A stretch of DNA of 64,000 nucleotides from Escherichia coli. GTDB lineage: Bacteria > Pseudomonadota > Gammaproteobacteria > Enterobacterales > Enterobacteriaceae. Both the position numbers and the translations under genes were made by a program. Of this stretch, positions 1-64,000 are shown in pieces. Location of the stretch: the NCBI RefSeq assembly GCF_044324875.1, contig NZ_CP172185.1; one strand, written 5' to 3'. The notes below the pieces were generated by a model that was not told the DNA's origin, did no database searches, and saw only the letters and a program-made list of their open reading frames with translations. How positions within the stretch are numbered: the stretch's first letter is position 1; the number at the start of each line of letters is the position of its first letter.

Positions 1-1197
1 GGGCGTCTCGACAGCCTGCAACTGCTGCACTTCCACCTCGGTTCGCAGATGGCGAATATTCGCGATATCGCGACAGGCGTTCGTGAGTCCGCGCGTTTCT
101 ATGTTGAGCTGCACAAGCTGGGCGTCAATATTCAGTGCTTCGACGTCGGCGGCGGTCTGGGCGTGGACTATGAAGGCACCCGTTCGCAGTCCGACTGTTC
201 GGTGAACTACGGCCTCAATGAATACGCCAACAACATCATCTGGGCGATTGGTGATGCGTGTGAAGAAAATGGTCTGCCACATCCGACGGTAATCACCGAG
301 TCGGGTCGTGCGGTGACTGCGCATCACACCGTGCTGGTGTCGAATATCATCGGCGTGGAACGTAACGAATACACGGTGCCGACCGCGCCTGCAGAAGACG
401 CACCGCGCGCCCTGCAAAGCATGTGGGAAACCTGGCAGGAGATGCACGAACCGGGAACTCGCCGTTCTCTGCGTGAATGGTTACACGACAGCCAGATGGA
501 TCTGCACGACATTCATATCGGCTACTCTTCCGGCACCTTTAGCCTGCAAGAACGTGCATGGGCAGAACAACTCTATCTGAGCATGTGCCATGAAGTGCAG
601 AAGCAACTGGATCCGCAAAACCGTGCGCATCGTCCGATTATCGACGAACTGCAGGAACGTATGGCTGACAAAATGTACGTCAACTTCTCGCTGTTCCAGT
701 CGATGCCGGACGCATGGGGGATCGACCAGTTGTTCCCGGTTCTGCCACTGGAAGGGTTGGATCAAGTGCCGGAACGCCGCGCTGTGCTGCTGGATATTAC
801 CTGTGACTCTGACGGTGCTATTGATCACTACATCGATGGTGATGGTATTGCCACGACAATGCCAATGCCGGAGTACGATCCAGAGAATCCGCCGATGCTC
901 GGTTTCTTCATGGTCGGCGCATATCAGGAGATCCTCGGCAATATGCACAACCTGTTCGGTGATACCGAAGCGGTTGACGTGTTCGTGTTCCCTGACGGTA
1001 GCGTAGAAGTAGAACTGTCTGACGAAGGCGATACCGTGGCGGACATGCTGCAATATGTACAGCTCGATCCGAAAACGCTGTTAACCCAGTTCCGCGATCA
1101 AGTGAAGAAAACCGATCTTGATGCTGAACTGCAACAACAGTTCCTTGAAGAGTTCGAGGCAGGTTTGTACGGTTATACCTATCTTGAAGATGAATAA
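1..1197 (+). CDS. speA: Biosynthetic arginine decarboxylase, C-terminal ~399 codons (5' end outside window)
   Basis: Frame open from base 1; translation matches the SpeA C-terminus and ends ...[11 protein letters not shown]. Confidence 0.95.
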
Positions 1198-1212
1198 TTA
1201 AGATTATTCCGC

Positions 1213-1260
1213 TGGCGGGTCGATTTATTTACGTAAATCGGCCCGCTTTCTTTTTATATA
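1213..1260 (+). terminator. Putative intrinsic terminator downstream of speA
   Basis: Imperfect inverted repeat gcgggtcgattta/taaatcggcccgc followed by a T-rich tract. Confidence 0.45.
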
Positions 1261-1342
1261 TTCTTAAAAATAATTTAGCTGCTTTTCTTATTAAATAATC
1301 CCCCTACAATCGCTGCATTAATTAAATACAGAGGGAACGGTT

Positions 1343-2074
1343 ATGAAAAAAGGGAAAGTACGTAGCGCGTTGATAGCATTAGCCGTGCTGCTGGCCGGTT
1401 GTTCCAGTAATGCGCAGTATAATAGCAGTGCATCGGGCAATGTCGGCACCGCCTGGGGTGGGGATGTGCACTCATCGGTTCAGGGCGTATCTGCTGAGCG
1501 AGCCTGGCGCGATCCGGCAGAGATGATCGTTATTAGTTATTCGACTAATGTTCCTTCCGGCTATGACCGCGTTTATAGCATTCGTATTAACGAACTGGAA
1601 TATGCTATTCGCGATGGTAATTTTAATTCTCTACCTATTACGCGTTTTTATGATTCATCCAATAATGAACCACGCTATATTGTCCATGCCAGAGTCGGAA
1701 TGAATTATCAATTATATGTCCGTAATTACAGTCGTAACACCAACTACGAGATCGTTGCTACGGTTGATGGCCTGGATGTGCTGAACGGCAAGCAAGGTTC
1801 GCTGAATAACAACGGCTATATTGTGAATGCCGGAGATTCATTAGCGATTAAAGGATTCCGCAAAGATAAACATACCGAAGCGGCTTTTCAGTTCGCCAAC
1901 GTTGCTGATTCCTACGCAGCCAATTCGGCGCAAGGCGATGTGCGTAATACCGGGGTAATCGGCTTTGCCGCCTTTGAATTACAAGGTCCGACGCAAAACG
2001 CGCTGCCGCCGTGCTCTGGACAAGCCTTTCCGGCAGATAACAATGGCTATGCGCCGCCACCGTGTCGGAAATAG
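1343..2074 (+). CDS. Putative lipoprotein of unknown function (243 aa), apparently accessory
   Basis: ATG preceded by a GAGGGA ribosome-binding site; N-terminus MKKGKVRSALIALAVLLAGCSS has a lipobox (LAGC); AT-rich, N/Y-rich codon usage unlike flanking speA/speB; two Cys near the C-terminus. Confidence 0.6.
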   Translation: MKKGKVRSALIALAVLLAGCSSNAQYNSSASGNVGTAWGGDVHSSVQGVSAERAWRDPAEMIVISYSTNVPSGYDRVYSIRINELEYAIRDGNFNSLPITRFYDSSNNEPRYIVHARVGMNYQLYVRNYSRNTNYEIVATVDGLDVLNGKQGSLNNNGYIVNAGDSLAIKGFRKDKHTEAAFQFANVADSYAANSAQGDVRNTGVIGFAAFELQGPTQNALPPCSGQAFPADNNGYAPPPCRK

Positions 2075-2141
2075 CAACCTCGCTTGATGCCTCGTCCATT
2101 TAAGGCGATAATTAGCACAAACTTGTGTTTCGCAAATCCAA

Positions 2142-2181
2142 CCCTTCCTCGTCGGGCCTAACGACGCGGAAGGGTTTTTTT
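2142..2181 (+). terminator. Intrinsic terminator between the lipoprotein gene and speB
   Basis: Stem cccttcc...ggaaggg with a nested inner hairpin, followed by a 7-T run. Confidence 0.6.
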
Positions 2182-2209
2182 ATATCGACTTTGTAATAGG
2201 AGTCCATCC

Positions 2210-3130
2210 ATGAGCACCTTAGGTCATCAATACGATAACTCACTGGTTTCCAACGCCTTTGGTTTTTTACGCCTGCCGATGAACTTCCAGCCATATGACA
2301 GCGATGCTGACTGGGTGATTACTGGCGTGCCGTTCGATATGGCCACTTCTGGTCGTGCGGGGGGACGCCACGGTCCGGCAGCGATCCGTCAGGTTTCGAC
2401 GAATCTGGCCTGGGAACACAATCGCTTCCCGTGGAATTTCGACATGCGTGAACGCCTGAACGTCGTGGACTGCGGCGATCTGGTATATGCCTTCGGAGAT
2501 GCCCGTGAGATGAGCGAGAAGCTGCAGGCGCACGCCGAGAAGCTGCTGGCTGCCGGTAAGCGTATGCTCTCTTTCGGTGGTGACCACTTTGTTACGCTGC
2601 CGCTGCTGCGTGCTCATGCTAAGCATTTCGGCAAAATGGCGCTGGTACACTTTGACGCCCACACCGATACCTACGCGAACGGTTGTGAATTTGACCACGG
2701 CACCATGTTCTATACCGCGCCGAAAGAAGGTCTGATCGACCCGAATCATTCCGTGCAGATTGGTATTCGTACTGAGTTCGATAAAGACAACGGCTTTACC
2801 GTTCTGGACGCCTGCCAGGTGAACGATCGCAGCGTGGATGACGTTATCGCCCAGGTGAAACAGATTGTGGGTGATATGCCGGTTTACCTGACCTTTGATA
2901 TCGACTGCCTGGATCCTGCATTTGCGCCGGGAACCGGTACGCCGGTGATTGGCGGCCTGACCTCCGATCGCGCTATTAAACTGGTACGCGGCCTGAAAGA
3001 TCTCAACATCGTTGGGATGGACGTAGTGGAAGTGGCTCCGGCATACGATCAGTCGGAAATCACCGCTCTGGCTGCGGCGACGCTGGCGCTGGAGATGCTG
3101 TATATTCAGGCAGCGAAAAAGGGCGAGTAA
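2210..3130 (+). CDS. speB: Agmatinase (agmatine ureohydrolase)
   Basis: 306 aa; full-length match to SpeB ([22 protein letters not shown]...), arginase-family motifs, AGGAG ribosome-binding site. Confidence 0.97.
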
Positions 3131-3177
3131 GCGCCGGATAAGATGCGTTATGCGTCAAATCCGGCGTAATAAAATGC
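3131..3177. repeat. REP-like palindromic element between convergent speB and loiP
   Basis: gccggataagatgcg...atccggcg inverted repeat typical of REP units. Confidence 0.3.
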
Positions 3178-3936
3178 TTACTTAACTCCATCCGCGCTCA
3201 TACGATCGCGAATATGCTGGGCGCGTTCGGCGGATGCTGGATGGTCGTCAAACATTGAGCTTTGACGGCCTTCTTCCAGCTTCGCCAGTTTTTCAAAGCT
3301 GGTGGCAAGACCTGCCGGGCTGATGCCGCGTTGGCGCAGAAGATCGTAAGAATAATCATCGGCTTCTGCTTCCTGGCGCTGGGAGAATTGCGAATTAACT
3401 AATTTCTCGCCCAGATCACCGAGTTGTGATTGAGATAAACTGCCGACAATCCCGCCCGCAGAGGCTGCAGCTACTCGCACGGCATTTGTACCAAGTGCCA
3501 CCTGCATCCCTTTCTTCACATGGCCTAACGCCACGTGCCCCATCTCGTGACCGATCACCGCTTCGACTTCGTTATCCGTCATCATATCCATCAGCCCGCT
3601 ATAGACGCGGATACAGCCGTTAGCCATTGCAAAGGCGTTCACATCCTTCGCCATATACACTTTGTAATTCACCGGCTGACCGTTGATATTGTTGCCTAGC
3701 GCATTGGCAATAGTTGTCAGACGTTTAGCGTATTCGCTATTGGCTGGCGCAATCGTCGCCTTGCTATCCATCTCCTGACATGCCTGATCGCTCAGGGTTT
3801 TCACCTGCGCATCACTCAAACTGTAAGCCTGAAAAGCTTCCGCTCCTGATGAGAGCAGTCCGTTGGAGTCCATATTCTGGCAACCGGTCAGTACCGTTGC
3901 CACGCTCATTGCTACCAATAAGGCGCGAATTTTCAT
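3178..3936 (-). CDS. loiP: Periplasmic/outer-membrane M48 metalloprotease LoiP (YggG)
   Basis: Starts MKIRALLVAMSVATVLTGCQ (lipoprotein signal); HEMGH zinc motif; the longer ORF in the track is an upstream extension. Confidence 0.9.
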   Translation of the reverse strand: MKIRALLVAMSVATVLTGCQNMDSNGLLSSGAEAFQAYSLSDAQVKTLSDQACQEMDSKATIAPANSEYAKRLTTIANALGNNINGQPVNYKVYMAKDVNAFAMANGCIRVYSGLMDMMTDNEVEAVIGHEMGHVALGHVKKGMQVALGTNAVRVAAASAGGIVGSLSQSQLGDLGEKLVNSQFSQRQEAEADDYSYDLLRQRGISPAGLATSFEKLAKLEEGRQSSMFDDHPASAERAQHIRDRMSADGVK

Positions 3937-4213
3937 GTTTTCTCTTCCGCACAAGGTCAGGATTATTCTAAAAATGCGCCGTTTGCAGGTGAATCGACGC
4001 TCAGTCTCAGTATAAGGAAAAGCGCAGCGGACGGGCGAGCAGATTGCGCAACATGCGAGCATGATCCAGAGATTTCTGAAGCGGCAAAAGGATGTTCCAT
4101 GTACATGACGCGCGGCTTGCGGTAAATTGTTGGCAAATTTTCCGGCGTAGCCCAAAACGCGCTGTCGTCAAGTCGTTAAGGGCGTGCCCTTCATCATCCG
4201 ATCTGGAGTCAAA

Positions 4214-6205
4214 ATGTCCTCACGTAAAGAGCTTGCCAATGCTATTCGTGCGCTGAGCATGGACGCAGTACAGAAAGCCAAATCCGGTCACCCGGGTGCC
4301 CCTATGGGTATGGCTGACATTGCCGAAGTCCTGTGGCGTGATTTCCTGAAACACAACCCGCAGAATCCGTCCTGGGCTGACCGTGACCGCTTCGTGCTGT
4401 CCAACGGCCACGGCTCCATGCTGATCTACAGCCTGCTGCACCTCACCGGTTACGATCTGCCGATGGAAGAACTGAAAAACTTCCGTCAGCTGCACTCTAA
4501 AACTCCGGGTCACCCGGAAGTGGGTTACACCGCTGGTGTGGAAACCACCACTGGTCCGCTGGGTCAGGGTATTGCCAACGCAGTCGGTATGGCGATTGCA
4601 GAAAAAACGCTGGCGGCGCAGTTTAACCGTCCGGGCCACGACATTGTCGACCACTACACCTACGCCTTCATGGGTGACGGCTGCATGATGGAAGGCATCT
4701 CCCACGAAGTTTGCTCTCTGGCGGGTACGCTGAAGCTGGGTAAACTGATTGCGTTCTACGATGACAACGGTATCTCTATCGATGGTCACGTTGAAGGCTG
4801 GTTCACCGACGACACCGCAATGCGTTTCGAAGCTTACGGCTGGCACGTTATTCGCGGCATCGACGGTCATGACGCGGCATCCATCAAACGCGCAGTAGAA
4901 GAAGCGCGCGCAGTGACTGACAAACCGTCCCTGCTGATGTGCAAAACCATCATCGGTTTCGGTTCACCGAACAAAGCCGGTACGCACGACTCCCACGGTG
5001 CGCCGCTGGGCGACGCTGAAATCGCCCTGACCCGCGAACAGCTGGGCTGGAAATATGCACCGTTCGAAATCCCGTCTGAAATCTATGCTCAGTGGGATGC
5101 GAAAGAAGCAGGCCAGGCGAAAGAATCCGCATGGAACGAGAAATTCGCTGCTTACGCGAAAGCTTATCCGCAGGAAGCCGCTGAATTTACCCGCCGTATG
5201 AAAGGCGAAATGCCGTCTGACTTCGACGCCAAAGCGAAAGAGTTCATCGCTAAACTGCAGGCTAATCCAGCGAAAATCGCCAGCCGTAAAGCGTCTCAGA
5301 ATGCGATTGAAGCGTTCGGTCCGCTGTTGCCGGAATTCCTCGGCGGCTCTGCTGACCTGGCACCGTCTAACCTGACCCTGTGGTCTGGTTCTAAAGCAAT
5401 CAACGAAGATGCTGCGGGTAACTACATCCACTACGGTGTTCGCGAGTTCGGTATGACCGCGATTGCCAACGGTATCTCCCTGCACGGTGGTTTCCTGCCG
5501 TACACCTCTACCTTCCTGATGTTCGTGGAATACGCACGTAACGCCGTACGTATGGCTGCGTTGATGAAACAGCGTCAGGTTATGGTTTACACCCATGACT
5601 CCATCGGTCTGGGCGAAGATGGCCCGACTCACCAGCCGGTAGAGCAGGTTGCTTCTCTGCGCGTGACCCCGAACATGTCTACATGGCGTCCATGTGACCA
5701 GGTTGAATCTGCAGTGGCATGGAAATACGGTGTTGAGCGTCAGGACGGCCCGACCGCGCTGATCCTCTCCCGTCAGAACCTGGCGCAGCAGGAGCGTACT
5801 GAAGAGCAGCTGGCAAACATCGCGCGCGGTGGTTATGTGCTGAAAGACTGCGCCGGTCAGCCAGAACTGATTTTCATCGCGACCGGTTCGGAAGTTGAAC
5901 TGGCGGTTGCTGCCTACGAAAAACTGACTGCTGAAGGCGTGAAAGCGCGCGTGGTTTCCATGCCGTCTACCGACGCATTCGACAAGCAGGACGCGGCTTA
6001 CCGTGAATCCGTACTGCCGAAAGCGGTTACCGCTCGTGTTGCGGTAGAAGCGGGTATTGCTGACTACTGGTACAAGTATGTTGGCCTGAACGGCGCTATC
6101 GTCGGCATGACCACCTTCGGTGAATCTGCTCCGGCAGAGCAACTGTTTGAAGAGTTCGGCTTCACCGTTGACAACGTTGTTGCGAAAGCAAAAGAACTGC
6201 TGTAA
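4214..6205 (+). CDS. tktA: Transketolase 1
   Basis: 663 aa starting [19 protein letters not shown]; full-length match to TktA. Confidence 0.97.
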
Positions 6206-6218
6206 TCGGTAAGATGCA

Positions 6219-6243
6219 GGGCCGCGAAAGCGGCCCTTTTTTT
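6219..6243 (+). terminator. tktA intrinsic terminator
   Basis: gggccgcGAAAgcggccc hairpin followed by a T7 tract; the stop codon of the convergent SPFH gene lies within the T tract. Confidence 0.7.
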
Positions 6244-7150
6244 ACTTAGTAGAGATAAACGGAACTGTACTGCCGGGGATCATGGTATCGGGCAGCTTAC
6301 CGTCCCAACGCTCTGCAGTGGTTAGGGCAACAAGTCCGGGATTATCCCGCAGAGCTTCACCGCGCAGGCGGATAGCTTCTGCTTCAGCCGCACTTTTTAA
6401 ACGAATAGTTTCAGCCTCTGCCGCGCCTCTTACGCGAATAGTCTCAGCTTCTGCTTTGGCTGCCGCCAGTTTACTGTCTGCTTCTGCCTGGGCCTGAGTT
6501 ACCGCTATTTGCGCCTGGATTTTCTCTGTTTCCAGATTTTGCTTACGTGTGGCAATGGCGACTTCTGCTTTCATTCGGTCTTCAATCGACTTTTCATAAG
6601 CGTCAGAAAAATCAATATTTTCAATCTGAACACCATCAATCACCACCGGGCCAACGACGGCTTTACGCATTGCATTTTGCAGATCCTGAACGAGTTTTGT
6701 ACGATCCTGTACGGCGCTGATGGCGGTATATTGGCCGAAAACGTTCTCCAGTTGAGTTGGCAACTGACGGACAATCAGACGATCTTTTAATGCTTCAATG
6801 GTGTTGTAGGTGGTATAAACCGCGCCTGCTTCTGAAGGTTTAATGTGGAAGCTGACTGATACTGTCATTTGTGCCGGTTGCTGGTCGCGGCTGTAGGCCT
6901 GTAATCCCTGATAAACCACAGCCTGATTACGCGTGGAAATTTTCTCCACGCTTTCCATAAAAGGGATCTTAAAACCCAGCCCCGGCTCGGCAACTTTCAC
7001 GATTTTTCCGTAGCGCAGCAAAATGCCGCGTTCACCTTCATTAACGGTGTAATACGAGAGAAATGGCAGCACAACCACGGCAAGCACGCCAATGACGATA
7101 GCAATAGATTTTTGTGGGCGAAATGAGGTTATTGAAACAGGTGCTTTCAT
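6242..7150 (-). CDS. Band-7/SPFH (prohibitin/HflC-like) membrane protein, apparently accessory
   Basis: 302 aa from ATG at 7150 with an AAGGAAG ribosome-binding site; N-terminal hydrophobic anchor (IAIVIGVLAVVVLPFL); C-terminal Ala/Glu-rich coiled coil with three roughly 11-aa tandem repeats. Confidence 0.7.
   Translation of the reverse strand: MKAPVSITSFRPQKSIAIVIGVLAVVVLPFLSYYTVNEGERGILLRYGKIVKVAEPGLGFKIPFMESVEKISTRNQAVVYQGLQAYSRDQQPAQMTVSVSFHIKPSEAGAVYTTYNTIEALKDRLIVRQLPTQLENVFGQYTAISAVQDRTKLVQDLQNAMRKAVVGPVVIDGVQIENIDFSDAYEKSIEDRMKAEVAIATRKQNLETEKIQAQIAVTQAQAEADSKLAAAKAEAETIRVRGAAEAETIRLKSAAEAEAIRLRGEALRDNPGLVALTTAERWDGKLPDTMIPGSTVPFISTK
6360..6470. repeat. Three tandem ~33-bp repeats inside the SPFH gene
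   Basis: Repeated ...gcgaatagtctcagcttctgc... units encoding AEAETIRVRGA / AEAETIRLKSA / AEAEAIRLRGE. Confidence 0.45.
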
Positions 7151-7186
7151 ATGAATCTTCCTTGAGTAAAGTGGGGAATATGTCAC

Positions 7187-7526
7187 ATGAGGTGAGGAGA
7201 AAATAGCCGACAGGTGAGAATTCAGAATCTATAAAGGGGTATAGCGAAAAAACATTGCATTAAAAAAGTATGTTTTCGGACATTCAATAAATAAATGGCG
7301 ATATGCAGCACAAATACAACAACAATCAAAATGTTGATTTTGTGATAAACATAGCAAATACAAAGTTGACTTTAAAAATATCAATTTCATGTTGTTGTTA
7401 TTTAAAGTTTTATTATTTTTACTCATGGGGTTTTTCTTCTCGCGTACCCAATTGCTTTCATTAAACCGCACGAGTATTTTATTTTTACCGCCGGACGGTA
7501 CCCTAAAAATAAAATAAGGATAATTT
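7187..7526. promoter_or_regulatory. AT-rich divergent intergenic region upstream of cmtB and the SPFH gene
   Basis: About 340 bp with very high AT content and many A/T tracts; presumably carries the promoters of both flanking genes. Confidence 0.3.
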
Positions 7527-7970
7527 ATGCGGTTTATTGATTATTTTCCAGAATCATCAATCTCAGTTATACATTCAGCAAAAGATTGGCAGGAAGCTAT
7601 CGATTTCTCGATGGCATCATTGCTGGATAAAAACTATATCAACGAGAATTACATTCAGGCAATTAAAGATTCCACCATTAACAATGGCCCTTATTATATT
7701 CTCGCGTCAGGTGTGGCAATGCCTCATGCTCGACCGGAATGTGGGGCGCTTAAAACCGGGATGTCTTTAACGTTACTTAAACAAGGTGTTTATTTTCCGG
7801 GGAATGACGAACCGATAAAATTACTCATCGGCCTTTCTGCTGCCGATGCCGATTCGCACATTGGCGCTATTCAGGCGTTAAGTGAATTATTGTGTGAAGA
7901 AGAAATACTCAACCAATTATTAACAGCAGCATCAGAAAAACAATTAGCGGACATTATCAGCCGCGGATAA
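7527..7970 (+). CDS. cmtB: Cryptic mannitol-type PTS enzyme IIA component
   Basis: 147 aa; PTS EIIA(Mtl/Fru) fold with the conserved MPHAR histidine motif; matches CmtB. Confidence 0.9.
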   Translation: MRFIDYFPESSISVIHSAKDWQEAIDFSMASLLDKNYINENYIQAIKDSTINNGPYYILASGVAMPHARPECGALKTGMSLTLLKQGVYFPGNDEPIKLLIGLSAADADSHIGAIQALSELLCEEEILNQLLTAASEKQLADIISRG

Positions 7971-7997
7971 TTACTCTCTCCTCTACAGGATAATATT

Positions 7998-9386
7998 ATG
8001 GAAAACAAGTCTGCTCGTGCAAAGGTCCAGGCTTTTGGGGGTTTTTTGACGGCAATGGTCATCCCCAATATCGGTGCTTTTATTGCCTGGGGCTTTATAA
8101 CTGCGTTATTTATTCCCACCGGTTGGCTGCCGAATGAACATTTCGCCAAAATTGTCGGCCCGATGATTACCTATTTATTGCCCGTGATGATTGGTTCTAC
8201 CGGTGGTCACCTGGTCGGCGGTAAACGCGGCGCGGTCATGGGCGGAATTGGTACGATTGGTGTGATCGTCGGCGCTGAAATCCCGATGTTCCTTGGCTCG
8301 ATGATTATGGGGCCGCTCGGTGGTCTGGTGATTAAATATATCGACAAGGCGCTGGAAAAACGCATACCTGCCGGTTTTGAGATGGTTATCAATAACTTCT
8401 CATTAGGTATCGCGGGGATGCTCCTTTGTCTGCTGGGTTTTGAAGTGATCGGCCCTGCGGTGTTAATTGCCAATACTTTCGTCAAAGAGTGTATTGAGGC
8501 GCTGGTACATGCGGGTTATCTGCCTTTGCTGTCAGTCATCAATGAACCGGCGAAAGTGCTTTTCCTTAATAATGCGATCGATCAGGGCGTCTATTATCCG
8601 CTGGGAATGCAACAGGCATCAGTTAACGGCAAATCCATCTTCTTTATGGTGGCATCCAATCCAGGGCCTGGCCTGGGGCTGCTGCTGGCGTTTACCTTGT
8701 TTGGTAAAGGGATGAGTAAGCGTTCTGCGCCTGGCGCGATGATTATTCACTTCCTCGGTGGGATCCACGAACTGTATTTCCCATATGTGCTGATGAAGCC
8801 ACTGACCATTATTGCCATGATTGCGGGCGGTATGTCTGGCACCTGGATGTTTAACTTACTTGATGGCGGTTTGGTGGCTGGCCCAAGCCCTGGCTCTATT
8901 TTTGCTTACCTGGCACTGACGCCGAAAGGCTCGTTCCTGGCGACAATTGCCGGTGTTACGGTAGGTACCCTGGTGTCCTTTGCTATCACTTCGCTGATAC
9001 TGAAGATGGAAAAAACGGTGGAAACGGAGAGCGAAGATGAGTTTGCTCAGTCAGCCAATGCGGTTAAGGCGATGAAACAAGAGGGTGCATTCTCGTTAAG
9101 CAGGGTTAAGCGTATCGCCTTTGTTTGCGATGCGGGGATGGGCTCCAGCGCGATGGGCGCAACCACCTTCCGTAAACGTCTGGAAAAAGCGGGGCTGGCA
9201 ATTGAAGTAAAACATTACGCGATAGAAAACGTGCCTGCGGATGCGGATATCGTTGTTACTCATGCCAGTCTGGAAGGGCGCGTGAAACGTGTGACGGATA
9301 AACCGCTGATACTGATTAATAACTATATTGGCGATCCAAAACTCGACACTTTATTTAATCAATTAACCGCCGAACATAAAAACTGA
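7998..9386 (+). CDS. cmtA: Cryptic mannitol-type PTS enzyme IICB component
   Basis: 462 aa starting MENKSARAKVQAFGG; multi-pass membrane IIC domain plus a C-terminal IIB domain (CDAGMGSS). Confidence 0.9.
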   Translation: MENKSARAKVQAFGGFLTAMVIPNIGAFIAWGFITALFIPTGWLPNEHFAKIVGPMITYLLPVMIGSTGGHLVGGKRGAVMGGIGTIGVIVGAEIPMFLGSMIMGPLGGLVIKYIDKALEKRIPAGFEMVINNFSLGIAGMLLCLLGFEVIGPAVLIANTFVKECIEALVHAGYLPLLSVINEPAKVLFLNNAIDQGVYYPLGMQQASVNGKSIFFMVASNPGPGLGLLLAFTLFGKGMSKRSAPGAMIIHFLGGIHELYFPYVLMKPLTIIAMIAGGMSGTWMFNLLDGGLVAGPSPGSIFAYLALTPKGSFLATIAGVTVGTLVSFAITSLILKMEKTVETESEDEFAQSANAVKAMKQEGAFSLSRVKRIAFVCDAGMGSSAMGATTFRKRLEKAGLAIEVKHYAIENVPADADIVVTHASLEGRVKRVTDKPLILINNYIGDPKLDTLFNQLTAEHKN

Positions 9387-9400
9387 TTGCCGAGGTAAAA

Positions 9401-10678
9401 ATGAAAACCAAAGTTGCTGCTATTTATGGCAAGCGGGATGTCCGTCTGCGCGAATTTGAACTGCCAGAAATTACCGATAATGAACTGTTAGTGAGTGTAA
9501 TTTCTGACAGCGTCTGTTTATCGACCTGGAAAGCGGCGTTACTCGGTAGTGAACATAAACGCGTACCCGACGATTTAGAAAATCATCCGGTCATTACCGG
9601 GCATGAATGTGCCGGGGTTATTGTTGAAGTGGGTAAAAATCTCACCGGCAAATATAAAAAAGGCCAGCGTTTTGTATTGCAACCGGCGATGGGGTTACCA
9701 AGCGGATATTCAGCGGGCTACAGCTACGAATATTTTGGCGGTAACGCCACCTATATGATTATTCCCGAGATCGCCATTAACCTGGGCTGCGTATTACCGT
9801 ACCACGGCTCTTATTTTGCTGCGGCGTCGCTGGCAGAGCCTATGTGCTGCATTATTGGCGCTTATCATGCCAATTATCACACCACGCAATATGTTTATGA
9901 GCATCGCATGGGCGTTAAACCTGGCGGCAATATTGCGCTGCTGGCGTGTGCAGGTCCGATGGGCATTGGCGCTATCGATTATGCTATTAACGGCGGCATA
10001 CAACCGTCGCGGGTGGTGGTGGTCGATATCGACGACAAACGCCTGGCGCAGGTACAAAAGCTGCTGCCGGTGGAACTGGCGGCCAGTAAAGGCATTGAGC
10101 TGGTGTATGTGAATACCAAAGGGATGAGCGATCCGGTCCAGACGCTGCGGGCGCTGACGGATGATGCCGGATTTGATGACGTATTTGTCTATGCAGCGGT
10201 GCCTTCAGTCGTCGAGATGGCTGATGAATTACTGGCGGAAGATGGCTGCCTGAACTTCTTTGCCGGGCCGACGGATAAAAACTTCAAAGTGCCGTTTAAT
10301 TTCTACAACGTCCATTACAACAGCACGCATGTCGTCGGTACGTCCGGCGGTTCAACGGACGACATGAAAGAGGCGATTGCGCTTAGCGCCACGGGGCAGT
10401 TACAGCCGTCGTTTATGGTGACCCATATCGGTGGCCTGGATGCAGTGCCAGAAACCGTGCTCAATCTGCCGGATATCCCCGGAGGTAAAAAACTCATTTA
10501 TAACGGCGTGACCATGCCGCTGACTGCCATTGCCGATTTTGCCGAAAAAGGCAAAACCGATCCGCTGTTTAAAGAACTGGCGCGGCTGGTTGAGGAAACG
10601 CACGGTATCTGGAATGAACAGGCCGAGAAATATCTGCTGGCGCAATTTGGCGTTGATATTGGGGAGGCCGCGCAATGA
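9401..10678 (+). CDS. yggP: Zn-dependent alcohol/polyol dehydrogenase-like oxidoreductase
   Basis: 425 aa; MDR-family motifs (GHECAG, GxGxxG); position matches yggP. Confidence 0.85.
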   Translation: MKTKVAAIYGKRDVRLREFELPEITDNELLVSVISDSVCLSTWKAALLGSEHKRVPDDLENHPVITGHECAGVIVEVGKNLTGKYKKGQRFVLQPAMGLPSGYSAGYSYEYFGGNATYMIIPEIAINLGCVLPYHGSYFAAASLAEPMCCIIGAYHANYHTTQYVYEHRMGVKPGGNIALLACAGPMGIGAIDYAINGGIQPSRVVVVDIDDKRLAQVQKLLPVELAASKGIELVYVNTKGMSDPVQTLRALTDDAGFDDVFVYAAVPSVVEMADELLAEDGCLNFFAGPTDKNFKVPFNFYNVHYNSTHVVGTSGGSTDDMKEAIALSATGQLQPSFMVTHIGGLDAVPETVLNLPDIPGGKKLIYNGVTMPLTAIADFAEKGKTDPLFKELARLVEETHGIWNEQAEKYLLAQFGVDIGEAAQ

Positions 10679-11640
10679 TGTCCCTGGCGTGGCCATTATT
10701 TCGCGTTACGGAACAGGCAGCGTTGGCTGCCTGGCCGCAAACCGGATGTGGCGACAAAAATAAAATTGATGGCCTGGCGGTCACCGCGATGCGCCAGGCA
10801 TTAAACGACGTCGCTTTTCGTGGGCGAGTGGTTATCGGCGAGGGAGAGATTGACCATGCGCCGATGCTGTGGATTGGCGAAGAGGTGGGCAAAGGCGATG
10901 GGCCAGAAGTCGATATCGCGGTTGATCCCATTGAAGGTACGCGGATGGTGGCGATGGGGCAGAGCAATGCGCTGGCGGTCATGGCTTTCGCACCTCGGGA
11001 TAGCCTGTTACATGCGCCCGATATGTATATGAAAAAGCTGGTTGTTAATCGACAGGCTGCCGGGGCGATTGATCTGTCTTTGCCTCTGGCGGACAACTTG
11101 CGAAACGTGGCGAAAGCGTTAGGCAAACCGCTGGACAAACTGCGCATGGTTACGCTGGATAAACCGCGCCTGAGTACCGCAATTGAGGAAGCAACACAGC
11201 TGGGCGTGAAGGTTTTTGCCCTGCCGGATGGCGATGTCGCCGCCAGCGTGCTGACCTGCTGGCAGGATAATCCTTACGATGTGATGTACACCATCGGCGG
11301 TGCGCCGGAGGGCGTGATTTCTGCCTGTGCCGTTAAAGCATTAGGCGGGGATATGCAGGCCGAGCTGATTGACTTTTGTCAGGCTAAAGGGGATTACACG
11401 GAAAATCGGCAGATTGCAGAGCAGGAGCGCAAGCGTTGCAAGGAAATGGGCGTTGACGTTAACCGTGTGTACTCGCTCGATGAACTGGTGAGGGGGAACG
11501 ATATCCTCTTTAGCGCTACGGGCGTGACGGGCGGCGAGTTGGTGAACGGTATCCAACAGACGGCGAATGGGGTGCGGACGCAGACATTACTGATCGGCGG
11601 CGCGGACCAAACGTGTAATATAATAGACTCCCTGCATTGA
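10675..11640 (+). CDS. yggF: Fructose-1,6-bisphosphatase class II (GlpX paralog)
   Basis: 321 aa starting MMSLAWPLFRVTEQAALAA; GlpX-family; start overlaps the yggP stop. Confidence 0.9.
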   Translation: MMSLAWPLFRVTEQAALAAWPQTGCGDKNKIDGLAVTAMRQALNDVAFRGRVVIGEGEIDHAPMLWIGEEVGKGDGPEVDIAVDPIEGTRMVAMGQSNALAVMAFAPRDSLLHAPDMYMKKLVVNRQAAGAIDLSLPLADNLRNVAKALGKPLDKLRMVTLDKPRLSTAIEEATQLGVKVFALPDGDVAASVLTCWQDNPYDVMYTIGGAPEGVISACAVKALGGDMQAELIDFCQAKGDYTENRQIAEQERKRCKEMGVDVNRVYSLDELVRGNDILFSATGVTGGELVNGIQQTANGVRTQTLLIGGADQTCNIIDSLH

Positions 11641-11661
11641 TGGTGATCTATCGGAAGACCA

Positions 11662-12171
11662 ATGGCGACGCTGACAGAAGATGATGTGCTTGAGCAACTG
11701 GAGGCACAGGACAATTTATTTTCATTTATGAAAACGGCGCATTCTATTTTGCTCCAGGGGATACGCCAGTTTCTACCGTCGCTGTTTGTCGATAACGATG
11801 AAGAGATCGTCGAATATGCAGTGAAGCCGTTACTCGCCCAAAGCGGCCCGCTTGACGATATTGATGTTGCACTGCGTTTGATTTATGCGCTGGGGAAAAT
11901 GGATAAATGGCTGTACGCCGATATCACGCACTTTTCCCAGTTCTGGCATTACCTGAACGAACAGAATGAAATGCCCGGATTTGCCGATGATATGACCTGG
12001 GATTTTATCAGCAACGTCAATAGCATAACCCGCAATGCGACGCTCTATGACGCGTTGAAAGCGATGAAGTTCGCCGATTTCGCCGTCTGGTCAGAGGCGC
12101 GTTTTAGCGGGATGGTCAAAACGGCGCTGACGCTGGCAGTAACGACCACCTTAAAGGAATTAACGCCGTGA
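11662..12171 (+). CDS. yggD: MtlR-like transcriptional regulator
   Basis: 169 aa; matches YggD in sequence and position. Confidence 0.85.
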   Translation: MATLTEDDVLEQLEAQDNLFSFMKTAHSILLQGIRQFLPSLFVDNDEEIVEYAVKPLLAQSGPLDDIDVALRLIYALGKMDKWLYADITHFSQFWHYLNEQNEMPGFADDMTWDFISNVNSITRNATLYDALKAMKFADFAVWSEARFSGMVKTALTLAVTTTLKELTP

Positions 12172-12881
12172 AAATTGAATTAACGGTGAATGGTCTGAAG
12201 GTACAAGCACAGTACCATGTTGATGAGATAGAAAATGTACATAAACCGTTGCTGCGCATGTTGGCGGCCTTACAGACGGTAAATCCGCAGCGGCGTACGG
12301 TGGTTTTTCTTTGCGCTCCGCCGGGGACGGGTAAATCTACCCTAACCACCTTCTGGGAATATCTCGCGCAACAAGACCCGGAACTACCCGCTATACAGAC
12401 GCTGCCGATGGATGGTTTTCACCATTACAATAGCTGGCTGGATGCGCATCAATTGCGCCCCTTCAAAGGCGCACCAGAGACATTCAATGTAGCGAAACTG
12501 GCGGAAAACCTGCGCCAGGTCGTGGAAGGGGATTGTACGTGGCCACAGTACGATCGACAAAAGCATGATCCTGTTGAAGATGCGTTGCACGTTACCGCAC
12601 CACTCGTCATCGTCGAAGGAAACTGGTTGTTACTGGATGATGAAAAGTGGCAGGAGTTGGCATCTTTCTGCGATTTTTCTATTTTTATTCATGCACCTGC
12701 TCAAATTCTGCGGGAGCGCTTGATTAGTCGTAAAATTGCGGGAGGATTATCGCGGCAAGAAGCCGAAGCTTTTTATGCCCGAACCGATGGTCCCAATGTC
12801 GAGCGTGTGCTGGTGAATAGTCGTCAGGCCAATCTGATAGTAGAGATGACCGAAGAAGGCAGATATCACTTCAAAAGCTGA
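12168..12881 (+). CDS. yggC: P-loop NTPase/kinase family protein
   Basis: 237 aa; Walker A (PPGTGKST); 4-nt overlap with yggD. Confidence 0.85.
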   Translation: MKIELTVNGLKVQAQYHVDEIENVHKPLLRMLAALQTVNPQRRTVVFLCAPPGTGKSTLTTFWEYLAQQDPELPAIQTLPMDGFHHYNSWLDAHQLRPFKGAPETFNVAKLAENLRQVVEGDCTWPQYDRQKHDPVEDALHVTAPLVIVEGNWLLLDDEKWQELASFCDFSIFIHAPAQILRERLISRKIAGGLSRQEAEAFYARTDGPNVERVLVNSRQANLIVEMTEEGRYHFKS

Positions 12882-13165
12882 CAATTTATTCCAGTTATTG
12901 CAGGGGTATTATTACGCCAGCCTGGAATAAAGCCCCCTACAAAAGGGGATAAAAGTGTGATGTAAGTCAGATAAATGTCTTCTTCGGCTGGACAATCATT
13001 CCTTTTATTCCACGTTTCGCTTATCCTAGCTGAAGCGTTTCAGTCGATTAAATGTTCGACAATTAACCAATCAGTCGCAGTTTGCGACAGGTAAGGTTTC
13101 CCCGGACGATTTGCTGGATTACTCTGTCTGGCAAATTTGCTCAGGGAAAACCTTGCAGGAGATCT

Positions 13166-14185
13166 ATGACCGTACGCGTAGCGATAAATGGCTTCGGTCG
13201 CATCGGGCGTAATGTGGTTCGTGCCTTGTATGAATCCGGACGCCGGGCGGAAATTACCGTGGTGGCAATCAACGAACTGGCGGATGCTGCGGGCATGGCG
13301 CATTTGTTGAAATATGACACCAGCCATGGCCGTTTTGCATGGGAAGTACGACAGGAACGCGATCAACTTTTTGTTGGTGATGACGCCATCCGCGTATTGC
13401 ATGAACGTTCACTGCAATCGCTCCCCTGGCGTGAACTTGGCGTTGATGTAGTCCTCGACTGCACCGGCGTATATGGCTCCCGCGAGCATGGCGAAGCGCA
13501 TATTGCCGCCGGGGCCAAAAAAGTGCTCTTTTCACATCCTGGCAGTAACGATCTCGACGCGACCGTTGTTTACGGCGTCAATCAGGATCAACTTCGTGCG
13601 GAACACCGCATCGTTTCTAACGCTTCCTGTACCACGAATTGCATAATTCCCGTCATCAAATTGTTAGATGATGCGTACGGTATTGAGTCCGGCACTGTGA
13701 CCACAATTCACTCCGCCATGCACGATCAACAGGTTATTGATGCATACCATCCTGACCTGCGTCGCACTCGGGCAGCCAGCCAGTCGATCATTCCGGTCGA
13801 TACTAAACTGGCCGCCGGTATCACACGATTTTTTCCGCAATTTAACGATCGCTTTGAAGCGATTGCGGTACGTGTGCCAACCATAAATGTGACGGCAATC
13901 GATTTAAGCGTGACGGTGAAGAAACCTGTAAAAGCCAATGAAGTCAACCTGTTGCTGCAAAAAGCAGCACAAGGTGCATTTCATGGTATAGTTGACTATA
14001 CGGAATTGCCGTTGGTCTCTGTAGATTTTAACCACGATCCGCACAGTGCCATTGTCGATGGCACCCAAACCCGGGTCAGTGGCGCACACCTGATCAAAAC
14101 GTTGGTCTGGTGCGATAACGAATGGGGCTTTGCTAACCGAATGCTCGACACGACGTTAGCTATGGCTACTGTTGCTTTCAGGTAA
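13166..14185 (+). CDS. epd: D-erythrose-4-phosphate dehydrogenase
   Basis: 339 aa starting [15 protein letters not shown]; GAPDH-family with active-site SCTTNC. Confidence 0.95.
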
Positions 14186-14234
14186 GACGCAAGCAGCGTC
14201 TGCAAAACTTTTAGAATCAACGAGAGGATTCACC

Positions 14235-15398
14235 ATGTCTGTAATTAAGATGACCGATCTGGATCTTGCTGGGAAACGTGTATTTATCCGTGCGGATCTG
14301 AACGTACCAGTAAAAGACGGGAAAGTAACCAGCGACGCGCGTATCCGTGCTTCTCTGCCGACCATCGAACTGGCCCTGAAACAAGGCGCAAAAGTGATGG
14401 TAACTTCCCACCTGGGTCGTCCTACCGAAGGCGAGTACAACGAAGAATTCTCTCTGCTGCCGGTTGTTAACTATCTGAAAGACAAACTGTCTAACCCGGT
14501 TCGTCTGGTTAAAGATTACCTCGACGGCGTTGACGTTGCTGAAGGTGAACTGGTTGTTCTGGAAAACGTTCGCTTCAACAAAGGCGAGAAGAAAGACGAC
14601 GAAACCCTGTCCAAAAAATACGCTGCACTGTGTGACGTGTTCGTAATGGACGCATTCGGTACTGCTCACCGCGCGCAGGCTTCTACTCACGGTATCGGTA
14701 AATTCGCTGACGTTGCGTGCGCAGGCCCGCTGCTGGCAGCTGAACTGGACGCGCTGGGTAAAGCACTGAAAGAACCTGCTCGCCCGATGGTGGCTATCGT
14801 TGGTGGTTCTAAAGTATCTACCAAACTGACCGTTCTGGACTCCCTGTCTAAAATCGCTGACCAGCTGATTGTTGGTGGTGGTATCGCTAACACCTTTATC
14901 GCGGCACAAGGCCACGATGTGGGTAAATCCCTGTACGAAGCTGACCTGGTTGACGAAGCTAAACGTCTGCTGACCACCTGCAACATCCCGGTTCCGTCTG
15001 ATGTTCGCGTAGCAACCGAGTTCTCTGAAACTGCACCGGCTACCCTGAAATCTGTTAACGATGTGAAAGCTGACGAGCAGATCCTGGATATCGGTGATGC
15101 TTCCGCTCAGGAACTGGCTGAAATCCTGAAGAATGCGAAAACCATTCTGTGGAACGGTCCGGTTGGCGTGTTCGAATTCCCGAACTTCCGCAAAGGTACT
15201 GAAATCGTGGCTAACGCTATCGCAGACAGCGAAGCGTTCTCCATCGCTGGCGGCGGCGACACTCTGGCAGCAATCGACCTGTTCGGCATTGCTGACAAAA
15301 TCTCCTACATCTCCACTGGCGGCGGTGCATTCCTCGAATTCGTGGAAGGTAAAGTACTGCCTGCAGTAGCGATGCTCGAAGAGCGCGCTAAGAAGTAA
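14235..15398 (+). CDS. pgk: Phosphoglycerate kinase
   Basis: 387 aa starting [25 protein letters not shown]. Confidence 0.97.
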
Positions 15399-15406
15399 AA
15401 AAATCA

Positions 15407-15433
15407 CAGGGCAGGGAAACCTGCCCTTGTTGC
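15407..15433 (+). terminator. Putative pgk terminator hairpin
   Basis: cagggcagg-gaaa-cctgccctt hairpin just after the pgk stop; weak T tract. Confidence 0.4.
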
Positions 15434-15462
15434 AGCGCGCTTTTAAAGCACGCACTTTTTCA

Positions 15463-15592
15463 TACTCTAAATAATTCGAGTTGCAGGAAGGCGACAAGAG
15501 AGTGAATCCCATGAGCTTACATAAGTAAGTGACTGAGGTGAGCGAACGCAGACGCAGCACATGCAACTTGAAGTATGACGAGTATAAGGCCC
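15463..15592. repeat. ERIC (IRU) element in the pgk–fbaA intergenic region
   Basis: Contains the ERIC core gtgaatccc..gagcttacataagtaagtgactg.ggtgagcg; near-identical inverted copy at 28519–28645. Confidence 0.85.
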
Positions 15593-15612
15593 GACGATAC
15601 AGGACAAGAGAC

Positions 15613-16692
15613 ATGTCTAAGATTTTTGATTTCGTAAAACCTGGCGTAATCACTGGTGATGACGTACAGAAAGTTTTCCAGGTAGCAAAAGAAAACAACT
15701 TCGCACTGCCAGCAGTAAACTGCGTCGGTACTGACTCCATCAACGCCGTGCTGGAAACCGCTGCTAAAGTTAAAGCGCCGGTTATCGTTCAGTTCTCCAA
15801 CGGTGGTGCTTCCTTTATCGCTGGTAAAGGCGTGAAATCTGACGTTCCGCAGGGTGCTGCTATCCTGGGCGCGATCTCTGGTGCGCATCACGTTCACCAG
15901 ATGGCTGAACATTATGGTGTTCCGGTTATCCTGCACACCGACCACTGCGCGAAGAAACTGCTGCCGTGGATCGACGGTCTGCTGGACGCGGGTGAAAAAC
16001 ACTTCGCTGCTACCGGTAAGCCGCTGTTCTCTTCTCACATGATCGACCTGTCTGAAGAATCTCTGCAAGAGAACATCGAAATCTGCTCTAAATACCTGGA
16101 GCGCATGTCCAAAATCGGCATGACTCTGGAAATCGAACTGGGTTGCACCGGTGGTGAAGAAGACGGCGTGGACAACAGCCACATGGACGCTTCTGCACTG
16201 TACACCCAGCCGGAAGACGTTGATTATGCGTATACCGAGCTGAGCAAAATCAGCCCGCGTTTCACCATCGCTGCCTCCTTCGGTAACGTACACGGTGTTT
16301 ACAAGCCGGGTAACGTTGTTCTGACTCCGACCATCCTGCGCGACTCTCAGGAATATGTTTCTAAGAAACACAACCTGCCGCACAACAGCCTGAACTTCGT
16401 ATTCCACGGTGGTTCCGGTTCTACTGCTCAGGAAATCAAAGACTCCGTAAGCTACGGCGTAGTGAAAATGAACATCGATACCGATACCCAATGGGCAACC
16501 TGGGAAGGCGTTCTGAACTACTACAAAGCAAACGAAGCTTATCTGCAGGGTCAGCTGGGTAACCCGAAAGGCGAAGATCAGCCGAACAAGAAATATTACG
16601 ATCCGCGCGTATGGCTGCGTGCCGGTCAGACTTCGATGATCGCTCGTCTGGAAAAAGCATTCCAGGAACTGAACGCGATCGACGTTCTGTAA
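15613..16692 (+). CDS. fbaA: Fructose-bisphosphate aldolase class II
   Basis: 359 aa starting MSKIFDFVKPGV; the longer ORF in the track is an in-frame read-through of the ERIC element. Confidence 0.97.
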   Translation: MSKIFDFVKPGVITGDDVQKVFQVAKENNFALPAVNCVGTDSINAVLETAAKVKAPVIVQFSNGGASFIAGKGVKSDVPQGAAILGAISGAHHVHQMAEHYGVPVILHTDHCAKKLLPWIDGLLDAGEKHFAATGKPLFSSHMIDLSEESLQENIEICSKYLERMSKIGMTLEIELGCTGGEEDGVDNSHMDASALYTQPEDVDYAYTELSKISPRFTIAASFGNVHGVYKPGNVVLTPTILRDSQEYVSKKHNLPHNSLNFVFHGGSGSTAQEIKDSVSYGVVKMNIDTDTQWATWEGVLNYYKANEAYLQGQLGNPKGEDQPNKKYYDPRVWLRAGQTSMIARLEKAFQELNAIDVL

Positions 16693-16716
16693 GATATTCC
16701 TTTCTGCTTATCTCAA

Positions 16717-16741
16717 GGCCCGCTCTGCGGGTCTTTTTTTT
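16717..16741 (+). terminator. fbaA intrinsic terminator
   Basis: cccgctctgcggg hairpin followed by a T9 tract. Confidence 0.7.
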
Positions 16742-16758
16742 GCTAAAAGAAAAATTGC

Positions 16759-16858
16759 CTGATGCGCTACGCTTATCAGGCCTACACGTATCCTGCAATA
16801 TATTGAATTCGCAGGTTTTTGTAGGCCGGATAAGGCGTTCACGCCGCATCCGGCATGA
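16759..16858. repeat. REP/BIME cluster (two REP units in opposite orientation)
   Basis: gcctgatgcgctacgcttatcaggcctac and gtaggccggataaggcgttcacgccgcatccggca. Confidence 0.8.
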
Positions 16859-17049
16859 CAAAGCGCACATTGATATCTGTCTGAGCCCCGCTCTGCGGGG
16901 ATTTTTTCGCCAAAAGCAAGGTGATGCAGATGAGAAATCTGTGATCTATTTGGCAAAATTATGCTTTATTGTTTACCCTTGTCAGACTGCCCGTCATAAG
17001 GCGGCGGAGTGTATTTCTCCATTTTGAGTCAGTTGAAAAGGAATATTGA

Positions 17050-17925
<876 letters not shown>

Positions 17926-17966
17926 TCATGTAAAGCGCCCATGAAGTTCATGGGCGCACTACCAAT

Positions 17967-19010
17967 TTAACGCATTGTTTCATCGAGTATATTGGCAACT
18001 TTTTGCATGACTTCCCCGGCTTTCTCCACGCCTTCCTTATTTTGCTTTTCTACCCACTGTGCTTGTTCTTGCTGATAACCGATCGCTTTCTGCCAGGCGT
18101 CCAGCCCTGATTTTTTCAGATAGCGAACCTGTGCACCTTCCTGCTCAAGCGTTTTTACCATGCTGATCAGGTTGTTATCTAATGCCTTGCCCAGTGCTTT
18201 CTCGGTTGTAATGGCAGCTCGTTGAATAGCCTCACGATCTCTGTTATCAAGGTTTTCCCACGATTGTTTATTCATTACCAACAGATAAACATGACCAAGC
18301 CAGAGAGAAGGTGAGAGCAACACATTCGGCGCAGCACGTTCAGCATGGATGTCATATCCGCTATCGAGATTGACCATTAAACCATCCAGTTTTCCATCCA
18401 TGAGTGCTTTAGTTATTTGATCATTCCACGGTAAAGTTACGGTTTTTGCCCCCGTATGAGTTAAATAAGCCCGATGCCAGAAACTGGCTGTTCGCCAGGT
18501 GGTTCCCTGAAGCGCAGTCAATTTATCAATGGGCCTGGTAGAGAAAAAGCCTACCGGGTAGCCAAGGAAAAACTGTAAATTCACGATATTGTTACGCTCA
18601 AGTTCAGCGTTAAATTCGGGAATTTCCGCATATACGCGACGAAAGAATTCTACCTGACTGGCTCCATGATCCGGGCCAATAGCAAAGCTCTTGAAGATTT
18701 GATGAAGCGGCAATTGTTTCGCGGTGTATTCCGGCACCACTATACCCATATCAGCTTTGCTGCCATCGCTTATTGTCGTCAGAGCGTCATAGCTGATGGC
18801 GGTTTCACCGTTCCAGTGTGGTTCGATTTTCAAACGCCCCTGCGACTCTTTTTCAATTTCTGCAAAAAATATCTCTTTAATTATTTGTGTACGCATTCCC
18901 CCGTAGGGTTCATGGTCTGTATAACGAAGAATTTTTTCAGCAGCAAAAATCGAGGGAGATAACAGAAGAAATCCTGATAAAAGAAAGGGGAGTAATTGTC
19001 GGTAGTGCAT
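17967..19010 (-). CDS. Orphan TRAP-type (DctP-like) periplasmic solute-binding protein, apparently accessory
   Basis: 347 aa; signal peptide MHYRQLLPFLLSGFLLLSPSIFAAEK; DctP-like motifs (HVYLLVMNKQSWENL, LDGLMVNL); AAGGAA ribosome-binding site; no DctQ/DctM permease genes nearby. Confidence 0.65.
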   Translation of the reverse strand: MHYRQLLPFLLSGFLLLSPSIFAAEKILRYTDHEPYGGMRTQIIKEIFFAEIEKESQGRLKIEPHWNGETAISYDALTTISDGSKADMGIVVPEYTAKQLPLHQIFKSFAIGPDHGASQVEFFRRVYAEIPEFNAELERNNIVNLQFFLGYPVGFFSTRPIDKLTALQGTTWRTASFWHRAYLTHTGAKTVTLPWNDQITKALMDGKLDGLMVNLDSGYDIHAERAAPNVLLSPSLWLGHVYLLVMNKQSWENLDNRDREAIQRAAITTEKALGKALDNNLISMVKTLEQEGAQVRYLKKSGLDAWQKAIGYQQEQAQWVEKQNKEGVEKAGEVMQKVANILDETMR

Positions 19011-19125
19011 ATCTGTTCCTTCAGTTTATTAATTCAACTTATACTATATTAATTTTATCAATTATCCCTAATGTTATTCCTGCGCTATAGTCTGCGCATC
19101 AGATAATTAGCCCGGAATTAATTAC

Positions 19126-19760
19126 GTGATATCTTATTACTTTCAAGGTCTTGCACTTGGGGCGGCTATGATCCTACCGCTCGGTCCACAAAATGCTTTT
19201 GTGATGAATCAGGGCATACGTCGTCAGTACCACATTATGATTGCCTTACTTTGTGCTATCAGCGATTTGGTCCTGATTTGCGCCGGGATTTTTGGTGGCA
19301 GTGCGTTATTGATGCAGTCGCCGTGGTTGCTGGCGCTGGTCACCTGGGGCGGCGTAGCCTTCTTGCTGTGGTATGGTTTTGGCGCTTTTAAAACAGCATG
19401 AGCAGTAATATTGAGTTAGCCAGCGCCGAAGTCATGAAGCAAGGCAGATGGAAAATTATCGCCACCATGTTGGCAGTGACCTGGCTGAATCCGCATGTTT
19501 ACCTCGATACTTTTGTTGTTCTGGGCAGCCTTGGCGGGCAACTTGATGTGGAACCAAAACGTTGGTTTGCGCTCGGGACAATTAGCGCTTCTTTCCTGTG
19601 GTTCTTTGGTCTGGCTCTTCTCGCTGCCTGGCTGGCACCGCGTCTGCGCACGGCAAAAGCACAGCGCATTATCAATCTGGTTGTGGGATGTGTTATGTGG
19701 TTTATTGCCTTGCAGCTGGCGAGAGACGGTATTGCTCATGCACAAGCCTTGTTCAGTTAG
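19126..19760 (+). pseudogene. argO: Arginine exporter ArgO (LysE family) split by a 1-nt frameshift
   Basis: Two ORFs (91 aa and 120 aa) that concatenate to the 211-aa ArgO sequence; frame switches at the overlapping ATGA at 19398–19401. Confidence 0.7.
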
Positions 19761-19852
19761 GCGCTATCTGATGGAAAAATAAAACAGAGGCGCTAAGCTT
19801 GCCTCCAGAGGTCCTGAATTTTAGGCAAGTCAATTAACACGGAGAGACTAAC

Positions 19853-20593
19853 GTGAAGTTCAAAGTTATCGCCCTGGCGGCATTAATGGGTATTAGCGGG
19901 ATGGCAGCGCAGGCTAACGAATTGCCGGATGGACCGCATATTGTCACCTCCGGTACGGCAAGCGTGGATGCGGTGCCAGACATTGCCACTCTTGCGATTG
20001 AAGTCAACGTGGCCGCGAAGGATGCCGCTACTGCCAAGAAACAGGCGGATGAGCGCGTCGCACAATACATTTCCTTCCTTGAACTCAATCAGATCGCGAA
20101 AAAAGATATCAGCTCAGCGAACTTACGCACCCAGCCAGATTATGATTATCAGGATGGTAAAAGTATCCTGAAAGGCTACCGTGCTGTGAGAACGGTGGAA
20201 GTCACGCTCCGTCAGTTAGACAAACTGAATTCCTTGCTGGACGGCGCGCTGAAGGCGGGTCTTAACGAAATTCGTTCTGTGTCGCTGGGCGTGGCGCAGC
20301 CGGATGCCTATAAAGACAAAGCGCGTAAGGCAGCGATTGATAACGCGATTCATCAGGCGCAGGAACTGGCGAACGGCTTTCATCGTAAACTGGGGCCGGT
20401 ATATAGCGTGCGCTACCATGTTTCCAACTATCAGCCCAGCCCAATGGTGCGGATGATGAAAGCCGATGCCGCGCCGGTGTCCGCCCAGGAAACTTACGAG
20501 CAGGCCGCTATTCAGTTTGATGATCAGGTCGATGTGGTCTTCCAGTTAGAACCTGTGGATCAACAACCCGCTAAAACACCTGCCGCACAATAA
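19853..20593 (+). CDS. yggE: Periplasmic oxidative-stress defence protein (SIMPL/DUF541)
   Basis: 246 aa with signal peptide; matches YggE. Confidence 0.9.
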   Translation: MKFKVIALAALMGISGMAAQANELPDGPHIVTSGTASVDAVPDIATLAIEVNVAAKDAATAKKQADERVAQYISFLELNQIAKKDISSANLRTQPDYDYQDGKSILKGYRAVRTVEVTLRQLDKLNSLLDGALKAGLNEIRSVSLGVAQPDAYKDKARKAAIDNAIHQAQELANGFHRKLGPVYSVRYHVSNYQPSPMVRMMKADAAPVSAQETYEQAAIQFDDQVDVVFQLEPVDQQPAKTPAAQ

Positions 20594-20760
20594 TACTTGT
20601 AGCCCGACGTATTGGTCGGGCTAATGCCTTTACCCGATATTGCCTCCTTTTTCTGTAATTTTCTGTAAAACCATGACGTAATCACCTATCTTTGCTCGCG
20701 GTTTCATCAAGGATAGGCTGACTGAAACGGTTAAGCGGACAAGGATGCGGGGGAGCGGGG

Positions 20761-21657
20761 ATGGACATTTTTATTTCGAAAAAGATGCGCAATTTCATTT
20801 TATTAGCGCAAACCAATAATATTGCCCGGGCGGCAGAAAAAATCCATATGACGGCTTCGCCATTTGGCAAAAGCATTGCCGCGCTGGAAGAACAAATTGG
20901 CTATACGCTATTTACCCGCAAAGATAATAATATCAGCCTCAATAAAGCCGGGCAGGAACTGTATCAAAAACTGTTCCCGGTTTATCAACGACTTTCTGCG
21001 ATTGATAATGAAATCCATAACTCAGGACGTCGTTCACGAGAAATTGTGATAGGCATAGATAATACTTATCCGACCATTATTTTTGATCAGTTGATTAGTC
21101 TCGGAGATAAGTACGAAGGCGTGACCGCCCAGCCAGTTGAGTTCAGCGAAAACGGCGTTATCGATAATCTTTTTGACCGTCAGTTAGATTTTATTATCTC
21201 CCCACAGCATGTATCTGCACGAGTTCAGGAACTGGAAAATCTGACTATCAGTGAACTACCACCGCTGCGATTGGGCTTTCTCGTTTCTCGCCGTTATGAA
21301 GAGCGTCAAGAGCAAGAGCTGCTTCAGGAGCTGCCCTGGCTACAAATGCGCTTTCAGAACCGGGCCAACTTCGAAGCAATGATTGATGCGAATATGCGAC
21401 CTTGTGGGATCAATCCAACCATTATTTATCGTCCCTACAGTTTTATGGCCAAAATCAGCGCCGTGGAGCGCGGACATTTTCTGACGGTGATCCCGCATTT
21501 TGCCTGGCGACTGGTGAATCCGGCAACGCTGAAATATTTTGATGCACCGCACAGGCCGATGTATATGCAGGAATATCTTTATTCAATCAGAAATCATCGT
21601 TATACCGCCACGATGCTTCAGCATATTGCTGAAGATCGTGACGGGACGAGTCATTAA
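20761..21657 (+). CDS. ygfI: LysR-family transcriptional regulator
   Basis: 298 aa; N-terminal helix-turn-helix; position matches ygfI; 3' end overlaps the convergent scpC by 4 nt. Confidence 0.85.
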   Translation: MDIFISKKMRNFILLAQTNNIARAAEKIHMTASPFGKSIAALEEQIGYTLFTRKDNNISLNKAGQELYQKLFPVYQRLSAIDNEIHNSGRRSREIVIGIDNTYPTIIFDQLISLGDKYEGVTAQPVEFSENGVIDNLFDRQLDFIISPQHVSARVQELENLTISELPPLRLGFLVSRRYEERQEQELLQELPWLQMRFQNRANFEAMIDANMRPCGINPTIIYRPYSFMAKISAVERGHFLTVIPHFAWRLVNPATLKYFDAPHRPMYMQEYLYSIRNHRYTATMLQHIAEDRDGTSH

Positions 21658-23132
21658 CCCAGCATCGAGCCGGTTGCAATTAAATTACGGTGTAAATCGA
21701 AGACGTGGCTAAGATCGTGGTGAATATGTCCGCCGGGCGCATTTTCCAGATAGCGATGCAGATAATCCCGATACATAGGATGTGCACAATTATCAATGAT
21801 AGTGCGGGCGCGTTGAAGCGGGGAAAGACCACGCAGATCGGCGATCCCTTGTTCGGTGATGATCACTTTGACGCTGTGTTCGCTGTGATCAACATGGCTG
21901 CACATTGGCACGACGGTTGAGATCTTGCCTTCTTTAGCAATCGACGGGGCCATAAAGATCGACAGATACGCGTTGCGTTCAAAATCGCCGCTGCCACCGA
22001 TGCCGTTCATCAGATCGACCCCGGCTACGTGCGTTGAGTTGGCATGCCCGTAAATATCAAACTCCAGGCCGACGTTCAGAGCGATGACGCCCAGACGACG
22101 GATGATTTCCGGGTTATTGGAAATCTCCTGCGGACGCAACACAATGCGGCTGGCAAAGTAATCCATATTGTCGTAAATCTTGCGCAGGGAATCGGCCGAG
22201 ATAGTCAGGCTGGAGGCGCTGGCCCCGCTGATTTTGCCCGTTTCCAGTAAATGCACCACCGATTCCTGTAGCACTTCCGAATACATCATAAACGGAGGAA
22301 TTTCCGGATTTTCCCCCAGACGCGCCATTACCGCATTATTGATGTTGCCCACGCCACTTTGCAGCGGCAGAAATTCCGGCGGAATACGCCCATGCGCCAT
22401 TTCCTGCAACAAGAACGTGACCACGTTATCGGCAATCTGCTGGCACATGGGATTTTGCTTATCCAGCATATTACCGGCGTCGGGCAAGTTGGTTTCCACG
22501 ACGGCGACAATCTTTTTCGGATCGATTTGCACATAGCGGGTACCGACGCGATCCATTGCATGGAAGATCGACACGCTATTGCGCCGCGGTGGCGCGCCAG
22601 GAATCACAATATCTGCCAGTTCTGCAACGCGCGGATCGTGATAGTGATTGAGTTCAATGATCACTTTCTTCGCCCGCAGCAGCCAGGTCGGCGCATTACC
22701 GATCCCGCTGGTTAACCAGACTCGACCATCCGGTGCCAGTGCCGATGCTTCAATGACGGCAACATCAATTTCGCCGAAGAAACCGTAATTGACCATTTGC
22801 GCCACTTCGCTCAAATGCAGGTCAACGAAACTCACCGCGCCCTGATTGATCTTTTTACGTAAACCGGACGATGTTTGATATGGCGCACGCTAGGAAACAG
22901 CATCGGCGTCAGAAAGTACATCGTCAGCGGCGGCGCTGATTGACGCCCCCGTCAGCAGGCGAATTTGATACGGCTTTTTGGCCTCATGCTGTTCGTTAGC
23001 TCTGCGGGCAATCGCGGTGGGTAAGGCTTTCGGCGAACCCGCTGGGGTAAAGCCGCTAAATGCCACCATGTCGTTATGCTGGATAATTTCTGCCGCTTCA
23101 TCGGCGGTCATCCTTGTCCACTGAGTTTCCAT
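21654..23132 (-). pseudogene. scpC: Propionyl-CoA:succinate CoA-transferase interrupted by an in-frame amber codon
   Basis: N-terminal 80 codons (METQWTRMTADEAAEIIQ...DADAVS) end at TAG (minus strand, 22890–22892); the same frame continues with the rest of ScpC; the full span is 492 codons. Confidence 0.75.
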
Positions 23133-23155
23133 TTTAACTCCTTCGTTCGCAGGGA

Positions 23156-23941
23156 TTAATGACCAACGAAATTAGGTTTACGTTTTTCGAGGAAAGCGTT
23201 CATCCCTTCCTGGTAATCTTCGCTGTCATAAACCGCGCGGCGCATCCCCTGAATACGTTCAAATTCATCGGAGTTCATGGTGTGTGCTTCGCCCAGTACA
23301 CGCAGCTCTTCTTTGATAACGGCAATGGCTAACGGCGCTTTCTCAGAGATGTGGTGCGCCATTTGTAAGGTGAAATCTTCCAGTTCTTCCACTTCCACAA
23401 CATGGTTGAGGATGCCGACAGCCAGCGCGCGCTGGGCGGTGATTGGCGAAGCGGTAAAAATCAGCTCTTTGACAATGTGGAAGCCCGCGTCGCGGGTCAG
23501 GTTGTGAATGCCGACCAGGTTATACGGGACGCCGAGGTTTACAGGTGTCATTGAGAAGGTTGAGGTACTGGCGGCGATGATCAGATCGGAACTCATGATC
23601 ATTTCAAATGCGCCACCCCAGACACTACCTTCCACCATCGAAATGATCGGTTTCGGGAATTTTTGGATCATGCGGGTGATTTGACGCAATGGATCATCAT
23701 AGGAGAGCGGATCGCGACCGCCAGACGGCAGTTCGTGAATATCGTGACCTGCGGAGAAGACTTTGGATCCACTCGGCGCGCGCAAAATGATACAGCGAAT
23801 TTCCGGCCGGTTGAGATCGCTTAACGCCTGCATAAGATCATCAATAAAGACTTTACTTAAGGCATTAAGTTTTCGGCCATAGTTAAACTCAATGACCGCC
23901 ACTTTGTTGATAGTGACAACGTTCACATACTGATAAGACAT
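23156..23941 (-). CDS. scpB: Methylmalonyl-CoA decarboxylase
   Basis: 261 aa starting MSYQYVNVVTINKVAVIEF; enoyl-CoA hydratase family. Confidence 0.93.
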   Translation of the reverse strand: MSYQYVNVVTINKVAVIEFNYGRKLNALSKVFIDDLMQALSDLNRPEIRCIILRAPSGSKVFSAGHDIHELPSGGRDPLSYDDPLRQITRMIQKFPKPIISMVEGSVWGGAFEMIMSSDLIIAASTSTFSMTPVNLGVPYNLVGIHNLTRDAGFHIVKELIFTASPITAQRALAVGILNHVVEVEELEDFTLQMAHHISEKAPLAIAVIKEELRVLGEAHTMNSDEFERIQGMRRAVYDSEDYQEGMNAFLEKRKPNFVGH

Positions 23942-23951
23942 AAAAATTCCT

Positions 23952-24947
23952 TTAATCAAAATATTGCGTCTGGATAAATTCACTGAGCTGCCGCAGGCCG
24001 GTGCGCGGTGAGAGCGTATTGTTTTTGACCGCTAAAAGCGTCTGGCGGTAATAGCGATCGAAATCTTCATTCGCGAACAGGTGATTCAGTACTTCTTCTT
24101 CGGTTTGTTTACGCAGCCATTCCACCGATTGTTGTTGCCGCACTTGTTGTAATCGACCACTGGCAGTTAGCGCGGTTTTGAAGTCGATGATGGCGTGCCA
24201 GATCTCATCGATTCCACGTTTTTCCAGTGCGCTACAAGTCAGAACCCGTGGCTGCCATTCGTCGTATTTACGTCGCAGAATATGCAGGGCACTCTCGTAC
24301 ATATGCCGGGCAATGGCGATATTGGTATGGTTATCGCCATCGTCTTTGTTGATAACGATCAGATCTGCCACTTCCATCAGCCCCTTTTTAATGCCCTGCA
24401 GATCATCGCCGCCACCGGCAATTTGCAACGAGATAAAACAGTCCACCATGCGGGCGACTTCCGTTTCTGACTGCCCGACGCCAACCGTTTCGACAATCAC
24501 TACGTCATAACCCGCCGCTTCGCATAACAGCATTAATTCCCGCGCTCGCTGACTGGCACCGCCCAGATGGCCGGAGGAGGGTACCGGGCGAATAAACGCC
24601 GCCTCGGCACGCGCCAGGTCATTCATGCGGGTTTTATCCCCGAGGATGCTACCGCCAGTGACCGGGCTGCTAGGATCGACCGCAATAACCGCAACCTTTA
24701 ATCCATCACGAATCAACAACATGCCAAAGGCTTCAAGAAAGGTACTTTTCCCCGCGCCGGGTGTGCCGGTAACGCCCAGTCGCAGGGCGTTACCACAGAA
24801 CGGCATAATGGCATCAAGCAGCTGCGTACTTAGCGCCTGATGACGCGGGTGACGGCTTTCTACCAGCGTCATGGCCTGGGCGAGCGTGGCACGCTCACCC
24901 TGACGTAAGCGGCGAATACTTTCTGCCAGCGTGGCTTCATTAATCAT
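23952..24947 (-). CDS. argK: Methylmalonyl-CoA mutase-associated GTPase (MeaB-like)
   Basis: 331 aa; P-loop GTPGAGKST; overlaps scpA by 8 nt. Confidence 0.93.
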
Positions 24948-27084
24948 GATGCTGGCTTATCAGATTCAGTACGTCGCGCACGCTGTCGAGCATAGGTGTA
25001 CCTGGACCATAAATCGCCGCCACGCCGCGCTCTTGCAGGAAGGCGTAATCCTGCGGCGGAATGACGCCACCCGCGACCACGCAGATATCTTCGCGTCCCC
25101 ATTTTTTCAGCGCTTCGACCAGTTCCGGGATCAGCGTTTTATGACCGGCAGCCAGTGAAGATGCGCCCACTACGTGAACGTCGTTTTCTACTGCCAGGCG
25201 GGCGATCTCTTCAGGTGTAGAGAACATCGGGCTTAAATCTACGTCGAAACCGAGATCGGAATAGGCGCTGGCGATCACTTTTGCGCCGCGATCGTGCCCA
25301 TCCTGGCCCATTTTGGCGATCAGAATGCGCGGGCGACGACCATTGTCGGCAAGGAACTGCTCCGTTTGCGCAACAATGGCATCGAACTCGGTGGCCGATT
25401 TCTCAGACTGATGATAGCTTTGCGCAATCACGCCGGTAACACACTGGCTTGGCACCAGATAACGGTCAAATGCCGCTTCCAGCGCATCGGAAATTTCACC
25501 AAGCGTTGCGCGAACGCGAGCGGCATTAACAGCGGCAGCCAGCAGGTTTTCGTTATGCTGTGCGGCGTGAGTCAGGGCGTTCAACGCGGCGGTTACGGCG
25601 GCATCATCACGGGTGGCGCGAATGCGTTCCAGCGAAGCAATTTGCTCGTTACGCACCATCACGTTGTCGATCTCAAGTACATCGGTTTCGTCTTCGTGAT
25701 CCAGTTTGTACTTGTTGACACCAACGATGACACGCTTGCCCTGGTCGATCAACGACTGTTCGCGCGCGGAAGCCTCTTCGATCATTCGTTTTGGCAGACC
25801 TGCTTCGATCGCTTTCGCCATGCCACCGGCTTCGTCGATCTGTTGGATAATGGCTCTGGCTTGTTTGACGATTTGATCGGTCAGCGATTCAACGTAATAG
25901 GATCCGGCCAGTGGATCGACGGTGCGGCAGAGTTCTGATTCTTCCTGAATGATGATCTGGGTGTTGCGGGCAATGCGTGCTGAGAAATCGGTAGGCAAAC
26001 CAAGCGCTTCATCAAAGGCGTTGGTATGCAGTGACTGAGTACCGCCCAGCGTTGCAGCCAGTGCTTCAATGGTGGTGCGGATAACGTTGTTATACGGATC
26101 CTGTTCAGTCAGGCTCCAGCCTGAGGTCTGGCAGTGGGTACGCAGCGCCAGTGATTTCGGATCCTGTGCGCCAAATCCACTGACCGCTTCGCTCCATAAA
26201 TAACGTGCCGCACGCAACATGGCGACGTTCATAAACAGATCCATGCCAATGCCGAAGAAGAACGACAGGCGAGGAGCGAAGTCATCAATTTTCAGCCCGG
26301 CGGAGATTGCTGCTTTGATGTACTCAATCCCATCAGCGAGCGTAAATGCTACCTGCTGCACGCAGTTGGCACCCGCTTCACCCATATGGTAACCGCTGAT
26401 ACTGATGGTATTAAATCGCGGCATGTTGCCGGAACACCAGGCGATGATGTCTGCGATAATACGCATTGACGGTTTTGGCGGGTAAATATAGGTGTTGCGG
26501 CAAAGATACTCTTTGAGGATATCGTTTTGAATGGTGCCGGTCAGTTTATCGGGTGTAACACCTTGCTCTTCTGCGGCGACAATATAAAACGCCAGTACTG
26601 GTAGTACTGCGCCATTCATGGTCATCGAAACCGACATTTTATCCAGCGGGATCTGGTCGAACAGGACTTTCATATCTTCCACGGTGTCGATAGCAACGCC
26701 CGCTTTGCCGACGTCGCCCGCCACGCGCGGGTTATCGGAGTCGTAGCCTCGGTGGGTGGCAAGGTCAAACGCAACGGAAAGACCTTTTTGCCCGGCGGCC
26801 AGGTTACGGCGATAAAAAGCGTTGGACTCTTTTGCTGTTGAAAAACCAGCATACTGACGGATGGTCCACGGTTGGGCGGTATACATAGTGGCACGCGGGC
26901 CACGAACGTAGGGCGGCAAACCAGGAAGGGTACCTGTCACCTCCAGATTATCGAGATCGGCTTCGGTATACAGCGGCTTGATGGCGATCCCTTCCGCGGT
27001 TTGCTGAACCAGCGAGTCGACAGTTTTCTCCCGACGGCTCAATTCCTTGTTGGCAAGCTGTTGCCACTCCTGCACCTTAGACAT
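24940..27084 (-). CDS. scpA: Methylmalonyl-CoA mutase
   Basis: 714 aa from [15 protein letters not shown]; full-length match to Sbm/ScpA. Confidence 0.95.
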
Positions 27085-27286
27085 TATTTGCTCCGTAAAA
27101 CGCAATCAAAATGAGGGTATTTGCGCTTACGGTGAGCTTTTTACGTGGGTTTGTCGCCAGCAAAAAAATGCATTCAGACGTCGTTTTTTGCCGCCTGAGA
27201 TTTGTCTATTTTGTGATGTGATTCAAGGAATACAAAAAGAAGTGAGGATAACGCCTGATATGTGCTATCAGGCATTATTTGATGGA

Positions 27287-28180
27287 TTAATCCTGACGAA
27301 GGACTTTGTGACCATAATCGAGCAACGCATCAGTGACTTTACGCATCATGCGGCTTTCAGGAGCAAAGCGGTGCCAGTAGAGCATCCGGCGTTGAAATAG
27401 CCCTGGCGTTAAGTCAATCAGTTCACCGCTGGCCAGTTCTTTCTCGATTTGCAGGTGCGGGATCATACAGCAGGTGGTGCCCTGGCGAGCAAGTTGCACG
27501 AACGCTTCTGAAGAATTAACGATATGGCACGGTACGCTGCCTGGGGGCAGATCGAAGTTTTGCTGCAAAAAGGCCTGGTGCATATCGTCAAGATGGTCAA
27601 AGGCGACCACAGGTGCTTTCAGTAATGCCGAACGCGTTACGCCGTTAGGGAAATATTTTTCGGCAAACGGTTTTGAGCTGACGAACAGATAGTCGAGCGC
27701 ACCGAGCTTATCGACAAGACAGCTCGGCAGCGCCTGATGTTGAATACTCACCGCGCCGACCACTTCGCCGCGGCGCAGGCGTTCCTGAGTGCGGGTTTCA
27801 TCTTCTACCTGCAAGTTGAGGCGGATAGGCGAATCAGCCAATACAGGAGCCAGCGCCGGAAGCAACCACGTCGCCAGACTGTCGGCGTTGACCGCCAGTG
27901 AAAGCAGCAGCGGAGTCGAACCGGTTTGTTCATCGCCCAGCCACTCTTCTTCCAGCAACTCCACCTGGCGCAGCAGTGCCAGCAGTTTTTGCCCTTGTTC
28001 TGTCGGGCGCGGTGGTACGGTACGCACCAACAGCGGCTGCCCGAACATATTTTCCAGTTGCTTAATGCGTTGTGAGACGGCTGATTGTGTAATGCACAGC
28101 TTTTGTGCCGCGCGCTCAAATCCTCGTTCACGTATCACCGCATCCAGTGCCTGTAATGTTCTGTAGTCCGGGCGTTTCAT
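27287..28180 (-). CDS. argP: LysR-family regulator ArgP (IciA)
   Basis: 297 aa starting [43 protein letters not shown]. Confidence 0.95.
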
Positions 28181-28518
28181 TGCTGTTGTCTGCTCCTGGT
28201 AAATGCTTTTTCCTGCACTATGACACAATTTTGTGTCAGGTTGCATATACCGAAGCCGTCGGTGGGTAACATTTGTATCAATGGTTAAACGCGCAGCTTA
28301 AAAGATCAGGGATTTGCGCTATTGCATTTCGCTTAGCGACTTCGCGCCCTGGTTATGTTGAATGGCGTGGCGTTATTGCCTCTGATCGCACCGTGGAGCG
28401 GCATACCCAGACCGTTATATGCTTTATTTGCCGGGCGAAAGGGGATGCCTGCCATTGCGCGATATTTTATGGATGAGTTAACCACGCGGCTTGCCAACGG
28501 GGTCTGAATCGCTTTTTT

Positions 28519-28645
28519 GTATATACTCGTCATACTTCAAGTTGCATGTGCTGCGTCTGCGTTCGCTCACCCCAGTCACTTACTTCTGTAAGCTCCTGGG
28601 GATTCACTCTCTTGTCGCCTTCCTGCAACTCGAATTATTTAGAGT
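28519..28645. repeat. ERIC (IRU) element in the argP–rpiA intergenic region
   Basis: Reverse-complement copy of the element at 15463–15592, with a few mismatches. Confidence 0.85.
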
Positions 28646-28684
28646 ATAATGCGTGTGAAATTTCATACCACAGGCGAAACGATC

Positions 28685-29344
28685 ATGACGCAGGATGAAT
28701 TGAAAAAAGCAGTAGGATGGGCGGCACTTCAGTATGTTCAGCCCGGCACCATTGTTGGTGTAGGTACAGGTTCCACCGCCGCACACTTTATTGACGCGCT
28801 CGGCACGATGAAAGGCCAGATTGAAGGGGCCGTTTCCAGTTCAGATGCTTCCACTGAAAAACTGAAAAGCCTCGGCATTCACGTTTTTGATCTCAACGAA
28901 GTCGACAGCCTTGGCATCTACGTTGATGGCGCAGATGAAATCAACGGCCACATGCAAATGATTAAAGGCGGCGGCGCGGCGCTGACCCGTGAAAAAATCA
29001 TTGCTTCGGTTGCAGAAAAATTTATCTGTATTGCCGACGCCTCCAAGCAGGTTGATATTCTGGGCAAATTCCCGCTGCCAGTAGAAGTTATCCCGATGGC
29101 ACGTAGTGCAGTGGCGCGCCAGCTGGTGAAACTGGGCGGTCGTCCGGAATACCGCCAGGGCGTGGTGACCGATAACGGCAACGTGATCCTCGACGTCCAC
29201 GGCATGGAAATCCTTGACCCGATAGCGATGGAAAACGCCATAAATGCGATTCCTGGCGTGGTGACTGTTGGCTTGTTTGCTAACCGTGGCGCGGACGTTG
29301 CGCTGATTGGCACACCTGACGGTGTCAAAACCATTGTGAAATGA
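28685..29344 (+). CDS. rpiA: Ribose-5-phosphate isomerase A
   Basis: 219 aa starting [31 protein letters not shown]. Confidence 0.97.
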
Positions 29345-29599
29345 TCTGACGGGGGAACCTCCCCCGTTAAAAAAATTCTCTTCATTAAATTTGGTGACAT
29401 GTGTCACGTTTTTACCTGGCTATTGTCGATTGCTCTAAATAAATCTTCTAAACCAGCATATTCATCCAAGAAATACCTTTGCGTGATATTTCCTCAACAT
29501 CGCGACGCAAACGTTCATATTGCCGCAATATTATTTTTTGATATGTTGAAAGGCGGATGCAAATCCGCACACAACATTTCAAAAGACAGGATTGGGTAA

Positions 29600-30832
29600 A
29601 TGGCAAAGGTATCGCTGGAGAAAGACAAGATTAAGTTTCTGCTGGTTGAAGGCGTGCACCAAAAGGCGCTTGAAAGCCTTCGTGCAGCGGGTTACACCAA
29701 CATCGAATTTCACAAAGGCGCGCTGGATGATGAACAATTAAAAGAATCCATCCGCGATGCCCACTTCATCGGCCTGCGATCCCGTACCCATCTGACTGAA
29801 GACGTGATCAACGCCGCAGAAAAACTGGTCGCTATTGGCTGTTTCTGTATCGGAACAAACCAGGTTGATCTGGATGCGGCGGCAAAACGCGGGATCCCGG
29901 TATTTAACGCACCGTTCTCAAATACGCGCTCTGTTGCGGAGCTGGTGATTGGCGAACTGCTGCTGCTATTGCGCGGCGTGCCGGAAGCCAATGCTAAAGC
30001 GCACCGTGGCGTGTGGAACAAACTGGCGGCGGGTTCTTTTGAAGCGCGCGGCAAAAAGCTGGGTATCATCGGCTACGGTCATATTGGTACGCAATTGGGC
30101 ATTCTGGCTGAATCGCTGGGAATGTATGTTTACTTTTATGATATTGAAAACAAACTGCCGCTGGGCAACGCCACTCAGGTACAGCATCTTTCTGACCTGC
30201 TGAATATGAGCGATGTGGTGAGTCTGCATGTACCAGAGAATCCGTCCACCAAAAATATGATGGGCGCGAAAGAGATTTCACTAATGAAGCCCGGCTCGCT
30301 GCTGATTAATGCTTCGCGCGGTACTGTGGTGGATATTCCGGCGCTGTGTGACGCGCTGGCGAGCAAACATCTGGCGGGGGCGGCAATCGACGTATTCCCG
30401 ACGGAACCGGCGACCAACAGCGATCCATTTACCTCTCCGCTGTGTGAATTCGACAACGTCCTTCTGACGCCACACATCGGCGGTTCGACTCAGGAAGCGC
30501 AGGAGAATATCGGCCTGGAAGTTGCAGGTAAATTGATCAAGTATTCTGACAATGGCTCAACGCTCTCTGCAGTGAACTTCCCGGAAGTCTCGCTGCCACT
30601 GCACGGTGGGCGTCGTCTGATGCACATCCACGAAAACCGTCCGGGCGTGCTAACTGCGCTGAACAAAATCTTCGCCGAGCAGGGCGTCAACATCGCTGCC
30701 CAGTATCTGCAAACCTCTGCGCAAATGGGTTACGTAGTTATTGATATTGAAGCTGATGAAGACGTTGCCGAAAAGGCGCTGCAGGCAATGAAAGCTATTC
30801 CGGGTACCATTCGCGCCCGTCTGCTGTACTAA
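29600..30832 (+). CDS. serA: D-3-phosphoglycerate dehydrogenase
   Basis: 410 aa; full-length match to SerA including the C-terminal ACT domain. Confidence 0.97.
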   Translation: MAKVSLEKDKIKFLLVEGVHQKALESLRAAGYTNIEFHKGALDDEQLKESIRDAHFIGLRSRTHLTEDVINAAEKLVAIGCFCIGTNQVDLDAAAKRGIPVFNAPFSNTRSVAELVIGELLLLLRGVPEANAKAHRGVWNKLAAGSFEARGKKLGIIGYGHIGTQLGILAESLGMYVYFYDIENKLPLGNATQVQHLSDLLNMSDVVSLHVPENPSTKNMMGAKEISLMKPGSLLINASRGTVVDIPALCDALASKHLAGAAIDVFPTEPATNSDPFTSPLCEFDNVLLTPHIGGSTQEAQENIGLEVAGKLIKYSDNGSTLSAVNFPEVSLPLHGGRRLMHIHENRPGVLTALNKIFAEQGVNIAAQYLQTSAQMGYVVIDIEADEDVAEKALQAMKAIPGTIRARLLY

Positions 30833-30853
30833 TTCCCCTTCTCTGAAAATCAA

Positions 30854-30883
30854 CGGGCAGGTCACTGACTTGCCCGTTTTTTT
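30854..30883 (+). terminator. serA intrinsic terminator
   Basis: cgggcag...ctgcccg hairpin followed by a T7 tract. Confidence 0.75.
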
Positions 30884-30989
30884 ATCGCTTCTCCACACCG
30901 TTGCCGCGTTGTGCATTCGGCTTTGCGAGTCTGCTCCAGAAAATAAATCAAAGTCAGATCAATGCGTTGTGTTTATTTAATGGGGATTT

Positions 30990-31140
30990 ACGATGGCAGG
31001 GCAGCATGGTGCTGTAACGGTAAAGCCCTCACCGAAGCGAGGGCTTGAAGGAGAAGGGTTATGATGCGACTTGTCATCATACTGATTGTACTGTTACTCA
31101 TAAGTTTCCCAGCTTATTAACAGTCAGTCTCAGGGGAGGA
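30990..31140 (-). ncRNA. sibC: SibC antisense sRNA (antitoxin of ibsC); boundaries approximate
   Basis: Expected from the position between serA and ygfA and the presence of the ibsC ORF on the opposite strand; ends not determined from sequence. Confidence 0.4.
31061..31120 (+). CDS. ibsC: Type I toxin IbsC (19-aa hydrophobic peptide)
   Basis: ATGATGCGACTTGTCATC... encodes MMRLVIILIVLLLISFPAY; followed by a gggaggaGTCATcctccc hairpin. Confidence 0.8.
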   Translation: MMRLVIILIVLLLISFPAY

Positions 31141-31220
31141 GTCATCCTCCCTTACCCTTACTCACTAAATTAGGTTAAAGAATCAACGATGTCAATCAGG
31201 GCGATGCAGGTGTGTCGCCC

Positions 31221-31769
31221 TTACCACTCCCAGACTTTCGACGGTGTAACCACCGCAGGAAGTGGGATATCCCACTCTTCAACGGGGAGTTTTTCCACCA
31301 ACTGACAATCATGCGCATAACCCACCGGTTGCATTTGATAGCGCTGCCAGTTTTGTAAGGTCCGATCATAAAAACCACCGCCCATTCCCAGGCGCTGACC
31401 GTACTCATCAAAGGCGACCAGCGGTGTGATCAACACGTCTAATCGGGAAAGGGGTAGCACGTCACGCACATCCAGTTTTGGCTCATGGATCTTCAACCTG
31501 TTCATCACCAGTTCGCTTTGCGGATGGTAATTCAGGAACAGCAAATTACCGGCACTAAAGGGATGCAAAACTGGAAGATATACGCGCTTACCGGCGCGCC
31601 AGAGTTGTTCTATGAGTGGCTGGGTGTCGAGTTCGCCATCAAAAGAGAGGAATACAGCGACCGTATGTGCCATCACCACTGGGGGATAAGTCATCATCCG
31701 GGTAGCAGCTTGTTGACCCATTTCCTGCTGTTGTTCCGGCGTTAACGCACGACGACGTTGCCGAATCAT
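31221..31769 (-). CDS. fau: 5-formyltetrahydrofolate cyclo-ligase
   Basis: 182 aa from MIRQRRRALTPEQQQEMGQQAATRMMTYPP; the longer ORF in the track runs into ssrS. Confidence 0.9.
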   Translation of the reverse strand: MIRQRRRALTPEQQQEMGQQAATRMMTYPPVVMAHTVAVFLSFDGELDTQPLIEQLWRAGKRVYLPVLHPFSAGNLLFLNYHPQSELVMNRLKIHEPKLDVRDVLPLSRLDVLITPLVAFDEYGQRLGMGGGFYDRTLQNWQRYQMQPVGYAHDCQLVEKLPVEEWDIPLPAVVTPSKVWEW

Positions 31770-31843
31770 TTTGCGGATTTCTTGTCGGGATAATGTCAGT
31801 GGGAGTTCTGGTAGTTGCGTCATGGCTGGTGCCAGATAAGAAG

Positions 31844-32027
31844 GGAATCTCCGAGATGCCGCCGCAGGCTGTAACCCTTGAACCCTTGGTTCAAGGTGAA
31901 TGTGTCGTCGCAGTTTTAAGGCTTCTCGGACGGACCGAGCATGCTCACCAACCGCGGAGCGCCACATTCTTGTGGTATGAAATATCGGCTCAGGGGACTG
32001 GCCCGCTTGCGAACATCTCAGAGAAAT
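31844..32027 (-). ncRNA. ssrS: 6S RNA
   Basis: Reverse complement matches 6S RNA (5'-ATTTCTCTGAGATGTTCGCAAGCGGGCCAGTCCCCTGAGCC...GGAGATTCC-3'); immediately upstream of fau as in the ssrS-ygfA operon. Confidence 0.9.
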
Positions 32028-32068
32028 TTTGTCTTCACGGTTACTCTACCACAGTAAACCGAAAAGTG

Positions 32069-32464
<396 letters not shown>

Positions 32465-32565
32465 CTATAGCTACCCTGATGAGAAGAGACAAGCCCTTTT
32501 CTGGTCCACCAGGGCCCAAAGTGGTAGCATATCATGAATATTCCTCCCTTTGACGACGAATGCTT

Positions 32566-33144
32566 ATGTCTATACAGAACGAAATGCCTGGTTACAACGA
32601 AATGAACCAGTATCTGAACCAACAAGGGACGGGTCTGACCCCAGCTGAGATGCATGGTTTAATCAGCGGGATGATATGTGGCGGTAACGATGACAGCTCA
32701 TGGCTGCCGCTACTTCACGACCTGACGAACGAAGGCATGGCTTTCGGTCATGAGCTGGCACAGGCACTGCGTAAAATGCACTCTGCCACCAGCGATGCCC
32801 TGCAGGATGACGGTTTCCTTTTTCAGCTTTATCTGCCTGATGGCGATGATGTCAGCGTTTTTGATCGGGCTGATGCGCTGGCAGGTTGGGTTAATCACTT
32901 CCTGCTTGGTCTTGGCGTTACGCAACCGAAGCTGGACAAAGTGACCGGCGAAACCGGTGAAGCCATCGACGATCTGCGTAACATCGCGCAGCTGGGCTAC
33001 GACGAAGACGAAGATCAGGAAGAGCTTGAAATGTCGCTTGAAGAGATCATCGAATACGTTCGTGTTGCCGCGCTGTTATGCCACGACACTTTTACTCATC
33101 CGCAACCGACCGCGCCAGAAGTACAAAAACCGACTCTACACTAA
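32566..33144 (+). CDS. ygfB: UPF0149 family protein YgfB
   Basis: 192 aa from [20 protein letters not shown]. Confidence 0.9.
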
Positions 33145-33169
33145 AAACAAAAAACGTAAGGAGAGTGTT

Positions 33170-34495
33170 ATGAGTGAGATATCCCGGCAAGAGTTTCAGC
33201 GTCGCCGTCAGGCCCTGGTGGAGCAAATGCAACCCGGCAGCGCCGCGCTGATTTTTGCAGCACCAGAAGTAACACGTAGCGCCGACAGCGAATACCCCTA
33301 TCGTCAGAACAGTGACTTCTGGTACTTCACCGGCTTTAACGAACCGGAAGCGGTGCTGGTGCTGATTAAAAGTGATGACACTCATAACCACAGCGTTCTG
33401 TTTAACCGCGTGCGCGACCTGACGGCAGAGATCTGGTTTGGCCGCCGCTTAGGTCAGGATGCCGCGCCAGAGAAACTGGGCGTTGACCGCGCACTGGCAT
33501 TCAGTGAAATCAATCAGCAACTTTATCAACTGCTTAACGGTCTGGATGTGGTTTACCATGCCCAGGGCGAATATGCGTATGCTGATGAAATCGTGAACAG
33601 TGCGCTGGAAAAACTGCGTAAAGGCTCGCGACAGAATCTCACCGCCCCGGCAACGATGATCGACTGGCGTCCCATGGTACATGAAATGCGCCTGTTCAAA
33701 TCCCCAGAAGAGATTGCCGTACTTCGCCGCGCGGGGGAAATCACCGCCCTGGCGCATACCCGGGCGATGGAAAAATGCCGTCCGGGAATGTTCGAGTACC
33801 ATCTGGAAGGCGAAATTCACCACGAATTTAACCGCCACGGTGCTCGCTATCCGTCCTATAACACCATTGTCGGCAGCGGTGAAAACGGCTGTATTCTGCA
33901 CTACACCGAAAACGAGAGTGAACTGCGCGACGGTGACCTGGTGTTGATTGACGCGGGTTGTGAATACAAAGGTTACGCGGGCGATATTACCCGCACCTTC
34001 CCGGTCAACGGCAAATTCACCCAGGCCCAGCGTGAAATCTACGACATTGTGCTGGAGTCTCTTGAAACCAGCCTGCGCCTGTATCGTCCGGGAACCTCCA
34101 TTCTGGAAGTCACTGGTGAAGTGGTGCGCATCATGGTTAGCGGCCTGGTAAAACTCGGCATCCTGAAAGGTGATGTTGATGAACTGATCGCTCAGAACGC
34201 CCATCGTCCTTTCTTTATGCATGGCCTTAGCCACTGGTTAGGGCTGGATGTCCATGACGTTGGCGTTTATGGTCAGGATCGCTCGCGCATTCTGGAACCG
34301 GGCATGGTACTGACCGTAGAGCCAGGTCTGTATATCGCGCCGGATGCAGATGTGCCAGAACAATATCGCGGTATCGGCATTCGTATTGAAGACGACATCG
34401 TGATTACCGAAACCGGCAACGAAAACCTCACCGCCAGCGTGGTGAAAAAGCCGGAAGAAATCGAAGCGTTGATGGCAGCTGCGAGAAAGCAATGA
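33170..34495 (+). CDS. pepP: Xaa-Pro aminopeptidase (aminopeptidase P II)
   Basis: 441 aa starting MSEISRQEFQRRRQALVEQMQPGS; M24 peptidase motifs. Confidence 0.95.
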   Translation: MSEISRQEFQRRRQALVEQMQPGSAALIFAAPEVTRSADSEYPYRQNSDFWYFTGFNEPEAVLVLIKSDDTHNHSVLFNRVRDLTAEIWFGRRLGQDAAPEKLGVDRALAFSEINQQLYQLLNGLDVVYHAQGEYAYADEIVNSALEKLRKGSRQNLTAPATMIDWRPMVHEMRLFKSPEEIAVLRRAGEITALAHTRAMEKCRPGMFEYHLEGEIHHEFNRHGARYPSYNTIVGSGENGCILHYTENESELRDGDLVLIDAGCEYKGYAGDITRTFPVNGKFTQAQREIYDIVLESLETSLRLYRPGTSILEVTGEVVRIMVSGLVKLGILKGDVDELIAQNAHRPFFMHGLSHWLGLDVHDVGVYGQDRSRILEPGMVLTVEPGLYIAPDADVPEQYRGIGIRIEDDIVITETGNENLTASVVKKPEEIEALMAAARKQ

Positions 34496-35670
34496 GCGTA
34501 ATCATCGTCGGTGGCGGCATGGCGGGCGCGACGCTGGCGCTGGCTATTTCCCGGTTAAGTCACGGGGCGCTGCCGGTACATTTGATTGAAGCGACAGCGC
34601 CAGAGTCACATGCTCATCCGGGCTTTGATGGACGAGCTATTGCGCTGGCGGCGGGCACTTGTCAGCAACTGGCGCGCATCGGCGTCTGGCAATCTTTGGC
34701 TGATTGCGCAACCGCCATCACTACCGTGCATGTCAGCGATCGTGGTCATGCCGGATTCGTCACTCTCACCGCAGAAGATTACCAACTGGCGGCGCTGGGG
34801 CAGGTTGTCGAATTGCATAATGTCGGGCAACGGCTGTTTGCATTGCTGCGCAAAGCACCTGGCGTAACGCTGCATTGTCCTGATCGCGTGGCTAACGTTG
34901 CCCGTACTCAGAGTCACGTTGAAGTGACGCTGGAGAGTGGCGAGACGCTGACGGGCTGCGTGCTGGTAGCCGCTGATGGCACCCATTCAGCGTTAGCCAC
35001 TGCGTGCGGCGTTGACTGGCAGCAGGAGCCTTACGAACAACTGGCAGTGATTGCCAACGTTGCGACTTCCGTTGCGCATGAAGGGCGCGCTTTTGAACGC
35101 TTTACGCAACATGGCCCGCTGGCGATGTTGCCGATGTCTGACGGACGCTGTTCGCTGGTCTGGTGTCATCCACTGGAACGGCGCGAAGAGGTGCTGTCGT
35201 GGAGCGACGAGACGTTTTGCCGTGAACTCCAGTCGGCCTTTGGTTGGCGACTTGGGAAAATTACCCACGCTGGTAAACGCAGTGCTTACCCGCTGGCGTT
35301 AACCCGCGCCGCCAGACCTGTTACCCATCGTACCGTGCTGGTGGGCAATGCGGCGCAAACTCTGCACCCGATTGCCGGGCAAGGGTTCAACCTCGGTATG
35401 CGAGATGTCATGAGCCTTGCGGAAACCCTGACTCAGGCGCAGGAGCGCGGAGAAGACATGGGTGATTACGGCGTATTGTGCCGTTATCAGCAGCGTCGAC
35501 AGAGCGATCGCGAAGCAACCATCGGCGTCACGGACAGCCTTGTACATCTTTTTGCCAACCGTTGGGGGCCGCTGGTTGTCGGGCGCAACATCGGGCTGAT
35601 GGCAATGGAATTATTCACCCCGGCACGCGATGTGCTGGCGCAGCGCACCCTCGGTTGGGTGGCGCGTTGA
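34492..35670 (+). CDS. ubiH: 2-octaprenyl-6-methoxyphenol hydroxylase
   Basis: 392 aa; FAD-binding GGGMAG motif; ATGA overlap with pepP. Confidence 0.95.
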   Translation: MSVIIVGGGMAGATLALAISRLSHGALPVHLIEATAPESHAHPGFDGRAIALAAGTCQQLARIGVWQSLADCATAITTVHVSDRGHAGFVTLTAEDYQLAALGQVVELHNVGQRLFALLRKAPGVTLHCPDRVANVARTQSHVEVTLESGETLTGCVLVAADGTHSALATACGVDWQQEPYEQLAVIANVATSVAHEGRAFERFTQHGPLAMLPMSDGRCSLVWCHPLERREEVLSWSDETFCRELQSAFGWRLGKITHAGKRSAYPLALTRAARPVTHRTVLVGNAAQTLHPIAGQGFNLGMRDVMSLAETLTQAQERGEDMGDYGVLCRYQQRRQSDREATIGVTDSLVHLFANRWGPLVVGRNIGLMAMELFTPARDVLAQRTLGWVAR

Positions 35671-35692
35671 AGGCGGTTTTAAGGAATAAACA

Positions 35693-36895
35693 ATGCAAAG
35701 TGTTGATGTAGCCATTGTTGGCGGCGGCATGGTGGGGCTGGCGGTTGCCTGCGGCTTGCAGGGTAGTGGCTTACGCGTTGCCGTACTGGAGCAGCGCGTA
35801 CCGGAACCTCTGGCGGCGGATGCACCACCACAACTGCGCGTTTCGGCTATCAATGCCGCCAGCGAAAAATTACTCACCCGTCTTGGCGTCTGGCAGGACA
35901 TTCTCTCTCGTAGGGCCAGCTGTTATCACGGTATGGAAGTGTGGGACAAAGACAGCTTTGGTCACATTTCGTTTGACGATCAAAGCATGGGCTATAGCCA
36001 TCTTGGGCATATCGTTGAAAATTCAGTGATTCACTACGCGCTGTGGAACAAAGCGCATCAGTCGTCAGATATCACTCTGTTAGCCCCCGCAGAATTACAG
36101 CAGGTCGCCTGGGGAGAAAATGAAACCTTCCTGACGCTGAAAGACGGCAGTATGTTAACGGCGCGTCTGGTGATTGGCGCGGACGGCGCTAATTCCTGGT
36201 TGCGCAACAAAGCCGATATTCCGCTGACCTTCTGGGATTATCAGCATCACGCGCTGGTGGCGACCATTCGCACTGAAGAACCGCATGATGCGGTGGCGCG
36301 GCAGGTTTTCCATGGCGAAGGCATTCTGGCCTTTTTACCGCTTAGCGATCCGCATCTTTGCTCGATTGTCTGGTCACTGTCGCCAGAGGAAGCGCAGCGG
36401 ATGCAGCAGGCAGGGGAAGACGAATTTAATCGCGCGTTAAATATCGCTTTTGATAATCGCCTGGGCTTATGCAAGGTTGAGAGCGAGCGTCAGGTGTTCC
36501 CGCTGACGGGGCGTTATGCCCGCCAGTTTGCCGCACACCGTCTGGCGTTGGTGGGCGACGCCGCGCATACTATTCACCCGCTCGCGGGGCAGGGCGTTAA
36601 TCTCGGCTTTATGGATGCCGCAGAGCTGATTGCCGAACTGAAACGGTTGCATCGTCAGGGTAAAGACATCGGGCAGTACATTTACCTGCGTCGCTATGAG
36701 CGTAGCCGTAAGCACAGTGCGGCGCTGATGCTGGCTGGTATGCAGGGATTTCGCGATCTGTTTTCCGGTACCAATCCGGCGAAAAAACTGCTGCGTGATA
36801 TTGGTCTGAAACTGGCCGACACGCTTCCTGGCGTTAAACCACAACTTATCCGCCAGGCAATGGGATTAAACGATTTGCCTGAATGGCTGCGTTAA
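35693..36895 (+). CDS. ubiI: 2-octaprenylphenol hydroxylase (VisC)
   Basis: 400 aa; FAD-dependent monooxygenase, paralog of UbiH. Confidence 0.93.
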   Translation: MQSVDVAIVGGGMVGLAVACGLQGSGLRVAVLEQRVPEPLAADAPPQLRVSAINAASEKLLTRLGVWQDILSRRASCYHGMEVWDKDSFGHISFDDQSMGYSHLGHIVENSVIHYALWNKAHQSSDITLLAPAELQQVAWGENETFLTLKDGSMLTARLVIGADGANSWLRNKADIPLTFWDYQHHALVATIRTEEPHDAVARQVFHGEGILAFLPLSDPHLCSIVWSLSPEEAQRMQQAGEDEFNRALNIAFDNRLGLCKVESERQVFPLTGRYARQFAAHRLALVGDAAHTIHPLAGQGVNLGFMDAAELIAELKRLHRQGKDIGQYIYLRRYERSRKHSAALMLAGMQGFRDLFSGTNPAKKLLRDIGLKLADTLPGVKPQLIRQAMGLNDLPEWLR

Positions 36896-36989
36896 AAATT
36901 TCTCCTCTGTTGTTTATTTGATACCCATCACACTTTCATCTCCCGGTTTTTTCGCCGGGAGATTTTCCTCATTTGAAATAAACTAATTT

Positions 36990-37342
36990 CACCTCCGTTT
37001 TCGCATTATATTTTCTAATGTCACGAATTTTTGATTTAGTGTTTTTTGACATTTTTTCAGTTCTTAATATTGAATTAATCAAATTAACTTTCTCATTACA
37101 TCATCTTTGTATAGAAACTGGTAAGTTTTTTGGTTTTTTATTCTGTTGCGCTTTTTGCGTTTTTTAACCATAAGCTAATGTGATGATCAATTTTACCTTA
37201 TGGTTAACAGTCTGTTTCGGTGGTAAGTTCAGGCAAAAGAGAACGATTGCGTTGGGGACCGGGAGTGGCTCCGATGCTGGGTTTCGTGGTGATAATTTCG
37301 CCATGGAAAAGTTGTCAGCCCCGCTTATTCAATGAGGACAAG
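36990..37342 (+). promoter_or_regulatory. gcvTHP promoter/control region
   Basis: About 350 bp of AT-rich sequence upstream of gcvT; the known gcv control region carries GcvA, Lrp, CRP and PurR sites, but individual sites were not mapped here. Confidence 0.45.
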
Positions 37343-38437
37343 ATGGCACAACAGACTCCTTTGTACGAACAACACACGCTTTGCGGCGCTCGCATGGTGG
37401 ATTTCCACGGCTGGATGATGCCGCTGCATTACGGTTCGCAAATAGACGAACATCATGCGGTACGTACCGATGCCGGAATGTTTGATGTGTCACATATGAC
37501 CATCGTCGATCTTCGCGGCAGCCGCACCCGGGAGTTTCTGCGTTATCTGCTGGCGAACGATGTGGCGAAACTCACCAAAAGCGGCAAAGCCCTTTACTCG
37601 GGGATGTTGAATGCCTCTGGCGGTGTGATAGATGACCTCATCGTCTACTACTTTACTGAAGATTTCTTCCGCCTCGTTGTTAACTCCGCCACCCGCGAAA
37701 AAGACCTCTCCTGGATTACCCAACACGCTGAACCTTTCGGCATCGAAATTACCGTTCGTGATGACCTTTCCATGATCGCCGTACAAGGGCCGAATGCGCA
37801 GGCAAAAGCTGCCACACTGTTTAATGACGCCCAGCGTCAGGCAGTGGAAGGGATGAAACCGTTCTTTGGCGTGCAGGCGGGCGATCTGTTTATTGCCACC
37901 ACTGGTTATACCGGTGAAGCGGGCTACGAAATTGCGCTGCCCAATGAAAAAGCGGCCGATTTCTGGCGCGAGCTGGTGGAAGCGGGCGTTAAGCCATGCG
38001 GTCTGGGCGCGCGTGACACGCTGCGTCTGGAAGCGGGCATGAATTTGTATAGTCAGGAGATGGACGAAACCATCTCTCCGTTAGCCGCCAACATGGGCTG
38101 GACCATCGCATGGGAACCGGCTGATCGTGACTTTATCGGTCGTGAAGCTCTGGAAGCGCAGCGTGAACATGGCACAGAAAAACTGGTTGGTCTGGTGATG
38201 ACCGAAAAAGGCGTGCTGCGTAATGAACTGCCGGTACGTTTTACTGATGCGCAGGGCAACCAGCATGAAGGCATTATCACCAGCGGGACTTTCTCCCCGA
38301 CGCTGGGTTACAGCATTGCGCTGGCGCGCGTGCCGGAAGGTATTGGTGAAACAGCGATTGTGCAAATTCGCAACCGTGAAATGCCGGTTAAAGTGACGAA
38401 ACCTGTTTTTGTGCGTAACGGTAAAGCCGTCGCGTGA
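37343..38437 (+). CDS. gcvT: Glycine cleavage system T protein (aminomethyltransferase)
   Basis: 364 aa from [33 protein letters not shown]. Confidence 0.97.
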
Positions 38438-38460
38438 TTTACTTTTTTGGAGATTGATTG

Positions 38461-38850
38461 ATGAGCAACGTACCAGCAGAACTGAAATACAGCAAAGAAC
38501 ACGAATGGCTGCGTAAAGAAGCCGACGGCACTTACACCGTTGGTATAACCGAACATGCCCAGGAGCTGTTAGGCGATATGGTGTTTGTTGACCTGCCGGA
38601 AGTGGGCGCAACGGTTAGCGCGGGCGATGACTGCGCGGTTGCCGAATCAGTAAAAGCGGCGTCAGACATTTATGCGCCAGTAAGCGGTGAAATCGTGGCG
38701 GTAAACGACGCACTGAGCGATTCCCCGGAACTGGTGAACAGCGAACCGTATGCAGGCGGCTGGATCTTTAAAATCAAAGCCAGCGATGAAAGCGAACTGG
38801 AATCACTGCTGGATGCGACCTCATACGAAGCATTGTTAGAAGACGAGTAA
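38461..38850 (+). CDS. gcvH: Glycine cleavage system H protein
   Basis: 129 aa from [20 protein letters not shown]; lipoyl-lysine motif region. Confidence 0.97.
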
Positions 38851-38968
38851 CGGCTTTATTCCTCTTCTGCGGGAGAGGATCAGGGTGAGGAACTTTTACG
38901 CCTCACCTTCACTCTCTTCGCAAGGAGAGAGGTTCACAATTCACTGCACGTTTCAGGAACCATCGCTC

Positions 38969-41842
38969 ATGACACAGACGTTAAGCCAGCTTGAAAACAG
39001 CGGCGCTTTTATTGAACGCCATATCGGACCGGACGCCGCGCAACAGCAAGAAATGCTGAATGCCGTTGGCGCACAATCGTTAAACGCGCTGATCGGCCAG
39101 ATTGTGCCGAAAGATATTCAGCTTGCGACCCCGCCGCAGGTTGGCGCACCGGCGACCGAATACGCCGCGCTGGCGGAACTCAAGGCTATTGCCAGTCGCA
39201 ATAAACGCTTCACGTCTTACATCGGCATGGGTTACACCGCCGTGCAGCTACCGCCGGTTATTCTGCGTAACATGCTGGAAAATCCGGGCTGGTATACCGC
39301 GTATACTCCGTATCAACCTGAAGTCTCCCAGGGCCGCCTTGAAGCACTGCTCAACTTCCAGCAGGTAACGCTGGATTTGACCGGTCTGGATATGGCATCG
39401 GCTTCTCTTCTTGACGAAGCCACCGCTGCCGCCGAAGCAATGGCGATGGCTAAACGCGTCAGCAAACTGAAAAATGCCAACCGCTTCTTCGTTGCTTCTG
39501 ACGTCCATCCGCAAACGTTGGATGTGGTACGTACTCGTGCCGAAACCTTTGGTTTTGAAGTGATTGTCGATGACGCGCAAAAAGTGCTCGACCATCAGGA
39601 CGTCTTCGGCGTGCTGTTACAGCAGGTTGGCACAACCGGTGAAATCCACGACTACACTGCGCTCATCAGCGAACTGAAATCACGCAAAATTGTGGTCAGC
39701 GTCGCCGCCGATATTATGGCGCTGGTGCTGTTAACTGCGCCGGGTAAACAGGGCGCGGATATTGTTTTTGGTTCGGCGCAACGCTTTGGCGTACCGATGG
39801 GTTACGGTGGCCCACACGCGGCATTCTTTGCGGCGAAAGATGAATACAAACGCTCAATGCCGGGCCGTATTATCGGTGTATCGAAAGATGCAGCTGGCAA
39901 TACCGCTCTGCGCATGGCGATGCAGACTCGCGAGCAACATATTCGCCGTGAGAAAGCGAACTCCAACATTTGTACTTCCCAGGTACTGCTGGCAAACATC
40001 GCCAGCCTGTATGCCGTTTATCACGGCCCGGTGGGCCTGAAACGTATCGCTAACCGCATCCACCGTCTGACCGATATCCTGGCGGCGGGCCTGCAACAAA
40101 AAGGTCTGAAACTGCGCCATGCGCACTATTTCGACACCTTGTGTGTGGAAGTGGCCGACAAAGCGGGCGTACTGACGCGTGCCGAAGCGGCTGAAATCAA
40201 CCTGCGTAGCGATATCCTGAACGCGGTTGGGATCACCCTTGATGAAACCACCACGCGTGAAAACGTGATGCAGCTTTTCAGCGTGCTGCTGGGCGATAAC
40301 CACGGGCTGGAGATCGACACGCTGGACAAAGACGTGGCTCACGACAGCCGCTCTATTCAGCCTGCGATGCTGCGCGACGACGAAATCCTCACCCATCCGG
40401 TGTTTAATCGCTACCACAGCGAAACCGAAATGATGCGCTATATGCACTCGCTGGAGCGTAAAGATCTGGCGCTGAATCAGGCGATGATCCCGCTGGGTTC
40501 CTGCACCATGAAACTAAACGCCGCCGCCGAGATGATCCCAATCACCTGGCCGGAATTTGCCGAACTGCACCCGTTCTGCCCGCCGGAGCAGGCCGAAGGT
40601 TATCAGCAGATGATCGCGCAGCTGGCTGACTGGCTGGTGAAACTGACCGGTTACGACGCCGTTTGTATGCAGCCGAACTCTGGCGCACAGGGCGAATACG
40701 CGGGCCTGCTGGCGATTCGTCATTATCATGAAAGCCGCAACGAAGGGCATCGCGATATCTGCCTGATCCCGGCATCTGCCCACGGCACTAACCCCGCTTC
40801 CGCGCATATGGCGGGGATGCAGGTGGTGGTTGTGGCGTGTGATAAAAACGGCAATATCGATTTGACTGATCTGCGCGCGAAAGCGGAGCAGGCGGGCGAT
40901 AACCTCTCCTGCATCATGGTGACCTATCCTTCCACTCACGGCGTGTATGAAGAAACGATCCGTGAGGTTTGTGAAGTCGTGCATCAGTTCGGTGGTCAGG
41001 TTTACCTTGATGGCGCGAACATGAACGCTCAGGTTGGCATCACCTCGCCGGGCTTTATTGGTGCGGACGTCTCGCACCTCAACCTGCATAAAACTTTCTG
41101 CATTCCGCACGGCGGTGGTGGTCCGGGTATGGGACCGATCGGCGTGAAAGCGCATCTGGCACCGTTTGTGCCAGGTCATAGCGTGGTACAAATAGAAGGC
41201 ATGTTAACCCGTCAGGGCGCGGTTTCTGCGGCACCGTTCGGTAGCGCATCCATTCTGCCAATCAGCTGGATGTACATCCGCATGATGGGCGCAGAAGGGC
41301 TGAAAAAAGCAAGCCAGGTGGCAATCCTCAACGCCAACTATATTGCCAGCCGCCTGCAGGATGCCTTCCCGGTGCTGTATACCGGTCGCGACGGTCGCGT
41401 GGCGCACGAATGTATTCTCGATATTCGCCCGCTGAAAGAAGAAACCGGCATCAGCGAACTGGATATTGCCAAGCGTCTGATCGACTACGGTTTCCACGCG
41501 CCGACCATGTCGTTCCCGGTGGCGGGTACGCTGATGGTTGAACCGACTGAATCTGAAAGCAAAGTGGAACTGGATCGCTTTATCGACGCGATGCTGGCTA
41601 TCCGCGCAGAAATCGACCAGGTTAAAGCCGGTGTCTGGCCGCTGGAAGATAACCCGCTGGTGAACGCGCCGCACATTCAGAGCGAACTGGTCGCCGAGTG
41701 GGCGCATCCGTACAGCCGTGAAGTTGCGGTATTCCCGGCAGGCGTGGCAGACAAATACTGGCCGACAGTGAAACGTCTGGATGATGTTTACGGCGACCGT
41801 AACCTGTTCTGCTCCTGCGTACCGATTAGCGAATACCAGTAA
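38969..41842 (+). CDS. gcvP: Glycine dehydrogenase (decarboxylating), P protein
   Basis: 957 aa from [22 protein letters not shown]. Confidence 0.97.
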
Positions 41843-41864
41843 TTCACTGATTCGACTATCTTCT

Positions 41865-41888
41865 AAAGGCGCTTCGGCGCCTTTTTAG
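41865..41888 (+). terminator. gcvP intrinsic terminator
   Basis: aaaggcgcTTCGgcgccttttt hairpin with a T tract. Confidence 0.75.
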
Positions 41889-41959
41889 CTTGTTAATAAA
41901 GTGCGCTTTGTGTGTTTCGACTGAGGCGTAATATAAAATATTGCGAGCTCAATATATTA

Positions 41960-41998
41960 AAAGAGTGCCAGGCCTGATGAGCGTAGCGCATCAGGCAC
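41960..41998. repeat. REP element
   Basis: gccaggcctgatgagcgtagcgcatcaggc palindromic unit. Confidence 0.7.
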
Positions 41999-42007
41999 AT
42001 CGGCTAA

Positions 42008-43468
<1,461 letters not shown>

Positions 43469-43485
43469 TTACAGGAAATAGTACC

Positions 43486-43797
43486 ATGCAGCCAAACGAC
43501 ATCACTTTTTTTCAACGTTTCCAGGATGACATTCTGGCTGGGCGTAAAACCATCACCATCCGCGACGAGTCTGAATCGCACTTCAAAACGGGTGATGTGC
43601 TTCGTGTCGGGCGTTTTGAAGATGACGGTTATTTTTGCACGATTGAAGTCACCGCAACCTCAACCGTAACGCTGGATACACTGACGGAAAAACATGCAGA
43701 GCAGGAAAATATGACCTTGACTGAACTGAAAAAGGTCATTGCCGACATCTATCCCGGTCAGACACAGTTTTATGTGATTGAATTTAAATGTCTTTAA
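43486..43797 (+). CDS. yqfB: ASCH-domain protein YqfB
   Basis: 103 aa starting [30 protein letters not shown]. Confidence 0.9.
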
Positions 43798-43957
43798 ATT
43801 GAACTCACACCTGTTAGTTGAAATTTTGCATTTAATTTCATGATTTTTCGGAGATTAGTCCCAAATCAGAATTTATTTTAGCTAACAGGTGTTCACTGGA
43901 ACTATTCTCAGTTACGCTGGAGAGGTTTACACGTGCGTGTACGTTTCTCCGGAGTAA

Positions 43958-44620
<663 letters not shown>

Positions 44621-44624
44621 TGGG

Positions 44625-44800
44625 TGTGCATTAGTAGGCCTGATAAGACGCGTCAGCGTCGCATCAGGCATCGGATCGCAACTGCCGGATGCGGCGTGAA
44701 CGCCTTATCCGGCCTACGGGCCGCGTCCTTGGTGTGATAAAGGCACCAAATCCCAGGCATGATAAGACGCGTCAACGTCGCATCAGGCAATAGTCGCCGG
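44625..44800. repeat. BIME cluster (three to four REP units)
   Basis: Repeated gcctgataagacgcgtca(g/a)cgtcgcatcaggc and gccggatgcggcgtgaacgccttatccggcctac units. Confidence 0.85.
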
Positions 44801-44814
44801 AGCGATACAGAGAT

Positions 44815-45795
44815 TTATTCTTCCAGCGAATACGGCAGCGGCTCGATATGCAATGTATTCGCATCGTCACGCACGCGGAAGATGCTGTCCAGTTCCATAT
44901 CGTTATTCATGACGACCTGTACCACGACCTGACCATCTTCCAGTTTTACCGCAGCCAGCACCGTACCGGTACGACGCCAGTTCTCGCCCATTTTCAGCTC
45001 TAAGTCTTCACCAGCTTCCGGCAGTCGGCTGGCACTACCTGTCAGCAACCAGAGCGCGCGTTTGTTGGCACCACGGAATTTAGCTCGCGCCACCATCTCT
45101 TGTCCGGTATAGCAGCCTTTTTTAAAGCTAATGCCGCCCAGCGCCTGGAGGTTGGTCGCCTGTGGGATAAACTGCCCGCTGTTGGCGGCATCAATCACCG
45201 GGAAACCCGCTTCAATGTTTAATGCCAGCCACTGTTGGCTATTGTTCAGTTCCGCTTCACCGCGCAGTTTATCGGTCAGCATATTGGCAGTGGCTTCATC
45301 GGTTACGATCAGGAAACGTTCTGCAGGGTGTTCAAACCATAGCAAAGTGGTCGCGCCTTCTTTAACTACCTGTTTTTCTTTCGAAGGCAGTTCACTAAAG
45401 ATATTTGCCAGCGCGGCGCGCGCCTGAAAACCGGCAACACCAAGCAGCACACGCTCGTCGTCTGGCGCGATGGTCACTTTAGAGAATACCGCATATTTTT
45501 TCAGTTCAGTCAGCTGCGATTCACGCACGCTGCGCCGTTCAATCCATGCAAAGCCATCGCCGTCGCGGAACAGACGTAAATTGCTCCACATTTTACCTTT
45601 GGCGTCGCAATGGGCGGCGAGCAGGTGCTGATCTTCTGTCATCTGGCTGACATCTGCTGTCACCTGACCCTGCATATATTTTTCGCTGTCCGCGCCAGTA
45701 ATGGTGGCAAGCGCCCAGTCATCAAGCGTTATCAGCGTCAGCGGTAAACGGGCAGACGCCGTAGGCTGACGGGGAGGAAAAGGTGTAAAAGCCAT
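44815..45795 (-). CDS. ygfZ: tRNA-modifying folate-binding protein YgfZ
   Basis: 326 aa starting [29 protein letters not shown]. Confidence 0.93.
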
Positions 45796-46025
45796 AATAG
45801 AGTCCTGAGTTGCTTAACGGCGTATTAATCACTAATGGTAAAAGAGCTATGAGGCAATGCAAGTGCTTTCACTACGCGATCTGTGCCTTCTGCGAGGCGA
45901 CTTCCAAAAAAATGAAGCCCTTGAATTGTTGTGAATTAATTTCGCGATCGCGATGGTGTTTACTGATATTCCCGTAAAAGAAGTCGAAAAACACGTTACA
46001 ATAGCGGGGTACTGGATTTTCGTGA

Positions 46026-46692
<667 letters not shown>

Positions 46693-46731
46693 AGATGACG
46701 GCAAAGCATATGCGCTAAGCCGTCAGTGACA

Positions 46732-47253
46732 TCAGGCGTAATGCTCTGCCATTTCGTTGAGGATTTGTTCACACCAGCTCTGAATACGCTCGTCGCTAAG
46801 GTCATACTGGTTAGTTTCGTCCAGCGCCAGCCCCACGAACAGTTGCCCGTCAGCAATCACCGGTTTCGGGCTGGTAAATTCATACCCTTCCGTTGGCCAG
46901 TAGCCGACGAACTTCACGCCTTTGGTCGAGAGTTTGTCATGCAGCATACCGAGCGCATCGAGGAACCACTCGCCGTATCCCAGTTGATCGCCAAGCCCAT
47001 ACAGCGCAACAATTTTACCTTCAAGGTTCAGGTCGTCGAGCTGATCCCAGACGGCTTCCCAGTCTTCCTGGATTTCACCAAAATCCCAGGTCGGGATACC
47101 CAGAATGAGCACATCGTACTGCTCCATTAATTTCGGGGAGTCGTCCTTGAGGTTATGTAAGGTCACCAGTTCTGGGCCGATAATATCGCGGATTTTTTCT
47201 GCCGCCATTTCGGTGTAACAGGTGCTGGAACCGTAAAAAAGACCCATATTCAT
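46732..47253 (-). CDS. fldB: Flavodoxin 2
   Basis: 173 aa starting [23 protein letters not shown]. Confidence 0.95.
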
Positions 47254-47364
47254 AACGTAAGCTTCTCGATTCTGCTGTGGCTTTTGCGGCTAGTGTATCA
47301 GAATCGCTTTAGTCACGGCACAATAAGGCATAATGGATCAAATGAGTGACCATAAGGGGCGCAA

Positions 47365-48261
47365 GTGAAACAGGATCTGGCACGCATCGAGCAGTTTCTT
47401 GATGCTCTGTGGCTGGAAAAAAATCTGGCTGAAAATACGTTGAACGCATACCGTCGCGATCTGTCAATGATGGTGGAGTGGTTGCATCACCGCGGGTTGA
47501 CGCTGGCGACGGCGCAAAGTGACGATTTGCAGGCATTACTGGCAGAAAGGCTGGAGGGCGGGTATAAAGCCACCAGCTCAGCGCGTTTGCTGAGTGCAGT
47601 GCGCCGATTGTTCCAGTATCTTTATCGCGAAAAGTTTCGTGAAGACGATCCCAGTGCGCATCTCGCTTCACCGAAATTGCCCCAGCGTTTGCCAAAAGAT
47701 TTAAGCGAAGCGCAGGTCGAACGTTTATTGCAGGCACCATTAATTGATCAGCCACTGGAGCTACGCGATAAAGCCATGCTTGAAGTGTTGTATGCTACAG
47801 GGCTGCGTGTCTCTGAACTGGTCGGGCTGACAATGAGTGATATCAGCCTGCGTCAGGGCGTAGTGCGGGTCATTGGTAAAGGCAACAAAGAGCGCCTGGT
47901 ACCGTTAGGTGAAGAGGCGGTTTACTGGCTGGAAACGTATCTCGAGCATGGGCGACCGTGGTTGTTGAACGGTGTCTCTATTGATGTGTTGTTCCCCAGC
48001 CAGCGTGCGCAGCAGATGACGCGACAGACCTTCTGGCACCGCATTAAACATTATGCCGTGCTGGCGGGTATCGACAGCGAAAAGCTGTCACCGCATGTGT
48101 TGCGTCACGCTTTTGCCACTCATTTATTAAATCATGGTGCGGATTTACGCGTGGTGCAGATGCTACTGGGCCACAGCGATCTCTCCACCACGCAAATTTA
48201 TACGCATGTCGCTACCGAGCGTCTGCGGCAACTTCATCAACAGCATCACCCGCGGGCGTGA
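47365..48261 (+). CDS. xerD: Tyrosine recombinase XerD
   Basis: 298 aa; GTG start; catalytic R..HxxR..Y signature (LRHAFATHLL ... IYTHV). Confidence 0.95.
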   Translation: MKQDLARIEQFLDALWLEKNLAENTLNAYRRDLSMMVEWLHHRGLTLATAQSDDLQALLAERLEGGYKATSSARLLSAVRRLFQYLYREKFREDDPSAHLASPKLPQRLPKDLSEAQVERLLQAPLIDQPLELRDKAMLEVLYATGLRVSELVGLTMSDISLRQGVVRVIGKGNKERLVPLGEEAVYWLETYLEHGRPWLLNGVSIDVLFPSQRAQQMTRQTFWHRIKHYAVLAGIDSEKLSPHVLRHAFATHLLNHGADLRVVQMLLGHSDLSTTQIYTHVATERLRQLHQQHHPRA

Positions 48262-48285
48262 TGTCTGAAAAGAACGGGAAGATTT

Positions 48286-48996
48286 ATGAAGAAAGGTTTT
48301 ATGTTGTTTACTTTGTTAGCGGCGTTTTCAGGCTTTGCTCAGGCTGATGACGCGGCAATTCAACAAACGTTAGCCAAAATGGGCATCAAAAGCAGCGATA
48401 TTCAGCCTGCGCCCGTAGCGGGCATGAAGACAGTTCTGACTAACAGCGGTGTGTTGTACATCACCGATGATGGTAAACATATCATTCAGGGGCCAATGTA
48501 TGACGTTAGTGGCACGGCTCCGGTCAATGTCACCAATAAGATGCTGTTAAAGCAGTTGAATGCGCTTGAAAAAGAGATGATCGTTTATAAAGCGCCGCAG
48601 GAAAAACACGTCATCACCGTGTTTACTGATATTACCTGTGGTTACTGCCACAAACTGCATGAGCAAATGGCAGACTATAACGCGCTGGGGATCACCGTGC
48701 GTTATCTTGCTTTCCCGCGCCAGGGGCTGGATAGCGATGCAGAGAAAGAAATGAAAGCTATCTGGTGTGCGAAAGATAAAAACAAAGCGTTTGATGATGT
48801 GATGGCCGGTAAAAGCGTCGCACCAGCCAGCTGCGACGTGGATATTGCCGACCATTACGCACTTGGCGTCCAGCTTGGCGTTAGCGGTACTCCGGCAATT
48901 GTGCTGAGCAATGGCACACTTGTTCCGGGTTACCAGCCGCCGAAAGAGATGAAAGAATTCCTCGACGAACACCAAAAAATGACTAGCGGTAAATAA
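48286..48996 (+). CDS. dsbC: Thiol:disulfide interchange protein DsbC
   Basis: 236 aa with signal peptide; CGYC active site. Confidence 0.95.
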   Translation: MKKGFMLFTLLAAFSGFAQADDAAIQQTLAKMGIKSSDIQPAPVAGMKTVLTNSGVLYITDDGKHIIQGPMYDVSGTAPVNVTNKMLLKQLNALEKEMIVYKAPQEKHVITVFTDITCGYCHKLHEQMADYNALGITVRYLAFPRQGLDSDAEKEMKAIWCAKDKNKAFDDVMAGKSVAPASCDVDIADHYALGVQLGVSGTPAIVLSNGTLVPGYQPPKEMKEFLDEHQKMTSGK

Positions 48997-49001
48997 TTCG
49001 C

Positions 49002-50735
49002 GTGAAACAACAGATACAACTTCGTCGCCGTGAAGTCGATGAAACGGCAGACTTGCCCGCTGAATTGCCTCCCTTGCTGCGCCGTTTATACGCCAGCCGG
49101 GGAGTACGCAGTGCGCAAGAACTGGAACGCAGTGTTAAAGGTATGTTGCCCTGGCAGCAACTGAGCGGCGTCGAAAAGGCCGTTGAGATCCTTTACAACG
49201 CTTTTCGCGAAGGAACGCGGATTATTGTGGTCGGTGATTTCGACGCCGACGGCGCGACCAGCACGGCTCTAAGCGTGCTGGCGATGCGCTCGCTTGGTTG
49301 CAGCAATATCGACTACCTGGTACCAAACCGTTTCGAAGACGGTTACGGCTTAAGCCCGGAAGTGGTCGATCAGGCTCATGCCCGTGGCGCGCAGTTAATT
49401 GTCACGGTGGATAACGGTATTTCCTCCCATGCGGGGGTTGAACACGCTCGTTCGTTGGGCATTCCGGTTATTGTTACCGATCACCATTTGCCAGGCGACA
49501 CATTACCCGCAGCGGAAGCGATCATTAACCCTAACTTGCGCGACTGTAATTTCCCGTCGAAATCACTGGCAGGCGTGGGTGTGGCGTTTTATCTGATGCT
49601 GGCGCTGCGCACCTTTTTGCGCGATCAGGGCTGGTTTGATGAGCGCGGCATCGCAATTCCTAATCTGGCAGAACTGCTGGATCTGGTCGCGCTGGGGACA
49701 GTAGCGGACGTCGTGCCGCTGGACGCTAATAATCGCATTCTGACCTGGCAGGGGATGAGTCGCATCCGTGCCGGAAAGTGCCGTCCGGGGATTAAAGCGC
49801 TGCTGGAAGTGGCCAATCGCGATCCACAAAAACTCGCCGCCAGCGATTTAGGTTTTGCGCTGGGGCCACGTCTCAATGCTGCCGGGCGACTGGACGATAT
49901 GTCCGTTGGCGTGGCGCTGTTGCTGTGCGACAACATCGGCGAAGCGCGCGTGCTGGCAAATGAACTCGATGCGCTAAACCAGACGCGAAAAGAGATCGAA
50001 CAGGGAATGCAAGTTGAAGCCCTGACCTTGTGCGAGAAACTGGAGCGCAGCCGCGACACGCTACCCGGCGGGCTGGCAATGTATCACCCCGAATGGCATC
50101 AGGGCGTTGTCGGTATTCTGGCTTCGCGCATCAAAGAGCGTTTTCATCGTCCGGTTATCGCCTTTGCGCCAGCAGGTGATGGTACGCTGAAAGGTTCCGG
50201 TCGCTCCATTCAGGGGCTGCATATGCGTGATGCGCTGGAGCGATTAGACACACTCTACCCCGGCATGATGCTCAAGTTTGGCGGTCATGCGATGGCGGCG
50301 GGTTTGTCGCTGGAAGAGGATAAATTCGAACTCTTTCAACAACGGTTTGGCGAACTGGTTACTGAGTGGCTGGACCCTTCGCTATTGCAAGGCGAAGTGG
50401 TGTCGGACGGTCCGTTAAGTCCGGCCGAAATGACCATGGAAGTGGCGCAGCTGTTGCGCGATGCTGGCCCGTGGGGGCAGATGTTCCCGGAGCCGCTGTT
50501 TGACGGTCATTTCCGTCTGCTGCAACAGCGACTGGTGGGCGAACGTCATTTGAAGGTGATGGTCGAGCCGGTCGGCGGCGGTCCGCTGCTGGATGGTATT
50601 GCTTTTAATGTCGATACCGCCCTCTGGCCGGATAACGGCGTGCGCGAAGTGCAACTGGCTTACAAGCTCGATATCAACGAGTTTCGCGGCAACCGCAGCC
50701 TGCAAATTATCATCGACAATATCTGGCCAATTTAG
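49002..50735 (+). CDS. recJ: Single-stranded-DNA-specific exonuclease RecJ
   Basis: 577 aa; GTG start; DHH/DHHA1 motifs. Confidence 0.95.
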   Translation: MKQQIQLRRREVDETADLPAELPPLLRRLYASRGVRSAQELERSVKGMLPWQQLSGVEKAVEILYNAFREGTRIIVVGDFDADGATSTALSVLAMRSLGCSNIDYLVPNRFEDGYGLSPEVVDQAHARGAQLIVTVDNGISSHAGVEHARSLGIPVIVTDHHLPGDTLPAAEAIINPNLRDCNFPSKSLAGVGVAFYLMLALRTFLRDQGWFDERGIAIPNLAELLDLVALGTVADVVPLDANNRILTWQGMSRIRAGKCRPGIKALLEVANRDPQKLAASDLGFALGPRLNAAGRLDDMSVGVALLLCDNIGEARVLANELDALNQTRKEIEQGMQVEALTLCEKLERSRDTLPGGLAMYHPEWHQGVVGILASRIKERFHRPVIAFAPAGDGTLKGSGRSIQGLHMRDALERLDTLYPGMMLKFGGHAMAAGLSLEEDKFELFQQRFGELVTEWLDPSLLQGEVVSDGPLSPAEMTMEVAQLLRDAGPWGQMFPEPLFDGHFRLLQQRLVGERHLKVMVEPVGGGPLLDGIAFNVDTALWPDNGVREVQLAYKLDINEFRGNRSLQIIIDNIWPI

Positions 50736-50825
50736 CGTCATCTTCTCTATAAAAAAGAGCGTGGATTGGGTACAATCCCGCTCTTATCACCGCATTTTGA
50801 CTAGCTCAATAAAAGAAATCAGACC

Positions 50826-51924
50826 ATGTTTGAAATTAATCCGGTAAATAATCGCATTCAGGACCTCACGGAACGCTCCGACGTTCTTAGGGGGTATCTT
50901 TGACTATGACGCCAAGAAAGAGCGTCTGGAAGAAGTAAACGCCGAGCTGGAACAGCCGGATGTCTGGAACGAACCTGAACGCGCACAGGCGCTGGGTAAA
51001 GAGCGTTCCTCCCTCGAAGCCGTTGTCGACACCCTTGACCAAATGAAACAGGGGCTGGAAGATGTTTTTGGTCTGCTGGAACTGGCTGTAGAAGCTGACG
51101 ACGAAGAAACCTTTAACGAAGCCGTTGCTGAACTCGACGCTCTGGAAGAAAAACTGGCGCAGCTTGAGTTCCGCCGTATGTTCTCTGGCGAATATGACAG
51201 CGCCGACTGCTACCTCGATATTCAGGCGGGGTCTGGCGGTACGGAAGCACAGGACTGGGCGAGCATGCTTGAGCGTATGTATCTGCGCTGGGCAGAATCG
51301 CGTGGTTTCAAAACTGAAATCATCGAAGAGTCGGAAGGTGAAGTGGCGGGTATTAAATCCGTGACGATCAAAATCTCCGGCGATTACGCTTACGGCTGGC
51401 TGCGTACAGAAACTGGCGTTCACCGCCTGGTGCGTAAGAGCCCGTTTGACTCCGGCGGTCGTCGCCACACGTCGTTCAGCTCCGCGTTTGTTTACCCGGA
51501 AGTTGATGACGATATCGATATCGAAATCAATCCGGCGGATCTGCGCATCGACGTTTATCGCGCGTCCGGCGCGGGCGGTCAGCACGTTAACCGTACCGAA
51601 TCTGCGGTGCGTATTACTCACATCCCAACTGGGATCGTGACCCAGTGCCAGAACGACCGTTCCCAGCACAAGAACAAAGACCAGGCCATGAAGCAGATGA
51701 AAGCGAAGCTTTATGAACTGGAGATGCAGAAGAAAAATGCCGAGAAGCAGGCGATGGAAGATAACAAATCCGACATCGGCTGGGGCAGCCAGATTCGTTC
51801 TTATGTCCTTGATGACTCCCGCATTAAAGATCTGCGTACCGGGGTAGAAACCCGTAACACGCAGGCCGTGCTGGACGGCAGCCTGGATCAATTTATCGAA
51901 GCAAGTTTGAAAGCAGGGTTATGA
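50826..51924 (+). CDS. prfB: Peptide chain release factor 2, requiring a programmed +1 frameshift
   Basis: Frame 0 runs 50826–50900 ([25 protein letters not shown]), then CTT TGA C at 50898–50904; the +1 frame continues 50902–51924 ([12 protein letters not shown]...SPGQ motif...KAGL); AGGGGG Shine-Dalgarno-like element just upstream of the shift site. Confidence 0.95.
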
Positions 51925-51933
51925 GGAACCAAC

Positions 51934-53451
51934 ATGTCTGAACAACACGCACAGGGCGCTGACGCGGTAGTCGATCTTAACAATGAACTGAAAACGCGTC
52001 GTGAGAAGCTGGCGAACCTGCGCGAGCAGGGGATTGCCTTCCCGAACGATTTCCGTCGCGATCATACCTCTGACCAATTGCACGCAGAATTCGACGGTAA
52101 AGAGAACGAAGAACTGGAAGCGCTGAACATCGAAGTCGCCGTTGCTGGCCGCATGATGACCCGCCGTATTATGGGTAAAGCGTCTTTCGTTACCCTGCAG
52201 GATGTGGGTGGCCGCATTCAGCTGTACGTTGCCCGTGACGATCTGCCGGAAGGCGTTTACAACGAGCAGTTCAAAAAATGGGACCTCGGCGACATCCTCG
52301 GCGCGAAAGGTAAACTGTTCAAAACCAAAACCGGCGAACTGTCTATCCACTGCACCGAGCTGCGTCTGCTGACCAAAGCACTGCGTCCGCTGCCGGACAA
52401 ATTCCACGGCTTGCAGGATCAGGAAGCGCGCTATCGTCAGCGTTATCTGGATCTCATCTCTAACGATGAATCCCGCAACACCTTTAAAGTGCGCTCGCAG
52501 ATCCTCTCTGGTATTCGCCAGTTCATGGTGAACCGCGGCTTTATGGAAGTTGAAACGCCGATGATGCAGGTGATCCCAGGCGGTGCCGCTGCGCGTCCGT
52601 TTATCACCCACCATAATGCGCTGGATCTCGACATGTACCTGCGTATCGCGCCGGAACTGTACCTCAAGCGTCTGGTGGTCGGTGGCTTCGAGCGTGTATT
52701 CGAAATCAACCGTAACTTCCGTAACGAAGGTATTTCCGTACGTCATAACCCAGAGTTCACCATGATGGAACTCTATATGGCTTACGCAGATTACAAAGAT
52801 CTTATCGAGCTGACCGAATCGCTGTTCCGTACTCTGGCACAGGATATTCTCGGTAAGACGGAAGTGACCTACGGCGACGTAACGCTGGACTTCGGTAAGC
52901 CGTTCGAAAAACTGACCATGCGTGAAGCGATCAAGAAATATCGCCCGGAAACCGACATGGCAGATCTGGACAACTTCGACTCTGCGAAAGCGATTGCTGA
53001 ATCTATCGGTATCCACGTTGAGAAGAGCTGGGGTCTGGGCCGTATCGTTACCGAGATCTTCGAAGAAGTGGCAGAAGCACATCTGATTCAGCCGACCTTC
53101 ATTACTGAATATCCGGCAGAAGTTTCTCCGCTGGCGCGTCGTAACGACGTTAACCCGGAAATCACTGACCGCTTTGAGTTCTTTATCGGTGGTCGTGAAA
53201 TCGGTAACGGCTTTAGCGAGCTGAATGACGCGGAAGATCAGGCGCAGCGCTTCCTGGATCAGGTTGCCGCGAAAGACGCAGGCGACGACGAAGCGATGTT
53301 CTACGACGAAGATTACGTCACCGCACTGGAACATGGCTTACCGCCGACAGCAGGTCTGGGAATTGGTATCGACCGTATGGTAATGCTGTTCACCAACAGC
53401 CATACCATCCGCGACGTTATTCTGTTCCCGGCGATGCGTCCGGTGAAATAA
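51934..53451 (+). CDS. lysS: Lysine--tRNA ligase (constitutive)
   Basis: 505 aa starting [44 protein letters not shown]. Confidence 0.97.
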
Positions 53452-53471
53452 GCATTACGTTATGCTCACAA

Positions 53472-53495
53472 CCCCGGCAAATGTCGGGGTTTTTT
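53472..53495 (+). terminator. lysS intrinsic terminator (shared with convergent idi)
   Basis: ccccggcaaatgtcgggg hairpin followed by a T6 tract. Confidence 0.7.
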
Positions 53496-54042
53496 AATTG
53501 TGCTGCGCGAAAGCAGACAACAATTTTCTTGCTTCACTATTGGCTGCCTGCATCACCATCCACGGACTGAACGCCCACGGCGTGGCATCAATACCACGTA
53601 ATACATCTGCTAAATCACACCATTGATAATCCATCACTTCATCATCGTTGATCTGTAACGCACTGGTGGTGCGTGCGGCAAATACCGGACACACTTCATT
53701 TTCCACAATGCCATTCGGATCGGTGGCGCGGTAGCGAAAGTCAGGATAGACCGGTTCTGGTGCTGTTATTTCCACACCCAGTTCAAAGCGGCAACGGCGG
53801 ATCACCGCGTCTTCGTTGCTTTCGCCCATTTGTGGGTGCCCACAAACCGAGTTAGTCCACACGCCCGGCCACGCTTTTTTGCTAAGGGCGCGGCGGGTAA
53901 CTAATAATTGCCCTTTGGCATTAAACAGCCAACTGGAGAACGCGAGATGTAAGAGAGTGTCTGCCGTGTGTGCGGCATACTTTTCCAGCGTACCCGTGGG
54001 AACTCCCTGTGCATTCAATAAAATGACGTGTTCCGTTTGCAT
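53494..54042 (-). CDS. idi: Isopentenyl-diphosphate delta-isomerase
   Basis: 182 aa starting [25 protein letters not shown]; Nudix-like fold motifs. Confidence 0.93.
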
Positions 54043-54290
54043 AATTTCTCACATGTAATTCTAATCACTCATCATTATAGATAATTGAAGAGTGAAATGA
54101 TTAACCAAGTGAGCGTTTATCGACAACCGCCCGTTTTGAGCGGATGTCGACAGGTAAAACCATTTAAAAAAGCAGCATCATATATTTGAAGCGACTTTCA
54201 ATGGCCATTGCAACACAGTCAGAAATGACAGGAATAGAGAGAGTAAAAAGCAACAACAGACTGAATATAGCGCGCATTAAAAGATTCATA

Positions 54291-55739
54291 TTATTCTCCA
54301 TGCTCATTTTTCTTCAGCTTGCGCATCAGAAGCCACATACGTACTGTCCTGACTTTTAAATCTTTATCAGAGACGGATTCCTTCACCAGATCAGCATGAT
54401 GCTGATAGCCATTAAAGAAGACGTTCAGCACAACGGCGCTAAGGGTTGCGAGCATAATGCCGCTATGCAGCAACGATTGCAGTACGGCCGGTAACTTAGA
54501 AAAGAAATCGTGAGAGAGCGTCGGAGTCATGCCAACGCCGAGACTGATCGCCACAATATAGAGGTTGTAACGGTTGGTGGTGTAGTTACAGCGCGACAGA
54601 ATTCGAATCCCTGTCGCCAGTACCATGCCGAACATCACCAGCCCAGCGCCGCCCAGCACAAATTGCGGAATGGAGGCGACCAGCACCGCCATTTTTGGCA
54701 CCATGCCAAACAGGATTAATATAATTCCCGAAGAAATACACACCCAGCGGCTATGAACGCGCGTCACGCTAACCAGGCCAACGTTTTGTGAAAATGAAGT
54801 GTGGGGGAAGCTGTTAAACGTTCCGCCTATCATTGTCCCTACGCCATCGACACGCAGCCCGCGAATAATATCGTGTGAAGAGAGTTTACGACCAACTATT
54901 TCACCCAGTGCCAGGAACATCCCCATCGACTCGATAAACACGATGATTAACACGGCAGTCATGGTCAGAATGGAAACGGGATCGAAAATCGGCATACCAA
55001 ATGACATCGGCGTGACAATCGCAAACCATGAAGCATCATGTAGCCCGGATAAATTGACTTCATTCATCATCCACGAAAGTAAAAAGCCAAATACAATCCC
55101 CAGTAATACGGCGACGTTGGACATAAATCCTTTCGCATAGCGAGTAATGAGCAAGATAAAAATTAAGACGGCAAAGGAGATACCTAAATAAACGGGATTA
55201 CCATATTGCGGATTCCCTTTACCTCCGGCGGCCCAGTCAATACCCACCTGAATGATGCTAAGCCCGATAGAAGTAATCACCACACCGGTAACCAGTGGCG
55301 GGAATAAAGGCATCAAGCGACCGATAAGTGGCGCTAATAATGTGGTGATAAAACCCGCGGCGATAGTGGCACCGAATATCCCCAGCAGGCCGATATCCGG
55401 GTTCATGCCAATGGCTATCATTGGTGTTACAGCGGCGAAGGTCACTGACATAATCACCGGCAGGCGGATCCCCATAAAGCGGCCGATACCGATACATTGC
55501 AATAATGTGACGATCCCGCAGCAAAAGAGATCCGAGCTAATGAGCATCGCAATAGCTTCTTTTGAGAGGCCCAGTCGGTCACCAATCATAAGAGGAACAG
55601 CGACTGCACCTGCGTACATGACAAGGACGTGTTGCAGACCGAGTATGATCAGCTTTCCTGGTGATAATATGCGGTCAACCTCATCAGTTGGGCGGTCTTG
55701 CCCAGAAGATGAGGGAAGTTGGGAATCTATGGCGCTCAT
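54291..55739 (-). CDS. uacT: Uric acid/xanthine permease (NAT/NCS2 family)
   Basis: 482 aa from MSAIDSQLPSSSGQDRPTDEV; multi-pass membrane protein; the longer ORF in the track is an N-terminal extension. Confidence 0.9.
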   Translation of the reverse strand: MSAIDSQLPSSSGQDRPTDEVDRILSPGKLIILGLQHVLVMYAGAVAVPLMIGDRLGLSKEAIAMLISSDLFCCGIVTLLQCIGIGRFMGIRLPVIMSVTFAAVTPMIAIGMNPDIGLLGIFGATIAAGFITTLLAPLIGRLMPLFPPLVTGVVITSIGLSIIQVGIDWAAGGKGNPQYGNPVYLGISFAVLIFILLITRYAKGFMSNVAVLLGIVFGFLLSWMMNEVNLSGLHDASWFAIVTPMSFGMPIFDPVSILTMTAVLIIVFIESMGMFLALGEIVGRKLSSHDIIRGLRVDGVGTMIGGTFNSFPHTSFSQNVGLVSVTRVHSRWVCISSGIILILFGMVPKMAVLVASIPQFVLGGAGLVMFGMVLATGIRILSRCNYTTNRYNLYIVAISLGVGMTPTLSHDFFSKLPAVLQSLLHSGIMLATLSAVVLNVFFNGYQHHADLVKESVSDKDLKVRTVRMWLLMRKLKKNEHGE

Positions 55740-56174
55740 CAGTGTTTCTCCTTTCGCCCGCCAGAGTAAAAAGCAACCGTTTACGTTAATGAAACTGTCT
55801 AAACACATGCTCGTGGAGTGCCAGTTTTTGCGAGGAAGGGGAGTTAGAGACAGGAATTGCGGAGGCAATCACATAATCGTGGTTAAACCACGAAAATGAG
55901 AAGAGAACCTGACAATGGAATTATCTGTAATTTTCTCATATTGATATTTCATTAATCATTCTGGCATGTCGCACTCTCGCATTTAATCGTTTTTATCTGG
56001 ATAGCGCTCTTTTGGTCGGCAATGTTGAAGTAATGAAAGCGGCACAGATTGAGGGGCAATAATTTGAACTCAGTCGCAAAATTATAATTAAATCGGTCAT
56101 GCTACCTAATATATGCCCGTTTATTGCATCGCGAAATTTGAGAAGACATAACTCATTAAATGAAAGGGATGCAA

Positions 56175-58094
56175 ATGAATAAGTTTATCGCTGCTGAAGC
56201 TGCGGAATGTATAGGCTGTCATGCTTGTGAAATTGCCTGTGCGATGGCACATAATCAAGAAAACTGGCCGCTGAGTCACAGTGACTTTCGACCGCGTATC
56301 CACGTTGTAGGGAAAGGCCAGGCTGCGAATCCGGTGGCCTGCCATCACTGCAACAATGCCCCTTGCGTTACGGCTTGTCCGGTTAATGCTCTGACTTTCC
56401 AGCCCGATAGCGTACAACTGGACGAGCAAAAATGTATTGGTTGTAAAAGATGCGCAATCGCTTGCCCCTTTGGCGTCGTTGAGATGGTCGATACGATTGC
56501 GCAGAAATGCGACCTTTGTAACCAGCGTAGTTCCGGCACGCAAGCCTGTATTGAAGTCTGCCCAACACAGGCGTTACGGCTGATGGACGATAAAGGGTTA
56601 CAGCAGATAAAGGTGGCCCGCCAGCGCAAAACGGCAGCAGGAAAAGCGTCATCAGACGCTCAGCCATCTCGCAGTGCAGCGTTGCTCCCCGTTAACTCGC
56701 GTAAAGGCGCAGATAAAATTTCAGCGAGTGAACGGAAAACCCACTTTGGTGAAATCTATTGCGGGCTGGATCCACAACAAGCGACTTATGAGAGTGACCG
56801 CTGTGTTTATTGTGCCGAAAAAGCTAACTGCAACTGGCATTGCCCGCTGCATAACGCTATTCCGGATTACATCCGTCTGGTGCAGGAAGGAAAGATTATT
56901 GAAGCGGCAGAACTTTGCCACCAGACCAGTTCCTTACCAGAAATTTGCGGCAGAGTTTGCCCACAGGACCGTCTTTGTGAAGGCGCATGTACTTTGAAAG
57001 ATCACTCTGGCGCAGTCACTATCGGTAATCTGGAACGCTACATCACCGATACCGCGCTGGCGATGGGCTGGCGTCCCGATGTCAGCAAAGTTGTTCCCCG
57101 TAGCGAAAAAGTGGCGGTGATTGGCGCTGGGCCTGCAGGGTTAGGGTGTGCTGATATTCTGGCGCGCGCAGGAGTTCAGGTTGATGTCTTTGATCGCCAT
57201 CCAGAAATTGGCGGTATGCTGACTTTTGGCATACCTCCTTTCAAACTCGATAAAACGGTATTAAGCCAGCGGCGAGAGATATTCACCGCAATGGGAATCG
57301 ACTTTCATCTTAATTGTGAAATTGGCCGCGATATTACCTTTGGCGATTTAACTTCTGAATATGATGCAGTTTTCATCGGCGTGGGGACTTACGGGATGAT
57401 GCGAGCAGATCTGCCGCATGAAGATGCGCCCGGTGTCATTCAGGCTCTACCGTTCCTGACTGCCCATACCCGCCAGCTCATGGGGTTGCCGGAGTCTGCA
57501 GAGTATCCGCTGACGGATGTGGAAGGTAAGCGAGTCGTGGTATTGGGCGGTGGCGATACGACCATGGATTGTTTGAGGACCTCCATCCGCCTCAATGCCG
57601 CCAGCGTGACCTGCGCGTATCGTCGTGATGAAGTCAGTATGCCGGGCTCGCGCAAAGAGGTGGTCAATGCGCGCGAGGAAGGTGTCGAGTTTCAGTTCAA
57701 TGTTCAGCCGCAATATATCGCTTGTGACGAAGATGGGCGTTTAACTGCGGTGGGCCTGATTCGTACCGCCATGGGTGAGCCGGGGCCGGATGGTCGCCGT
57801 CGTCCTCGTCCGGTAGCGGGTTCAGAGTTTGAATTGCCCGCCGATGTTCTCATTATGGCCTTTGGTTTCCAGGCGCATGCCATGCCGTGGTTGCAGGGCA
57901 GCGGAATTAAACTCGATAAATGGGGCCTGATTCAAACCGGTGACGTTGGGTATTTACCTACCCAGACGCATCTGAAAAAAGTCTTTGCTGGTGGTGATGC
58001 AGTTCATGGCGCGGATCTGGTTGTCACTGCAATGGCCGCAGGAAGGCAGGCGGCGCGCGATATGTTAACTCTGTTTGATACGAAGGCATCGTGA
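56175..58094 (+). CDS. ygfT: Fused 4Fe-4S ferredoxin / NADPH-dependent oxidoreductase (GltD-like)
   Basis: 639 aa from [22 protein letters not shown]; multiple CxxCxxCxxxCP clusters and a GxGxxG dinucleotide-binding domain. Confidence 0.9.
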
Positions 58095-58582
58095 TGAAAT
58101 CGTTAATTATCGTTAATCCGGCTGACTGTATTGGCTGCCGTACTTGTGAAGTGGCCTGTGTGGTCGCTCACCCTTCAGAACAGGAGTTGAATGCCGATGT
58201 CTTTTTACCCCGGCTGAAGGTACAGCGACTGGACAGCATCAGTGCGCCGGTGATGTGCCATCAGTGTGAAAATGCCCCTTGTGTTAGCGCTTGCCCCGTG
58301 GGGGCGCTGACGATGGGCGAGCAGGTGGTGCAGACCAATTCTGCCCGTTGTATTGGCTGTCAGAGTTGCGTCAGTGCGTGCCCGTTTGGAATGATCACCA
58401 TTCAGTCGTTGCCGGGGGATACCCGGCAACAAATCGTGAAATGCGATCTCTGTGAACAGCGGGAAGAGGGGCCAGCCTGCGTTGAATCTTGCCCAACACA
58501 GGCGCTGCAGTTGCTTACTGAAAGAGAACTCAGGCGAGTCCGCCAGCAGCGTATTGTTGCCAGCGGTAAGAATCCTCTCTGA
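58094..58582 (+). CDS. ygfS: 4Fe-4S ferredoxin-type protein
   Basis: 162 aa from [22 protein letters not shown]; start overlaps the ygfT stop (TGATG). Confidence 0.88.
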
Positions 58583-58588
58583 AAGAAA

Positions 58589-58612
58589 TCTCCGCGCTGA
58601 AAGGCGCGGAGA
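58589..58612. terminator. Hairpin between convergent ygfS and ghxQ
   Basis: tctccgcgcTGAAAGgcgcggaga perfect inverted repeat; T-rich on the minus-strand side. Confidence 0.5.
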
Positions 58613-58617
58613 ATCTA

Positions 58618-59985
58618 TTAGATTGCCCAACCGCCCGCGTAAAATGCGACCAGTGCGGCAGTAATGATCACCGTACCAATATTCAGCTTTTGCCATTCGC
58701 GTGCAAAGACGCGGCCTACGACCAGTGTCACAAAGCCCAGCATAATACCGGTAACGATATTACAAGTCAGAACGATGAACACGGCACACACCAGGCCAGC
58801 CATTGCGTCAATAAAATCATTGAAATCCAGCTTCGAGACGTTACTTAACATCAGCAAACCTACGTACATCAGAGCGGGTGCAGTGGCGTAACCAGGGATC
58901 AAAAATGACAACGGTGATAAGAACAAAATCAGCAGGAATAACGCCCCCACTACGGTTGCGGTCAACCCTGTTTTACCCCCGGCGGCGGTTCCTGCCGCTG
59001 ATTCGATATAAACCGCTGCGGGCGCTGCGCCCACCAGGCCGGAGAATATTGAACTTACTGAGTCACTGGTCAGGGCTTTGCCGCCGTTGATGATCTGGTT
59101 GTCTTTATCCAACAAATTCGCCTGACCGGCGACGGCACGGATGGTACCAGTGGCGTCGAACACTGCGGTCATCACCAATGCTAGTACACTCGGAAGTACA
59201 GTTGGCTGGAGTGCGCCCATAATATCGAGGCTGAAAATCAGAGACTTACCATCTTCGCCAGTCAGGCTTGGCATCGCCACCAGACCGTGGTATTTCACCG
59301 CTGGATCAAAGATTAAGCCGATGATCGAGATGGCAATAATCACCAACAAGATCCCGCCGGGTACGCGGCACTTTTCCAGACCGAAGATGACCGCCAGCCC
59401 CAGCAAGCTCATCATCACCGGGAAGGAGGTAAACGCACCGAGCGCCACTGGCAAGCCTTCAATCGGGTTTTTGATAACCATTCCCACACCGTTAGCAGCA
59501 ATCAGCAGCAGAAACAGGCCGATACCGATACCTGTACCGTGAGCGATACCCATGGGCAAATTGCGTAAGATCCAGGTACGCACACCGGTTACGGAAATGG
59601 CGGTGAAGATGACGCCCATCAGAAAGACCGCGCCCAGTGCGACAGGAACGCTAATTTGTTGCCCGAGAACCAGACTGAATGCGGTAAACGCCGTCAAGGA
59701 AATCGCGCAACCAATCGCCATTGGCAAATTGGCCCATAATCCCATCAGCAACGAGCCGAAGCCCGCGACCAGACAGGTGGCAACAAACACAGCTGCGGGA
59801 GGAAAACCTGCTTTGCCCAGCATTCCCGGAACGACGATAACGGAATAAACCATGGCCAGAAAGGTCGTTAAGCCAGCCAGTACTTCCTGACGAACGGTAC
59901 TGCCACGAGCGGTAATTTTAAAATAATTATCCAGCGCGCCCTGTGGCTTTGGTGCGTCCGGTGTTTGTAGGATGTCTCCAGACAT
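58618..59985 (-). CDS. ghxQ: Guanine/hypoxanthine permease (NCS2/AzgA-like)
   Basis: 455 aa starting [34 protein letters not shown]. Confidence 0.9.
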
Positions 59986-60020
59986 AATGATGTCCTCACG
60001 AGGATGTTAAAGTTTTATTA

Positions 60021-61340
60021 TTAGTTGCGTTCGTACACCAGACGACCATCAACGTAGGTGCGGTAGATCGAACGGTCATCGCCCAACGTCATCATCACGA
60101 ACAATTTGTCGACTAAAGAAACAGAGTTGTCATAGCGCAGCTGTTGTAGCGGAGTGGCGGTGGGTTCCATCACCACGAAATCAGCCTCTTTGCCAGGTAA
60201 AAAGTTGCCAATCAAATCGTCAAGGCCCAGAGATTTCGCTCCGCCGAGCGTGGCCAGGTAAAATGCTTCATATGCCGAGAGGCGATAGCCTTGTAGTTGC
60301 AACACTTTGTAGGCTTCGTTTAGCGTTTGCAGCATGTTGAAAGTTGTTCCGGCACCGATATCCGTTCCCATGCCCACTTTGACTTTCTTCTGCCATGCTT
60401 TTTTCAAGTTGAATAAGCCGCTGCCGAGGTAAAGGTTGGAGGTCGGACAGAAAGCAATGCTGGATTTGGTTTCGCTGAGACGATCCCACTCTTTTTCTTC
60501 GAGATGGACGCAGTGAGCAAAGACACAGTTTTTACCTGTCAGGCCATACTGGTGATAAACATCCAGATAGCCATCATGTTCAGGATAAAGTTCTTTCACC
60601 CAGGCAATTTCATCTTTGTTTTCACAGAGATGGGTATGTACCCACGTATCCGGATATTCTTCTTTCAGGCGTTTCGCCATCGCCATCTGTTCAGGAGATG
60701 AGGTAGGGGCGAAGCGTGGCGTAATCGCATACAACAGACGACCATTTTTGTGCCAGCGCTCGATCAGTTCTTTGCTTTGGTGATAGCTGCTTTCGGCAGT
60801 GTCGAGCAGATAATCCGGTGCGTTGCGGTCCATCATCACCTTACCGGCAATCATACGCATATTGATATGGCTGGCGGCTTCAAACAGCGCATCAACGGAT
60901 TGCGGATGAACAGTGCCAAACACCAGAGCCGTGGTGGTTCCGTTACGTAAAAGCTGCTTGATGAAGAACGCCGACATTTCGCGGGCGTACTCTAAATCCT
61001 CATAACGACGTTCAGTAGGGAAGGTGTGTTTATTCAACCACTCCAGCAATTGTTCACCATAGGCCCCCACCATTTCACTTTGCGGATAATGGATATGTGT
61101 ATCGACAAAGCCCGGTACTATCAGTTTGCCGCGATAGTCGCGCACGCGAATAGTGTCAGGAATTTGATGCTTTCCGTCTTCCCATTCACCAAACCATTCC
61201 ACTTTTCCCTGTTTAATGAGTAATAAACCATCCTCAATAAACCGCAGCGCAGAGGCAATCTCCTCTGGGTTATCGACTGTACGGGTGACATCAATAAAAC
61301 TGCCTCGTACCGCTTTTAACGTGTGTTCTCCTGACATCAT
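60021..61340 (-). CDS. guaD: Guanine deaminase
   Basis: 439 aa from MMSGEHTLKAVRGSFIDVTR; amidohydrolase metal-binding HxH motif (DTHIHYPQ). Confidence 0.93.
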   Translation of the reverse strand: MMSGEHTLKAVRGSFIDVTRTVDNPEEIASALRFIEDGLLLIKQGKVEWFGEWEDGKHQIPDTIRVRDYRGKLIVPGFVDTHIHYPQSEMVGAYGEQLLEWLNKHTFPTERRYEDLEYAREMSAFFIKQLLRNGTTTALVFGTVHPQSVDALFEAASHINMRMIAGKVMMDRNAPDYLLDTAESSYHQSKELIERWHKNGRLLYAITPRFAPTSSPEQMAMAKRLKEEYPDTWVHTHLCENKDEIAWVKELYPEHDGYLDVYHQYGLTGKNCVFAHCVHLEEKEWDRLSETKSSIAFCPTSNLYLGSGLFNLKKAWQKKVKVGMGTDIGAGTTFNMLQTLNEAYKVLQLQGYRLSAYEAFYLATLGGAKSLGLDDLIGNFLPGKEADFVVMEPTATPLQQLRYDNSVSLVDKLFVMMTLGDDRSIYRTYVDGRLVYERN

Positions 61341-61354
61341 TGACTCCTTTACTG

Positions 61355-62755
61355 TTAATCCATCTCTTCCGCTGAGGTAATACCAGGCAGAACGTTTTCC
61401 TGTCGGTAGCCACCAGGGAGGATAATATTTAATAAAATCGCAGTTAACCCGCCAGCACAAATAGGGTTTTCAACTAGTACATAAATAGAGGCTGGCAATA
61501 TTTTAAAAATTTCGGGATCGTAGGAGACGCCAAGTCCTAAACCTAAAGAAGTGGCGACAATAAGTGTTTCTCGGCGCTTTAAACCGTTGGTGATGATGAT
61601 GCGAATCCCAGCGATAGCAATCATGGAAAACATCAACGTCATTGCGCCTCCCAGAACTGCCGAGGGTATGGTTGTGAAGAAGCCGCCAATCATCGGAAAC
61701 AAGCCGAGGATAACCAGCATTACCGCGATGGTTCGCCCGACATAACGTGAAGCGACGCCAGTCATCTGAATAACCCCATTATTTTGCGCAAACGTGGTTA
61801 AGGGTAATGAACCGACAGCGGAGGCGATAACAGAAACCAGACCATCTGCCAGCACGCCGCCTTTCAGTCGGGACTGATACTCTTCCCCCTGAATAGGGCG
61901 GCGAGAAACCATTGCCGTGGCGGTGATATCGCCGACAGCTTCCAGCACGCTAAGCAAATAAATCGTGCCAACCACCAGGAACTGATGGAAGCTGAAACTA
62001 AACCCGTATTTGAACGGATGCGGGATGGTGATTAACGGCAAATTGCGCATACTGCTGAAATCCACCATACCCAGGCATAACGACACGATATAACCGACGC
62101 AAAGGCCAATGGCGATCCCTCCCATGCGTAGCAACGGACTGCGACAGCAGTTAAAGCCGATCACCACAATCAAAACCAATAAACCAACGCCGAGATGTTC
62201 GTAATTGCCGAACGTACCGCTGCTTTTGGCCGCAAATCCTCCACCAAAATCAATAATGCCGACTTTAATCAGGCTTAAGCCGATCATCAGCACCACAATG
62301 CCGCTGACGGTAGGCGTAATAACCCGACGTAAATAGGGCAGGATAAAAGAAGAGCCGACAACCAGAAATGCGCCAACGAAGGAGACGCCGAGGAGCGACG
62401 ACATGATTAACTCTTCGTGAAAACCGTCGCTTTTCATGCTGCTGCCCAGCGCAATCATGACCGTAACAAATGAAAAATTGACTGACTGAATTGAGAGAAG
62501 ACCAGAACCGACGATGCCGTAGCGGTTTACTTGTAACCAGGTACCAATACCAGAGGCGATCATCGCCATAGAAACCAGATAAGCGGTTGTTTCAGCGGAA
62601 AGCTGTAAGGCCGCACCCACGATTAACGCGGGGGTTACCATCGGAACGAAAATTGCCAACAGATGGGTAATGGCACCAACGAGAGCCTGATGAAAGGGAG
62701 GGCGATCCTCCAGTTCAAATATAAGGTCAGAACCTGCATGGTTTATATCAGACAT
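61355..62755 (-). CDS. xanQ: Xanthine permease (NAT/NCS2 family)
   Basis: 466 aa from MSDINHAGSDLIFELEDRPPFHQALVGAITHLLAIF. Confidence 0.93.
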   Translation of the reverse strand: MSDINHAGSDLIFELEDRPPFHQALVGAITHLLAIFVPMVTPALIVGAALQLSAETTAYLVSMAMIASGIGTWLQVNRYGIVGSGLLSIQSVNFSFVTVMIALGSSMKSDGFHEELIMSSLLGVSFVGAFLVVGSSFILPYLRRVITPTVSGIVVLMIGLSLIKVGIIDFGGGFAAKSSGTFGNYEHLGVGLLVLIVVIGFNCCRSPLLRMGGIAIGLCVGYIVSLCLGMVDFSSMRNLPLITIPHPFKYGFSFSFHQFLVVGTIYLLSVLEAVGDITATAMVSRRPIQGEEYQSRLKGGVLADGLVSVIASAVGSLPLTTFAQNNGVIQMTGVASRYVGRTIAVMLVILGLFPMIGGFFTTIPSAVLGGAMTLMFSMIAIAGIRIIITNGLKRRETLIVATSLGLGLGVSYDPEIFKILPASIYVLVENPICAGGLTAILLNIILPGGYRQENVLPGITSAEEMD

Positions 62756-62919
62756 CCCTTCACTCCTTTTAAAGTAAATTTGATCATCTGAATCAGTAAA
62801 ATAAATTCCCACGAATTTGGGGCGCAGGACGCCTTGAGAACGGCTTATCTCATTTTCGCAGTCACTATTTAGTCATCGTCCAAACAGAGAAACAGGCCGC
62901 CGAAGCGGCCATTTATTAT

Positions 62920-64000
62920 TTATATTTTTTCCAGCGCGGTGAGTATTTTCTCCGGTGTGAAATGCCATTCGCGTAACCAGATGCCGCATGCATCGTGAAT
63001 TGCGGTAGCAATCGCCGGAGCTGCGCCATTTACACCGATTTCCGAGATCGATTTCGCCCCGAACGGGCCGACTTTATCGTCGCTCGGCACCAGCACAGCG
63101 CGGAAATCACGCGGAATATCGCCTATTTTCGGTGCGCCGTAACTGCGTAAATCACGCGTTAACGGGTGACCTTCGGCGTCATAAATGATTTCTTCGCTCA
63201 TACTGTGGCCGATTGCACGAAGGGTGGCACCGTAGATTTGTCCCAACGCTAACTCTGGATTGACCGGTGTACCGCAATCCAGCAAGGCGTAGAATTTATC
63301 CAGGCGGATTTCACCCGTACGCGTGTTGACGGCAACTTCAGCAAAGTTTGCGCCATACGGGAAGGCGAAATCAGGCGTGATATAACTGCCAGTTCCCACC
63401 AGTGAACCAAAGCCTGTGCCGGTTTCGCCTTTATGGGCAATATCCCCGAAACTCACTTCGCCTTTCTTGCCGCGTACGACGCCCGGCGTTGCTAGTTGGA
63501 CATCTGCCACTGGCTCACCCAACATTTGCGCACCGTGGAACAGAATTTTCTCCCGCAGATTTTCTGCTGCCAAGCGCGCCGCGTTACCCGAGAAGCAAGT
63601 ACCGGACGAGGCATATGCGCCTTTATCAAACAACGCATGATCGGTATCACCGGAGATAACATGCACGTCCTGCGGTGGGCAGTGCAGTACTTCTGCTGCC
63701 AGTTTCGTCACCACGGTATCCAGACCAGTACCAATATCCGCACCGCCAGAATGAACGATAAAGGTACCGTCTGATTCCAGTTTGATCATACAGTTAGCCT
63801 GATCGATATCCGGGATACCCGATTTCTGCATGATAATGGCGACGCCGCGACCGATGTGCCAGTCACCATTTTGCGGTTTCGGTGAAGACCATTGGATCAT
63901 CTCGCGACCCTGACGCAGGATCTCTTCCAGTGCGCAGCTGGCGGCGGAAGGAACGGAGGTCGGCGCTTTACCTTCACCGATTGCACCGAGAATTTTCAGC
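62920..64000 (-). CDS. xdhD: Molybdopterin-dependent xanthine dehydrogenase-family subunit, C-terminal part (5' end outside window)
   Basis: Frame stays open to the window edge; C-terminal region of a molybdopterin-binding dehydrogenase; position after xanQ matches xdhD (ygfN). Confidence 0.8.
   Translation of the reverse strand, partial: LKILGAIGEGKAPTSVPSAASCALEEILRQGREMIQWSSPKPQNGDWHIGRGVAIIMQKSGIPDIDQANCMIKLESDGTFIVHSGGADIGTGLDTVVTKLAAEVLHCPPQDVHVISGDTDHALFDKGAYASSGTCFSGNAARLAAENLREKILFHGAQMLGEPVADVQLATPGVVRGKKGEVSFGDIAHKGETGTGFGSLVGTGSYITPDFAFPYGANFAEVAVNTRTGEIRLDKFYALLDCGTPVNPELALGQIYGATLRAIGHSMSEEIIYDAEGHPLTRDLRSYGAPKIGDIPRDFRAVLVPSDDKVGPFGAKSISEIGVNGAAPAIATAIHDACGIWLREWHFTPEKILTALEKI

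Follow-up and report, generated by a model that had tools for sequence, protein, structure and literature searches.

The genes for biosynthetic arginine decarboxylase (speA) and agmatinase (speB) lie on the same strand of an Escherichia coli contig (NZ_CP172185.1, RefSeq assembly GCF_044324875.1), of which a stretch of 64,000 nucleotides, here called the window, was analyzed. speA runs past the left edge of the window. The interval between the two genes covers 1,012 bp (positions 1198 to 2209), and the list of open reading frames (ORFs) places in it one lipoprotein gene together with that gene's antisense shadows only. The coordinates of all features discussed below are collected in Table 1. 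An earlier note on this DNA had described roughly 1 kb encoding a 243-residue predicted lipoprotein between speA and speB and had given the two polyamine genes of K-12 only a short intergenic region. The description was accurate. A direct check of K-12 MG1655 found speA (b2938) and speB (b2937) 137 bp apart, with no gene annotated between them.

Table 1. Features of the speA-speB region, in window coordinates
Feature	Position	Strand	Evidence or remarks
speA, 3' part (biosynthetic arginine decarboxylase)	1..1197	+	stop codon 1195-1197; ORF list, RefSeq annotation of matching loci
Terminator-like hairpin (stem 1214-1247) and T-rich tail after speA	1214..1257	+	terminator scan, 15 pairs; -24.1 kcal/mol, z -5.2
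Putative sigma-70-type promoter of the lipoprotein gene	1282..1310	+	weak -35 CTTTTC (1282-1287); -10 TACAAT (1305-1310); inferred
Shine-Dalgarno sequence GAGGGA, 6 nt before ATG	1331..1336	+	sequence reading; cross-genus conservation of a purine-rich block
Lipoprotein gene, 243 aa plus stop	1343..2074	+	ORF list, homologue conservation, alignment, dN/dS
Signal peptide, aa 1-19 (K/R-rich n-region, hydrophobic h-region), and lipobox L17-A18-G19-C20	1343..1402	+	sequence reading
Globular all-beta domain, about aa 33-215, DUF7918-related core	1439..1987	+	
C-terminal tail, motif AFPAD..YAPPP, Cys224/Cys241	1988..2071	+	alignment; low to medium pLDDT; cysteine positions
Promoter-like element TTGATG-17-GATAAT, belongs to speB	2084..2112	+	promoter scan
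Conserved hairpin (2140-2176) and T7 run, speB leader	2140..2181	+	-24.4 kcal/mol, z -4.3
speB (agmatinase)	2210..3130	+	ATG at 2210; ORF list, RefSeq annotation of matching loci

The lipoprotein ORF has a GC content of 48.7% and a GC3 of 46.1%. The corresponding values are 54.4% and 62.1% for speA and 55.7% and 63.4% for speB, and the GC content of the whole window is 51.5%. The window has 34 long ORFs, and a GC3 as low as that of the lipoprotein ORF occurs in just 6% of them. The gene had been characterized at the outset as AT-rich and lower in GC than the flanking polyamine genes. The comparison with its neighbors stands (GC3 of 0.46 versus 0.62 and 0.63), while "AT-rich" is apt for the 145-bp spacer upstream of the gene, which is 33.8% GC, and the ORF itself is only mildly so.

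Signals on both sides of the ORF support its assignment as a separate transcription unit. The hairpin that follows speA is kept, with compensatory changes, in 13 enterobacterial loci; it is confined to the gene-carrying allele and absent from the K-12-type allele. In the AT-rich spacer upstream of the gene, alignment across genera revealed a conserved TAnnnT column, represented here by TACAAT (positions 1305 to 1310), which may serve as the -10 element of the lipoprotein gene's own promoter. A consensus promoter scan did not call this putative promoter under its stringency. Because the post-speA terminator, the -10-like element, and the Shine-Dalgarno sequence are all conserved, and a hairpin followed by a T7 run lies downstream, the gene is likely to be transcribed on its own. 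Strong terminator-like hairpins on both sides and the conserved -10 element would likewise argue against cotranscription with speA or speB.

The two hairpins had been described in the earlier note as terminator-like and as the lipoprotein gene's own. Both are real, with stems at 1214 to 1247 and 2140 to 2176, but the assignment of ownership was half right. The first is a conserved terminator after speA. The second is identical in the K-12-type allele and is also found in Intestinirhabdus. Among 11 sequences from five genera, two of its 14 pairs show compensatory changes and its loop is nearly invariant. Across genera, it sits after a promoter-like element and before the speB ribosome-binding site. 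Most genera in the comparison have this promoter-like element as TTGAAG-17-GATAAT, and the K-12 allele has a diverged form of it. An Rfam scan of the speA-speB interval returned no family match. The downstream hairpin is thus an element of the conserved leader of speB, with no specific tie to the lipoprotein gene, although it is placed where transcripts of the lipoprotein gene would terminate. Its reassignment to the speB leader is new here.

The distribution of the gene in the species was assessed in 5426 complete E. coli genomes. The full lipoprotein gene occupies the speA-speB locus in 3550 of them, and 1867 (about 34%) have the K-12-type empty junction, essentially 100% identical from genome to genome; the rest are a handful of partial or disrupted variants. 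Carriers include O157:H7, O111:H8, O145, ST131 EC958, ABU 83972, VR50, and ETEC strains. The gene is thus present in the sampled pathogenic lineages (O157:H7, ST131, ABU 83972, and ETEC), and Salmonella, Klebsiella, and Citrobacter have it as well. That K-12 is without it is the usual sort of pan-genome variation, and annotations of the ORF already exist in thousands of genomes. K-12 lacks the gene, which is therefore invisible to functional screens carried out in K-12.

Comparison of the filled and K-12-type alleles showed 98 to 99% identity up to the speA stop codon and again from position 2133 on. The 58 to 60 bp at the right junction (2075 to 2132 here) are only ~62% identical between the two alleles, yet they are still recognizably homologous (z of 4.2 versus shuffles). 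A simple recent deletion would not fully explain the divergence of this short stretch. Deletion via recombination between the two copies of "hairpin + TTTTTATAT" was also considered. The copies are spaced 926 bp apart versus an allele difference of 875 bp, and this mechanism was therefore rejected.

Orthologs directly downstream of speA were found in Salmonella, Klebsiella, Citrobacter, Kluyvera, Kosakonia, Phytobacter, Intestinirhabdus, and Entomohabitans. The gene order speA, lipoprotein gene, speB, or at least speA followed by the lipoprotein gene, thus occurs in about nine enterobacterial genera. Within Escherichia, the gene is directly 3' of speA in E. whittamii and in cryptic-clade genomes, and E. 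albertii has a fragment of it at a contig end, adjoining speB. A copy from E. fergusonii falls in the same 90% protein cluster as the E. coli lipoprotein, which speaks to cluster membership only and not to locus. The arrangement is interrupted in Salmonella by an island between the lipoprotein gene and speB and in Entomohabitans by an extra ORF between speA and the lipoprotein gene. The orthologs located beside speA are 53 to 75% identical to the E. coli protein; a value of 56 to 75% was obtained for enterobacterial genera in the homolog comparison, in which homologs in other Proteobacteria (Variovorax, Paracoccus, and others) were about 40% identical. The synonymous divergence (dS) of the gene is 0.06 within E. 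coli (to O157), reaches 0.30 to 0.36 for the remaining Escherichia genomes in the comparison, and exceeds 2 or is saturated for other genera, and divergence therefore grows with taxonomic distance. The dN/dS ratio between species is 0.07 to 0.14.

These values bear on whether the frame is a gene at all. If the interval were a noncoding spacer, the 243-codon frame would be accidental. RefSeq labels the gene "hypothetical protein," "membrane protein," or "lipoprotein," and the first of these, which is used in most genomes, would sit well with such a spurious ORF. A frame without conservation had been named from the start as a reason to dismiss the gene. Homologs were instead found in many genera, the full-length frame is intact in 3550 E. 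coli genomes, the dN/dS ratio is low, and the product has thousands of homologs and a confidently predicted fold (see below). Conservation and the signature of selection therefore already refute this explanation, to which we attach almost no probability.

The GC3 deficit recurred in every genus tested, with the lipoprotein gene at 0.44 to 0.51 and speA and speB at 0.58 to 0.74. Because the offset is the same in all genera, low GC3 appears to be a stable trait of this gene and not a mark of recent import; weak codon bias is probably its cause. A repeat search and inspection of the ORF list found no direct or inverted repeats, insertion sequence (IS), or integrase bracketing the segment.

The earlier note had read the gene as inserted, an interpretation that was not borne out. 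Under horizontal insertion, some E. coli strains would have received a foreign, AT-richer gene between speA and speB. This would fit a GC3 below that of the neighbors, the AT-rich upstream spacer, and the absence of the gene from K-12 and 34% of complete genomes. However, other Escherichia species and about nine genera have the gene at the same locus, dS climbs with taxonomic distance, the GC3 deficit is alike in every genus, there are no repeats, IS, or integrase, and the near-invariant allele is the empty one. Insertion is therefore largely refuted already, and we consider it very improbable. Because the locus is shared across genera, the GC3 deficit is shared as well, signs of mobility are lacking, and the empty allele is near-invariant, comparative evidence shows that the lipoprotein gene is ancestral at the Enterobacteriaceae speA-speB locus. 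Its low dN/dS ratio places it under purifying selection. The K-12-type allele is a secondary loss of single origin, deleted once in that lineage. This corrects the evolutionary polarity of the locus from insertion to ancestral presence with loss, which is new here.

The predicted product begins with MKKGKVRSALIALAVLLAGC. Its signal peptide, MKKGKVRSALIALAVLL, combines a basic n-region with a hydrophobic h-region, an architecture that is the same across the family, and Cys20 of the lipobox is conserved in at least 90% of 37 aligned family members. The protein has two other cysteines, Cys224 and Cys241, and its composition is 9.9% N, 9.1% S, and 5.8% Y. It had been introduced as an N/Y/S-rich protein with an LAGC lipobox and two C-terminal cysteines, and all three traits were confirmed. 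Cys224 and Cys241 probably form a disulfide that would close the Pro-rich tail in enterics. The family alignment contains a conserved N-terminal segment, LGTxWGE..S.V..V...R, and the invariant residues of the core are R53, Y66, Y122, N128, E136, D142-G-L, G149, G158-Y159, and G171-F-R173. Toward the C terminus, the motif AFPAD..YAPPP is conserved in the family.

Scans of the lipoprotein against Pfam, NCBIfam, PADLOC, and PHROGs gave nothing past signal-peptide noise, and a PDB sequence search with the family profile gave 0 matches at an E value of ≤10. Literature searches by locus tags and keywords returned nothing on the gene. Nevertheless, the family is large, with 2913 representative clusters (50% identity) at an E value of ≤1e-3. 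It ranges over Enterobacterales, Pseudomonas, Acinetobacter, Neisseria, Kingella, Moraxella, Burkholderiales, Paracoccus, Inquilinus, and others. Longer homologs differ merely by low-complexity Pro/Ala/Ser-rich tethers after the lipobox, which measure about 12 residues in the E. coli protein and >100 in some relatives. These longer members include one tandem duplicate and one circular permutant, and no Pfam domains indicative of domain fusions were found in them.

An AlphaFold2 model built on the 37-sequence alignment was confidently all-beta (pLDDT of 81.7, pTM of 0.78). Residues 31 to 215 mostly scored >90, and the signal peptide, the tether, and residues 217 to 233 were disordered. A Foldseek search of AFDB50 with this model returned nearly exclusively unnamed entries labeled "lipoprotein" or "uncharacterised," together with one labeled amidase. 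The best matches among solved structures were sandwiches of the MATH/TRAF-C type (USP7, SPOP, and TRAF6) and the ToxA/Avr2-like type, which also recur in AFDB. They resemble the model in their general eight-stranded antiparallel beta-sandwich topology.

A profile search started from distant family members reached a bacterial sister group that carries Pfam PF25534 (DUF7918), a domain of fungal proteins and some bacterial secreted proteins with no assigned function. Alignment of the lipoprotein family to the sister family with hhalign gave a probability of 98.9% and an E value of 2.3e-17 over 131 columns. One sister protein (P0314) matches PF25534 at 5e-06 over model positions 10 to 225 of 228, and the fold of the lipoprotein model is the same as that of the DUF7918 models. 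The families differ in two respects. The E. coli protein is a lipoprotein, whereas the sisters have plain signal peptides. Furthermore, the "GTxWGE..S..V..F.R" segment precedes the core in the E. coli protein, whereas its counterpart in the sister group ("GTGYGE..S..V.F..R") follows the core. The two branches are therefore circular permutants of one another, and circular permutation was also seen in P0276. Taken together, the alignments and models indicate that the lipoprotein family is a divergent, circularly permuted relative of DUF7918. The PF25534 HMM did not match the E. coli protein even at an E value of ≤10, and none of 22 distant members of the lipoprotein family had a Pfam match. The E. 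coli protein fails the Pfam model and is therefore a relative of DUF7918, not a member by Pfam's criterion.

The assignment of this unmodeled lipoprotein family to the DUF7918 superfamily, as a permuted branch of a group common to bacteria and fungi, is new here. It ties a family of several thousand sequence clusters without a Pfam or NCBIfam model to DUF7918 by sequence and fold. The inability of the earlier note to assign a function was well founded, as searches of Pfam, NCBIfam, and PDB matched the protein to nothing and its relatives are likewise without an assigned function. A search of one literature library found no mention of DUF7918.

We used gene neighborhoods to look for functional partners. 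ORFs were called and clustered in 80 loci from about 33 genera, and no partner gene was conserved across genera beyond lineage-specific synteny. Adjacent genes on the same strand included hybE, phnE, a Ctp protease, ahcY, a TonB receptor, an AraC regulator, and methyltransferases; in Comamonadaceae, the lipoprotein gene lies inside the his operon, and Acinetobacter has two tandem copies of it. Genes of the DUF7918 sister family were found in equally solitary contexts, with no conserved neighbor. The lack of a conserved neighbor is in keeping with a binder or enzyme that works by itself rather than with one component of a machine encoded by an operon.

The location between speA and speB raises the question of a polyamine-linked role. 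The lipoprotein would serve as a periplasmic binder or sensor of agmatine, putrescine, or a related amine, or would modulate their flux, and for that reason would have been kept between the two genes. All loci were searched for homologs of SpeA, SpeB, SpeG, and decarboxylases. Association with polyamine genes was limited to Enterobacteriaceae, where the position is conserved, and two isolated cases. In Trabulsiella, a 40%-identical paralog lies two genes from a true speG (NF011709, 391 bits versus a cutoff of 218), and in one Neisseriaceae metagenome-assembled genome (MAG), a PLP-dependent amino acid decarboxylase gene is directly upstream on the same strand. Counting the enteric case as a single event, the three independent amine-gene neighbors have a rough post hoc P of about 0.01. 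Acidic and aromatic residues bind polyamines in PotD/PotF-type proteins, and the invariant acidic and aromatic residues of the lipoprotein are of that kind.

Several observations weigh against this role. The enteric synteny counts as a single ancestral event, and gene order in this region is conserved in any case. The lipoprotein gene is insulated by terminators from both speA and speB, and the Salmonella island and the extra ORF of Entomohabitans separate it from speB and speA, respectively. No SpeA or SpeB homolog flanks the gene in about 25 genera outside Enterobacteriaceae, and K-12 operates the speA/speB pathway without the lipoprotein. A polyamine role is thus weakly suggested, and we regard it as unlikely. 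Its most specific form would make the lipoprotein a missing envelope component of enterobacterial polyamine physiology, a periplasmic binder or sensor of agmatine or putrescine that was retained beside speA throughout the history of the Enterobacteriaceae and lost from K-12. We consider that form a little more doubtful again. If it were true, pathway models based on K-12 would omit the lipoprotein, and the DUF7918 superfamily would gain its first functional handle.

A protective role is a further unlikely explanation for this protein. As an inhibitor or immunity protein comparable to MliC/PliC/Ivy or to orphan type VI secretion system (T6SS) immunity proteins, the lipoprotein would neutralize an incoming hydrolase, such as lysozyme or a type VI amidase or muramidase, in the periplasm. 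It is a small, stand-alone, beta-rich lipoprotein that is sporadically lost and widespread in host-associated Proteobacteria, as such an inhibitor might be. In Variovorax, moreover, a gene for a small secreted protein with a weak Pfam match to Rap1a (T6SS immunity) follows the lipoprotein gene at a distance of 6 bp. However, this partner is restricted to Variovorax and Xenophilus, no effector genes were found near the surveyed loci, and the lipoprotein had no counterpart among the inhibitor and immunity families of Pfam, NCBIfam, and PADLOC. Its many polar residues that are invariant across distant phyla would also be unusual for a protein engaged in an arms race.

We think it probable that the ORF represents a true accessory gene, served by transcription signals of its own, and that it encodes an outer membrane lipoprotein of a large, uncharacterized proteobacterial family, the permuted branch of the DUF7918 superfamily. 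From established lipoprotein biology, Sec would export the precursor, Lgt would diacylglycerylate Cys20, LspA would cut off the signal peptide, and Lnt would N-acylate the cysteine. Under the Lol-avoidance rule of E. coli, Asp at position +2 retains a lipoprotein from Lol transport, and another residue sends it to the outer membrane. Because the residue at +2 after Cys20 is Ser21, not Asp, the protein would be expected to reach the outer membrane, in its inner leaflet, by way of the Lol system. There, the flexible tether would suspend a beta-sandwich of ~180 residues in the periplasm; we assume this periplasmic orientation as opposed to surface exposure.

One conserved constellation of polar and aromatic residues (T36, W38, S44, R53, Y66, Y122, N128, E136, D142, D145, Y159, R173, and Y191) may form the site at which the sandwich binds, or possibly modifies, a ligand that is ubiquitous in the envelope. 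Ligand binding is proposed from the invariant pattern of polar residues. Since these residues are so broadly invariant and the gene has no obligate partner, a small or universal ligand would be favored over a lineage-specific protein partner.

In its overall design, the lipoprotein can be likened to LpoB, a comparison of how the proteins might work and not of their ancestry, since the two have no sequence or fold relationship. Both have a lipobox, a Lol-type sorting signal, a disordered tether of variable length, and a compact globular domain positioned to reach into the periplasm. Unlike LpoB, the lipoprotein encoded between speA and speB is one that a third of E. coli strains can do without.

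Window 2075-2132 and the corresponding segment of the K-12/B-type allele (L001 1599-1658), a stretch of ~60 bp adjoining the deletion junction, are only ~62% identical, while both of its flanks are 98 to 99% identical between gene-carrying and empty alleles. A simple recent deletion is insufficient as an account of this divergence. The segment could have arrived with an empty allele imported by recombination, or the speB promoter could have changed rapidly after the gene was lost.

Incomplete forms of the lipoprotein were found in several lineages. One E. coli form is 174 aa long, is 98% identical and has 448 member sequences, a 181-aa fragment (88% identical) resembles Shigella dysenteriae fragments in AFDB, and frameshifted variants of the gene occur in Salmonella Kentucky. 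These truncated and frameshifted alleles (P0025, P0036, P0052, and P0071) are consistent with a gene that is dispensable and decaying in some lineages.

A conserved leader lies 5' of speB both in the window (2084-2209) and in the K-12 speA-speB spacer (NC_000913.3), and it was also seen at L013, L017-L020, L024, L025, L028, L005, and L007 among the genomic loci compared. The window segment matched no Rfam family. Since a terminator sits between the promoter and its gene, the layout of the leader suggests that speB may be under attenuation or antitermination control.

Features of the speB leader and location of the histidine operon homologue
Feature	Position	Description
Promoter-like element	5' end of leader	TTGA(A/T)G-17-GATAAT
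Leader hairpin	~25 nt past promoter-like element	14-bp, loop nearly invariant (GGGCCTAAC), then T7 run
speB Shine-Dalgarno	3' of hairpin and T7 run	
his-operon homologue region	L009 5001-6205	Variovorax boronicumulans; also Variovorax loci within L049-L084

Family members vary in architecture. The 'GTxWGE..S..V..F.R' segment stands before or after the core domain, a circular permutation (P0276, sister-family alignment A5), and in one member, P0253 (465 aa), the whole unit is duplicated in tandem. Acinetobacter sp. ANC 3832 (L060 4765-6612) carries two adjoining tandem paralogous lipoprotein genes on the same strand. Two assemblies, named as Citrobacter sp. 18056 (L022) and Chryseobacterium sp. 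18061 (L023), gave identical statistics for their match to a copy of the gene (64% identity, E value of 2e-102). The copy in L023 does not adjoin speA, and the assignment to Chryseobacterium may stem from contamination or a wrong label.

Trabulsiella guamensis (L036 5944-8039) has a second paralogue type, 40% identical, also with two C-terminal cysteines. It is flanked by ynfD (DUF1161) and ynfC, and a bona fide speG (spermidine N1-acetyltransferase) lies two genes away.

In Comamonadaceae, a homologue is inserted between hisD and hisC of the histidine operon. The next gene, 6 bp 3' of this homologue, encodes a secreted protein of 122 aa whose Pfam match to Rap1a (T6SS immunity) is weak, and this partner is limited to Variovorax and Xenophilus.

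Follow-up and report, generated by a model that had tools for sequence, protein, structure and literature searches.

Genes and signals between tktA and cmtB

The window analysed here, a stretch of 64,000 nucleotides of Escherichia coli DNA, carries tktA at positions 4214–6205 and, convergent with it on the minus strand, an open reading frame at 6242–7150. This reading frame encodes a 302-residue SPFH or 'prohibitin family' protein, as judged from the ORF list, Pfam Band_7, RefSeq orthologues and dN/dS, and an earlier note on this DNA had correctly described its length and convergent arrangement. The gene is flanked by tktA, loiP, speB and cmtBA-yggP. Its length of 302 aa results from the ATG at 7150, which is also the start used by homologues, whose N-termini read MK.... 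A Shine-Dalgarno sequence, AAGGAAG (7157–7163, minus strand), can be read 6 nt 5′ of this ATG, and the block containing it, TTTACTCAAGGAAGA, is kept in Escherichia sequences, almost so in Klebsiella, and is more diverged in Kluyvera. GC content is 44–57% in the SPFH gene versus 51–61% in tktA.

A terminator scan located the intrinsic terminator of tktA at 6218–6243 on the plus strand. Its hairpin at 6218–6237 consists of an 8-bp GC-rich stem with a GAAA loop (AGGGCCGC-GAAA-GCGGCCCT) and is followed by a T-run up to 6243. The TAA stop codon of the SPFH gene is the complement of 6242–6244 and shares the last two T's of this T-run, as had been noticed before. The hairpin is kept in NY1601, O145:H28, JNE25-001 and E. 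albertii.

The spacer that separates the SPFH gene from the divergent cmtB (7151–7526), delimited by GC profile and alignment to K-12, is AT-rich, with a GC content of 29–36% over about 7100–7600. The earlier note had taken this as a hint of a silenced promoter. The AT-richness itself stands, but since the spacer is common to cmtB, and K-12 has it too despite lacking the gene, it is not specific to the SPFH gene. Positions of about 7450–7526 are nearly identical to K-12, and a further 45 bp or so (7271–7316) have weak homology to K-12 (local alignment score 32 versus 19.7 ± 2.7 for shuffled sequences). No consensus sigma-70 sites were found on either strand of 6100–7600, where 2.3 are expected by chance, and Rfam gave no match at E ≤ 1 over 5900–7800. 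A weak candidate promoter upstream of the SPFH gene, TTGAAT-N17-TTTAAT, was spotted by eye. Comparison of upstream regions also revealed a palindrome, ATTCAGAAT, at 7220–7228, about 70–78 nt 5′ of the start codon. The block ATTCnGAATT at this palindrome is kept in E. coli (including the window), Kluyvera and Klebsiella; the copy in E. albertii is diverged (ATCCTAATT, 7/9 match).

No NfeD partner gene adjoins the SPFH gene, whose neighbours are tktA and cmtB, and across 80 related loci no neighbouring family was shared beyond a single genus. The lack of NfeD had been noticed earlier and set against qmcA-ybbJ and yqiJK. This contrast is uninformative, since being without NfeD is the norm for HflK/C and prohibitin-type SPFH proteins: Hinderhofer et al. 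(2009; PMC2636767) found no NfeD for the HflK/C and p-prohibitin subfamilies.

SPFH domain, long helix and conserved tail

An HMM search matched the protein to Pfam PF01145 (Band_7) with E = 5.6e-32, covering model positions 2–176 of 176, and together with Foldseek placed the SPFH domain at residues 35–210 (6521–7048, minus strand). The AF2 monomer model, with a mean pLDDT of 82, has a transmembrane helix and an alpha/beta domain followed by a long helix. When it was compared to known structures by Foldseek, the top matches were all SPFH cage subunits (HflC 7vhq_G, 1.5e-17; prohibitin 8rrh, 4e-15; erlin, HflK, stomatin and QmcA), and E-values spanned 1e-17 to 1e-9 over HflC, HflK, PHB, erlin, stomatin, QmcA and flotillin. 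Domain and fold of the protein match the SPFH superfamily, which bears out the band-7 and HflC/prohibitin-like identity proposed at first sight.

With regard to the subfamily, a sequence search against the PDB gave the best matches to HflC (1.8e-13) and HflK (7.5e-11); QmcA (8z5g_A) reached 7.8e-7, and prohibitins only 4e-5 and 4.5e-4. Although RefSeq names the protein 'prohibitin family protein', this search ranks HflC/HflK far above prohibitin. The equivalog models were not reached, neither for HflC (TIGR01932, 60.5 bits versus a cut-off of 134.4; NF008259, 53.3 versus 427) nor for HflK (TIGR01933, 37.4 bits versus 159.4; NF008181, 34.6 versus 660). Since these cut-offs were missed by far, a link to FtsH cannot be transferred by orthology. 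The flotillin model FloT (NF058507) was not reached either (17.3 bits versus 700), and no partner gene was seen. A pair of adjoining paralogues of the hflK-hflC type was found neither at the window locus nor beside any of the 80 related loci. The architecture, an SPFH gene that stands alone without NfeD and whose product has an N-terminal anchor, is that of prokaryotic prohibitins (SPFH4).

The SPFH domain leads into a continuous helix of 87 residues (residues 183–269; 6344–6604, minus strand), which presumably forms the wall in a ring or cage of SPFH proteins and has a pLDDT of 82–94 over most of its length. Autocorrelation has maxima at lags of 11 (z = 5.5) and 22 residues (z = 5.2), with no peak at lag 7. 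The periodicity corresponds to three tandem units of 11 aa or 33 bp, AEAETIRVRGA, AEAETIRLKSA and AEAEAIRLRGE (6356–6454, minus strand), which are preceded by a fourth, degenerate unit at 6455–6487 on the same strand. The earlier note had described three tandem DNA repeats of about 33 bp. Their number and spacing were confirmed (a repeat search found copies spaced 33 bp within 6374–6493, with 73–83% identity), but they are not crisp DNA repeats: unit-by-unit comparison gave DNA identities of 79%, 64% and 58%, and Tandem Repeats Finder (minimum score 30) called no 33-bp period. A comparison of copy number between homologues, suggested in the same note, was carried out and showed three units in Escherichia and two in other genera, with one E. 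albertii variant being 22 aa shorter. Judging from the sequences, the 33-bp repeats are old, degenerate hendecad units and no recent array.

Homologue alignment defined a conserved C-terminal module, residues 270–302 (6245–6343, minus strand), with the pattern ...AERWDGKLPxTMIPGxxVPFI... and six residues that are invariant in 41 homologues (W282, G284, L286, P287, P292 and P297). It matches PHROG 38808 and is common to prophage SPFH proteins. The C-terminal 27 residues have a pLDDT below 50 in the AF2 monomer model. The hendecad periodicity and this conserved tail are compatible with assembly into a ring or cage, but do not prove it.

Distribution, selection and relatives on mobile elements

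NCBI (PGAP) annotates a 'prohibitin family protein' between tkt and cmtB, just as here, in 1,818 of the 5,426 complete E. coli genomes. Carriers include ST131, Nissle 1917, 536, UM146, NC101 and E2348/69-type O127:H6, generally placed in phylogroup B2; the gene is absent from MG1655, BL21 and O157:H7, generally placed in phylogroups A and E. The absence from K-12 agrees with the earlier note: tktA (b2935) directly adjoins cmtB (b2934) in MG1655, with a spacer of 313 bp, and BL21 is alike. When the BL21 spacer was searched by tblastn with the protein, no remnant of the gene turned up in this K-12-type interval. In E. albertii, E. whittamii, Pseudocitrobacter and Kluyvera, orthologues run convergently to tkt; in Klebsiella spallanzanii the orthologue is found on its epd side. 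The synteny with tkt in other genera points to an ancestral gene, which was most likely lost from K-12 and K-12-type E. coli. Two CFT073 locus tags were set aside: c3522 is speB, and c3518 is a hypothetical ORF that is discussed solely for its RU-3 repeat.

Values of dN/dS for the SPFH gene among Escherichia, Pseudocitrobacter and Kluyvera were 0.009–0.063, versus 0.015–0.047 for tkt. Values as low as those of tkt argue that the gene is not decaying and is maintained by selection. Lineages with a DNA identity of only about 92% encode proteins that are 99% identical, and in a 40-row sample of E. coli genomes every row with full coverage aligned the whole gene in one piece (909 bases; 908 in O127:H6). 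These data bear on the view of the gene as a remnant, silenced or in decay, which no longer adds to fitness. Such a remnant could account for the AT-rich upstream region, for the failure to find a consensus sigma-70 promoter and for the two thirds of E. coli genomes that are without the gene and show no obvious harm. Given the intact reading frame, the low dN/dS and the conserved protein, and as the AT-rich spacer also exists in gene-less K-12, where it serves cmtB, we consider this highly improbable.

Relatives of the protein are widespread on mobile elements. Those with 60–74% identity are encoded on conjugative plasmids and an ICE, those with 45–53% identity in jumbo phages and phage Skarpretter, and the strongest PHROG match is phrog_200 (4e-63). 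The SPFH proteins of PHROG 200, of the jumbo phages GAP32, fHe-Yen9-04 and Serratia BF and of Enterobacter and Pseudomonas plasmids have the same architecture, with 45–74% identity over residues 30–302. In Stx2a prophages and P88, a gene near int/xis encodes an SPFH protein of 275 aa that has the same C-terminal module, and the motif AIRLRGEALRxNPG...W(D/N)GxLP...PFI is common to the window protein and even divergent prophage proteins.

Together with the variable presence within E. coli, these relatives would suit an accessory gene derived from a mobile element, whose role would lie in conflict with phages or plasmids, for instance in superinfection exclusion, in defence against phages or in manipulating FtsH-dependent phage decisions. 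We nevertheless regard this origin and role as unlikely. A lone gene is present between tktA and cmtB, with no integrase, tRNA or flanking direct repeats, its GC content is close to that of the genes around it, and its position beside tkt is conserved across four genera. For the same reasons, a recently inserted island was rejected. Purifying selection as strong as that on tkt makes it look like a long-resident chromosomal gene. PADLOC-DB v2 gave no defence family at E ≤ 1 and there is no defence island, the flanks being housekeeping or sugar-uptake genes, so that the link to defence about which the earlier note had speculated found no footing. Whereas the phage and plasmid copies reside on mobile elements and some of them are lipoproteins, the window gene has a chromosomal location with synteny across genera, and its product is TM-anchored and has no cysteine. 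To our knowledge, the phage and plasmid SPFH relatives likewise are without a demonstrated function.

Topology and a possible periplasmic cage

The sole hydrophobic segment of the protein, residues 15–32 (7055–7108, minus strand), is predicted to be a signal-anchor or transmembrane helix with the N-terminus inside. It is covered by the AF2 helix at residues 12–32, in agreement with the membrane anchor proposed in the earlier note. The net charge of its flanks is about +1.9 before and about −0.1 after the segment, and an N-in orientation is favoured in 37 of the 41 homologues, although the bias is modest (K+R 2.5 before versus 2.0 after). The transmembrane segment and the juxtamembrane sequence EGERGxxLRxGK align residue by residue with HflC, from HflC residue 6 on, and the orientation of HflK/C is periplasmic (cited in Hinderhofer et al., PMC2636767). 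In addition, 9 of 120 homologues have a lipobox cysteine exactly at the border between TM and SPFH domain, which implies that the domain is exported.

The opposite topology would be that of a cytoplasm-facing scaffold like QmcA or YqiK, organising the inner leaflet of the membrane; YqiK has a cytoplasmic orientation. QmcA is a detectable relative by sequence and by Foldseek (3e-12), and the charge bias around the TM segment is not extreme. However, the similarity to HflC/HflK is 4–6 orders of magnitude stronger than that to QmcA and includes the TM-proximal segment, a NfeD partner is missing, net charge favours N-in, and those family members that are lipobox proteins are necessarily exported. 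We therefore give the cytoplasmic arrangement little chance.

The reading we favour, and hold to be probable, is that the gene is a functional single-gene member of the HflK/C-prohibitin branch of SPFH proteins whose product forms a periplasm-facing, homo-oligomeric ring or cage. One N-terminal helix would anchor the protein in the inner membrane with its N-terminus in the cytoplasm, and the parts that follow (SPFH domain, hendecad helix of 87 residues, conserved C-terminal tail) would be periplasmic. As the gene is single and not part of an hflK-hflC pair, any complex should be homo-oligomeric. A ring or cage like the solved HflK/C, prohibitin, QmcA, stomatin, erlin and flotillin assemblies seems most likely, in which the SPFH domains would rest on the membrane, the long helices, packed against one another, would make up the wall, and the top would be closed by the C-terminal tails. 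Such a cage may fence off a patch of inner membrane plus the proteins inside it. By analogy with HflK/C and mitochondrial prohibitin, the most plausible clients would be FtsH or other substrates of inner-membrane quality control. The third 11-residue unit, specific to Escherichia, would add three helical turns (about 16 Å) to the wall helix and leave its register unchanged.

Among known SPFH systems, HflC and HflK, the modulators of FtsH (7vhp, 7wi3, 9cz2), are the best matches by sequence and fold; they share the N-terminal TM segment followed by EGERGxxLRFGK, the SPFH domain, the long Ala/Glu-rich helix, the predicted periplasmic side and the lack of NfeD. Unlike the single window gene they are encoded by paired genes, an HflC insertion in the SPFH domain is missing from the window protein, and the conserved tail ERWDGKLP...PFI is the window protein's own. 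Prokaryotic prohibitins (SPFH4) and mitochondrial PHB1/PHB2 (8rrh, 9o9z) resemble it in the PGAP name, the stand-alone gene without NfeD, the Foldseek match to the human prohibitin complex and the predicted orientation to the periplasm, which corresponds to the intermembrane space, whereas the sequence similarity to solved prohibitins is weak and far below that to HflC/HflK. QmcA-YbbJ and YqiK-YqiJ, the other two SPFH systems of K-12, belong to the same superfamily and share the fold (QmcA cage, 8z5g), but are paired with NfeD, while the window gene has no NfeD neighbour and its product is predicted to face the periplasm. QmcA faces the cytoplasm (Hinderhofer et al. 2009; PMC2636767).

Annotations of the gene and its family already exist in thousands of public genomes, and every feature that was flagged as odd is normal for this branch of SPFH proteins. 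We know of no bacterial prohibitin-type SPFH protein with an assigned function, and no study or experiment on the SPFH protein between tktA and cmtB was found in the searchable literature. Shewanella SO1377 presumably belongs to the YqiK-like COG2268 group. Mentioned in PMC2636767, it was set aside as a member of a different subfamily. PM0222 of Pasteurella multocida is a prophage-encoded, HflK/C-like virulence factor (PMC9872710) and may be a relative of the window protein; no homology is claimed.

E. coli strains that carry the gene are expected to possess HflK/C as well, both being SPFH proteins described for E. coli, so that the window protein and HflK/C could be redundant or divergent in function. 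Counting against the favoured reading, the close relatives on plasmids, ICEs and phages fit a more conditional, accessory role. According to Hinderhofer et al. (PMC2636767), SPFH4 proteins rarely co-occur with HflK/C. A tentative and rather doubtful extension is that E. coli is naturally polymorphic, on or off, for a fifth SPFH protein, which would build a 'bacterial prohibitin' cage, homo-oligomeric and facing the periplasm, beside HflK/C. If this were true, the cage would corral a set of inner-membrane clients of its own, among them possibly a sub-pool of FtsH, and lineages would differ in how they control envelope quality, tolerate stress or colonise a host. The hendecad repeats would set the height of the cage in 11-residue steps, and the same module would have been borrowed by phages and plasmids for manipulating the membrane of their host.

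As a discovery the gene carries little weight; it is a reminder that K-12 is without a strongly conserved SPFH protein of many pathogenic and probiotic E. coli. Natural polymorphism in presence, combined with the lack of an assigned function for prohibitin-type SPFH proteins, makes it a convenient genetic system in which to study the function of a stand-alone SPFH cage in the periplasm and whether it overlaps with HflK/C-FtsH.

Layout of the tktA-cmtB interval

The interval 6206-7526 is flanked by tktA (4214-6205) and cmtB (7527-7970), both on the plus strand, and the ORF list contains a single convincing gene in it, the SPFH gene at 6242-7150 on the minus strand. Translation is assigned to the ATG at 7150, with AAGGAAG six bases upstream, and yields 302 aa with an N-terminus that agrees with those of the homologues. 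Two further mechanical ORFs look like artefacts of composition: one of 80 aa (7229-7471, minus strand) in the AT-rich spacer is of low complexity and rich in Asn and Lys, and one of 71 aa (6282-6497, plus strand), antisense to the Ala/Glu repeat region, is rich in Ala, Ser and Arg.

The terminator scan placed the tktA terminator (plus strand) as a stem-loop at 6218-6237, with a GAAA loop on an 8-bp GC-rich stem (AGGGCCGC/GCGGCCCT) and a T-run to 6243. The TAA stop codon of the SPFH gene is the complement of 6242-6244 on the minus strand and overlaps the end of this T-run, as the earlier note had recognized. In other strains, one or two copies of a unit of about 174 bp lie between the tkt stop and the SPFH stop (about 650-825 of the locus from O145:H28 RM12581, about 650-1000 of that from E. 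coli JNE25-001, and also in E. albertii); the window (6218-6243) and strain NY1601 have zero copies. The unit consists of REP/BIME-like palindromes, and every copy ends with a further terminator hairpin, AGGGCCGCGAAAGCGGCCCT. These palindromes look like the 103-bp RU-3 element of Delihas 2007 (PMC2759123), where one RU-3 is located within the hypothetical CFT073 ORF c3518.

The spacer between the SPFH gene and cmtB has 376 bp and a GC content of 29-36%. The earlier note had singled out the AT-rich upstream region as a peculiarity, but it proved to be ordinary. Neither Rfam families nor, by scanning, consensus sigma-70 sites were found in the interval. A palindrome, ATTCAGAAT, is present at 7220-7228, about 70-78 nt upstream of the ATG of the SPFH gene, and may be a binding site for a regulator. 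This ATTCnGAAT(T) motif is among the few upstream blocks that are largely conserved in the window/E. coli, Kluyvera and Klebsiella orthologues; its counterpart in E. albertii is a 7-of-9 variant, ATCCTAATT.

Family, predicted topology and proposed assembly of the SPFH protein

Pfam Band_7/SPFH matched residues 35-210 over the entire model (E=5.6e-32). Among solved proteins, the nearest by sequence were HflC (1.8e-13) and HflK (7.5e-11), with weaker matches to QmcA (7.8e-7), a prohibitin (4.3e-5), PHB2 (4.5e-4) and stomatin (1.6e-3). In an AlphaFold model (mean pLDDT 82) based on 41 homologues, residues 12-32 are helical, 33-181 make up an alpha/beta domain, 183-269 run as one unbroken helix, and 276-302 are a tail of low confidence. 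The top matches of this model in a Foldseek comparison with the PDB were SPFH cage subunits only (HflC 1.5e-17, human prohibitin 4e-15, then erlin, HflK, stomatin, QmcA, flotillin and major vault protein). By domain and by fold the window protein is thus a member of the SPFH superfamily, and the description of the gene in the earlier note was accurate.

The protein scored 60.5 bits with the HflC model (cut-off 134.4) and 37.4 bits with the HflK model (cut-off 159.4), and was rejected as an orthologue of either. Identities as HflC, HflK, QmcA or flotillin were all discarded on the tested cut-offs, which were not reached, or partner genes, which were not found. RefSeq uses the name "prohibitin family protein"; the sequence is nearer to HflC/HflK than to the solved prohibitins.

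The single hydrophobic segment (residues 15-32) and the lack of any cysteine identify an uncleaved signal-anchor protein and exclude a lipoprotein. Three lines of evidence favour an N-in, C-out topology in which most of the protein is periplasmic. The TM and the residues next to it can be aligned directly with HflC, a protein that faces the periplasm (Hinderhofer et al. 2009, PMC2636767). The net charge is about +1.9 before the TM versus about -0.1 after it, a bias shared by 37 of 41 homologues. Finally, in 9 of 120 homologues a lipobox (LSGC or IFGC) replaces the end of the TM anchor, 4-5 residues before EGERG, as in the Erwinia sequence ...LVLSGC|FTISEGERG and the repeatedly found ...IFGC|IYTVDEGERA; a cysteine in this position, where TM and SPFH domain meet, implies that the domain is exported. 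F or I, and not D, follows the cysteine, so that some family members probably are lipoproteins and may be sorted to the outer membrane. PHROG 200, which the window protein matches at 4e-63, is labelled "lipoprotein".

The whole 87-residue helix has an 11-residue periodicity (lag 11 z=5.5, lag 22 z=5.2) and no heptad signal (lag 7 z=1.0). Its C-terminal part contains three 11-residue units, AEAETIRVRGA, AEAETIRLKSA and AEAEAIRLRGE (6356-6454, minus strand), preceded by a fourth, weaker one, AEADSKLAAAK. The tandem repeats of about 33 bp reported in the earlier note are real, and a repeat search detected the 33-bp spacing, but they are old rather than remarkable: the units are 79%, 64% and 58% identical at the DNA level, and Tandem Repeats Finder did not score them. 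Three units are present in Escherichia (E. coli, E. albertii) and two in the Klebsiella, Kluyvera, Kosakonia, Mixta, Erwinia, Salmonella and Pseudomonas relatives, while one E. albertii variant is shorter by exactly 22 residues. In the sampled E. coli genomes, all full-coverage rows showed the SPFH gene as a single uninterrupted full-length alignment (909 bases; 908 in O127:H6). Length steps correspond to one hendecad, which would keep the register of the helix.

The fold matches that of ring- or cage-forming SPFH proteins, and the hendecad helix and the invariant residues of the C-terminal tail (W282, G284, L286, P287, P292, P297) fit the same plan. Together with the predicted topology this suggests that the protein forms a homo-oligomeric SPFH cage on the periplasmic side of the inner membrane, which by analogy would fence in membrane proteins such as FtsH.

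Distribution and ancestry of the gene

A megablast search of 5,426 complete E. coli genomes revealed the SPFH gene at the tkt-cmtB locus in 1,818 of them, always annotated as "prohibitin family protein". The gene is hence already known from public genomes, and literature searches found no published experiment on its product. Carriers include O25b:H4-ST131, Nissle 1917, UPEC 536, UM146, NC101, APEC O2:K1:H7, O127:H6 and O145:H28. The gene is absent from BL21(DE3), from the O157:H7 strains sampled and from MG1655, where tktA (b2935) and cmtB (b2934) are 313 bp apart. The absence from K-12 proposed in the earlier note is thus correct, but is ordinary and not the oddity it implied.

In the absence haplotype, about 230 bp replace the stretch from just past the tktA stop codon to about position 7450 of the window, and the tktA terminator is a different one, AAAAAGGTCGCTTCGGCGACCTTTTTT (3307-3360 of the BL21 locus, L002; also in the MG1655 locus, L098). 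Identity to the window is about 96% in the flanking genes, whereas the spacer is almost unalignable: homology is recognizable solely over 45 bp (window 7271-7316; score 32 versus 19.7 +/- 2.7 for shuffles), and no trace of the SPFH ORF is left. The two arrangements look like old haplotypes, not like the outcome of a recent clean deletion.

Orthologues convergent with tkt occur in E. albertii, E. whittamii, Escherichia sp. MOD1, Pseudocitrobacter (85% aa identity) and Kluyvera (82%); the Klebsiella spallanzanii copy is on the epd side. Kluyvera has the order epd-SPFH-tkt and lacks the cmt operon, so the SPFH-tkt adjacency recurs across genera with or without cmt genes. The most economical reading of these comparisons is that the gene is ancestral and was lost in K-12-type lineages. 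Its dN/dS values against the Escherichia, Pseudocitrobacter and Kluyvera orthologues are 0.009-0.063, and those of tkt in the same genomes 0.015-0.047.

No complete E. coli genome matches the core genes of the window at more than 98.7% identity. The SPFH locus shares 97.6% identity with that of E. coli NY1601 and about 92% with that of E. whittamii, and the gene is 99.9% identical to the copy of an O158:H23 strain. These values place the window in E. coli sensu lato, in a lineage without an exact counterpart in the collections searched. A 100% identical protein, in DNA that is only 97.3% identical, is encoded by NZ_CP134663.1 (E. coli 64A:C, gull cloaca), a 4.9-Mb replicon that PLSDB lists as "plasmid unnamed1" and that is evidently a chromosome.

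Gene partners, defence and mobile relatives

We collected 80 related loci from one-genome-per-species contigs (Escherichia, Pseudocitrobacter, Enterobacter, Mixta, Shewanella, Pseudomonas, Cellvibrio, Yersinia, Brucella, Rhizobium and others) and clustered the flanking ORFs all-against-all. No neighbour family was common to more than one genus, which agrees with the earlier note on the missing NfeD partner. This lack is not an oddity, since Hinderhofer et al. (PMC2636767) assign NfeD partners to the stomatin-, flotillin- and YqfA-type subfamilies only, and none to HflK/C or p-prohibitins (SPFH4), so that a gene without NfeD follows the rule for its branch. The same paper states that p-prohibitins and HflK/C rarely co-occur; if the window protein is a p-prohibitin, E. 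coli carriers are exceptions to this rarity. The link to defence, offered earlier as speculation, gained nothing from PADLOC, which returned no match for the SPFH protein.

A conflict-related role of the window gene is possible, given its relatives on plasmids, ICEs and phages, although the gene itself bears no marks of mobile insertion. Plasmid relatives were found in Enterobacter, Kosakonia and Pseudomonas, and the plasmid and ICE relatives overall are 58-74% identical. More distant members, with 64-72% identity, are on a Salmonella conjugative plasmid and on an integrative element in the K. oxytoca chromosome. The former adjoins type IV secretion genes, lying directly upstream of a VirB-type cluster (4982-12372 of the plasmid contig, L012). 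The K. oxytoca element also carries ArdC, CbtA-like and methyltransferase genes, and its SPFH relative adjoins a DUF2913 gene. The mobile copies may thus contribute to conjugative transfer or to establishment.

Phage relatives with 45-53% identity are present in jumbo phages (GAP32, fHe-Yen9-04, Serratia BF and Erwinia phages), in Rhizobium phages and in the Escherichia phage Skarpretter; N4 gp20 is related more remotely (27%). The early region of lambdoid Stx2a-converting prophages, and likewise that of the P2-like phage P88, contains a gene for a 275-aa Band_7 protein close to int/xis (1871-2698 of the Stx2_EH1846 locus, 1868-2698 of the P88 locus; Pfam 1.7e-30). Annotations of this protein vary between "serine protease" and "putative SPFH domain protein"; the former label is unsupported, as the Pfam scan gave only Band_7 and a weak flotillin match. 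What it shares with the window protein is mainly a C-terminal module, ...AIRLRGEALRxNPG...W(D/N)GxLP...PFI.K, with about 50% identity over the last 65 or so residues, while the SPFH domain is far more diverged. The last 58 residues of the window protein also match PHROG 38808.

Follow-up and report, generated by a model that had tools for sequence, protein, structure and literature searches.

Two ERIC Repeats in Opposite Orientation

The stretch of Escherichia coli chromosomal DNA that we analyzed (64 kb of contig NZ_CP172185.1; referred to as the window in the following) carries two copies of a short repeat in opposite orientation. Copy A (125 nt; positions 15462-15586, plus strand) occupies the spacer between pgk, its upstream partner (14172-15398, plus strand, as the listed open reading frame; the annotated gene encodes 387 aa), and fbaA, whose true coding sequence spans positions 15613-16692 of the plus strand (359 aa). 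Copy B (28522-28647, or to 28648 when its terminal A is counted; minus strand; 126-127 nt) is positioned in the spacer between argP (27287-28180, minus strand) and the divergently oriented rpiA gene (28685-29344, plus strand; 219 aa); it ends 37 nt upstream of the rpiA start codon, and serA is the next gene. The two copies are 12,935 nt apart, and the genes mscS, argO, yggE, srsR/ygfI, scpC, scpB, meaB/argK, scpA, and argP lie between them. The original prediction had placed the repeats in the pgk-fbaA and argP-rpiA spacers, with the segment from mscS to argP in between; these assignments agree with the RefSeq annotation of near-identical E. coli records.

A repeat search of the window returned two pairs of inverted arms, 15462-15510/28599-28647 (49 nt, 100% identity) and 15508-15586/28522-28600 (79 nt, 96% identity). 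Pairwise alignment joins them into a similarity that extends over the full length of the element, about 126 nt, so that the near-identical inverted pair originally predicted was correctly recognized, with limits that were a few bases off. The alignment consists of exact blocks of 49, 9, 13, and 50 nt, and the two copies differ by three substitutions and one single-base indel, a deletion in copy A (97% identity overall). No chance matches were obtained in dinucleotide-shuffled sequence, and neither the repeat search nor the primer-site search uncovered a third ERIC copy elsewhere in the 64-kb window.

Both repeats are ERIC elements (also termed IRU), that is, imperfect palindromes of about 127 bp that belong to a non-autonomous, MITE-like repeat family of the Enterobacteriaceae. 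Knowledge of ERIC repeats dates back to 1990-91, and they underlie ERIC-PCR typing; the reports on them are said to include those of Sharples and Lloyd from 1990, of Hulton and colleagues from 1991, and of Wilson and Sharp from 2006. The window thus holds two members of a long-known repeat family, and the novelty of the elements as such is low. We know of no transposase for ERIC.

The identification made in the original prediction is borne out by the primer sites, the length of the copies, their hairpins, and a TA/TATA duplication at copy B. The ERIC2 primer used in ERIC-PCR matches copy B without any mismatch and copy A with one, and the ERIC1R site contains one mismatch in copy B; in copy A, this site has one mismatch and additionally lacks 1 nt, and an ungapped search missed it there (primer sequences from PMC3696847). 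Copy A is predicted to fold into a hairpin of -37.2 kcal/mol (z = -4.5) and copy B into one of -37.8 kcal/mol (z = -4.8); in neither case was any of 200 shuffled sequences as stable. The core of copy B resembles the consensus, and its termini, TATACTC...GAGTATA, are terminal inverted repeats that end in TA, and terminal inverted repeats, target-site duplications, and 5'-TA-3' termini are listed as traits of ERIC (PMC2229807, Table 1; PMC3184786). The copies further share with ERIC/IRU elements the size of approximately 126 nt, the imperfect palindrome, the conserved central core with the ERIC1R and ERIC2 sites, the duplication of a TA target, and an intergenic position in or beside transcription units, as well as the occurrence in both orientations, at strain-variable loci, and in longer forms with internal inserts of about 70 nt. 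Nothing essential sets them apart from the family; the argP-rpiA locus is empty in strains K-12 and O157.

In megablast searches with queries containing the element, the median number of places hit in an E. coli genome was 5-6, and a copy in the ybhI-ybhJ spacer of strain ATCC 25922 is 98.4% identical to copy B. Finding this element elsewhere in E. coli genomes upholds its identification as ERIC. To our knowledge, Rfam contains no ERIC family. The two copies score 41.4 and 36.0 bits against the Rfam model V_AS5 (RF02818), below its gathering score of 96, and are consequently not members of this family; these sub-threshold alignments span the full model (positions 1-129) in both cases. This suggests that the Vibrio antisense RNA AS5 may derive from an ERIC-like repeat or may be a distant relative of one. 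We also considered copies A and B as small RNA genes and rejected this reading, as sub-threshold matches to V_AS5 were all that Rfam returned.

Copy A in the pgk-fbaA Spacer

An 851-nt stretch around copy A is 100% identical to the corresponding region of strain AR_0013. When used as a query, it was covered to at least 80% in 5,422 of 5,426 complete E. coli genomes, and of the 5,425 genomes that gave any match, 5,422 have pgk, ERIC, and fbaA in one contiguous stretch. On this distribution, copy A is to be regarded as old and as essentially fixed in the species. A typical E. coli copy A, such as that of strains E69 and CFSAN018748, differs from copy B at 1-2 nt. The copy present in the window carries in its central core a 1-nt deletion (CCCC to CCC) and two private substitutions (G to T and G to A); these changes, which weaken the central stem, are common to AR_0013 and several O6:H16 ETEC strains (100% identity).

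The pgk-fbaA spacer comprises 214 nt both in K-12 and here, and in K-12 no start of transcription was detected within it (PMC2759082). Hence, fbaA is read from the epd-pgk-fbaA operon's upstream promoters (PMC2759082), and copy A sits inside a co-transcribed spacer. It would consequently be transcribed and fold as a hairpin within the epd-pgk-fbaA mRNA. This hairpin is kept when the whole spacer is folded. A second, G+C-rich hairpin located just 3' of the pgk stop codon (15408-15427, plus strand) is conserved across Enterobacteriaceae and is separate from the ERIC element.

What copy A might do in this transcript can be judged by analogy. According to reviews, Yersinia ERIC elements that are co-transcribed with their flanking genes alter the stability of the upstream mRNA in an orientation-dependent manner via an RNase E site (De Gregorio, 2005, as cited in PMC2229807, PMC3184786, and PMC10969869). 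Copy A resembles these Yersinia elements in its placement between two co-transcribed genes. It would most likely be either a tolerated passenger or, by this analogy, a modest, orientation-dependent modulator of segmental mRNA stability or processing involving RNase E.

The spacers of other species bear on the question whether copy A is retained in the pgk-fbaA transcript under functional constraint. We scanned species-representative genomes with a degenerate pattern of the fbaA start, which yielded at least 120 loci. About 100 informative Enterobacterales among the loci listed possess spacers of 53-170 nt without an ERIC element, including Escherichia whittamii and most Citrobacter, Enterobacter, and Klebsiella species. 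The spacers of E. whittamii and of a record labelled E. coli SCPM-O-B-8794 resemble empty sites; they are compatible with a TA insertion of copy A, with junctions that have since mutated. ERIC-like elements that match the E. coli copy in position and orientation are present in Citrobacter sp. FP75, in Entomohabitans teleogrylli (as a long form), in two Raoultella species, in one metagenome-assembled genome, and in Yersinia aldovae, and remnants were found in E. albertii (with an internal deletion) and in Enterobacter sp. Bisph1. These elements share only some 76-80% identity with that of E. coli. They may represent either several independent insertions at a favored site or an ancient element that was lost many times.

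We regard functional retention of copy A as unlikely. Its fixation in E. coli, the recurrence of ERIC-like elements, identically placed and oriented, in the spacers of several other genera, and the orientation-dependent mRNA effects that reviews attribute to Yersinia ERIC elements all speak for it. Against it stand the roughly 100 out of about 110 informative Enterobacterales species, among the loci listed, that lack the element, and the fact that E. albertii and Enterobacter sp. Bisph1 hold only decayed remnants. Furthermore, the deletion and the two substitutions have deprived the copy in the window of part of its central stem, a pattern of decay rather than of constraint. Together, the decay of the window's copy and the two remnants would favor weak or no constraint.

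Copy B at the Putative rpiA Promoter

Comparison of filled and empty alleles defines the position of copy B to the base. The empty allele reads ...CGCTTTTTTTGTA-TATA-ATGCG... (GTA-TATA-ATGCG), and the filled allele reads GTA-TATA-CTCGTC...TTAGAG-TATA-ATGCG; the difference between them is exactly the element plus one TATA, and both site and orientation are constant in all carriers examined. The insertion point is situated inside GTATATAATG. The left copy of the duplicated target (TATA, with TA as the minimal target) lies at 28522-28525 and is defined by the comparison of the two alleles, and the right copy at 28645-28648 makes up the first four bases of a TATAAT hexamer (28645-28650, plus strand) that is found 34 nt upstream of the rpiA start codon at 28685 in filled and empty alleles alike. 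This hexamer is the putative -10 box of rpiA. The 5' end of the rpiA transcript is presumably located about 34 nt upstream of the ATG.

These junctions lend themselves to a simple insertion model. The element would have entered the TA in GTATATAATG directly upstream of rpiA and duplicated TA/TATA. Through this duplication the TATAAT box is regenerated, and it is consequently intact in both alleles. The upstream -35 and T-rich region would have been pushed 123 bp away, with an ERIC terminus taking its place. Strict sigma-70 and terminator scans of the surroundings of both elements and of the K-12 empty allele detected no promoter in either allele and are uninformative as to the effect of copy B on rpiA; by manual comparison, the best -35 match amounts to 2-3 out of 6 positions in both alleles. 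The arrangement is reminiscent of the Correia/NEMIS elements of Neisseria, MITEs that bring along or change promoters, as copy B, like many of them, is a MITE at a core-promoter TA that replaces the sequence upstream of the -10 region. It differs from them in belonging to another repeat family and in having a terminus for which promoter activity is neither known nor predicted (best -35 match of 3/6). The copy B allele would offer a natural experiment on the effect of a MITE insertion on a housekeeping gene of the pentose-phosphate pathway.

The remainder of the argP-rpiA spacer is itself variable. What is left of a LysR-type pseudogene lies at positions 28247-28521, with an annotation that varies between a LysR substrate-binding domain protein and a hypothetical protein, and a 45-bp indel polymorphism and a T-run of variable length (6-8 T) are present beside the ERIC insertion point.

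Copy B is infrequent. We used a 246-nt query that consisted of the element and 60-nt flanks and scored a site as filled when the query was covered in one piece; by this measure, copy B exists in 66 (1.2%) of the 5,426 complete E. coli genomes. The carriers comprise porcine ETEC O139:H1, the EPEC O127:H6 strain E2348/69, and isolates from humans, dogs, cattle, and birds. AR_0013 is identical to the window around copy A, yet its B site is empty, as is that of Ecol_316. Judged by this survey, copy B is to be classed as a rare insertion polymorphism. Strain-variable ERIC loci are on record for E. coli, with 14 additional ones outside K-12 (Wilson and Sharp, 2006, as cited in PMC10969869).

The site also varies in structure. 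Strain 06-00048 carries a 71-nt internal insert in its copy B, and E2348/69 and its relatives carry two inserts, of 79 nt and 71 nt, in mirror-image positions; three small hairpins make up each insert. In 611 of the 5,426 genomes, a single occurrence of the 71-nt insert was detected, for example at another locus in O157:H7. Long ERIC forms have reportedly been described by Sharp in 1997 and by Wilson and Sharp in 2006.

Across the carrier lineages, copy B shows 0-1 differences in 125 nt. The left flank differs at several positions, although the 45-bp indel in this flank inflates the comparison, which we therefore use in a qualitative manner. A nearly invariant element on diverged flanks could reflect recent or recurrent insertion, gene conversion, or constraint, and a single old neutral insertion would not easily fit this pattern. 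A direct derivation of copy B from copy A was also considered and rejected, as the donor cannot be named: the typical E. coli copy A (1-2 nt) and the ybhI-ybhJ copy (within 2 nt) are both close to it.

It is the TA/TATA duplication, and this feature only, from which copy B is called an insertion; precise excision or TATA slippage could equally account for the two alleles. The empty argP-rpiA site might accordingly be the derived state, with an ancestral copy B lost by precise excision in about 99% of the lineages. TATA direct repeats around a long palindrome are a classic substrate for slippage deletion, the carriers are dispersed among strains that are not related to each other (pig ETEC O139:H1, EPEC E2348/69, human and dog isolates), and three structural forms exist at this one site. 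However, very many independent precise losses would be needed. Moreover, the near-identity of copy B across its carriers and to other E. coli copies (within 1-2 nt) suggests that it is young, and AR_0013 and Ecol_316, which are close to the window haplotype, are empty. We therefore consider a general loss of an ancestral copy B improbable and retain the reading of copy B as a rare insertion.

A further reading, which we also consider improbable, is that ERIC is still mobile in E. coli, or has been until recently, and does not choose its targets at random. It is prompted by the near-identical copies at the same rpiA TA in the same orientation on diverged flanks, taken together with the ERIC-like elements that at least five genera carry, at one spot and in one orientation, in the pgk-fbaA spacer. 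If it were true, it would call for a trans-acting transposase that has so far escaped identification and that prefers particular target structures and orientations, or for selection of a function at the RNA level in these transcripts of central metabolism. The presence/absence and size polymorphism of site B and the occupancy of the pgk-fbaA spacer both bear on the issue of ERIC mobility versus selective retention. A rare and structurally variable ERIC allele on the putative rpiA promoter, along with the finding that other genera, too, repeatedly hold such an element in the pgk-fbaA spacer, is the mildly new aspect of our analysis.

The Inverted Arrangement, Apparent Reading-Frame Extensions, and Neighboring Sequences

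The best explanation overall, and one that we hold with considerable confidence, is that the window contains two ERIC elements, that copy A is of old standing and most likely either passive or modestly active on its mRNA, that copy B is a rare insertion, and that their inverted arrangement is incidental. The original prediction had put forward that the pair could mediate inversion of the intervening segment, and the copies might indeed act as substrates of homologous recombination that inverts the 13-kb segment from fbaA and mscS to argP. They are inverted with respect to each other, share exact tracts of 49 and 50 nt, and in strain CFSAN018748 are 98% identical over 126 nt. Exact tracts of 49-50 nt exceed the minimal processing segment for RecA-dependent recombination. 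We built the junction predicted for such an inversion (the pgk side, ERIC, and the reverse complement of the argP side) and searched for it in complete E. coli genomes. This pgk-ERIC-argP junction was present in 0 of 5,426 genomes, a search with power only in the 66 genomes in which both copies are present; the query was covered to at most 59%, a portion accounted for by native pgk-ERIC sequence. Both native junctions are preserved, with argP, ERIC, and rpiA contiguous in 66 of 66 copy B carriers and pgk, ERIC, and fbaA contiguous in nearly all genomes, as given above. An inversion would place argP under read-through from pgk and would deprive fbaA of the epd/pgk promoters, the only ones known for it (PMC2759082), so that counter-selection would be expected. 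The suggestion thus found no support, and we consider such a role of the pair very unlikely. Rare or transient inversions may still be compatible with the data from 66 genomes. The inverted arrangement is incidental, and two exact tracts of about 50 nt are all that it offers to homologous recombination.

Copy A had also been thought to provide fbaA with an N-terminal extension. The reading frame exists in the mechanical sense: the ORF finder reports the fbaA frame as 15529-16692, opening at a GTG inside copy A, and the 28 codons from this GTG to the ATG at 15613 (15529-15612, plus strand) are open and in frame. As a biological extension it is spurious. The first residue of the E. coli FbaA chains in the PDB corresponds to residue 29 (359-aa form) or 30 (358-aa form) of the extended frame, with the N-termini MSKIFDF and SKIFDF; the RefSeq annotation likewise gives FbaA as a protein of 359 aa. 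An AGGA motif lies 8 nt before the ATG at 15613, and no Shine-Dalgarno sequence precedes the GTG at 15529, which is placed within the stem of the ERIC hairpin. Finally, orthologues in about 100 Enterobacterales species without ERIC start, among the loci listed, at the same ATG. Despite the 28 open codons, genuine translation of FbaA from the GTG is therefore contradicted by structures, annotation, the missing ribosome-binding motif, and ERIC-free orthologues alike, and we deem it extremely improbable; the extension is mechanical, not biological. The mechanical rpiA frame opens at an ATG at 28649, inside the TATAAT box and 12 codons upstream of the start at 28685, and this extension is mechanical as well. 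For annotation, this means that ORF finders lengthen fbaA (from the GTG at 15529) and rpiA (from the ATG at 28649) into or up to the repeat.

Several further features of the region deserve mention. Just 3' of fbaA, positions 16778-16820 (minus strand) match the Rfam family ES036/CssrF with 42.5 bits (gathering score 37.6), and positions 16824-16859 (plus strand) give a sub-threshold match to naRNA4/CssrE. These matches at 16778-16859 are probably palindromic units of the REP/BIME type in the fbaA-mscS spacer.

The mscS-argO spacer (17926-19125) measures 1.2 kb in the window versus 139 nt in CFSAN018748. It contains an ORF of 347 aa (17967-19010, minus strand) with a DctP domain (TRAP-type solute-binding protein; Pfam E = 2e-17), a strain-variable orphan that accounts for an inter-ERIC distance about 1.24 kb longer in the window than in other strains (CFSAN018748, AR_0013). 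An IS element had been considered as the cause of this 1.24-kb excess and was rejected, since the gene for the DctP-family solute-binding protein was found there.

Two of the genes located between the copies are split. argO (19126-19760) falls into two ORFs, with a 1-nt deletion near position 19398 relative to CFSAN018748, and scpC (21654-23132) falls into ORFs of 393 and 80 aa without an indel, presumably through a nonsense substitution. The split argO and scpC reading frames reflect either gene decay in this strain or errors of sequencing. Outside the inter-ERIC segment, a 43-nt direct repeat (56540-56582/58471-58513; 77% identity, 1,931 nt apart) may be due to chance or to two related genes.

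Follow-up and report, generated by a model that had tools for sequence, protein, structure and literature searches.

The window (the whole 64-kb stretch of Escherichia coli DNA that was analysed) encodes, between mscS and argO, a DctP-fold periplasmic binding protein whose gene is, on comparative evidence, ancestral to the Enterobacteriaceae at this position, kept by about 4% of E. coli and deleted in the rest. The protein belongs to a compact and strongly conserved DctP subfamily whose genes are no longer linked to those for the TRAP membrane subunits DctQ and DctM. The gene is already annotated in RefSeq (WP_000559340.1, "C4-dicarboxylate TRAP transporter substrate-binding protein") and is in that sense an ordinary accessory gene; the novelty lies in the direction of the evolutionary event and in the behaviour of the subfamily. 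The features of the locus are as follows.

17050..17925, plus strand: mscS, long-tail allele of 291 aa, from the open reading frame (ORF); the tail accompanies the binding-protein gene
17935..17957, no strand: GC-rich hairpin common to the convergent mscS and binding-protein genes, from folding and inverted repeat I1
17967..19010, minus strand: coding sequence of the DctP-fold binding protein, 347 aa, stop codon included, from ORF, profile and structure evidence
19011..19125, no strand: divergent intergenic region of 115 bp, with a ribosome-binding site at 19017-19021, the remainder being the conserved argO upstream region
19126..19760, plus strand: argO pseudogene, split into ORFs at 19126-19401 and 19398-19760

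The binding protein and its locus

The binding-protein gene is convergent to mscS and divergent from the frameshifted argO. Its product matches the Pfam family DctP (PF03480) over residues 48-310 (i-E 3.1e-17, 63.3 bits) and scores just above the cutoff of the NCBIfam model NF037995, TRAP_S1 (54.9 bits, cutoff 50). The RefSeq designation "C4-dicarboxylate" is unsupported because the TIGR00787 dctP model scores far under its cutoff on this protein (16.7 versus 175 bits), and Foldseek places aromatic-acid or pyroglutamate binders, not C4-dicarboxylate binders, as its nearest solved relatives. Read from the sequence, the N-terminus is of the Sec type (MHYRQLLPFLLSGFLLLSPSIFA-AEK), with a signal peptide of approximately 23 residues (about 1-23) in which a hydrophobic core is followed by IFA-AE; all aligned homologues have equivalent N-termini, and the protein is predicted to be secreted by way of this peptide.

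An AlphaFold2 model computed from a 20-sequence alignment is confident (pLDDT 87.7, pTM 0.85). Using Foldseek, we matched it to solved TRAP binding proteins (TarP, SiaP, TeaA and others) with a probability of 1.00 and TM scores of 0.70-0.77 at 15-21% identity, which confirmed, at the level of the predicted structure, a two-lobed Venus-flytrap DctP fold superposable on these proteins. The top structural matches were TarP with cinnamate or coumarate, a pyroglutamate binder and Dde_0634, and the top PDB matches of the family profile were 4nap and 4pgn (E 1e-20). Arginine 173, in the motif WRTASFWH, is invariant among the 20 family members, is present in nine of ten sister proteins and aligns with the conserved arginine of the solved DctP proteins 4nap, 4n6d and 2pfz. 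We take it to be the equivalent of R147 of SiaP, as we read the SiaP sequence, and these alignments identify R173 as the probable conserved arginine for the ligand carboxylate. Both alignment A1 and the structural model lack the initial methionine, and their numbering is one below the true residue number.

Downstream, the stop codons of both convergent genes lie within an imperfect palindrome (17920-17972, 26-nt arms) that also encloses the hairpin at 17935-17957. The hairpin folds with -20.1 and -22.0 kcal/mol (z -6.0 and -5.3, with none of 200 shuffles as stable) and is probably a bidirectional terminator. An intrinsic-terminator scan of positions 17850-19250 returned no canonical terminator; this simple scan missed the hairpin because it has no long T run. 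An Rfam scan of 16500-20800 gave REP-type matches 5' of mscS and none in the spacer. The MscS encoded together with the binding-protein gene has 291 aa (WP_000389820), versus 286 aa (WP_000389818) with a tail ending in KEDKAA in E. coli that lack the gene; the tail in E. marmotae ends in KENKESDAVTR.

Upstream, a ribosome-binding site (AAGGA) lies 6 nt 5' of the ATG. The spacer between the binding-protein gene and argO is about 150-205 nt long in other genera, with a conserved part on the argO side and then about 90 nt beside the binding-protein gene. It measures only 115 nt in the window allele and in E. whittamii; the segment of about 90 nt is absent from the window allele, where the ribosome-binding site directly abuts the conserved argO upstream region. 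The gene therefore has this region as its only upstream DNA, and any transcription would start inside or beyond it. A sigma-70 scan of 17850-19250 found no consensus promoter in the spacer. An AT-rich stretch of the spacer that by eye resembled a Fur box was dropped, as only about 12 of 19 positions match and the DNA is AT-rich. E. marmotae and 58 E. coli genomes have a 309-aa gene with its own leader in between. This upstream gene has no Pfam or NCBIfam match, and it was not treated as a partner because its product looks cytoplasmic.

Compared with E. coli strain C4, argO has lost 1 nt near 19398, which breaks the gene. Another gene of the window, scpC, is also a pseudogene; it shows no indel in the comparison with C4, and its split must therefore be a nonsense change. 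In C4, which is syntenic, argP is about 8 kb distant.

The initial annotation, which had been made from the letters of the window and had assigned positions 17926-19125, exactly the interval between mscS and argO, to a secreted 347-aa DctP-family protein on the opposite strand, is correct in everything that it describes. Its remark that the gene is AT-rich holds (GC 0.448 and GC3 0.428, against a GC3 of 0.52-0.58 in the neighbours), as does the reported absence of DctQ and DctM: neither the two DctQ nor the two DctM queries, taken from the loci of the sister proteins described below, gave a tblastn match near the gene or elsewhere in the 64 kb. The gene does share a region with a disrupted argO. 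The claim that this is a shared promoter region is physically true of the 115-bp divergent spacer, but no consensus promoter was found in it.

Gene contexts of the subfamily and candidate functions

Among 1.84 billion representatives at 50% identity, the full-length clusters above 44% identity number only about four, and the next matches drop to 27-34%. Members of this subfamily are 43-60% identical and were detected in Enterobacterales, Rhizobiales, Rhodobacterales, Synergistaceae, rumen Bacteroidales and Fibrobacter MAGs, and one flavobacterium. Their alignment contains about 70 invariant columns. About half of these are residues peculiar to the subfamily (E34, Y74, E94, Y95, Q104, K107, F177, H179, H240, Y242 and others) and thus a pointer to one shared ligand. 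The sister proteins P0138 and P0146 (27-32% identity) have DctQ and DctM encoded immediately downstream in six of six places, whereas a tblastn search of the related loci (82 in total, 60 of them flanked by 3 kb or more on either side) gave a DctQM match in a single one, which is among the 60 well-flanked loci. The exception is Enterobacillus tribolii, where a fused DctQM is encoded 1.5 kb from the gene together with its own, different binding-protein gene. No DctQ or DctM is annotated within 50 kb in strain C4. A 196-aa membrane ORF that follows the gene in a PVC-group MAG (locus L050) was considered and is not DctQ-like. Literature searches on the RefSeq accessions, on DctP-esterase fusions and on orphan DctP proteins found nothing specific.

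The subfamily gene is frequently a single-gene unit beside a regulator; part of these locus-context calls come from our own crude ORF calling in high-GC loci. The regulator is a divergent TetR in seven Rhizobiales loci and a divergent OmpR/EnvZ-type pair in four to five loci of Rhodobacterales and Hyphomicrobiales, and MarR or PadR neighbours were found in other taxa. In Leeuwenhoekiella an AraC gene precedes it by 13 nt, and transposases lie to the left and right. The seven Rahnella loci have the gene about 140 nt after a same-strand gene for a TonB-dependent receptor, with PadR and a reductase-like gene upstream. Such a placement after a TonB-dependent receptor is the usual context of uptake and counts against a receptor-only reading.

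Synergistaceae encode stand-alone copies as well as secreted multidomain proteins in which the DctP domain forms the C-terminal part. Three architectures were detected: an FMN_bind-like module, a COesterase and DctP (1,017-1,074 aa; one ORF of 1,074 aa matches Pfam COesterase with 2e-119 and DctP with 1.4e-22), two FMN_bind-like modules and DctP, and an alpha/beta hydrolase (PcaD-like or DLH) and DctP. Fusions of DctP with an alpha/beta hydrolase and with FMN_bind are also present in independent gene calls. According to these calls, the operons in Synergistaceae include MarR, Amidohydro_2, aldo-keto reductase, nitroreductase and CocE/NonD hydrolase genes, and adjoin a beta-glucoside-type PTS and a GH1 enzyme.

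We read the protein as a stand-alone periplasmic receptor that would close on a carboxylate via R173 without a dedicated TRAP permease, and we hold this reading, the likeliest of those considered, with evenly divided confidence, because the whole subfamily is orphan, its sisters are operonic, and its genes occur as single regulated units or fused to hydrolases. After export directed by the Sec signal peptide, the protein would close round a ligand with a free carboxylate, clamped by Arg173. This ligand could, tentatively, be an aromatic or hydrophobic acid, possibly released by an esterase, as alignments and gene context hint. The solved proteins nearest to it in structure and profile comparisons are binders of cinnamate, coumarate, ferulate and other aromatic acids; with solved proteins no more than 15-21% identical to it, the ligand assignment is weak. 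The protein would be a capture module complete in itself, one that stands free in Proteobacteria and is joined to periplasmic esterases or FMN_bind-like modules in Synergistaceae, and would hand its ligand or a signal to a partner encoded elsewhere than beside the gene. The earlier suggestion of a sensor or binding partner instead of a transporter component fits the subfamily-wide absence of DctQM and the fusions, and is plausible but unproven.

An ordinary TRAP binding protein that works with a distal DctQM in Na+-driven uptake of carboxylate nutrients is, in our judgement, unlikely. YiaMN is a TRAP membrane pair encoded elsewhere in E. coli, and a distal partner is therefore possible there, with others elsewhere. 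The complete DctP fold and the conserved arginine would suit such a role, and the Rahnella gene follows the TonB-dependent receptor as an uptake component might. The fused DctQM of Enterobacillus lies as near as 1.5 kb, but it has a binding-protein gene of its own. Orphan genes of TRAP binding proteins are acknowledged in the literature (PMC12344293). Against a distal permease, 59 of the 60 well-flanked loci, from several phyla, are without DctQM although the sister clades are strictly operonic, catabolic genes are not consistently linked, and tethering to esterases or FMN_bind modules would be unexpected of a protein that shuttles to a permease.

Another candidate role is that of a co-sensor which, once liganded, docks on a histidine kinase or chemoreceptor at its periplasmic domain, in the manner of LuxP with LuxQ and TorT with TorS. 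The divergent OmpR/EnvZ-type regulator-kinase operon of the four to five alphaproteobacterial loci and the single-gene units beside regulators in many taxa favour such a role. The esterase fusions are ill-suited to it, however, and a kinase or chemoreceptor gene is adjacent in none of about 25 Enterobacteriaceae loci. The neighbouring TetR, MarR, PadR and AraC proteins are one-component regulators of the cytoplasm, which can do without a periplasmic co-sensor. We consider this role quite doubtful.

Taken further, the stand-alone receptor might represent the first DctP-type lineage wholly outside TRAP transport, a proposal that we offer as speculative. It would be a portable periplasmic module for carboxylate capture, associated with esterases and flavoprotein modules, that binds an aromatic or hydrophobic acid, either toxic or set free by an esterase, in detoxification or scavenging, and that is under TetR, MarR, PadR, AraC or two-component control where it is free-standing. 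If this were true, the E. coli strains that keep the gene would own a periplasmic binding activity that K-12 lacks. As the subfamily is orphan and hydrolase-fused, the role of an orphan TRAP binding protein is directly testable with one small soluble protein.

Ancestry at mscS-argO and distribution in E. coli

Using megablast, we detected the gene in 216 of 5,426 complete E. coli genomes, always on the chromosome, in single copy and never on plasmids. The window-type allele (at least 99% identity) is present in 156 genomes, for example SMS-3-5, C4 and 118UI, and an allele of 95-99% identity in 58, including O145:H28 and SCU-316. The number of genomes with the 309-aa upstream gene is likewise 58 (38 full-length, 20 truncated). 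The remaining genomes (about 96%) have mscS and argO directly adjacent, in accordance with the initial annotation, which had given this order for K-12 and had suggested that the junction might lie at the very end of mscS. The two arrangements cease to be similar in the last mscS codons and, at the other end, at the ribosome-binding site that belongs to the binding-protein gene; about 100 nt 5' of argO are common to both, but diverged. Local alignment of the K-12-like mscS-argO spacer against shuffled controls gave no remnant of the gene above chance; with no detectable scar there, the deletion is inferred from phylogeny.

The same argO-[gene]-mscS slot is occupied in E. marmotae (82% amino acid identity), in E. 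whittamii (88%) and in 19 enterobacterial loci outside Escherichia, from about ten genera. Copies in the slot were found in Yokenella, Superficieibacter, Enterobacter, Huaxiibacter, Citrobacter, Lelliottia, Silvania and Kluyvera, and Klebsiella spallanzanii and further Enterobacteriaceae also have the gene there. A neighbour-joining tree rooted on canonical TRAP relatives unites all syntenic copies in one clade, with the Escherichia subtree in species order. Between the window and E. marmotae, dS is 0.45 for the binding-protein gene and 0.48 for mscS. We found no direct repeats flanking the gene and no tRNA near it in 10-28 kb, and the annotation of strain C4, which is syntenic, lists no mobility genes. 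The occupied slot in relatives, the single clade, the matching dS and the lack of mobility signatures together argue that the K-12 arrangement is a derived deletion. The Escherichia protein is nearer to that of Superficieibacter (73-81% identity) than to that of Citrobacter (58%), and MscS shows the opposite pattern; some exchange through homologous recombination may have occurred at the mscS-argO site.

Within Escherichia the gene is under purifying selection, with a dN/dS of 0.18-0.26 that is four to five times that of mscS (0.05). Its loss from 96% of E. coli, this higher ratio and the missing segment of about 90 nt suggest that the gene is possibly poorly expressed or dispensable. A decaying relic, functionless in E. 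coli and with an intact ORF that is heading to loss, would be the extreme case. It would account for the same loss and elevated dN/dS, for an ORF split in two in Escherichia sp. MOD1-EC7003 (locus L009), for the deletion beside the gene start in the window allele, where no consensus promoter was found, and for the company of the argO and scpC pseudogenes in the window. We regard it as improbable, since the ORF of 347 codons is intact and preceded by a strong ribosome-binding site, 156 genomes carry it with 99% identity or more, the dN/dS is well under 1, and every residue invariant in the subfamily is kept. That the gene was acquired horizontally and only recently put between mscS and argO, as the word "inserted" in the initial annotation implied, is highly improbable and already largely refuted: the low GC3, the patchy occurrence in E. 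coli and the Superficieibacter/Citrobacter identities opposed to those of MscS could be read in this way, but many genera have the slot occupied by copies of one clade, dS equals that of the flanking gene, mobility signatures are absent and none of the 216 copies is on a plasmid.

The direction of the event is thereby corrected. The K-12 mscS-argO junction, including the shorter MscS tail, is on this evidence the product of a deletion, and the roughly 4% of strains with the gene, SMS-3-5 and O145:H28 among them, keep an ancestral periplasmic protein.

Comparison with known systems

DctP-type binding proteins are described as having two lobes only and as being encoded nearly always in an operon with their membrane partners, and uncharacterised orphans are acknowledged (PMC12344293, PMC5812351). 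The subfamily described here, tight and spanning phyla, breaks both the two-domain and the operonic rule, being orphan in 59 of 60 loci and having repeated hydrolase fusions, which is its interest for the TRAP field.

The aromatic-acid DctP binders TarP (7nra, 7nr2, 7nsw, 7ntd), the marine proteins 5iga and 5i5p, and Desulfovibrio Dde_0634 (4nap, 4pgn) have the same two-lobed fold as the window protein (Foldseek E 1e-17 to 1e-19, TM 0.70-0.76) and a conserved arginine aligned with its own. They differ in that identity is only 15-21%, many residues in the region of the pocket are specific to the subfamily of the window protein, and no DctQM adjoins the gene here. The sister DctPQM proteins P0138 and P0146 are closer, alignable over their full length at 27-32% identity with R173, W178, W195, N214, D216 and W237 in common, but the DctQ-DctM genes that follow them in all six places are nearby in just one of 60 loci of the window subfamily. 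To our knowledge, no DctP-type binding protein other than YiaO of the YiaMNO TRAP transporter has been characterised in E. coli. By gene context it is set apart from the window protein, YiaO being encoded with YiaMN and the window gene having no adjacent DctQM.

Outside the DctP family, the Bug proteins of Bordetella and AdpC of R. palustris (TTT family) are periplasmic carboxylate binders without an encoded membrane partner (PMC5812351). They resemble the window protein as orphan periplasmic binders of carboxylates; however, they belong to the TctC family and have large, lineage-specific expansions of paralogues, whereas here a DctP protein occurs as a single, slowly evolving orthologue across phyla. 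BP0403 of the TAXI-GltS system of Bordetella pertussis, a binding protein of the TRAP type, has extra domains and is unlinked to TRAP membrane genes, and the TAXI subfamily has no amino acid sequence similarity to DctP-type proteins (PMC12344293). The partner of BP0403, GltS, is adjacent and identified, in contrast to the window gene, which stands without an adjacent partner.

Repeats and pseudogenes around the binding-protein gene

The GC-rich hairpin shared by the convergent mscS and binding-protein genes forms the centre of an imperfect palindrome with 26-nt arms, whose outer ends are the final codons of both genes (CGT TAA on each strand). The REP-type repeat between fbaA and mscS scores 42.5 bits against Rfam ES036, exceeding the gathering score; its match to naRNA4 falls below the gathering score of that family. 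This repeat is probably the source of the numerous dispersed megablast matches per genome.

Features around the binding-protein gene (window positions)
16778-16859, REP-type repeat
17920-17972, imperfect palindrome
19126-19760, argO pseudogene
21654-23132, minus strand, split scpC (propionyl-CoA:succinate CoA transferase)

Comparison with the syntenic E. coli strain C4 showed that a 1-nt deletion near 19398 breaks the argO reading frame into two ORFs. A second pseudogene inside 4 kb, after argO, is scpC, which is split into ORFs of 393 and 80 aa. No indel was found in scpC relative to strain C4, and this implies that a premature stop codon interrupts the gene.

Other differences from strain C4

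A block of approximately 3.2 kb upstream of epd in strain C4 (L095 11493-14760) is absent from the window at ~12813-12945. Besides a PPC-domain gene, it carries an ECF-transporter module made up of two ATPases plus the T and S components, and the same transporter module is also present near epd in E. marmotae. Strain C4 further differs over the stretch equivalent to a gene between speA and speB.

1343-2074 (window), gene for a 243-aa predicted lipoprotein with an LAGC lipobox

Genomic settings of related binding-protein genes

In E. marmotae and 58 E. coli genomes, a gene for a 309-aa, apparently cytoplasmic protein lies directly upstream of the binding-protein gene. It is truncated in O145:H28 and SCU-316, and a truncated copy is present in E. 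albertii. The protein has no match in Pfam or NCBIfam; its homologs are widespread in Proteobacteria, some fused to PF23917, and one source names a homolog "DUF1963".

Loci in other genomes
L006 7017-7946 (E. marmotae), L010 4950-5879 and L003 5066-5761, 309-aa protein gene
L037, L038, L040, L044, L045, L047 and L049, ~3300-7000, Rahnella loci
L086 3727-6951, L071 3883-6936, L073 5248-6939 and L075 5194-6945, Synergistaceae fusion genes

In seven Rahnella species, the binding-protein gene lies ~140 nt behind, and on the same strand as, a gene for a TonB-dependent receptor (heme/transferrin-type family). A reductase-like gene and one for a PadR regulator are located upstream, and there is no inner-membrane transporter nearby. 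In rumen MAGs of Synergistaceae, the DctP-like domain of this subfamily occurs in secreted proteins, fused to a type-B carboxylesterase, PcaD-like alpha/beta hydrolases, or FMN_bind-like repeats. The operons that contain these fusion genes are MarR-linked and also carry Amidohydro_2, aldo-keto reductase, nitroreductase and CocE/NonD genes.

Follow-up and report, generated by a model that had tools for sequence, protein, structure and literature searches.

A one-base deletion divides the arginine exporter gene argO into two overlapping reading frames in a young Escherichia coli clone

Overview

In a 64,000-nucleotide stretch of Escherichia coli DNA (hereafter, the window), the arginine exporter gene argO lacks one base at codon 91 and is carried as two overlapping open reading frames (ORFs). 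The missing base is very probably an inherited 1-bp deletion, fixed in a single clone, that has left argO a loss-of-function pseudogene. The deletion, its inheritance, its absence elsewhere and the lack of recoding signals are matters of direct observation; loss of exporter function is what we infer from the sequence as the most likely outcome. A preliminary description of this DNA had offered three readings of the split gene, namely a true pseudogene, a sequencing error, and a stop–start coupled pair of genes. The first is favored by the lack of a Shine–Dalgarno (SD) sequence at the internal start, by a substitution (Q139L) in one sub-clade of carriers, and by the confinement of the allele to one shallow clone. 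This is a known gene undergoing ordinary lineage-specific decay, with nothing that falls outside known kinds.

Organization and Identity of the argO Locus

The features of the locus, including the gene of its regulator, are as follows.

19011–19125, plus strand: intergenic region upstream of argO, on the promoter side and divergent from dctP.
19126–19401, plus strand: argO 5′ fragment, GTG start, 91 codons corresponding to ArgO residues 1–91 (predicted helices 1–3), closed early by a TGA that the frameshift brings into frame.
19397–19398, plus strand: deletion point, where one nucleotide has been lost between C19397 and A19398 and the third base of Ala91 is absent in alignments to intact argO.
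19398–19401, plus strand: ATGA overlap, formed by the ATG of native codon Met92 together with the TGA at which the upstream frame now stops.
19398–19760, plus strand: argO 3′ fragment, ATG start, 120 codons corresponding to ArgO residues 92–211 (linker and predicted helices 4–6).
19540, plus strand: site of Q139L, an A>T change (CAA>CTA) in a sub-clade of the frameshift lineage; the window keeps the ancestral A.
27287–28180, minus strand: argP, matching argP of strain E200086 over its full length without gaps at 98.0% identity, and free of internal stops.

ArgO (YggA), the ArgP-regulated L-arginine/canavanine exporter of the LysE family (TC 2.A.75), is a single chain of ~209–211 amino acids in 30 of 30 aligned orthologues. 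The window has no single uninterrupted ORF of that length; its argO is read as 91 and 120 codons in two frames, with the 3′ fragment shifted by −1 from the 5′ fragment. Both ORFs match the Pfam LysE family (PF01810), the 91-aa ORF at profile positions 2–81 and the 120-aa ORF at positions 90–192, of 193. Joined, the 211 residues match the NCBIfam model NF006801 (‘arginine exporter ArgO’) with 428 bits over positions 1–211 of 211, for an equivalog cut-off of 298, while the halves alone reach 187 bits (positions 1–91) and 229 bits (positions 92–211), both below the cut-off. The full-length match describes the ancestral, conceptually repaired gene and neither of the ORFs now present. It also bears out the earlier observation that the ORFs at 19126–19401 (91 aa) and 19398–19760 (120 aa) concatenate to the 211-aa ArgO; the C-terminus reported for the first ORF (…GFGAFKTA) is likewise found in the ORF list and in the sequence, and the sequence and the alignment to intact argO agree with a 1-nt frameshift that splits the gene at an ATGA junction.

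A single substitution, L104M, separates the repaired ArgO from the intact protein of strain 266917_2, and its identity to the sequence representing the main E. coli ArgO cluster is 99%. The gene order fbaA–mscS–dctP–argO–yggE–srsR–scpC matches annotated E. coli chromosomes, so that the mscS…argO–yggE order is kept, and the regulator gene is present. The aligned part of the upstream region (19050–19125) is identical in the window and in two strains with intact argO. Further downstream, argP, the LysR-type activator of argO, is intact, and the regulatory half of the system is thus retained. Compared with E. coli ArgO, the window therefore shares the locus, its synteny, the aligned upstream region, argP and, after repair, the full-length equivalog match; it departs in being one base short at codon 91 and in having no single 211-codon ORF.

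The Missing Base

Over 801 nt, taking in the 636-nt gene and its flanks, alignment of the window to intact alleles reveals exactly one gap, which falls at argO nt 273. The preliminary description had called for an alignment to reference argO, and against every intact allele examined the outcome is the same single missing base. The identical gap at nt 273 is found in loci L005, L012–L018, and L021–L023 of the set that we compared.

In intact alleles, codons 91 and 92 read GCG ATG in the nearest relatives, which also have dctP beside argO, and GCA ATG in K-12-like alleles. Near the deletion site the window argO mixes sequence of the dctP type with sequence of the K-12 type, and the lost base was therefore a G or else one of two adjacent As. 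Whichever base was lost, the site is not a homopolymer run. Thus, the change first proposed for this junction (GCAATG to GCATG) is right as to the loss of one base, but the ancestral codon need not have been GCA, since GCAATG occurs only in K-12-like alleles and the nearest relatives have GCGATG. Similarly, the ‘A run’ invoked as an error-prone site does not exist, the lost base being a G or part of an AA dinucleotide.

Distribution and Age of the Frameshift Allele

An 801-nt query (19050–19850) located argO in 5425 of the 5426 complete RefSeq E. coli genomes, and the match spans 802 nt in 30 of the 30 matches listed; the two ORFs are thus a broken copy of this core gene and not a chance arrangement. 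A 46-mer placed across the argO junction had zero matches in the same 5,426 complete genomes, and neither the GTDB species representatives nor the JGI metagenome contigs contained a 35-mer across it. These empty searches show rarity and nothing else. The intact neighbor loci L001, L002, and L019 are annotated as ArgO, and by these comparisons an intact argO is the ancestral and prevalent state in E. coli.

The allele does occur in public data. The exact 91-aa product is already deposited as SRB13925.1 (‘arginine exporter [Escherichia coli]’), and the corresponding ORF is found in 52 contigs (57 index blocks). The count of carriers was limited to loci with the 91-aa ORF. The 120-aa C-terminal ORF occurs on more contigs (99), but sharing it was rejected as a sign of the same lesion, since many of these contigs are K-12-like and damaged differently upstream, or come from noisy (long-read) assemblies. 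Carriers within the clone diverge by no more than 2 SNPs in 11.7 kb. Since the junction is absent from complete genomes and its carriers are this similar, the frameshift allele marks a rare, very young and shallow E. coli clone, for which the junction sequence is a handy specific marker.

Position of the Cut in the Protein and the Case for a Functional Split

Hydropathy analysis of the repaired ArgO identifies hydrophobic segments at residues ~5–25, 37–60, and 65–88, then at 111–138, 150–172, and 183–200, with a charged hydrophilic stretch at 89–110. An AlphaFold2 model places helices at residues 2–16, 20–33, 36–64, 66–92, 108–120, 123–137, 142–174, and 177–210, with the loop 93–107 as its lowest-confidence region. 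The model is of moderate quality (pLDDT 67, pTM 0.57) and was used solely for helix boundaries, on which it agrees with hydropathy. A sequence search for a solved ArgO structure found none, and a Foldseek search of the model against the PDB returned nothing below E = 0.3. Residues 88–105 are the most variable stretch of ArgO among 30 orthologues from ~8 genera.

According to Tsu & Saier (PMC4608589), the LysE superfamily descends from a duplicated unit of three transmembrane segments (TMSs), and the stretch joining TMS3 to TMS4 is hydrophilic. Read against the predicted helices, the frameshift cuts ArgO after helix 3, at the hinge between the two 3-TMS repeats. The inter-repeat linker is the most tolerant place for splitting ArgO, and a cut at this repeat boundary is compatible with independent folding of the two parts, as judged by the predicted helices and the linker 93–107.

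This position raises the alternative that the split gene still works, with termination at TGA19399–19401 followed by reinitiation at ATG19398 and assembly of the two three-helix halves into a functional ArgO. We regard such a functional fission as improbable, although several features speak for it. The ATGA stop/start overlap is the classical arrangement for termination–reinitiation, and to this extent the stop–start coupled gene of the preliminary description has a basis in the sequence. The cut coincides exactly with the hydrophilic linker that joins helices 3 and 4; no part of ArgO varies more, and its superfamily was built by duplication of a 3-TMS unit. The aligned part of the promoter side and argP are intact. 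In addition, the related UPF0016/CaCA2 family occurs naturally in cyanobacteria as adjacent 3-TMS gene pairs, proposed to form heterodimers and conserved across species (PMC4067407). Like the split argO, these pairs consist of two neighboring ORFs that each encode one 3-TMS repeat of a 3 + 3 transporter.

The translation signals, however, argue against a working pair. No SD sequence was detected upstream of ATG19398, where the best pairing with the anti-SD sequence is −1.5 kcal/mol, a value equaled or bettered by 68% of all ATGs in the window. By comparison, ten of eleven real starts tested fall between −3.5 and −8.6 kcal/mol, the weakest being rpiA at −2.9; the argO GTG has −3.5. Reinitiation without an SD sequence is probably inefficient, and it is by such inefficient termination–reinitiation that any of the second half would have to be made. 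The restart codon itself is the native Met92, which is not conserved (residue 92 is M, F, or L across the 30 orthologues), and its presence at the junction is, for that reason, incidental.

The evolutionary record points in the same direction. Whereas the UPF0016/CaCA2 pairs are conserved across species, the argO split is a recent mutation of one clone, with a second ORF that has no ribosome-binding site (RBS) and no sign of selection. It is confined to a single very shallow clone and found in no other E. coli or ArgO orthologue examined, so that the split state is not maintained across diverged lineages; all 30 aligned orthologues are single-chain, each half scores below the ArgO equivalog cut-off, and the invariant Q139 has already been replaced in one sub-clade. 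The stop–start coupled reading is thus disfavored despite its overlap, by the missing SD sequence, Q139L and the one shallow clone. In its most specific form, namely that an accidental recent fission has recapitulated the ancestral two-subunit state of the LysE superfamily as a working arginine/canavanine exporter, we consider it quite improbable. If true, the split argO would be a natural test of whether a 3 + 3 inverted-repeat transporter tolerates fission at its inter-repeat linker.

A Genuine Allele Rather than a Sequencing Error

Under a second alternative, the argO of this strain is truly intact and the missing base is an artefact of sequencing or assembly. Single-base indels are the commonest assembly error, and the site would have offered an AA dinucleotide if the ancestral codon was GCA. 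Against this, the same gap is carried by two other NCBI assemblies, GCA_002467655.1 (NMMD01000008.1, 6.3 kb) and GCA_958308375.1 (3.7 kb), both 100% identical to the window here, and by at least eight independently assembled SRA runs that lie 1–2 SNPs or one indel away from it. The gap-carrying, read-derived Logan assemblies include SRR31121697, SRR31121307, SRR31121820, SRR31121952, SRR31121767, SRR31121916, and SRR21141798. Gap-carrying runs depart from the window at positions 16849, 18017, 19540, and 21073, and by an extra C at 20812; with one or two such differing sites per run, they therefore represent distinct isolates or samples.

The deletion also lies outside any homopolymer, and the window is otherwise almost free of similar changes. 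In an indel census, in which 63 annotated coding sequences (CDSs) of strain E200086 were mapped onto the window, coding indels were found in argO and the 72-nt yqfH only; prfB had its normal programmed frameshift and no gap. Because the deletion recurs in independent assemblies and the window is, apart from yqfH, otherwise clean of coding indels, an artefact is very improbable, and the sequencing error considered in the preliminary description is effectively excluded. That description had named relatives restoring a 211-codon ORF as the outcome that would count against a split argO, and the opposite was found: the closest sequences share the deletion.

Absence of Recoding Signals

The least probable alternative, which we consider extremely unlikely, is programmed recoding, whereby ribosomes shifting into the −1 frame, or else slippage during transcription, around TTTTAAAACAGC would restore full-length ArgO in useful amounts. 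A T4A4 stretch (19386–19393) does lie just upstream of the junction, and a −1 shift within 19392–19401 would restore the frame with at most two residues altered, but the T and A runs are only 4 nt long, too short for efficient transcriptional slippage, and the zero-frame codons (GCT TTT AAA ACA) offer no slippery heptamer. None of the form X XXY YYZ was found within 19392–19401, the only interval in which a shift would restore the frame (TTT AAA ACA GCA TGA). Likewise, the search for a stimulatory RNA structure was negative, the 87 nt downstream folding no better than shuffled sequences (z = +0.55), and no SD-like frameshift stimulator was found at the argO junction. Finally, the argO frameshift occurs in 0 of 5,426 complete E. 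coli genomes and in 0 of 30 aligned orthologues.

A genuine recoding site is found in the same window and provides an internal positive control.

50826–51924, plus strand: prfB, with its programmed +1 frameshift site AGGGGGTATCTTTGAC at 50889–50904.

The product of prfB, like that of the split argO, requires a change of reading frame. The prfB site AGGGGGTATCTTTGAC, however, has an SD-like stimulator and is unchanged in the annotated prfB of the reference genome, and the argO junction has neither property.

Predicted Consequences and Relaxed Constraint

If argO is, as we think very probable, a pseudogene, the loss of its function can be rationalized as follows. With the third base of Ala91 lost, translation from the native GTG ends at the TGA after residue 91, and the product of the 5′ part is a three-helix fragment. 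Residues 92–211 are stranded in the −1 frame behind the native Met92, with no RBS. The gene is probably still transcribed, given that the aligned upstream stretch is unchanged and argP is intact, yet no functional exporter would be made. The predicted phenotype is canavanine hypersensitivity and loss of arginine efflux. A statement in PMC8498466, citing Nandineni & Gowrishankar (2004), describes argO-null E. coli as canavanine-hypersensitive. As a pseudogene, argO thus predicts that the whole clone is hypersensitive to this plant antimetabolite and unable to export excess arginine.

One change within the lineage hints at relaxed selection. Q139 is invariant in 30 of 30 ArgO orthologues (~8 genera) and lies inside an invariant block (residues 116–140), but it is replaced by leucine in a sub-clade that accounts for 29 index blocks. 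Q139L is one of two substitutions across 11.7 kb in the clone, and, as a single event, its fit with relaxed selection on argO is not statistically significant. Apart from this substitution, the argO halves are undamaged, and the clone is too young for a dN/dS analysis; at a divergence not exceeding 2 SNPs per 11.7 kb, the undamaged halves are uninformative either way on argO function.

In kind, the window argO resembles other frameshift pseudogenes of E. coli and Shigella clones, which likewise consist of a single-base indel in a conserved core gene of a shallow clone. It also shares with them a nearby inactivation (the scpC nonsense codon described below) and the later substitution of an invariant residue. 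What sets it apart from ordinary frameshift pseudogenes, as a sole curiosity, is the coincidence of a cut at the inter-repeat linker with an ATGA that uses a native Met.

The lesion also bears on annotation. Both fragments have already been deposited publicly as separate small ‘LysE/ArgO’ proteins, and SRB13925.1 and SRB13927.1 list separate ‘LysE family’ proteins; the two ORFs merit merging as one frameshifted argO pseudogene.

Other argO Lesions, Neighboring Genes, and Structured RNAs

Independent argO lesions in other E. coli assemblies cluster around a TGGGGCGG run (argO nt 220–246; loci L003 and L007–L010). For instance, L003 has a 16-bp deletion of nt 231–246, and L007 (AP027807.1) has an additional G at nt 225. 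In L010, as in eight similar contigs besides, G221 is deleted, and in L008 and L009, as in four similar contigs besides, G221A turns W74 into a stop codon. Judged by these alleles, argO may be recurrently inactivated in E. coli.

Three other genes of the window differ from their counterparts in other strains in sequence or context.

17967–19010, minus strand: dctP, an orphan TRAP-type substrate-binding protein (Pfam PF03480), between mscS and argO.
21654–23132, minus strand: scpC (propionyl-CoA:succinate CoA transferase), with an in-frame stop at codon 81 (22890–22892; …DAVS*RAPYQ) and no indel.
54097–54190, plus strand: yqfH small ORF, with GTAAAACC (A4) in the window versus GTAAAAACC (A5) in strain E200086.

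The scpC gene lies 1.9 kb downstream of argO, and the same split into 80 + 393 aa is called in other contigs of the clone; scpC is a second pseudogene of this lineage near argO, and its decay speaks for reading argO as one too. With its A4 tract, yqfH changes frame close to the end of its 23 codons and becomes ~7 codons longer. No genes for TRAP membrane components are adjacent to dctP, and K-12-like loci (L003–L011) are without dctP.

Compared with strain E200086, the window is strongly mosaic, with full (100%) identity in yggP, glpX, fumE, mscS, dctP, scpB, and fldB, ~97% in gcvP, pepP, and tkt, and 93.9% in cmtB (7527–7970), a pattern that indicates recombination patches. At 12813–13166, the window is without a ~3.1-kb cluster of five genes that E200086 has between the yggC-like kinase gene and epd, and that encodes two ABC ATPases, ECF T and S components, and a PPC-domain protein.

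Four structured RNAs score above the Rfam gathering score.

16778–16820, minus strand: ES036 sRNA.
31045–31195, minus strand: Sib antitoxin RNA, opposite an ibs toxin ORF (31061–31120).
31844–32027, minus strand: 6S RNA.
44637–44714, matches on both strands: naRNA4 (REP-derived).

Lastly, a read-derived contig of the clone, locus L015 (SRR31121307), carries an additional C in srsR at the equivalent of window position 20812, and the called product of this LysR-family regulator gene is shortened from 298 to 269 aa. This is a genuine secondary frameshift, or else the run was misassembled at this point.

Follow-up and report, generated by a model that had tools for sequence, protein, structure and literature searches.

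An inherited amber allele of scpC in Escherichia coli and its probable origin at a recurrently mutated Dcm site

The scpC gene in the Escherichia coli DNA analysed here (a single stretch of 64,000 nucleotides, called the window) is interrupted by an in-frame amber codon at position 81. Our preferred reading, to which we assign a probability of about 0.72, is that scpC is a genuine, vertically inherited pseudogene and that its amber codon arose by deamination of 5-methylcytosine at a Dcm site that is hit recurrently. The pseudogene status is nearly certain. The origin by Dcm deamination with recurrent mutation is probable, methylation at the site being presumed; the dcm and vsr genes lie outside the 64-kb window. 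The amber codon makes scpC a real, inherited and ordinary pseudogene, of a kind that is already known and annotated in RefSeq, and a literature search on scpC pseudogenes returned nothing relevant. What is added here is only the mechanism, an amber hotspot at a Dcm site, together with the finding that the allele is both recurrent and clonally inherited. The Dcm-site origin is a point that the earlier note on this DNA did not contain, and neither did it contain the recurrence of the allele across E. coli or its existing RefSeq annotation as a pseudogene.

Reading frame, predicted product and operon of scpC

The scpC (ygfH) pseudogene, which corresponds to propionyl-CoA:succinate CoA transferase, occupies positions 21654..23132 on the minus strand. 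Translation of the minus strand from 23132 to 21654 gave a single frame of 493 codons (492 codons and the stop, broken at codon 81), which starts with ATG, has AAGGAG on the 5' side of the start, and ends with a normal TAA. It contains one internal stop, a TAG at codon 81 (minus strand, 22892..22890), in place of the TGG that codes for Trp81 in scpC of K-12 MG1655 (b2920). The nucleotide change is G242A in the coding strand, i.e., C>T in the plus strand at 22891, and the nucleotide directly 3' of the TAG is C. The alignment with b2920 is colinear, with 20 substitutions in 1,479 nt (98.6% DNA identity) and no indels. Past the TAG the frame is conserved, and the sole further amino acid difference from the common protein is D121E, which also occurs in other strains.

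In the program-made list of open reading frames, scpC is split in two. The 80-aa N-terminal fragment (22890..23132, minus strand) is the only protein predicted from the native start. It is followed in the same frame by a 393-aa remnant ORF (21654..22835, minus strand), which begins with GTG, is without ScpC residues 1-99 and is called a separate gene by gene finders. The earlier note had described a continuous frame that matches ScpC except for a TAG at 22890-22892 of the minus strand, had given a Trp codon, TGG, for this place in K-12, and had expected truncation after about 80 residues. Translation and alignment bear out this description, including the coordinates and the strand. The reference is without TAG, as the b2920 alignment confirmed, and exactly 80 of the 492 residues precede the stop.

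When codon 81 was read as Trp, the conceptual ScpC protein scored 754.7 bits with TIGR03458 (the YgfH subfamily; cut-off 658.7) and 602.3 bits with NF053853 (ScpC; cut-off 500). The Pfam domains PF02550 and PF13336 were placed at residues 1-213 and 317-461, respectively, and the nearest solved homologue is 2nvv (E = 4e-166). In the case of the 80-aa fragment, only 77 of the 489 profile positions were covered, with 88.9 bits, which is far under the cut-off. The uninterrupted frame over both domains that is expected of a family member is absent from the window gene owing to the TAG at codon 81. The window scpC is a pseudogene within the ScpC/YgfH succinate CoA-transferase family and not a functional member of it. 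The predicted 80-aa product misses most of the N-terminal CoA-transferase domain and the whole C-terminal domain, and from this truncation we infer that the propionyl-CoA:succinate CoA-transferase function has been lost.

The gene is the final one of the scpA-argK/meaB-scpB-scpC (sbm) operon, whose order and spacing are as in K-12 and in strain 104. The other three genes, all on the minus strand, are intact. They are scpB, coding for methylmalonyl-CoA decarboxylase (23156..23941; 261/261 aa, 100% identical to K-12), argK/meaB, coding for the mutase-associated GTPase (23952..24947; 331/331 aa, 98.8% identity), and scpA/sbm, coding for methylmalonyl-CoA mutase (24940..27084; 714/714 aa, 99.3% identity). 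The gene of the LysR regulator srsR (ygfI) is also intact; it lies on the plus strand (20761..21657), is convergent with scpC, and, as in K-12, shares 4 bp with it at the 3' ends of the two genes. There is no gene of the operon 3' of scpC, and the stop is therefore without a polar target.

Inheritance of the amber codon

Over 21,182 bp the window is 100.000% identical to contig NMMD01000008.1 of assembly GCA_002467655.1. The argO gene, located 3 kb from the scpC TAG, has a 1-bp deletion in the window, and the 91-aa product of the broken gene was used as a lineage tag to retrieve Logan assemblies. Four run assemblies (SRR31121697, SRR31121307, SRR21141798, and ERR3328720) matched 7.6 kb of the window at 99.97-99.99% identity; both the scpC CTAGG and the argO deletion are present in each of them. 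Since these two changes are present in four independent runs, they are inherited clone markers and not errors of a single assembly. The sequencing error that the earlier note had considered as a threat to its claim is thus contradicted by four separate runs of one clone. Apart from scpC, 56 K-12 proteins were compared with the window, and 53 of them are intact. Of the other three, argO has a frameshift, ygfF is absent, and the 19-aa IbsC gave no tblastn hit. Shigella-like genome decay was considered and rejected on the basis of these 53 intact proteins and of the three insertions relative to K-12, which carry ordinary accessory genes and not IS elements.

The same data bear on a broader version of the error hypothesis, namely that the TAG was introduced by sequencing, base calling or assembly, some platforms being prone to miscall Dcm motifs systematically. 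The change does sit precisely within a Dcm motif, a context that is error-prone for some nanopore base-callers, and a second broken gene, argO with its 1-bp deletion, is found only 3 kb away. However, both changes are common to four independent runs of the clone, the allele has been assembled hundreds of times, in many projects and from many assembly sources, a transition is present at just 1 of the 214 Dcm inner positions of the window (described below), and the other compared proteins are undamaged but for the three named. This explanation is largely refuted, and we give it almost no credence. It is also very unlikely that full-length ScpC is still made in useful amounts through suppression of the amber codon, whether by a tRNA of the supE kind or by a high natural level of read-through. 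The frame beyond the TAG is intact, with D121E as the one extra amino acid difference, and a C follows the stop codon, both of which would suit read-through. Against it, an intact downstream frame is what is expected of a young pseudogene, the NCBI annotation pipeline calls the identical allele a pseudogene, and the 64-kb window has no tRNA gene. Amber suppressors are typical of laboratory strains rather than of wild isolates. An Rfam scan detected no RNA element overlapping the amber site.

A decayed Dcm site at codon 81 and recurrence of the allele

The TAG lies in a decayed Dcm site at 22890..22894, which now reads CTAGG in the plus strand and whose ancestral form is CCAGG (CCTGG in the coding strand). 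The changed base, plus-strand 22891, is the C at the inner position, the one that Dcm methylates. At codon 81 the K-12 context is TTTCCTGGCGT and the window context is TTTCCTAGCGT. The wild-type codons TCC TGG hold CCTGG, i.e., CCWGG; K-12 and all TGG alleles compared have CCTGG, and the window has CCTAG. An inner C>T change in an ancestral CCWGG, as expected of a Dcm hotspot, was therefore found at scpC codon 81.

In CCWGG the inner C is the target of Dcm methylation, and the T:G mismatches that result are repaired by Vsr. Amber hotspots in lacI at CCAGG Dcm sites were reportedly described by Coulondre, Miller, Farabaugh and Gilbert in 1978. In natural E. coli and Salmonella, according to Cherry 2018 (cited from PMC9520237), the inner Dcm cytosine undergoes C>T changes 8-fold faster than other cytosines. 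Using K-12 and strain E200086 for polarisation over 41 kb, we obtained a set of 107 ancestral CCWGG sites with 214 inner C/G positions. The C>T change at plus-strand 22891 (ACGCCAGGA>ACGCTAGGA) is the sole window-private transition among these 214 positions. Transitions in the window lineage amounted to 1/214 (0.47%) at Dcm inner positions, as compared with 0.68% at other G/C positions. A general C>T excess at Dcm inner cytosines was not observed in any of the three lineages over the 41 kb (window 1/214, K-12 2/214, and E200086 0/204), a comparison that involves small numbers, long branches and changes filtered by selection. Consequently, an 8-fold hotspot is invisible in the long-term divergence of this region. 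The absence of transition enrichment argues against a base-calling artefact and adds no support for the hotspot.

The distribution of the allele was determined with a 61-mer centred on the TAG. In this comparison of scpC across strains, which the earlier note had proposed as a check, the 61-mer was exact in only 5 of 4,309 complete E. coli genomes. The remaining 4,304 match it at 95-99% identity, and each non-exact match listed is one base off (98.4%); about 4,300 complete genomes are thus taken to have TGG at codon 81. In all five exact-match genomes (FORC_042, EH53, HCP6S3_I2, HCP30S3_I2, and GMF065), scpC is annotated by NCBI RefSeq as pseudo with an internal stop. The TAG is spread in them over three gene haplotypes that are 9-22 nt apart. 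The window scpC is 15-17 nt from the five TAG genomes and 8 nt, the TAG change included, from the TGG strain 104, whose scpC is the nearest of those compared. As the window is nearer to a TGG strain than to the TAG carriers, the alleles are probably independent. When nt 242 was reverted in the three TAG haplotypes, each became 100% identical over 1,479 bp to TGG genomes (10 genomes for one haplotype, and 12 of the 12 listed matches for each of the other two). Each of these three amber alleles is therefore one step from a living ancestor type. This test covers the three other backgrounds only; a search of the complete genomes for a TGG counterpart of the window haplotype found none, the best match being 99.5%.

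A wider sample was drawn from public contigs. The exact 80-aa product is present on 192 contigs and its K-12-like N11 version on 65; clonal sampling inflates these numbers and the block counts given below, neither of which is a count of events. The 26 sampled TAG carriers form 13 haplotype clusters, so that the amber allele appears on at least 13 scpC haplotypes. Site 242 requires 15 Fitch steps in a tree of 44 scpC sequences built by neighbour joining, whereas the other common polymorphisms require 3 in the median and no more than 8, and site 242 is the most homoplasic one in the gene. Identical tracts round site 242 have medians of 270 bp in carrier pairs, 271 bp in carrier/non-carrier pairs, and 269 bp in non-carrier pairs. 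Carriers diverge from one another within 6-61 bp of the site, and the TAG was found on different local haplotypes within +/-75 bp. Independent recurrence above that of other sites, which a Dcm hotspot predicts, was observed at site 242, to which recombination may still contribute.

As controls, we used the truncated products of other one-transition nonsense changes within the first 153 codons, and the loci behind the larger counts were inspected. At codon 81, TAG and TGA were found at 26 and 1 sampled loci, and in 5 and 0 complete genomes, respectively. The TGA change, G243A, gives the same 80-aa product as G242A and lies opposite the unmethylated outer C of the Dcm site. Since the two products are identical, selection is blind to the difference between these changes, whereas methylation is not. 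The adjacent unmethylated position at codon 81 is thus hit much less than the methylated one, as expected of a Dcm hotspot. In the case of Trp139, a TGG outside any Dcm site, 3 TAG and 3 TGA real stops were found. Trp150, the only other in-frame TGG within a Dcm site, gave 4 TAG and 3 TGA among the places shown. Index blocks with contigs of 10 kb or more numbered 177+62 for W81*, 66 for W150*, 4 for W139*, 2 for Q97*, and 1 for R153*. Two of the control products proved misleading. The Q97* product was a gene truncation at a contig end in 10 of the 10 places shown, and the 152-aa product of R153*, present on 293 contigs, was a contig-end artefact in 9 of 10. Because counts of truncated products are contaminated by contig ends in this way, we based the comparison on inspected loci and on contigs no shorter than 10 kb. 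The several independent stops at Trp139, which is not in a Dcm site, indicate that any scpC null allele can recur.

On the preferred reading, the inner C of the ancestral plus-strand CCAGG would have been 5-methylated by Dcm and deaminated spontaneously, giving a T:G mismatch. The mismatch would have escaped very-short-patch repair by Vsr, leaving CTAGG and turning TGG into TAG in frame. Translation from the native start would then end after 80 of 492 residues, with scpA, argK, and scpB unaffected, and the same site would have been struck repeatedly in E. coli. In most conditions the sbm operon is silent or dispensable, which may be why the allele persists.

Recombination, selection and comparison with known systems

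Recurrence could also be produced by gene flow. The amber allele may have arisen once or a few times and spread by homologous recombination onto many backgrounds, including that of the window, with no hotspot involved. Several observations show that recombination is active in this region. The operon of the window is 99.7% identical over 5,452 bp to that of CFSAN018748, being near-identical in scpA-argK-scpB, and nearly all the differences are 15 sites in scpC; the window scpC is a recombinant block relative to its own scpA-scpB. Two loci (L033 and L034) share a W150 null haplotype of two changes (ACA-TGA) and differ at 17 other positions. In the gene tree, sites other than 242 need 3-8 Fitch steps, and the nearest markers that distinguish the backgrounds allow tracts of about 270-310 bp. 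Nevertheless, we consider recombination in place of a hotspot unlikely. All three tested backgrounds match extant TGG genomes over 1,479 bp once reverted, tract sharing round the site is no longer in carriers than in non-carriers, and carriers already differ 6-61 bp from it. Moreover, the 15 steps at site 242 exceed the maximum of 8 elsewhere, and the strong asymmetry of TAG over TGA at codon 81 is a prediction of a methylation hotspot.

The other question is whether loss of ScpC is positively selected in some niches, W81* being one convenient null among others. Many distinct lesions of scpC would fit this. In addition to the stops described above (W139*, W150*, and R153*), we met an IS insertion, the loss of 1 bp from the CCTGG at codon 81, and a 78-aa frameshift form that is present on 83 contigs, with source names that include DEC4D and 08BKT055439. 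Furthermore, 1,152 of 5,425 complete genomes (about 21%) cover less than 80% of the sbm operon, and 6 of the 7 such genomes listed retain about 20% of it. On the other hand, TAG and TGA at codon 81 are equivalent in product, yet they stand at 26:1 and 5:0. The allele is found in only 5 of the 4,309 gene-bearing genomes, which is better explained by turnover of a neutral or slightly deleterious allele than by a sweep. The sbm operon has been called silent, and its pathway is not energetically favourable (PMC5512728); a silent operon suffices to explain tolerance of the lesion. The earlier note had stated that the scp operon is poorly expressed, which agrees with this literature, and its suggestion of relaxed selection remains plausible in view of the silent operon, the operon-poor genomes and the other independent scpC lesions. 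Adaptive loss of scpC is possible and not needed, and as an explanation of the allele we regard it as improbable. Selection and a hotspot are compatible, and both can hold. A stronger combination, in which methylation makes codon 81 a soft spot throughout the species, the last step of the sleeping-beauty-mutase pathway is disabled there repeatedly in independent events, and the losses are selected in some niches, is doubtful indeed; if it were true, scpC W81* would be a natural example of a Dcm hotspot that supplies adaptive nulls.

In this strain scpC should be annotated as a pseudogene, and the succinate-to-propionate cycle would miss its CoA-transferase step. Dcm sites can make identical nulls in unrelated lineages, and such recurrent nulls can mislead SNP phylogenies, association studies, and inference of shared ancestry from shared pseudogenes. 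The case also provides population-level support for decay of the sbm operon across E. coli.

In comparison with K-12 scpC/ygfH (b2920), the window gene shares the locus, the neighbours, the length and the frame; codon 81 is TGG in K-12 and TAG in the window, which leaves only an 80-aa fragment from the native start. The five RefSeq carriers named above have the same nonsense change as the window (CCTAG) and an otherwise intact operon, on scpC haplotypes that differ from that of the window by the 15-17 nt given above. In the genomes with operon deletions, the same pathway has been lost by another route, which supports its dispensability. These genomes retain remnants annotated as "methylmalonyl-CoA mutase family protein" and "acetyl-CoA hydrolase", whereas the window retains all four frames with one base changed. 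Unlike what is expected of Dcm hypermutation, the long-term divergence of the window is without a general excess at Dcm sites. The closest parallel is provided by the lacI amber hotspots and the data of Cherry 2018. As in scpC, an inner C>T change in CCWGG gives a CTAGG amber, the change is recurrent, and the adjacent unmethylated base is spared. The lacI hotspots came from a mutation assay, whereas for scpC the case is built on natural variation; the gene is chromosomal and dispensable, and methylation of its Dcm site is putative.

A second disrupted gene and the lineage of the window

The arginine exporter gene argO (19126-19760, plus strand) is a second pseudogene in the window. A 1-bp deletion adjoining 19398 turned GCAATG into GCATG, so that from codon 92 onwards the reading frame is shifted and meets a premature TGA at 19399-19401. 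The gene is unbroken in K-12, strain 104, E200086 and CFSAN018748, and an exact search with a 61-mer spanning the deletion matched none of 4,923 complete genomes. The resulting 91-aa product was found in 57 index blocks, and at all the places listed it was accompanied by the scpC split, the in-frame amber codon that interrupts the last gene of the sbm operon. The two lesions were checked together at the DNA level, and both were present in four independent runs as well as in the source assembly.

From 11654 to 32835 (21,182 bp), the window matches the 105-kb contig NMMD01000008.1 of the NCBI assembly GCA_002467655.1 with 100.000% identity. In the 24-kb BLAST comparison, no complete E. coli genome was closer than about 98.5%, and the lineage of the window is therefore without a close representative among complete genomes. 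The same search returned dozens of places per genome, which may be due to a repeat of about 126 bp, similar in size to the ERIC/IRU element. Its two copies lie in the rpiA-argP (28522-28647) and pgk-fbaA (15462-15586) intergenic regions.

Variation and loss of scpC in other strains

Many other lesions inactivate scpC across E. coli. One of them removes 1 bp from the CCTGG in which the window has the TAG, and it leaves a product of 99 aa. Others are an IS insertion, a form truncated to 87 aa and the stops W139*, W150* and R153*; these cases come from the related loci L072, L074, L077, L030-L036 and L039-L043. The sbm operon was covered at less than 80% in 1,152 of 5,425 complete genomes, and most of the low-coverage rows listed were operon remnants of only about 20%.

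Exact searches for truncated proteins suffered from heavy contamination with genes interrupted by the end of a contig, as seen at the related loci L020-L029 and L049-L058. An apparent 152-aa ScpC product, present on 293 contigs, ended at a contig end in nine of the ten places listed, and its cut point, scpC nt 458, is flanked by polymorphic sites at 457 and 459. For an apparent 96-aa product, the contig end was found in all ten places listed. Such artefacts call for caution whenever pseudogenes are counted from predicted proteins.

The operon in the window (21654-27105) is 99.7% identical across 5,452 bp to that of CFSAN018748 (locus L068). Fifteen differences are located within the 1,479 bp of scpC, and scpA-argK-scpB is therefore almost identical. 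The scpB/scpC junction is the site of a recombination breakpoint.

Substitutions at Dcm sites and RNA elements

At the inner C/G of ancestral CCWGG, we found four transversions private to the window (15512, 19505, 25501 and 38110), that is, 4 of 214 positions versus 50 of 21,130 other G/C positions (Fisher p = 0.002). The corresponding counts were 2/204 in E200086 and 1/214 in K-12. Transversions may be in excess at methylated cytosines, or the value for the window lineage may have arisen by chance.

A scan of the window at the Rfam gathering score gave no matches near scpC. It detected 6S RNA (31844-32027) and the SibC antitoxin RNA (31045-31195), both on the minus strand and at the same positions as in K-12, as well as ES036 (16778-16820, minus strand) and the REP-derived element naRNA4 (44637-44714, matched on both strands).

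Gene content compared with K-12 and E200086

Three ORFs of the window are not present in K-12: speA and speB are separated by a lipoprotein-like ORF of 243 aa (1343-2074, plus strand), tktA and cmtB by a 314-aa ORF (6242-7186, minus strand), and mscS and argO by a 347-aa gene for a TRAP substrate-binding protein of the DctP type (17967-19010, minus strand), among whose neighbours no transporter partner was seen. In place of the K-12 ygfF, the window has 119 bp (41889-42007). E200086 shares all four of these differences from K-12, and its gene at the position of the 314-aa ORF is annotated as a prohibitin family member. Unlike the window, E200086 carries an additional ECF-transporter island.
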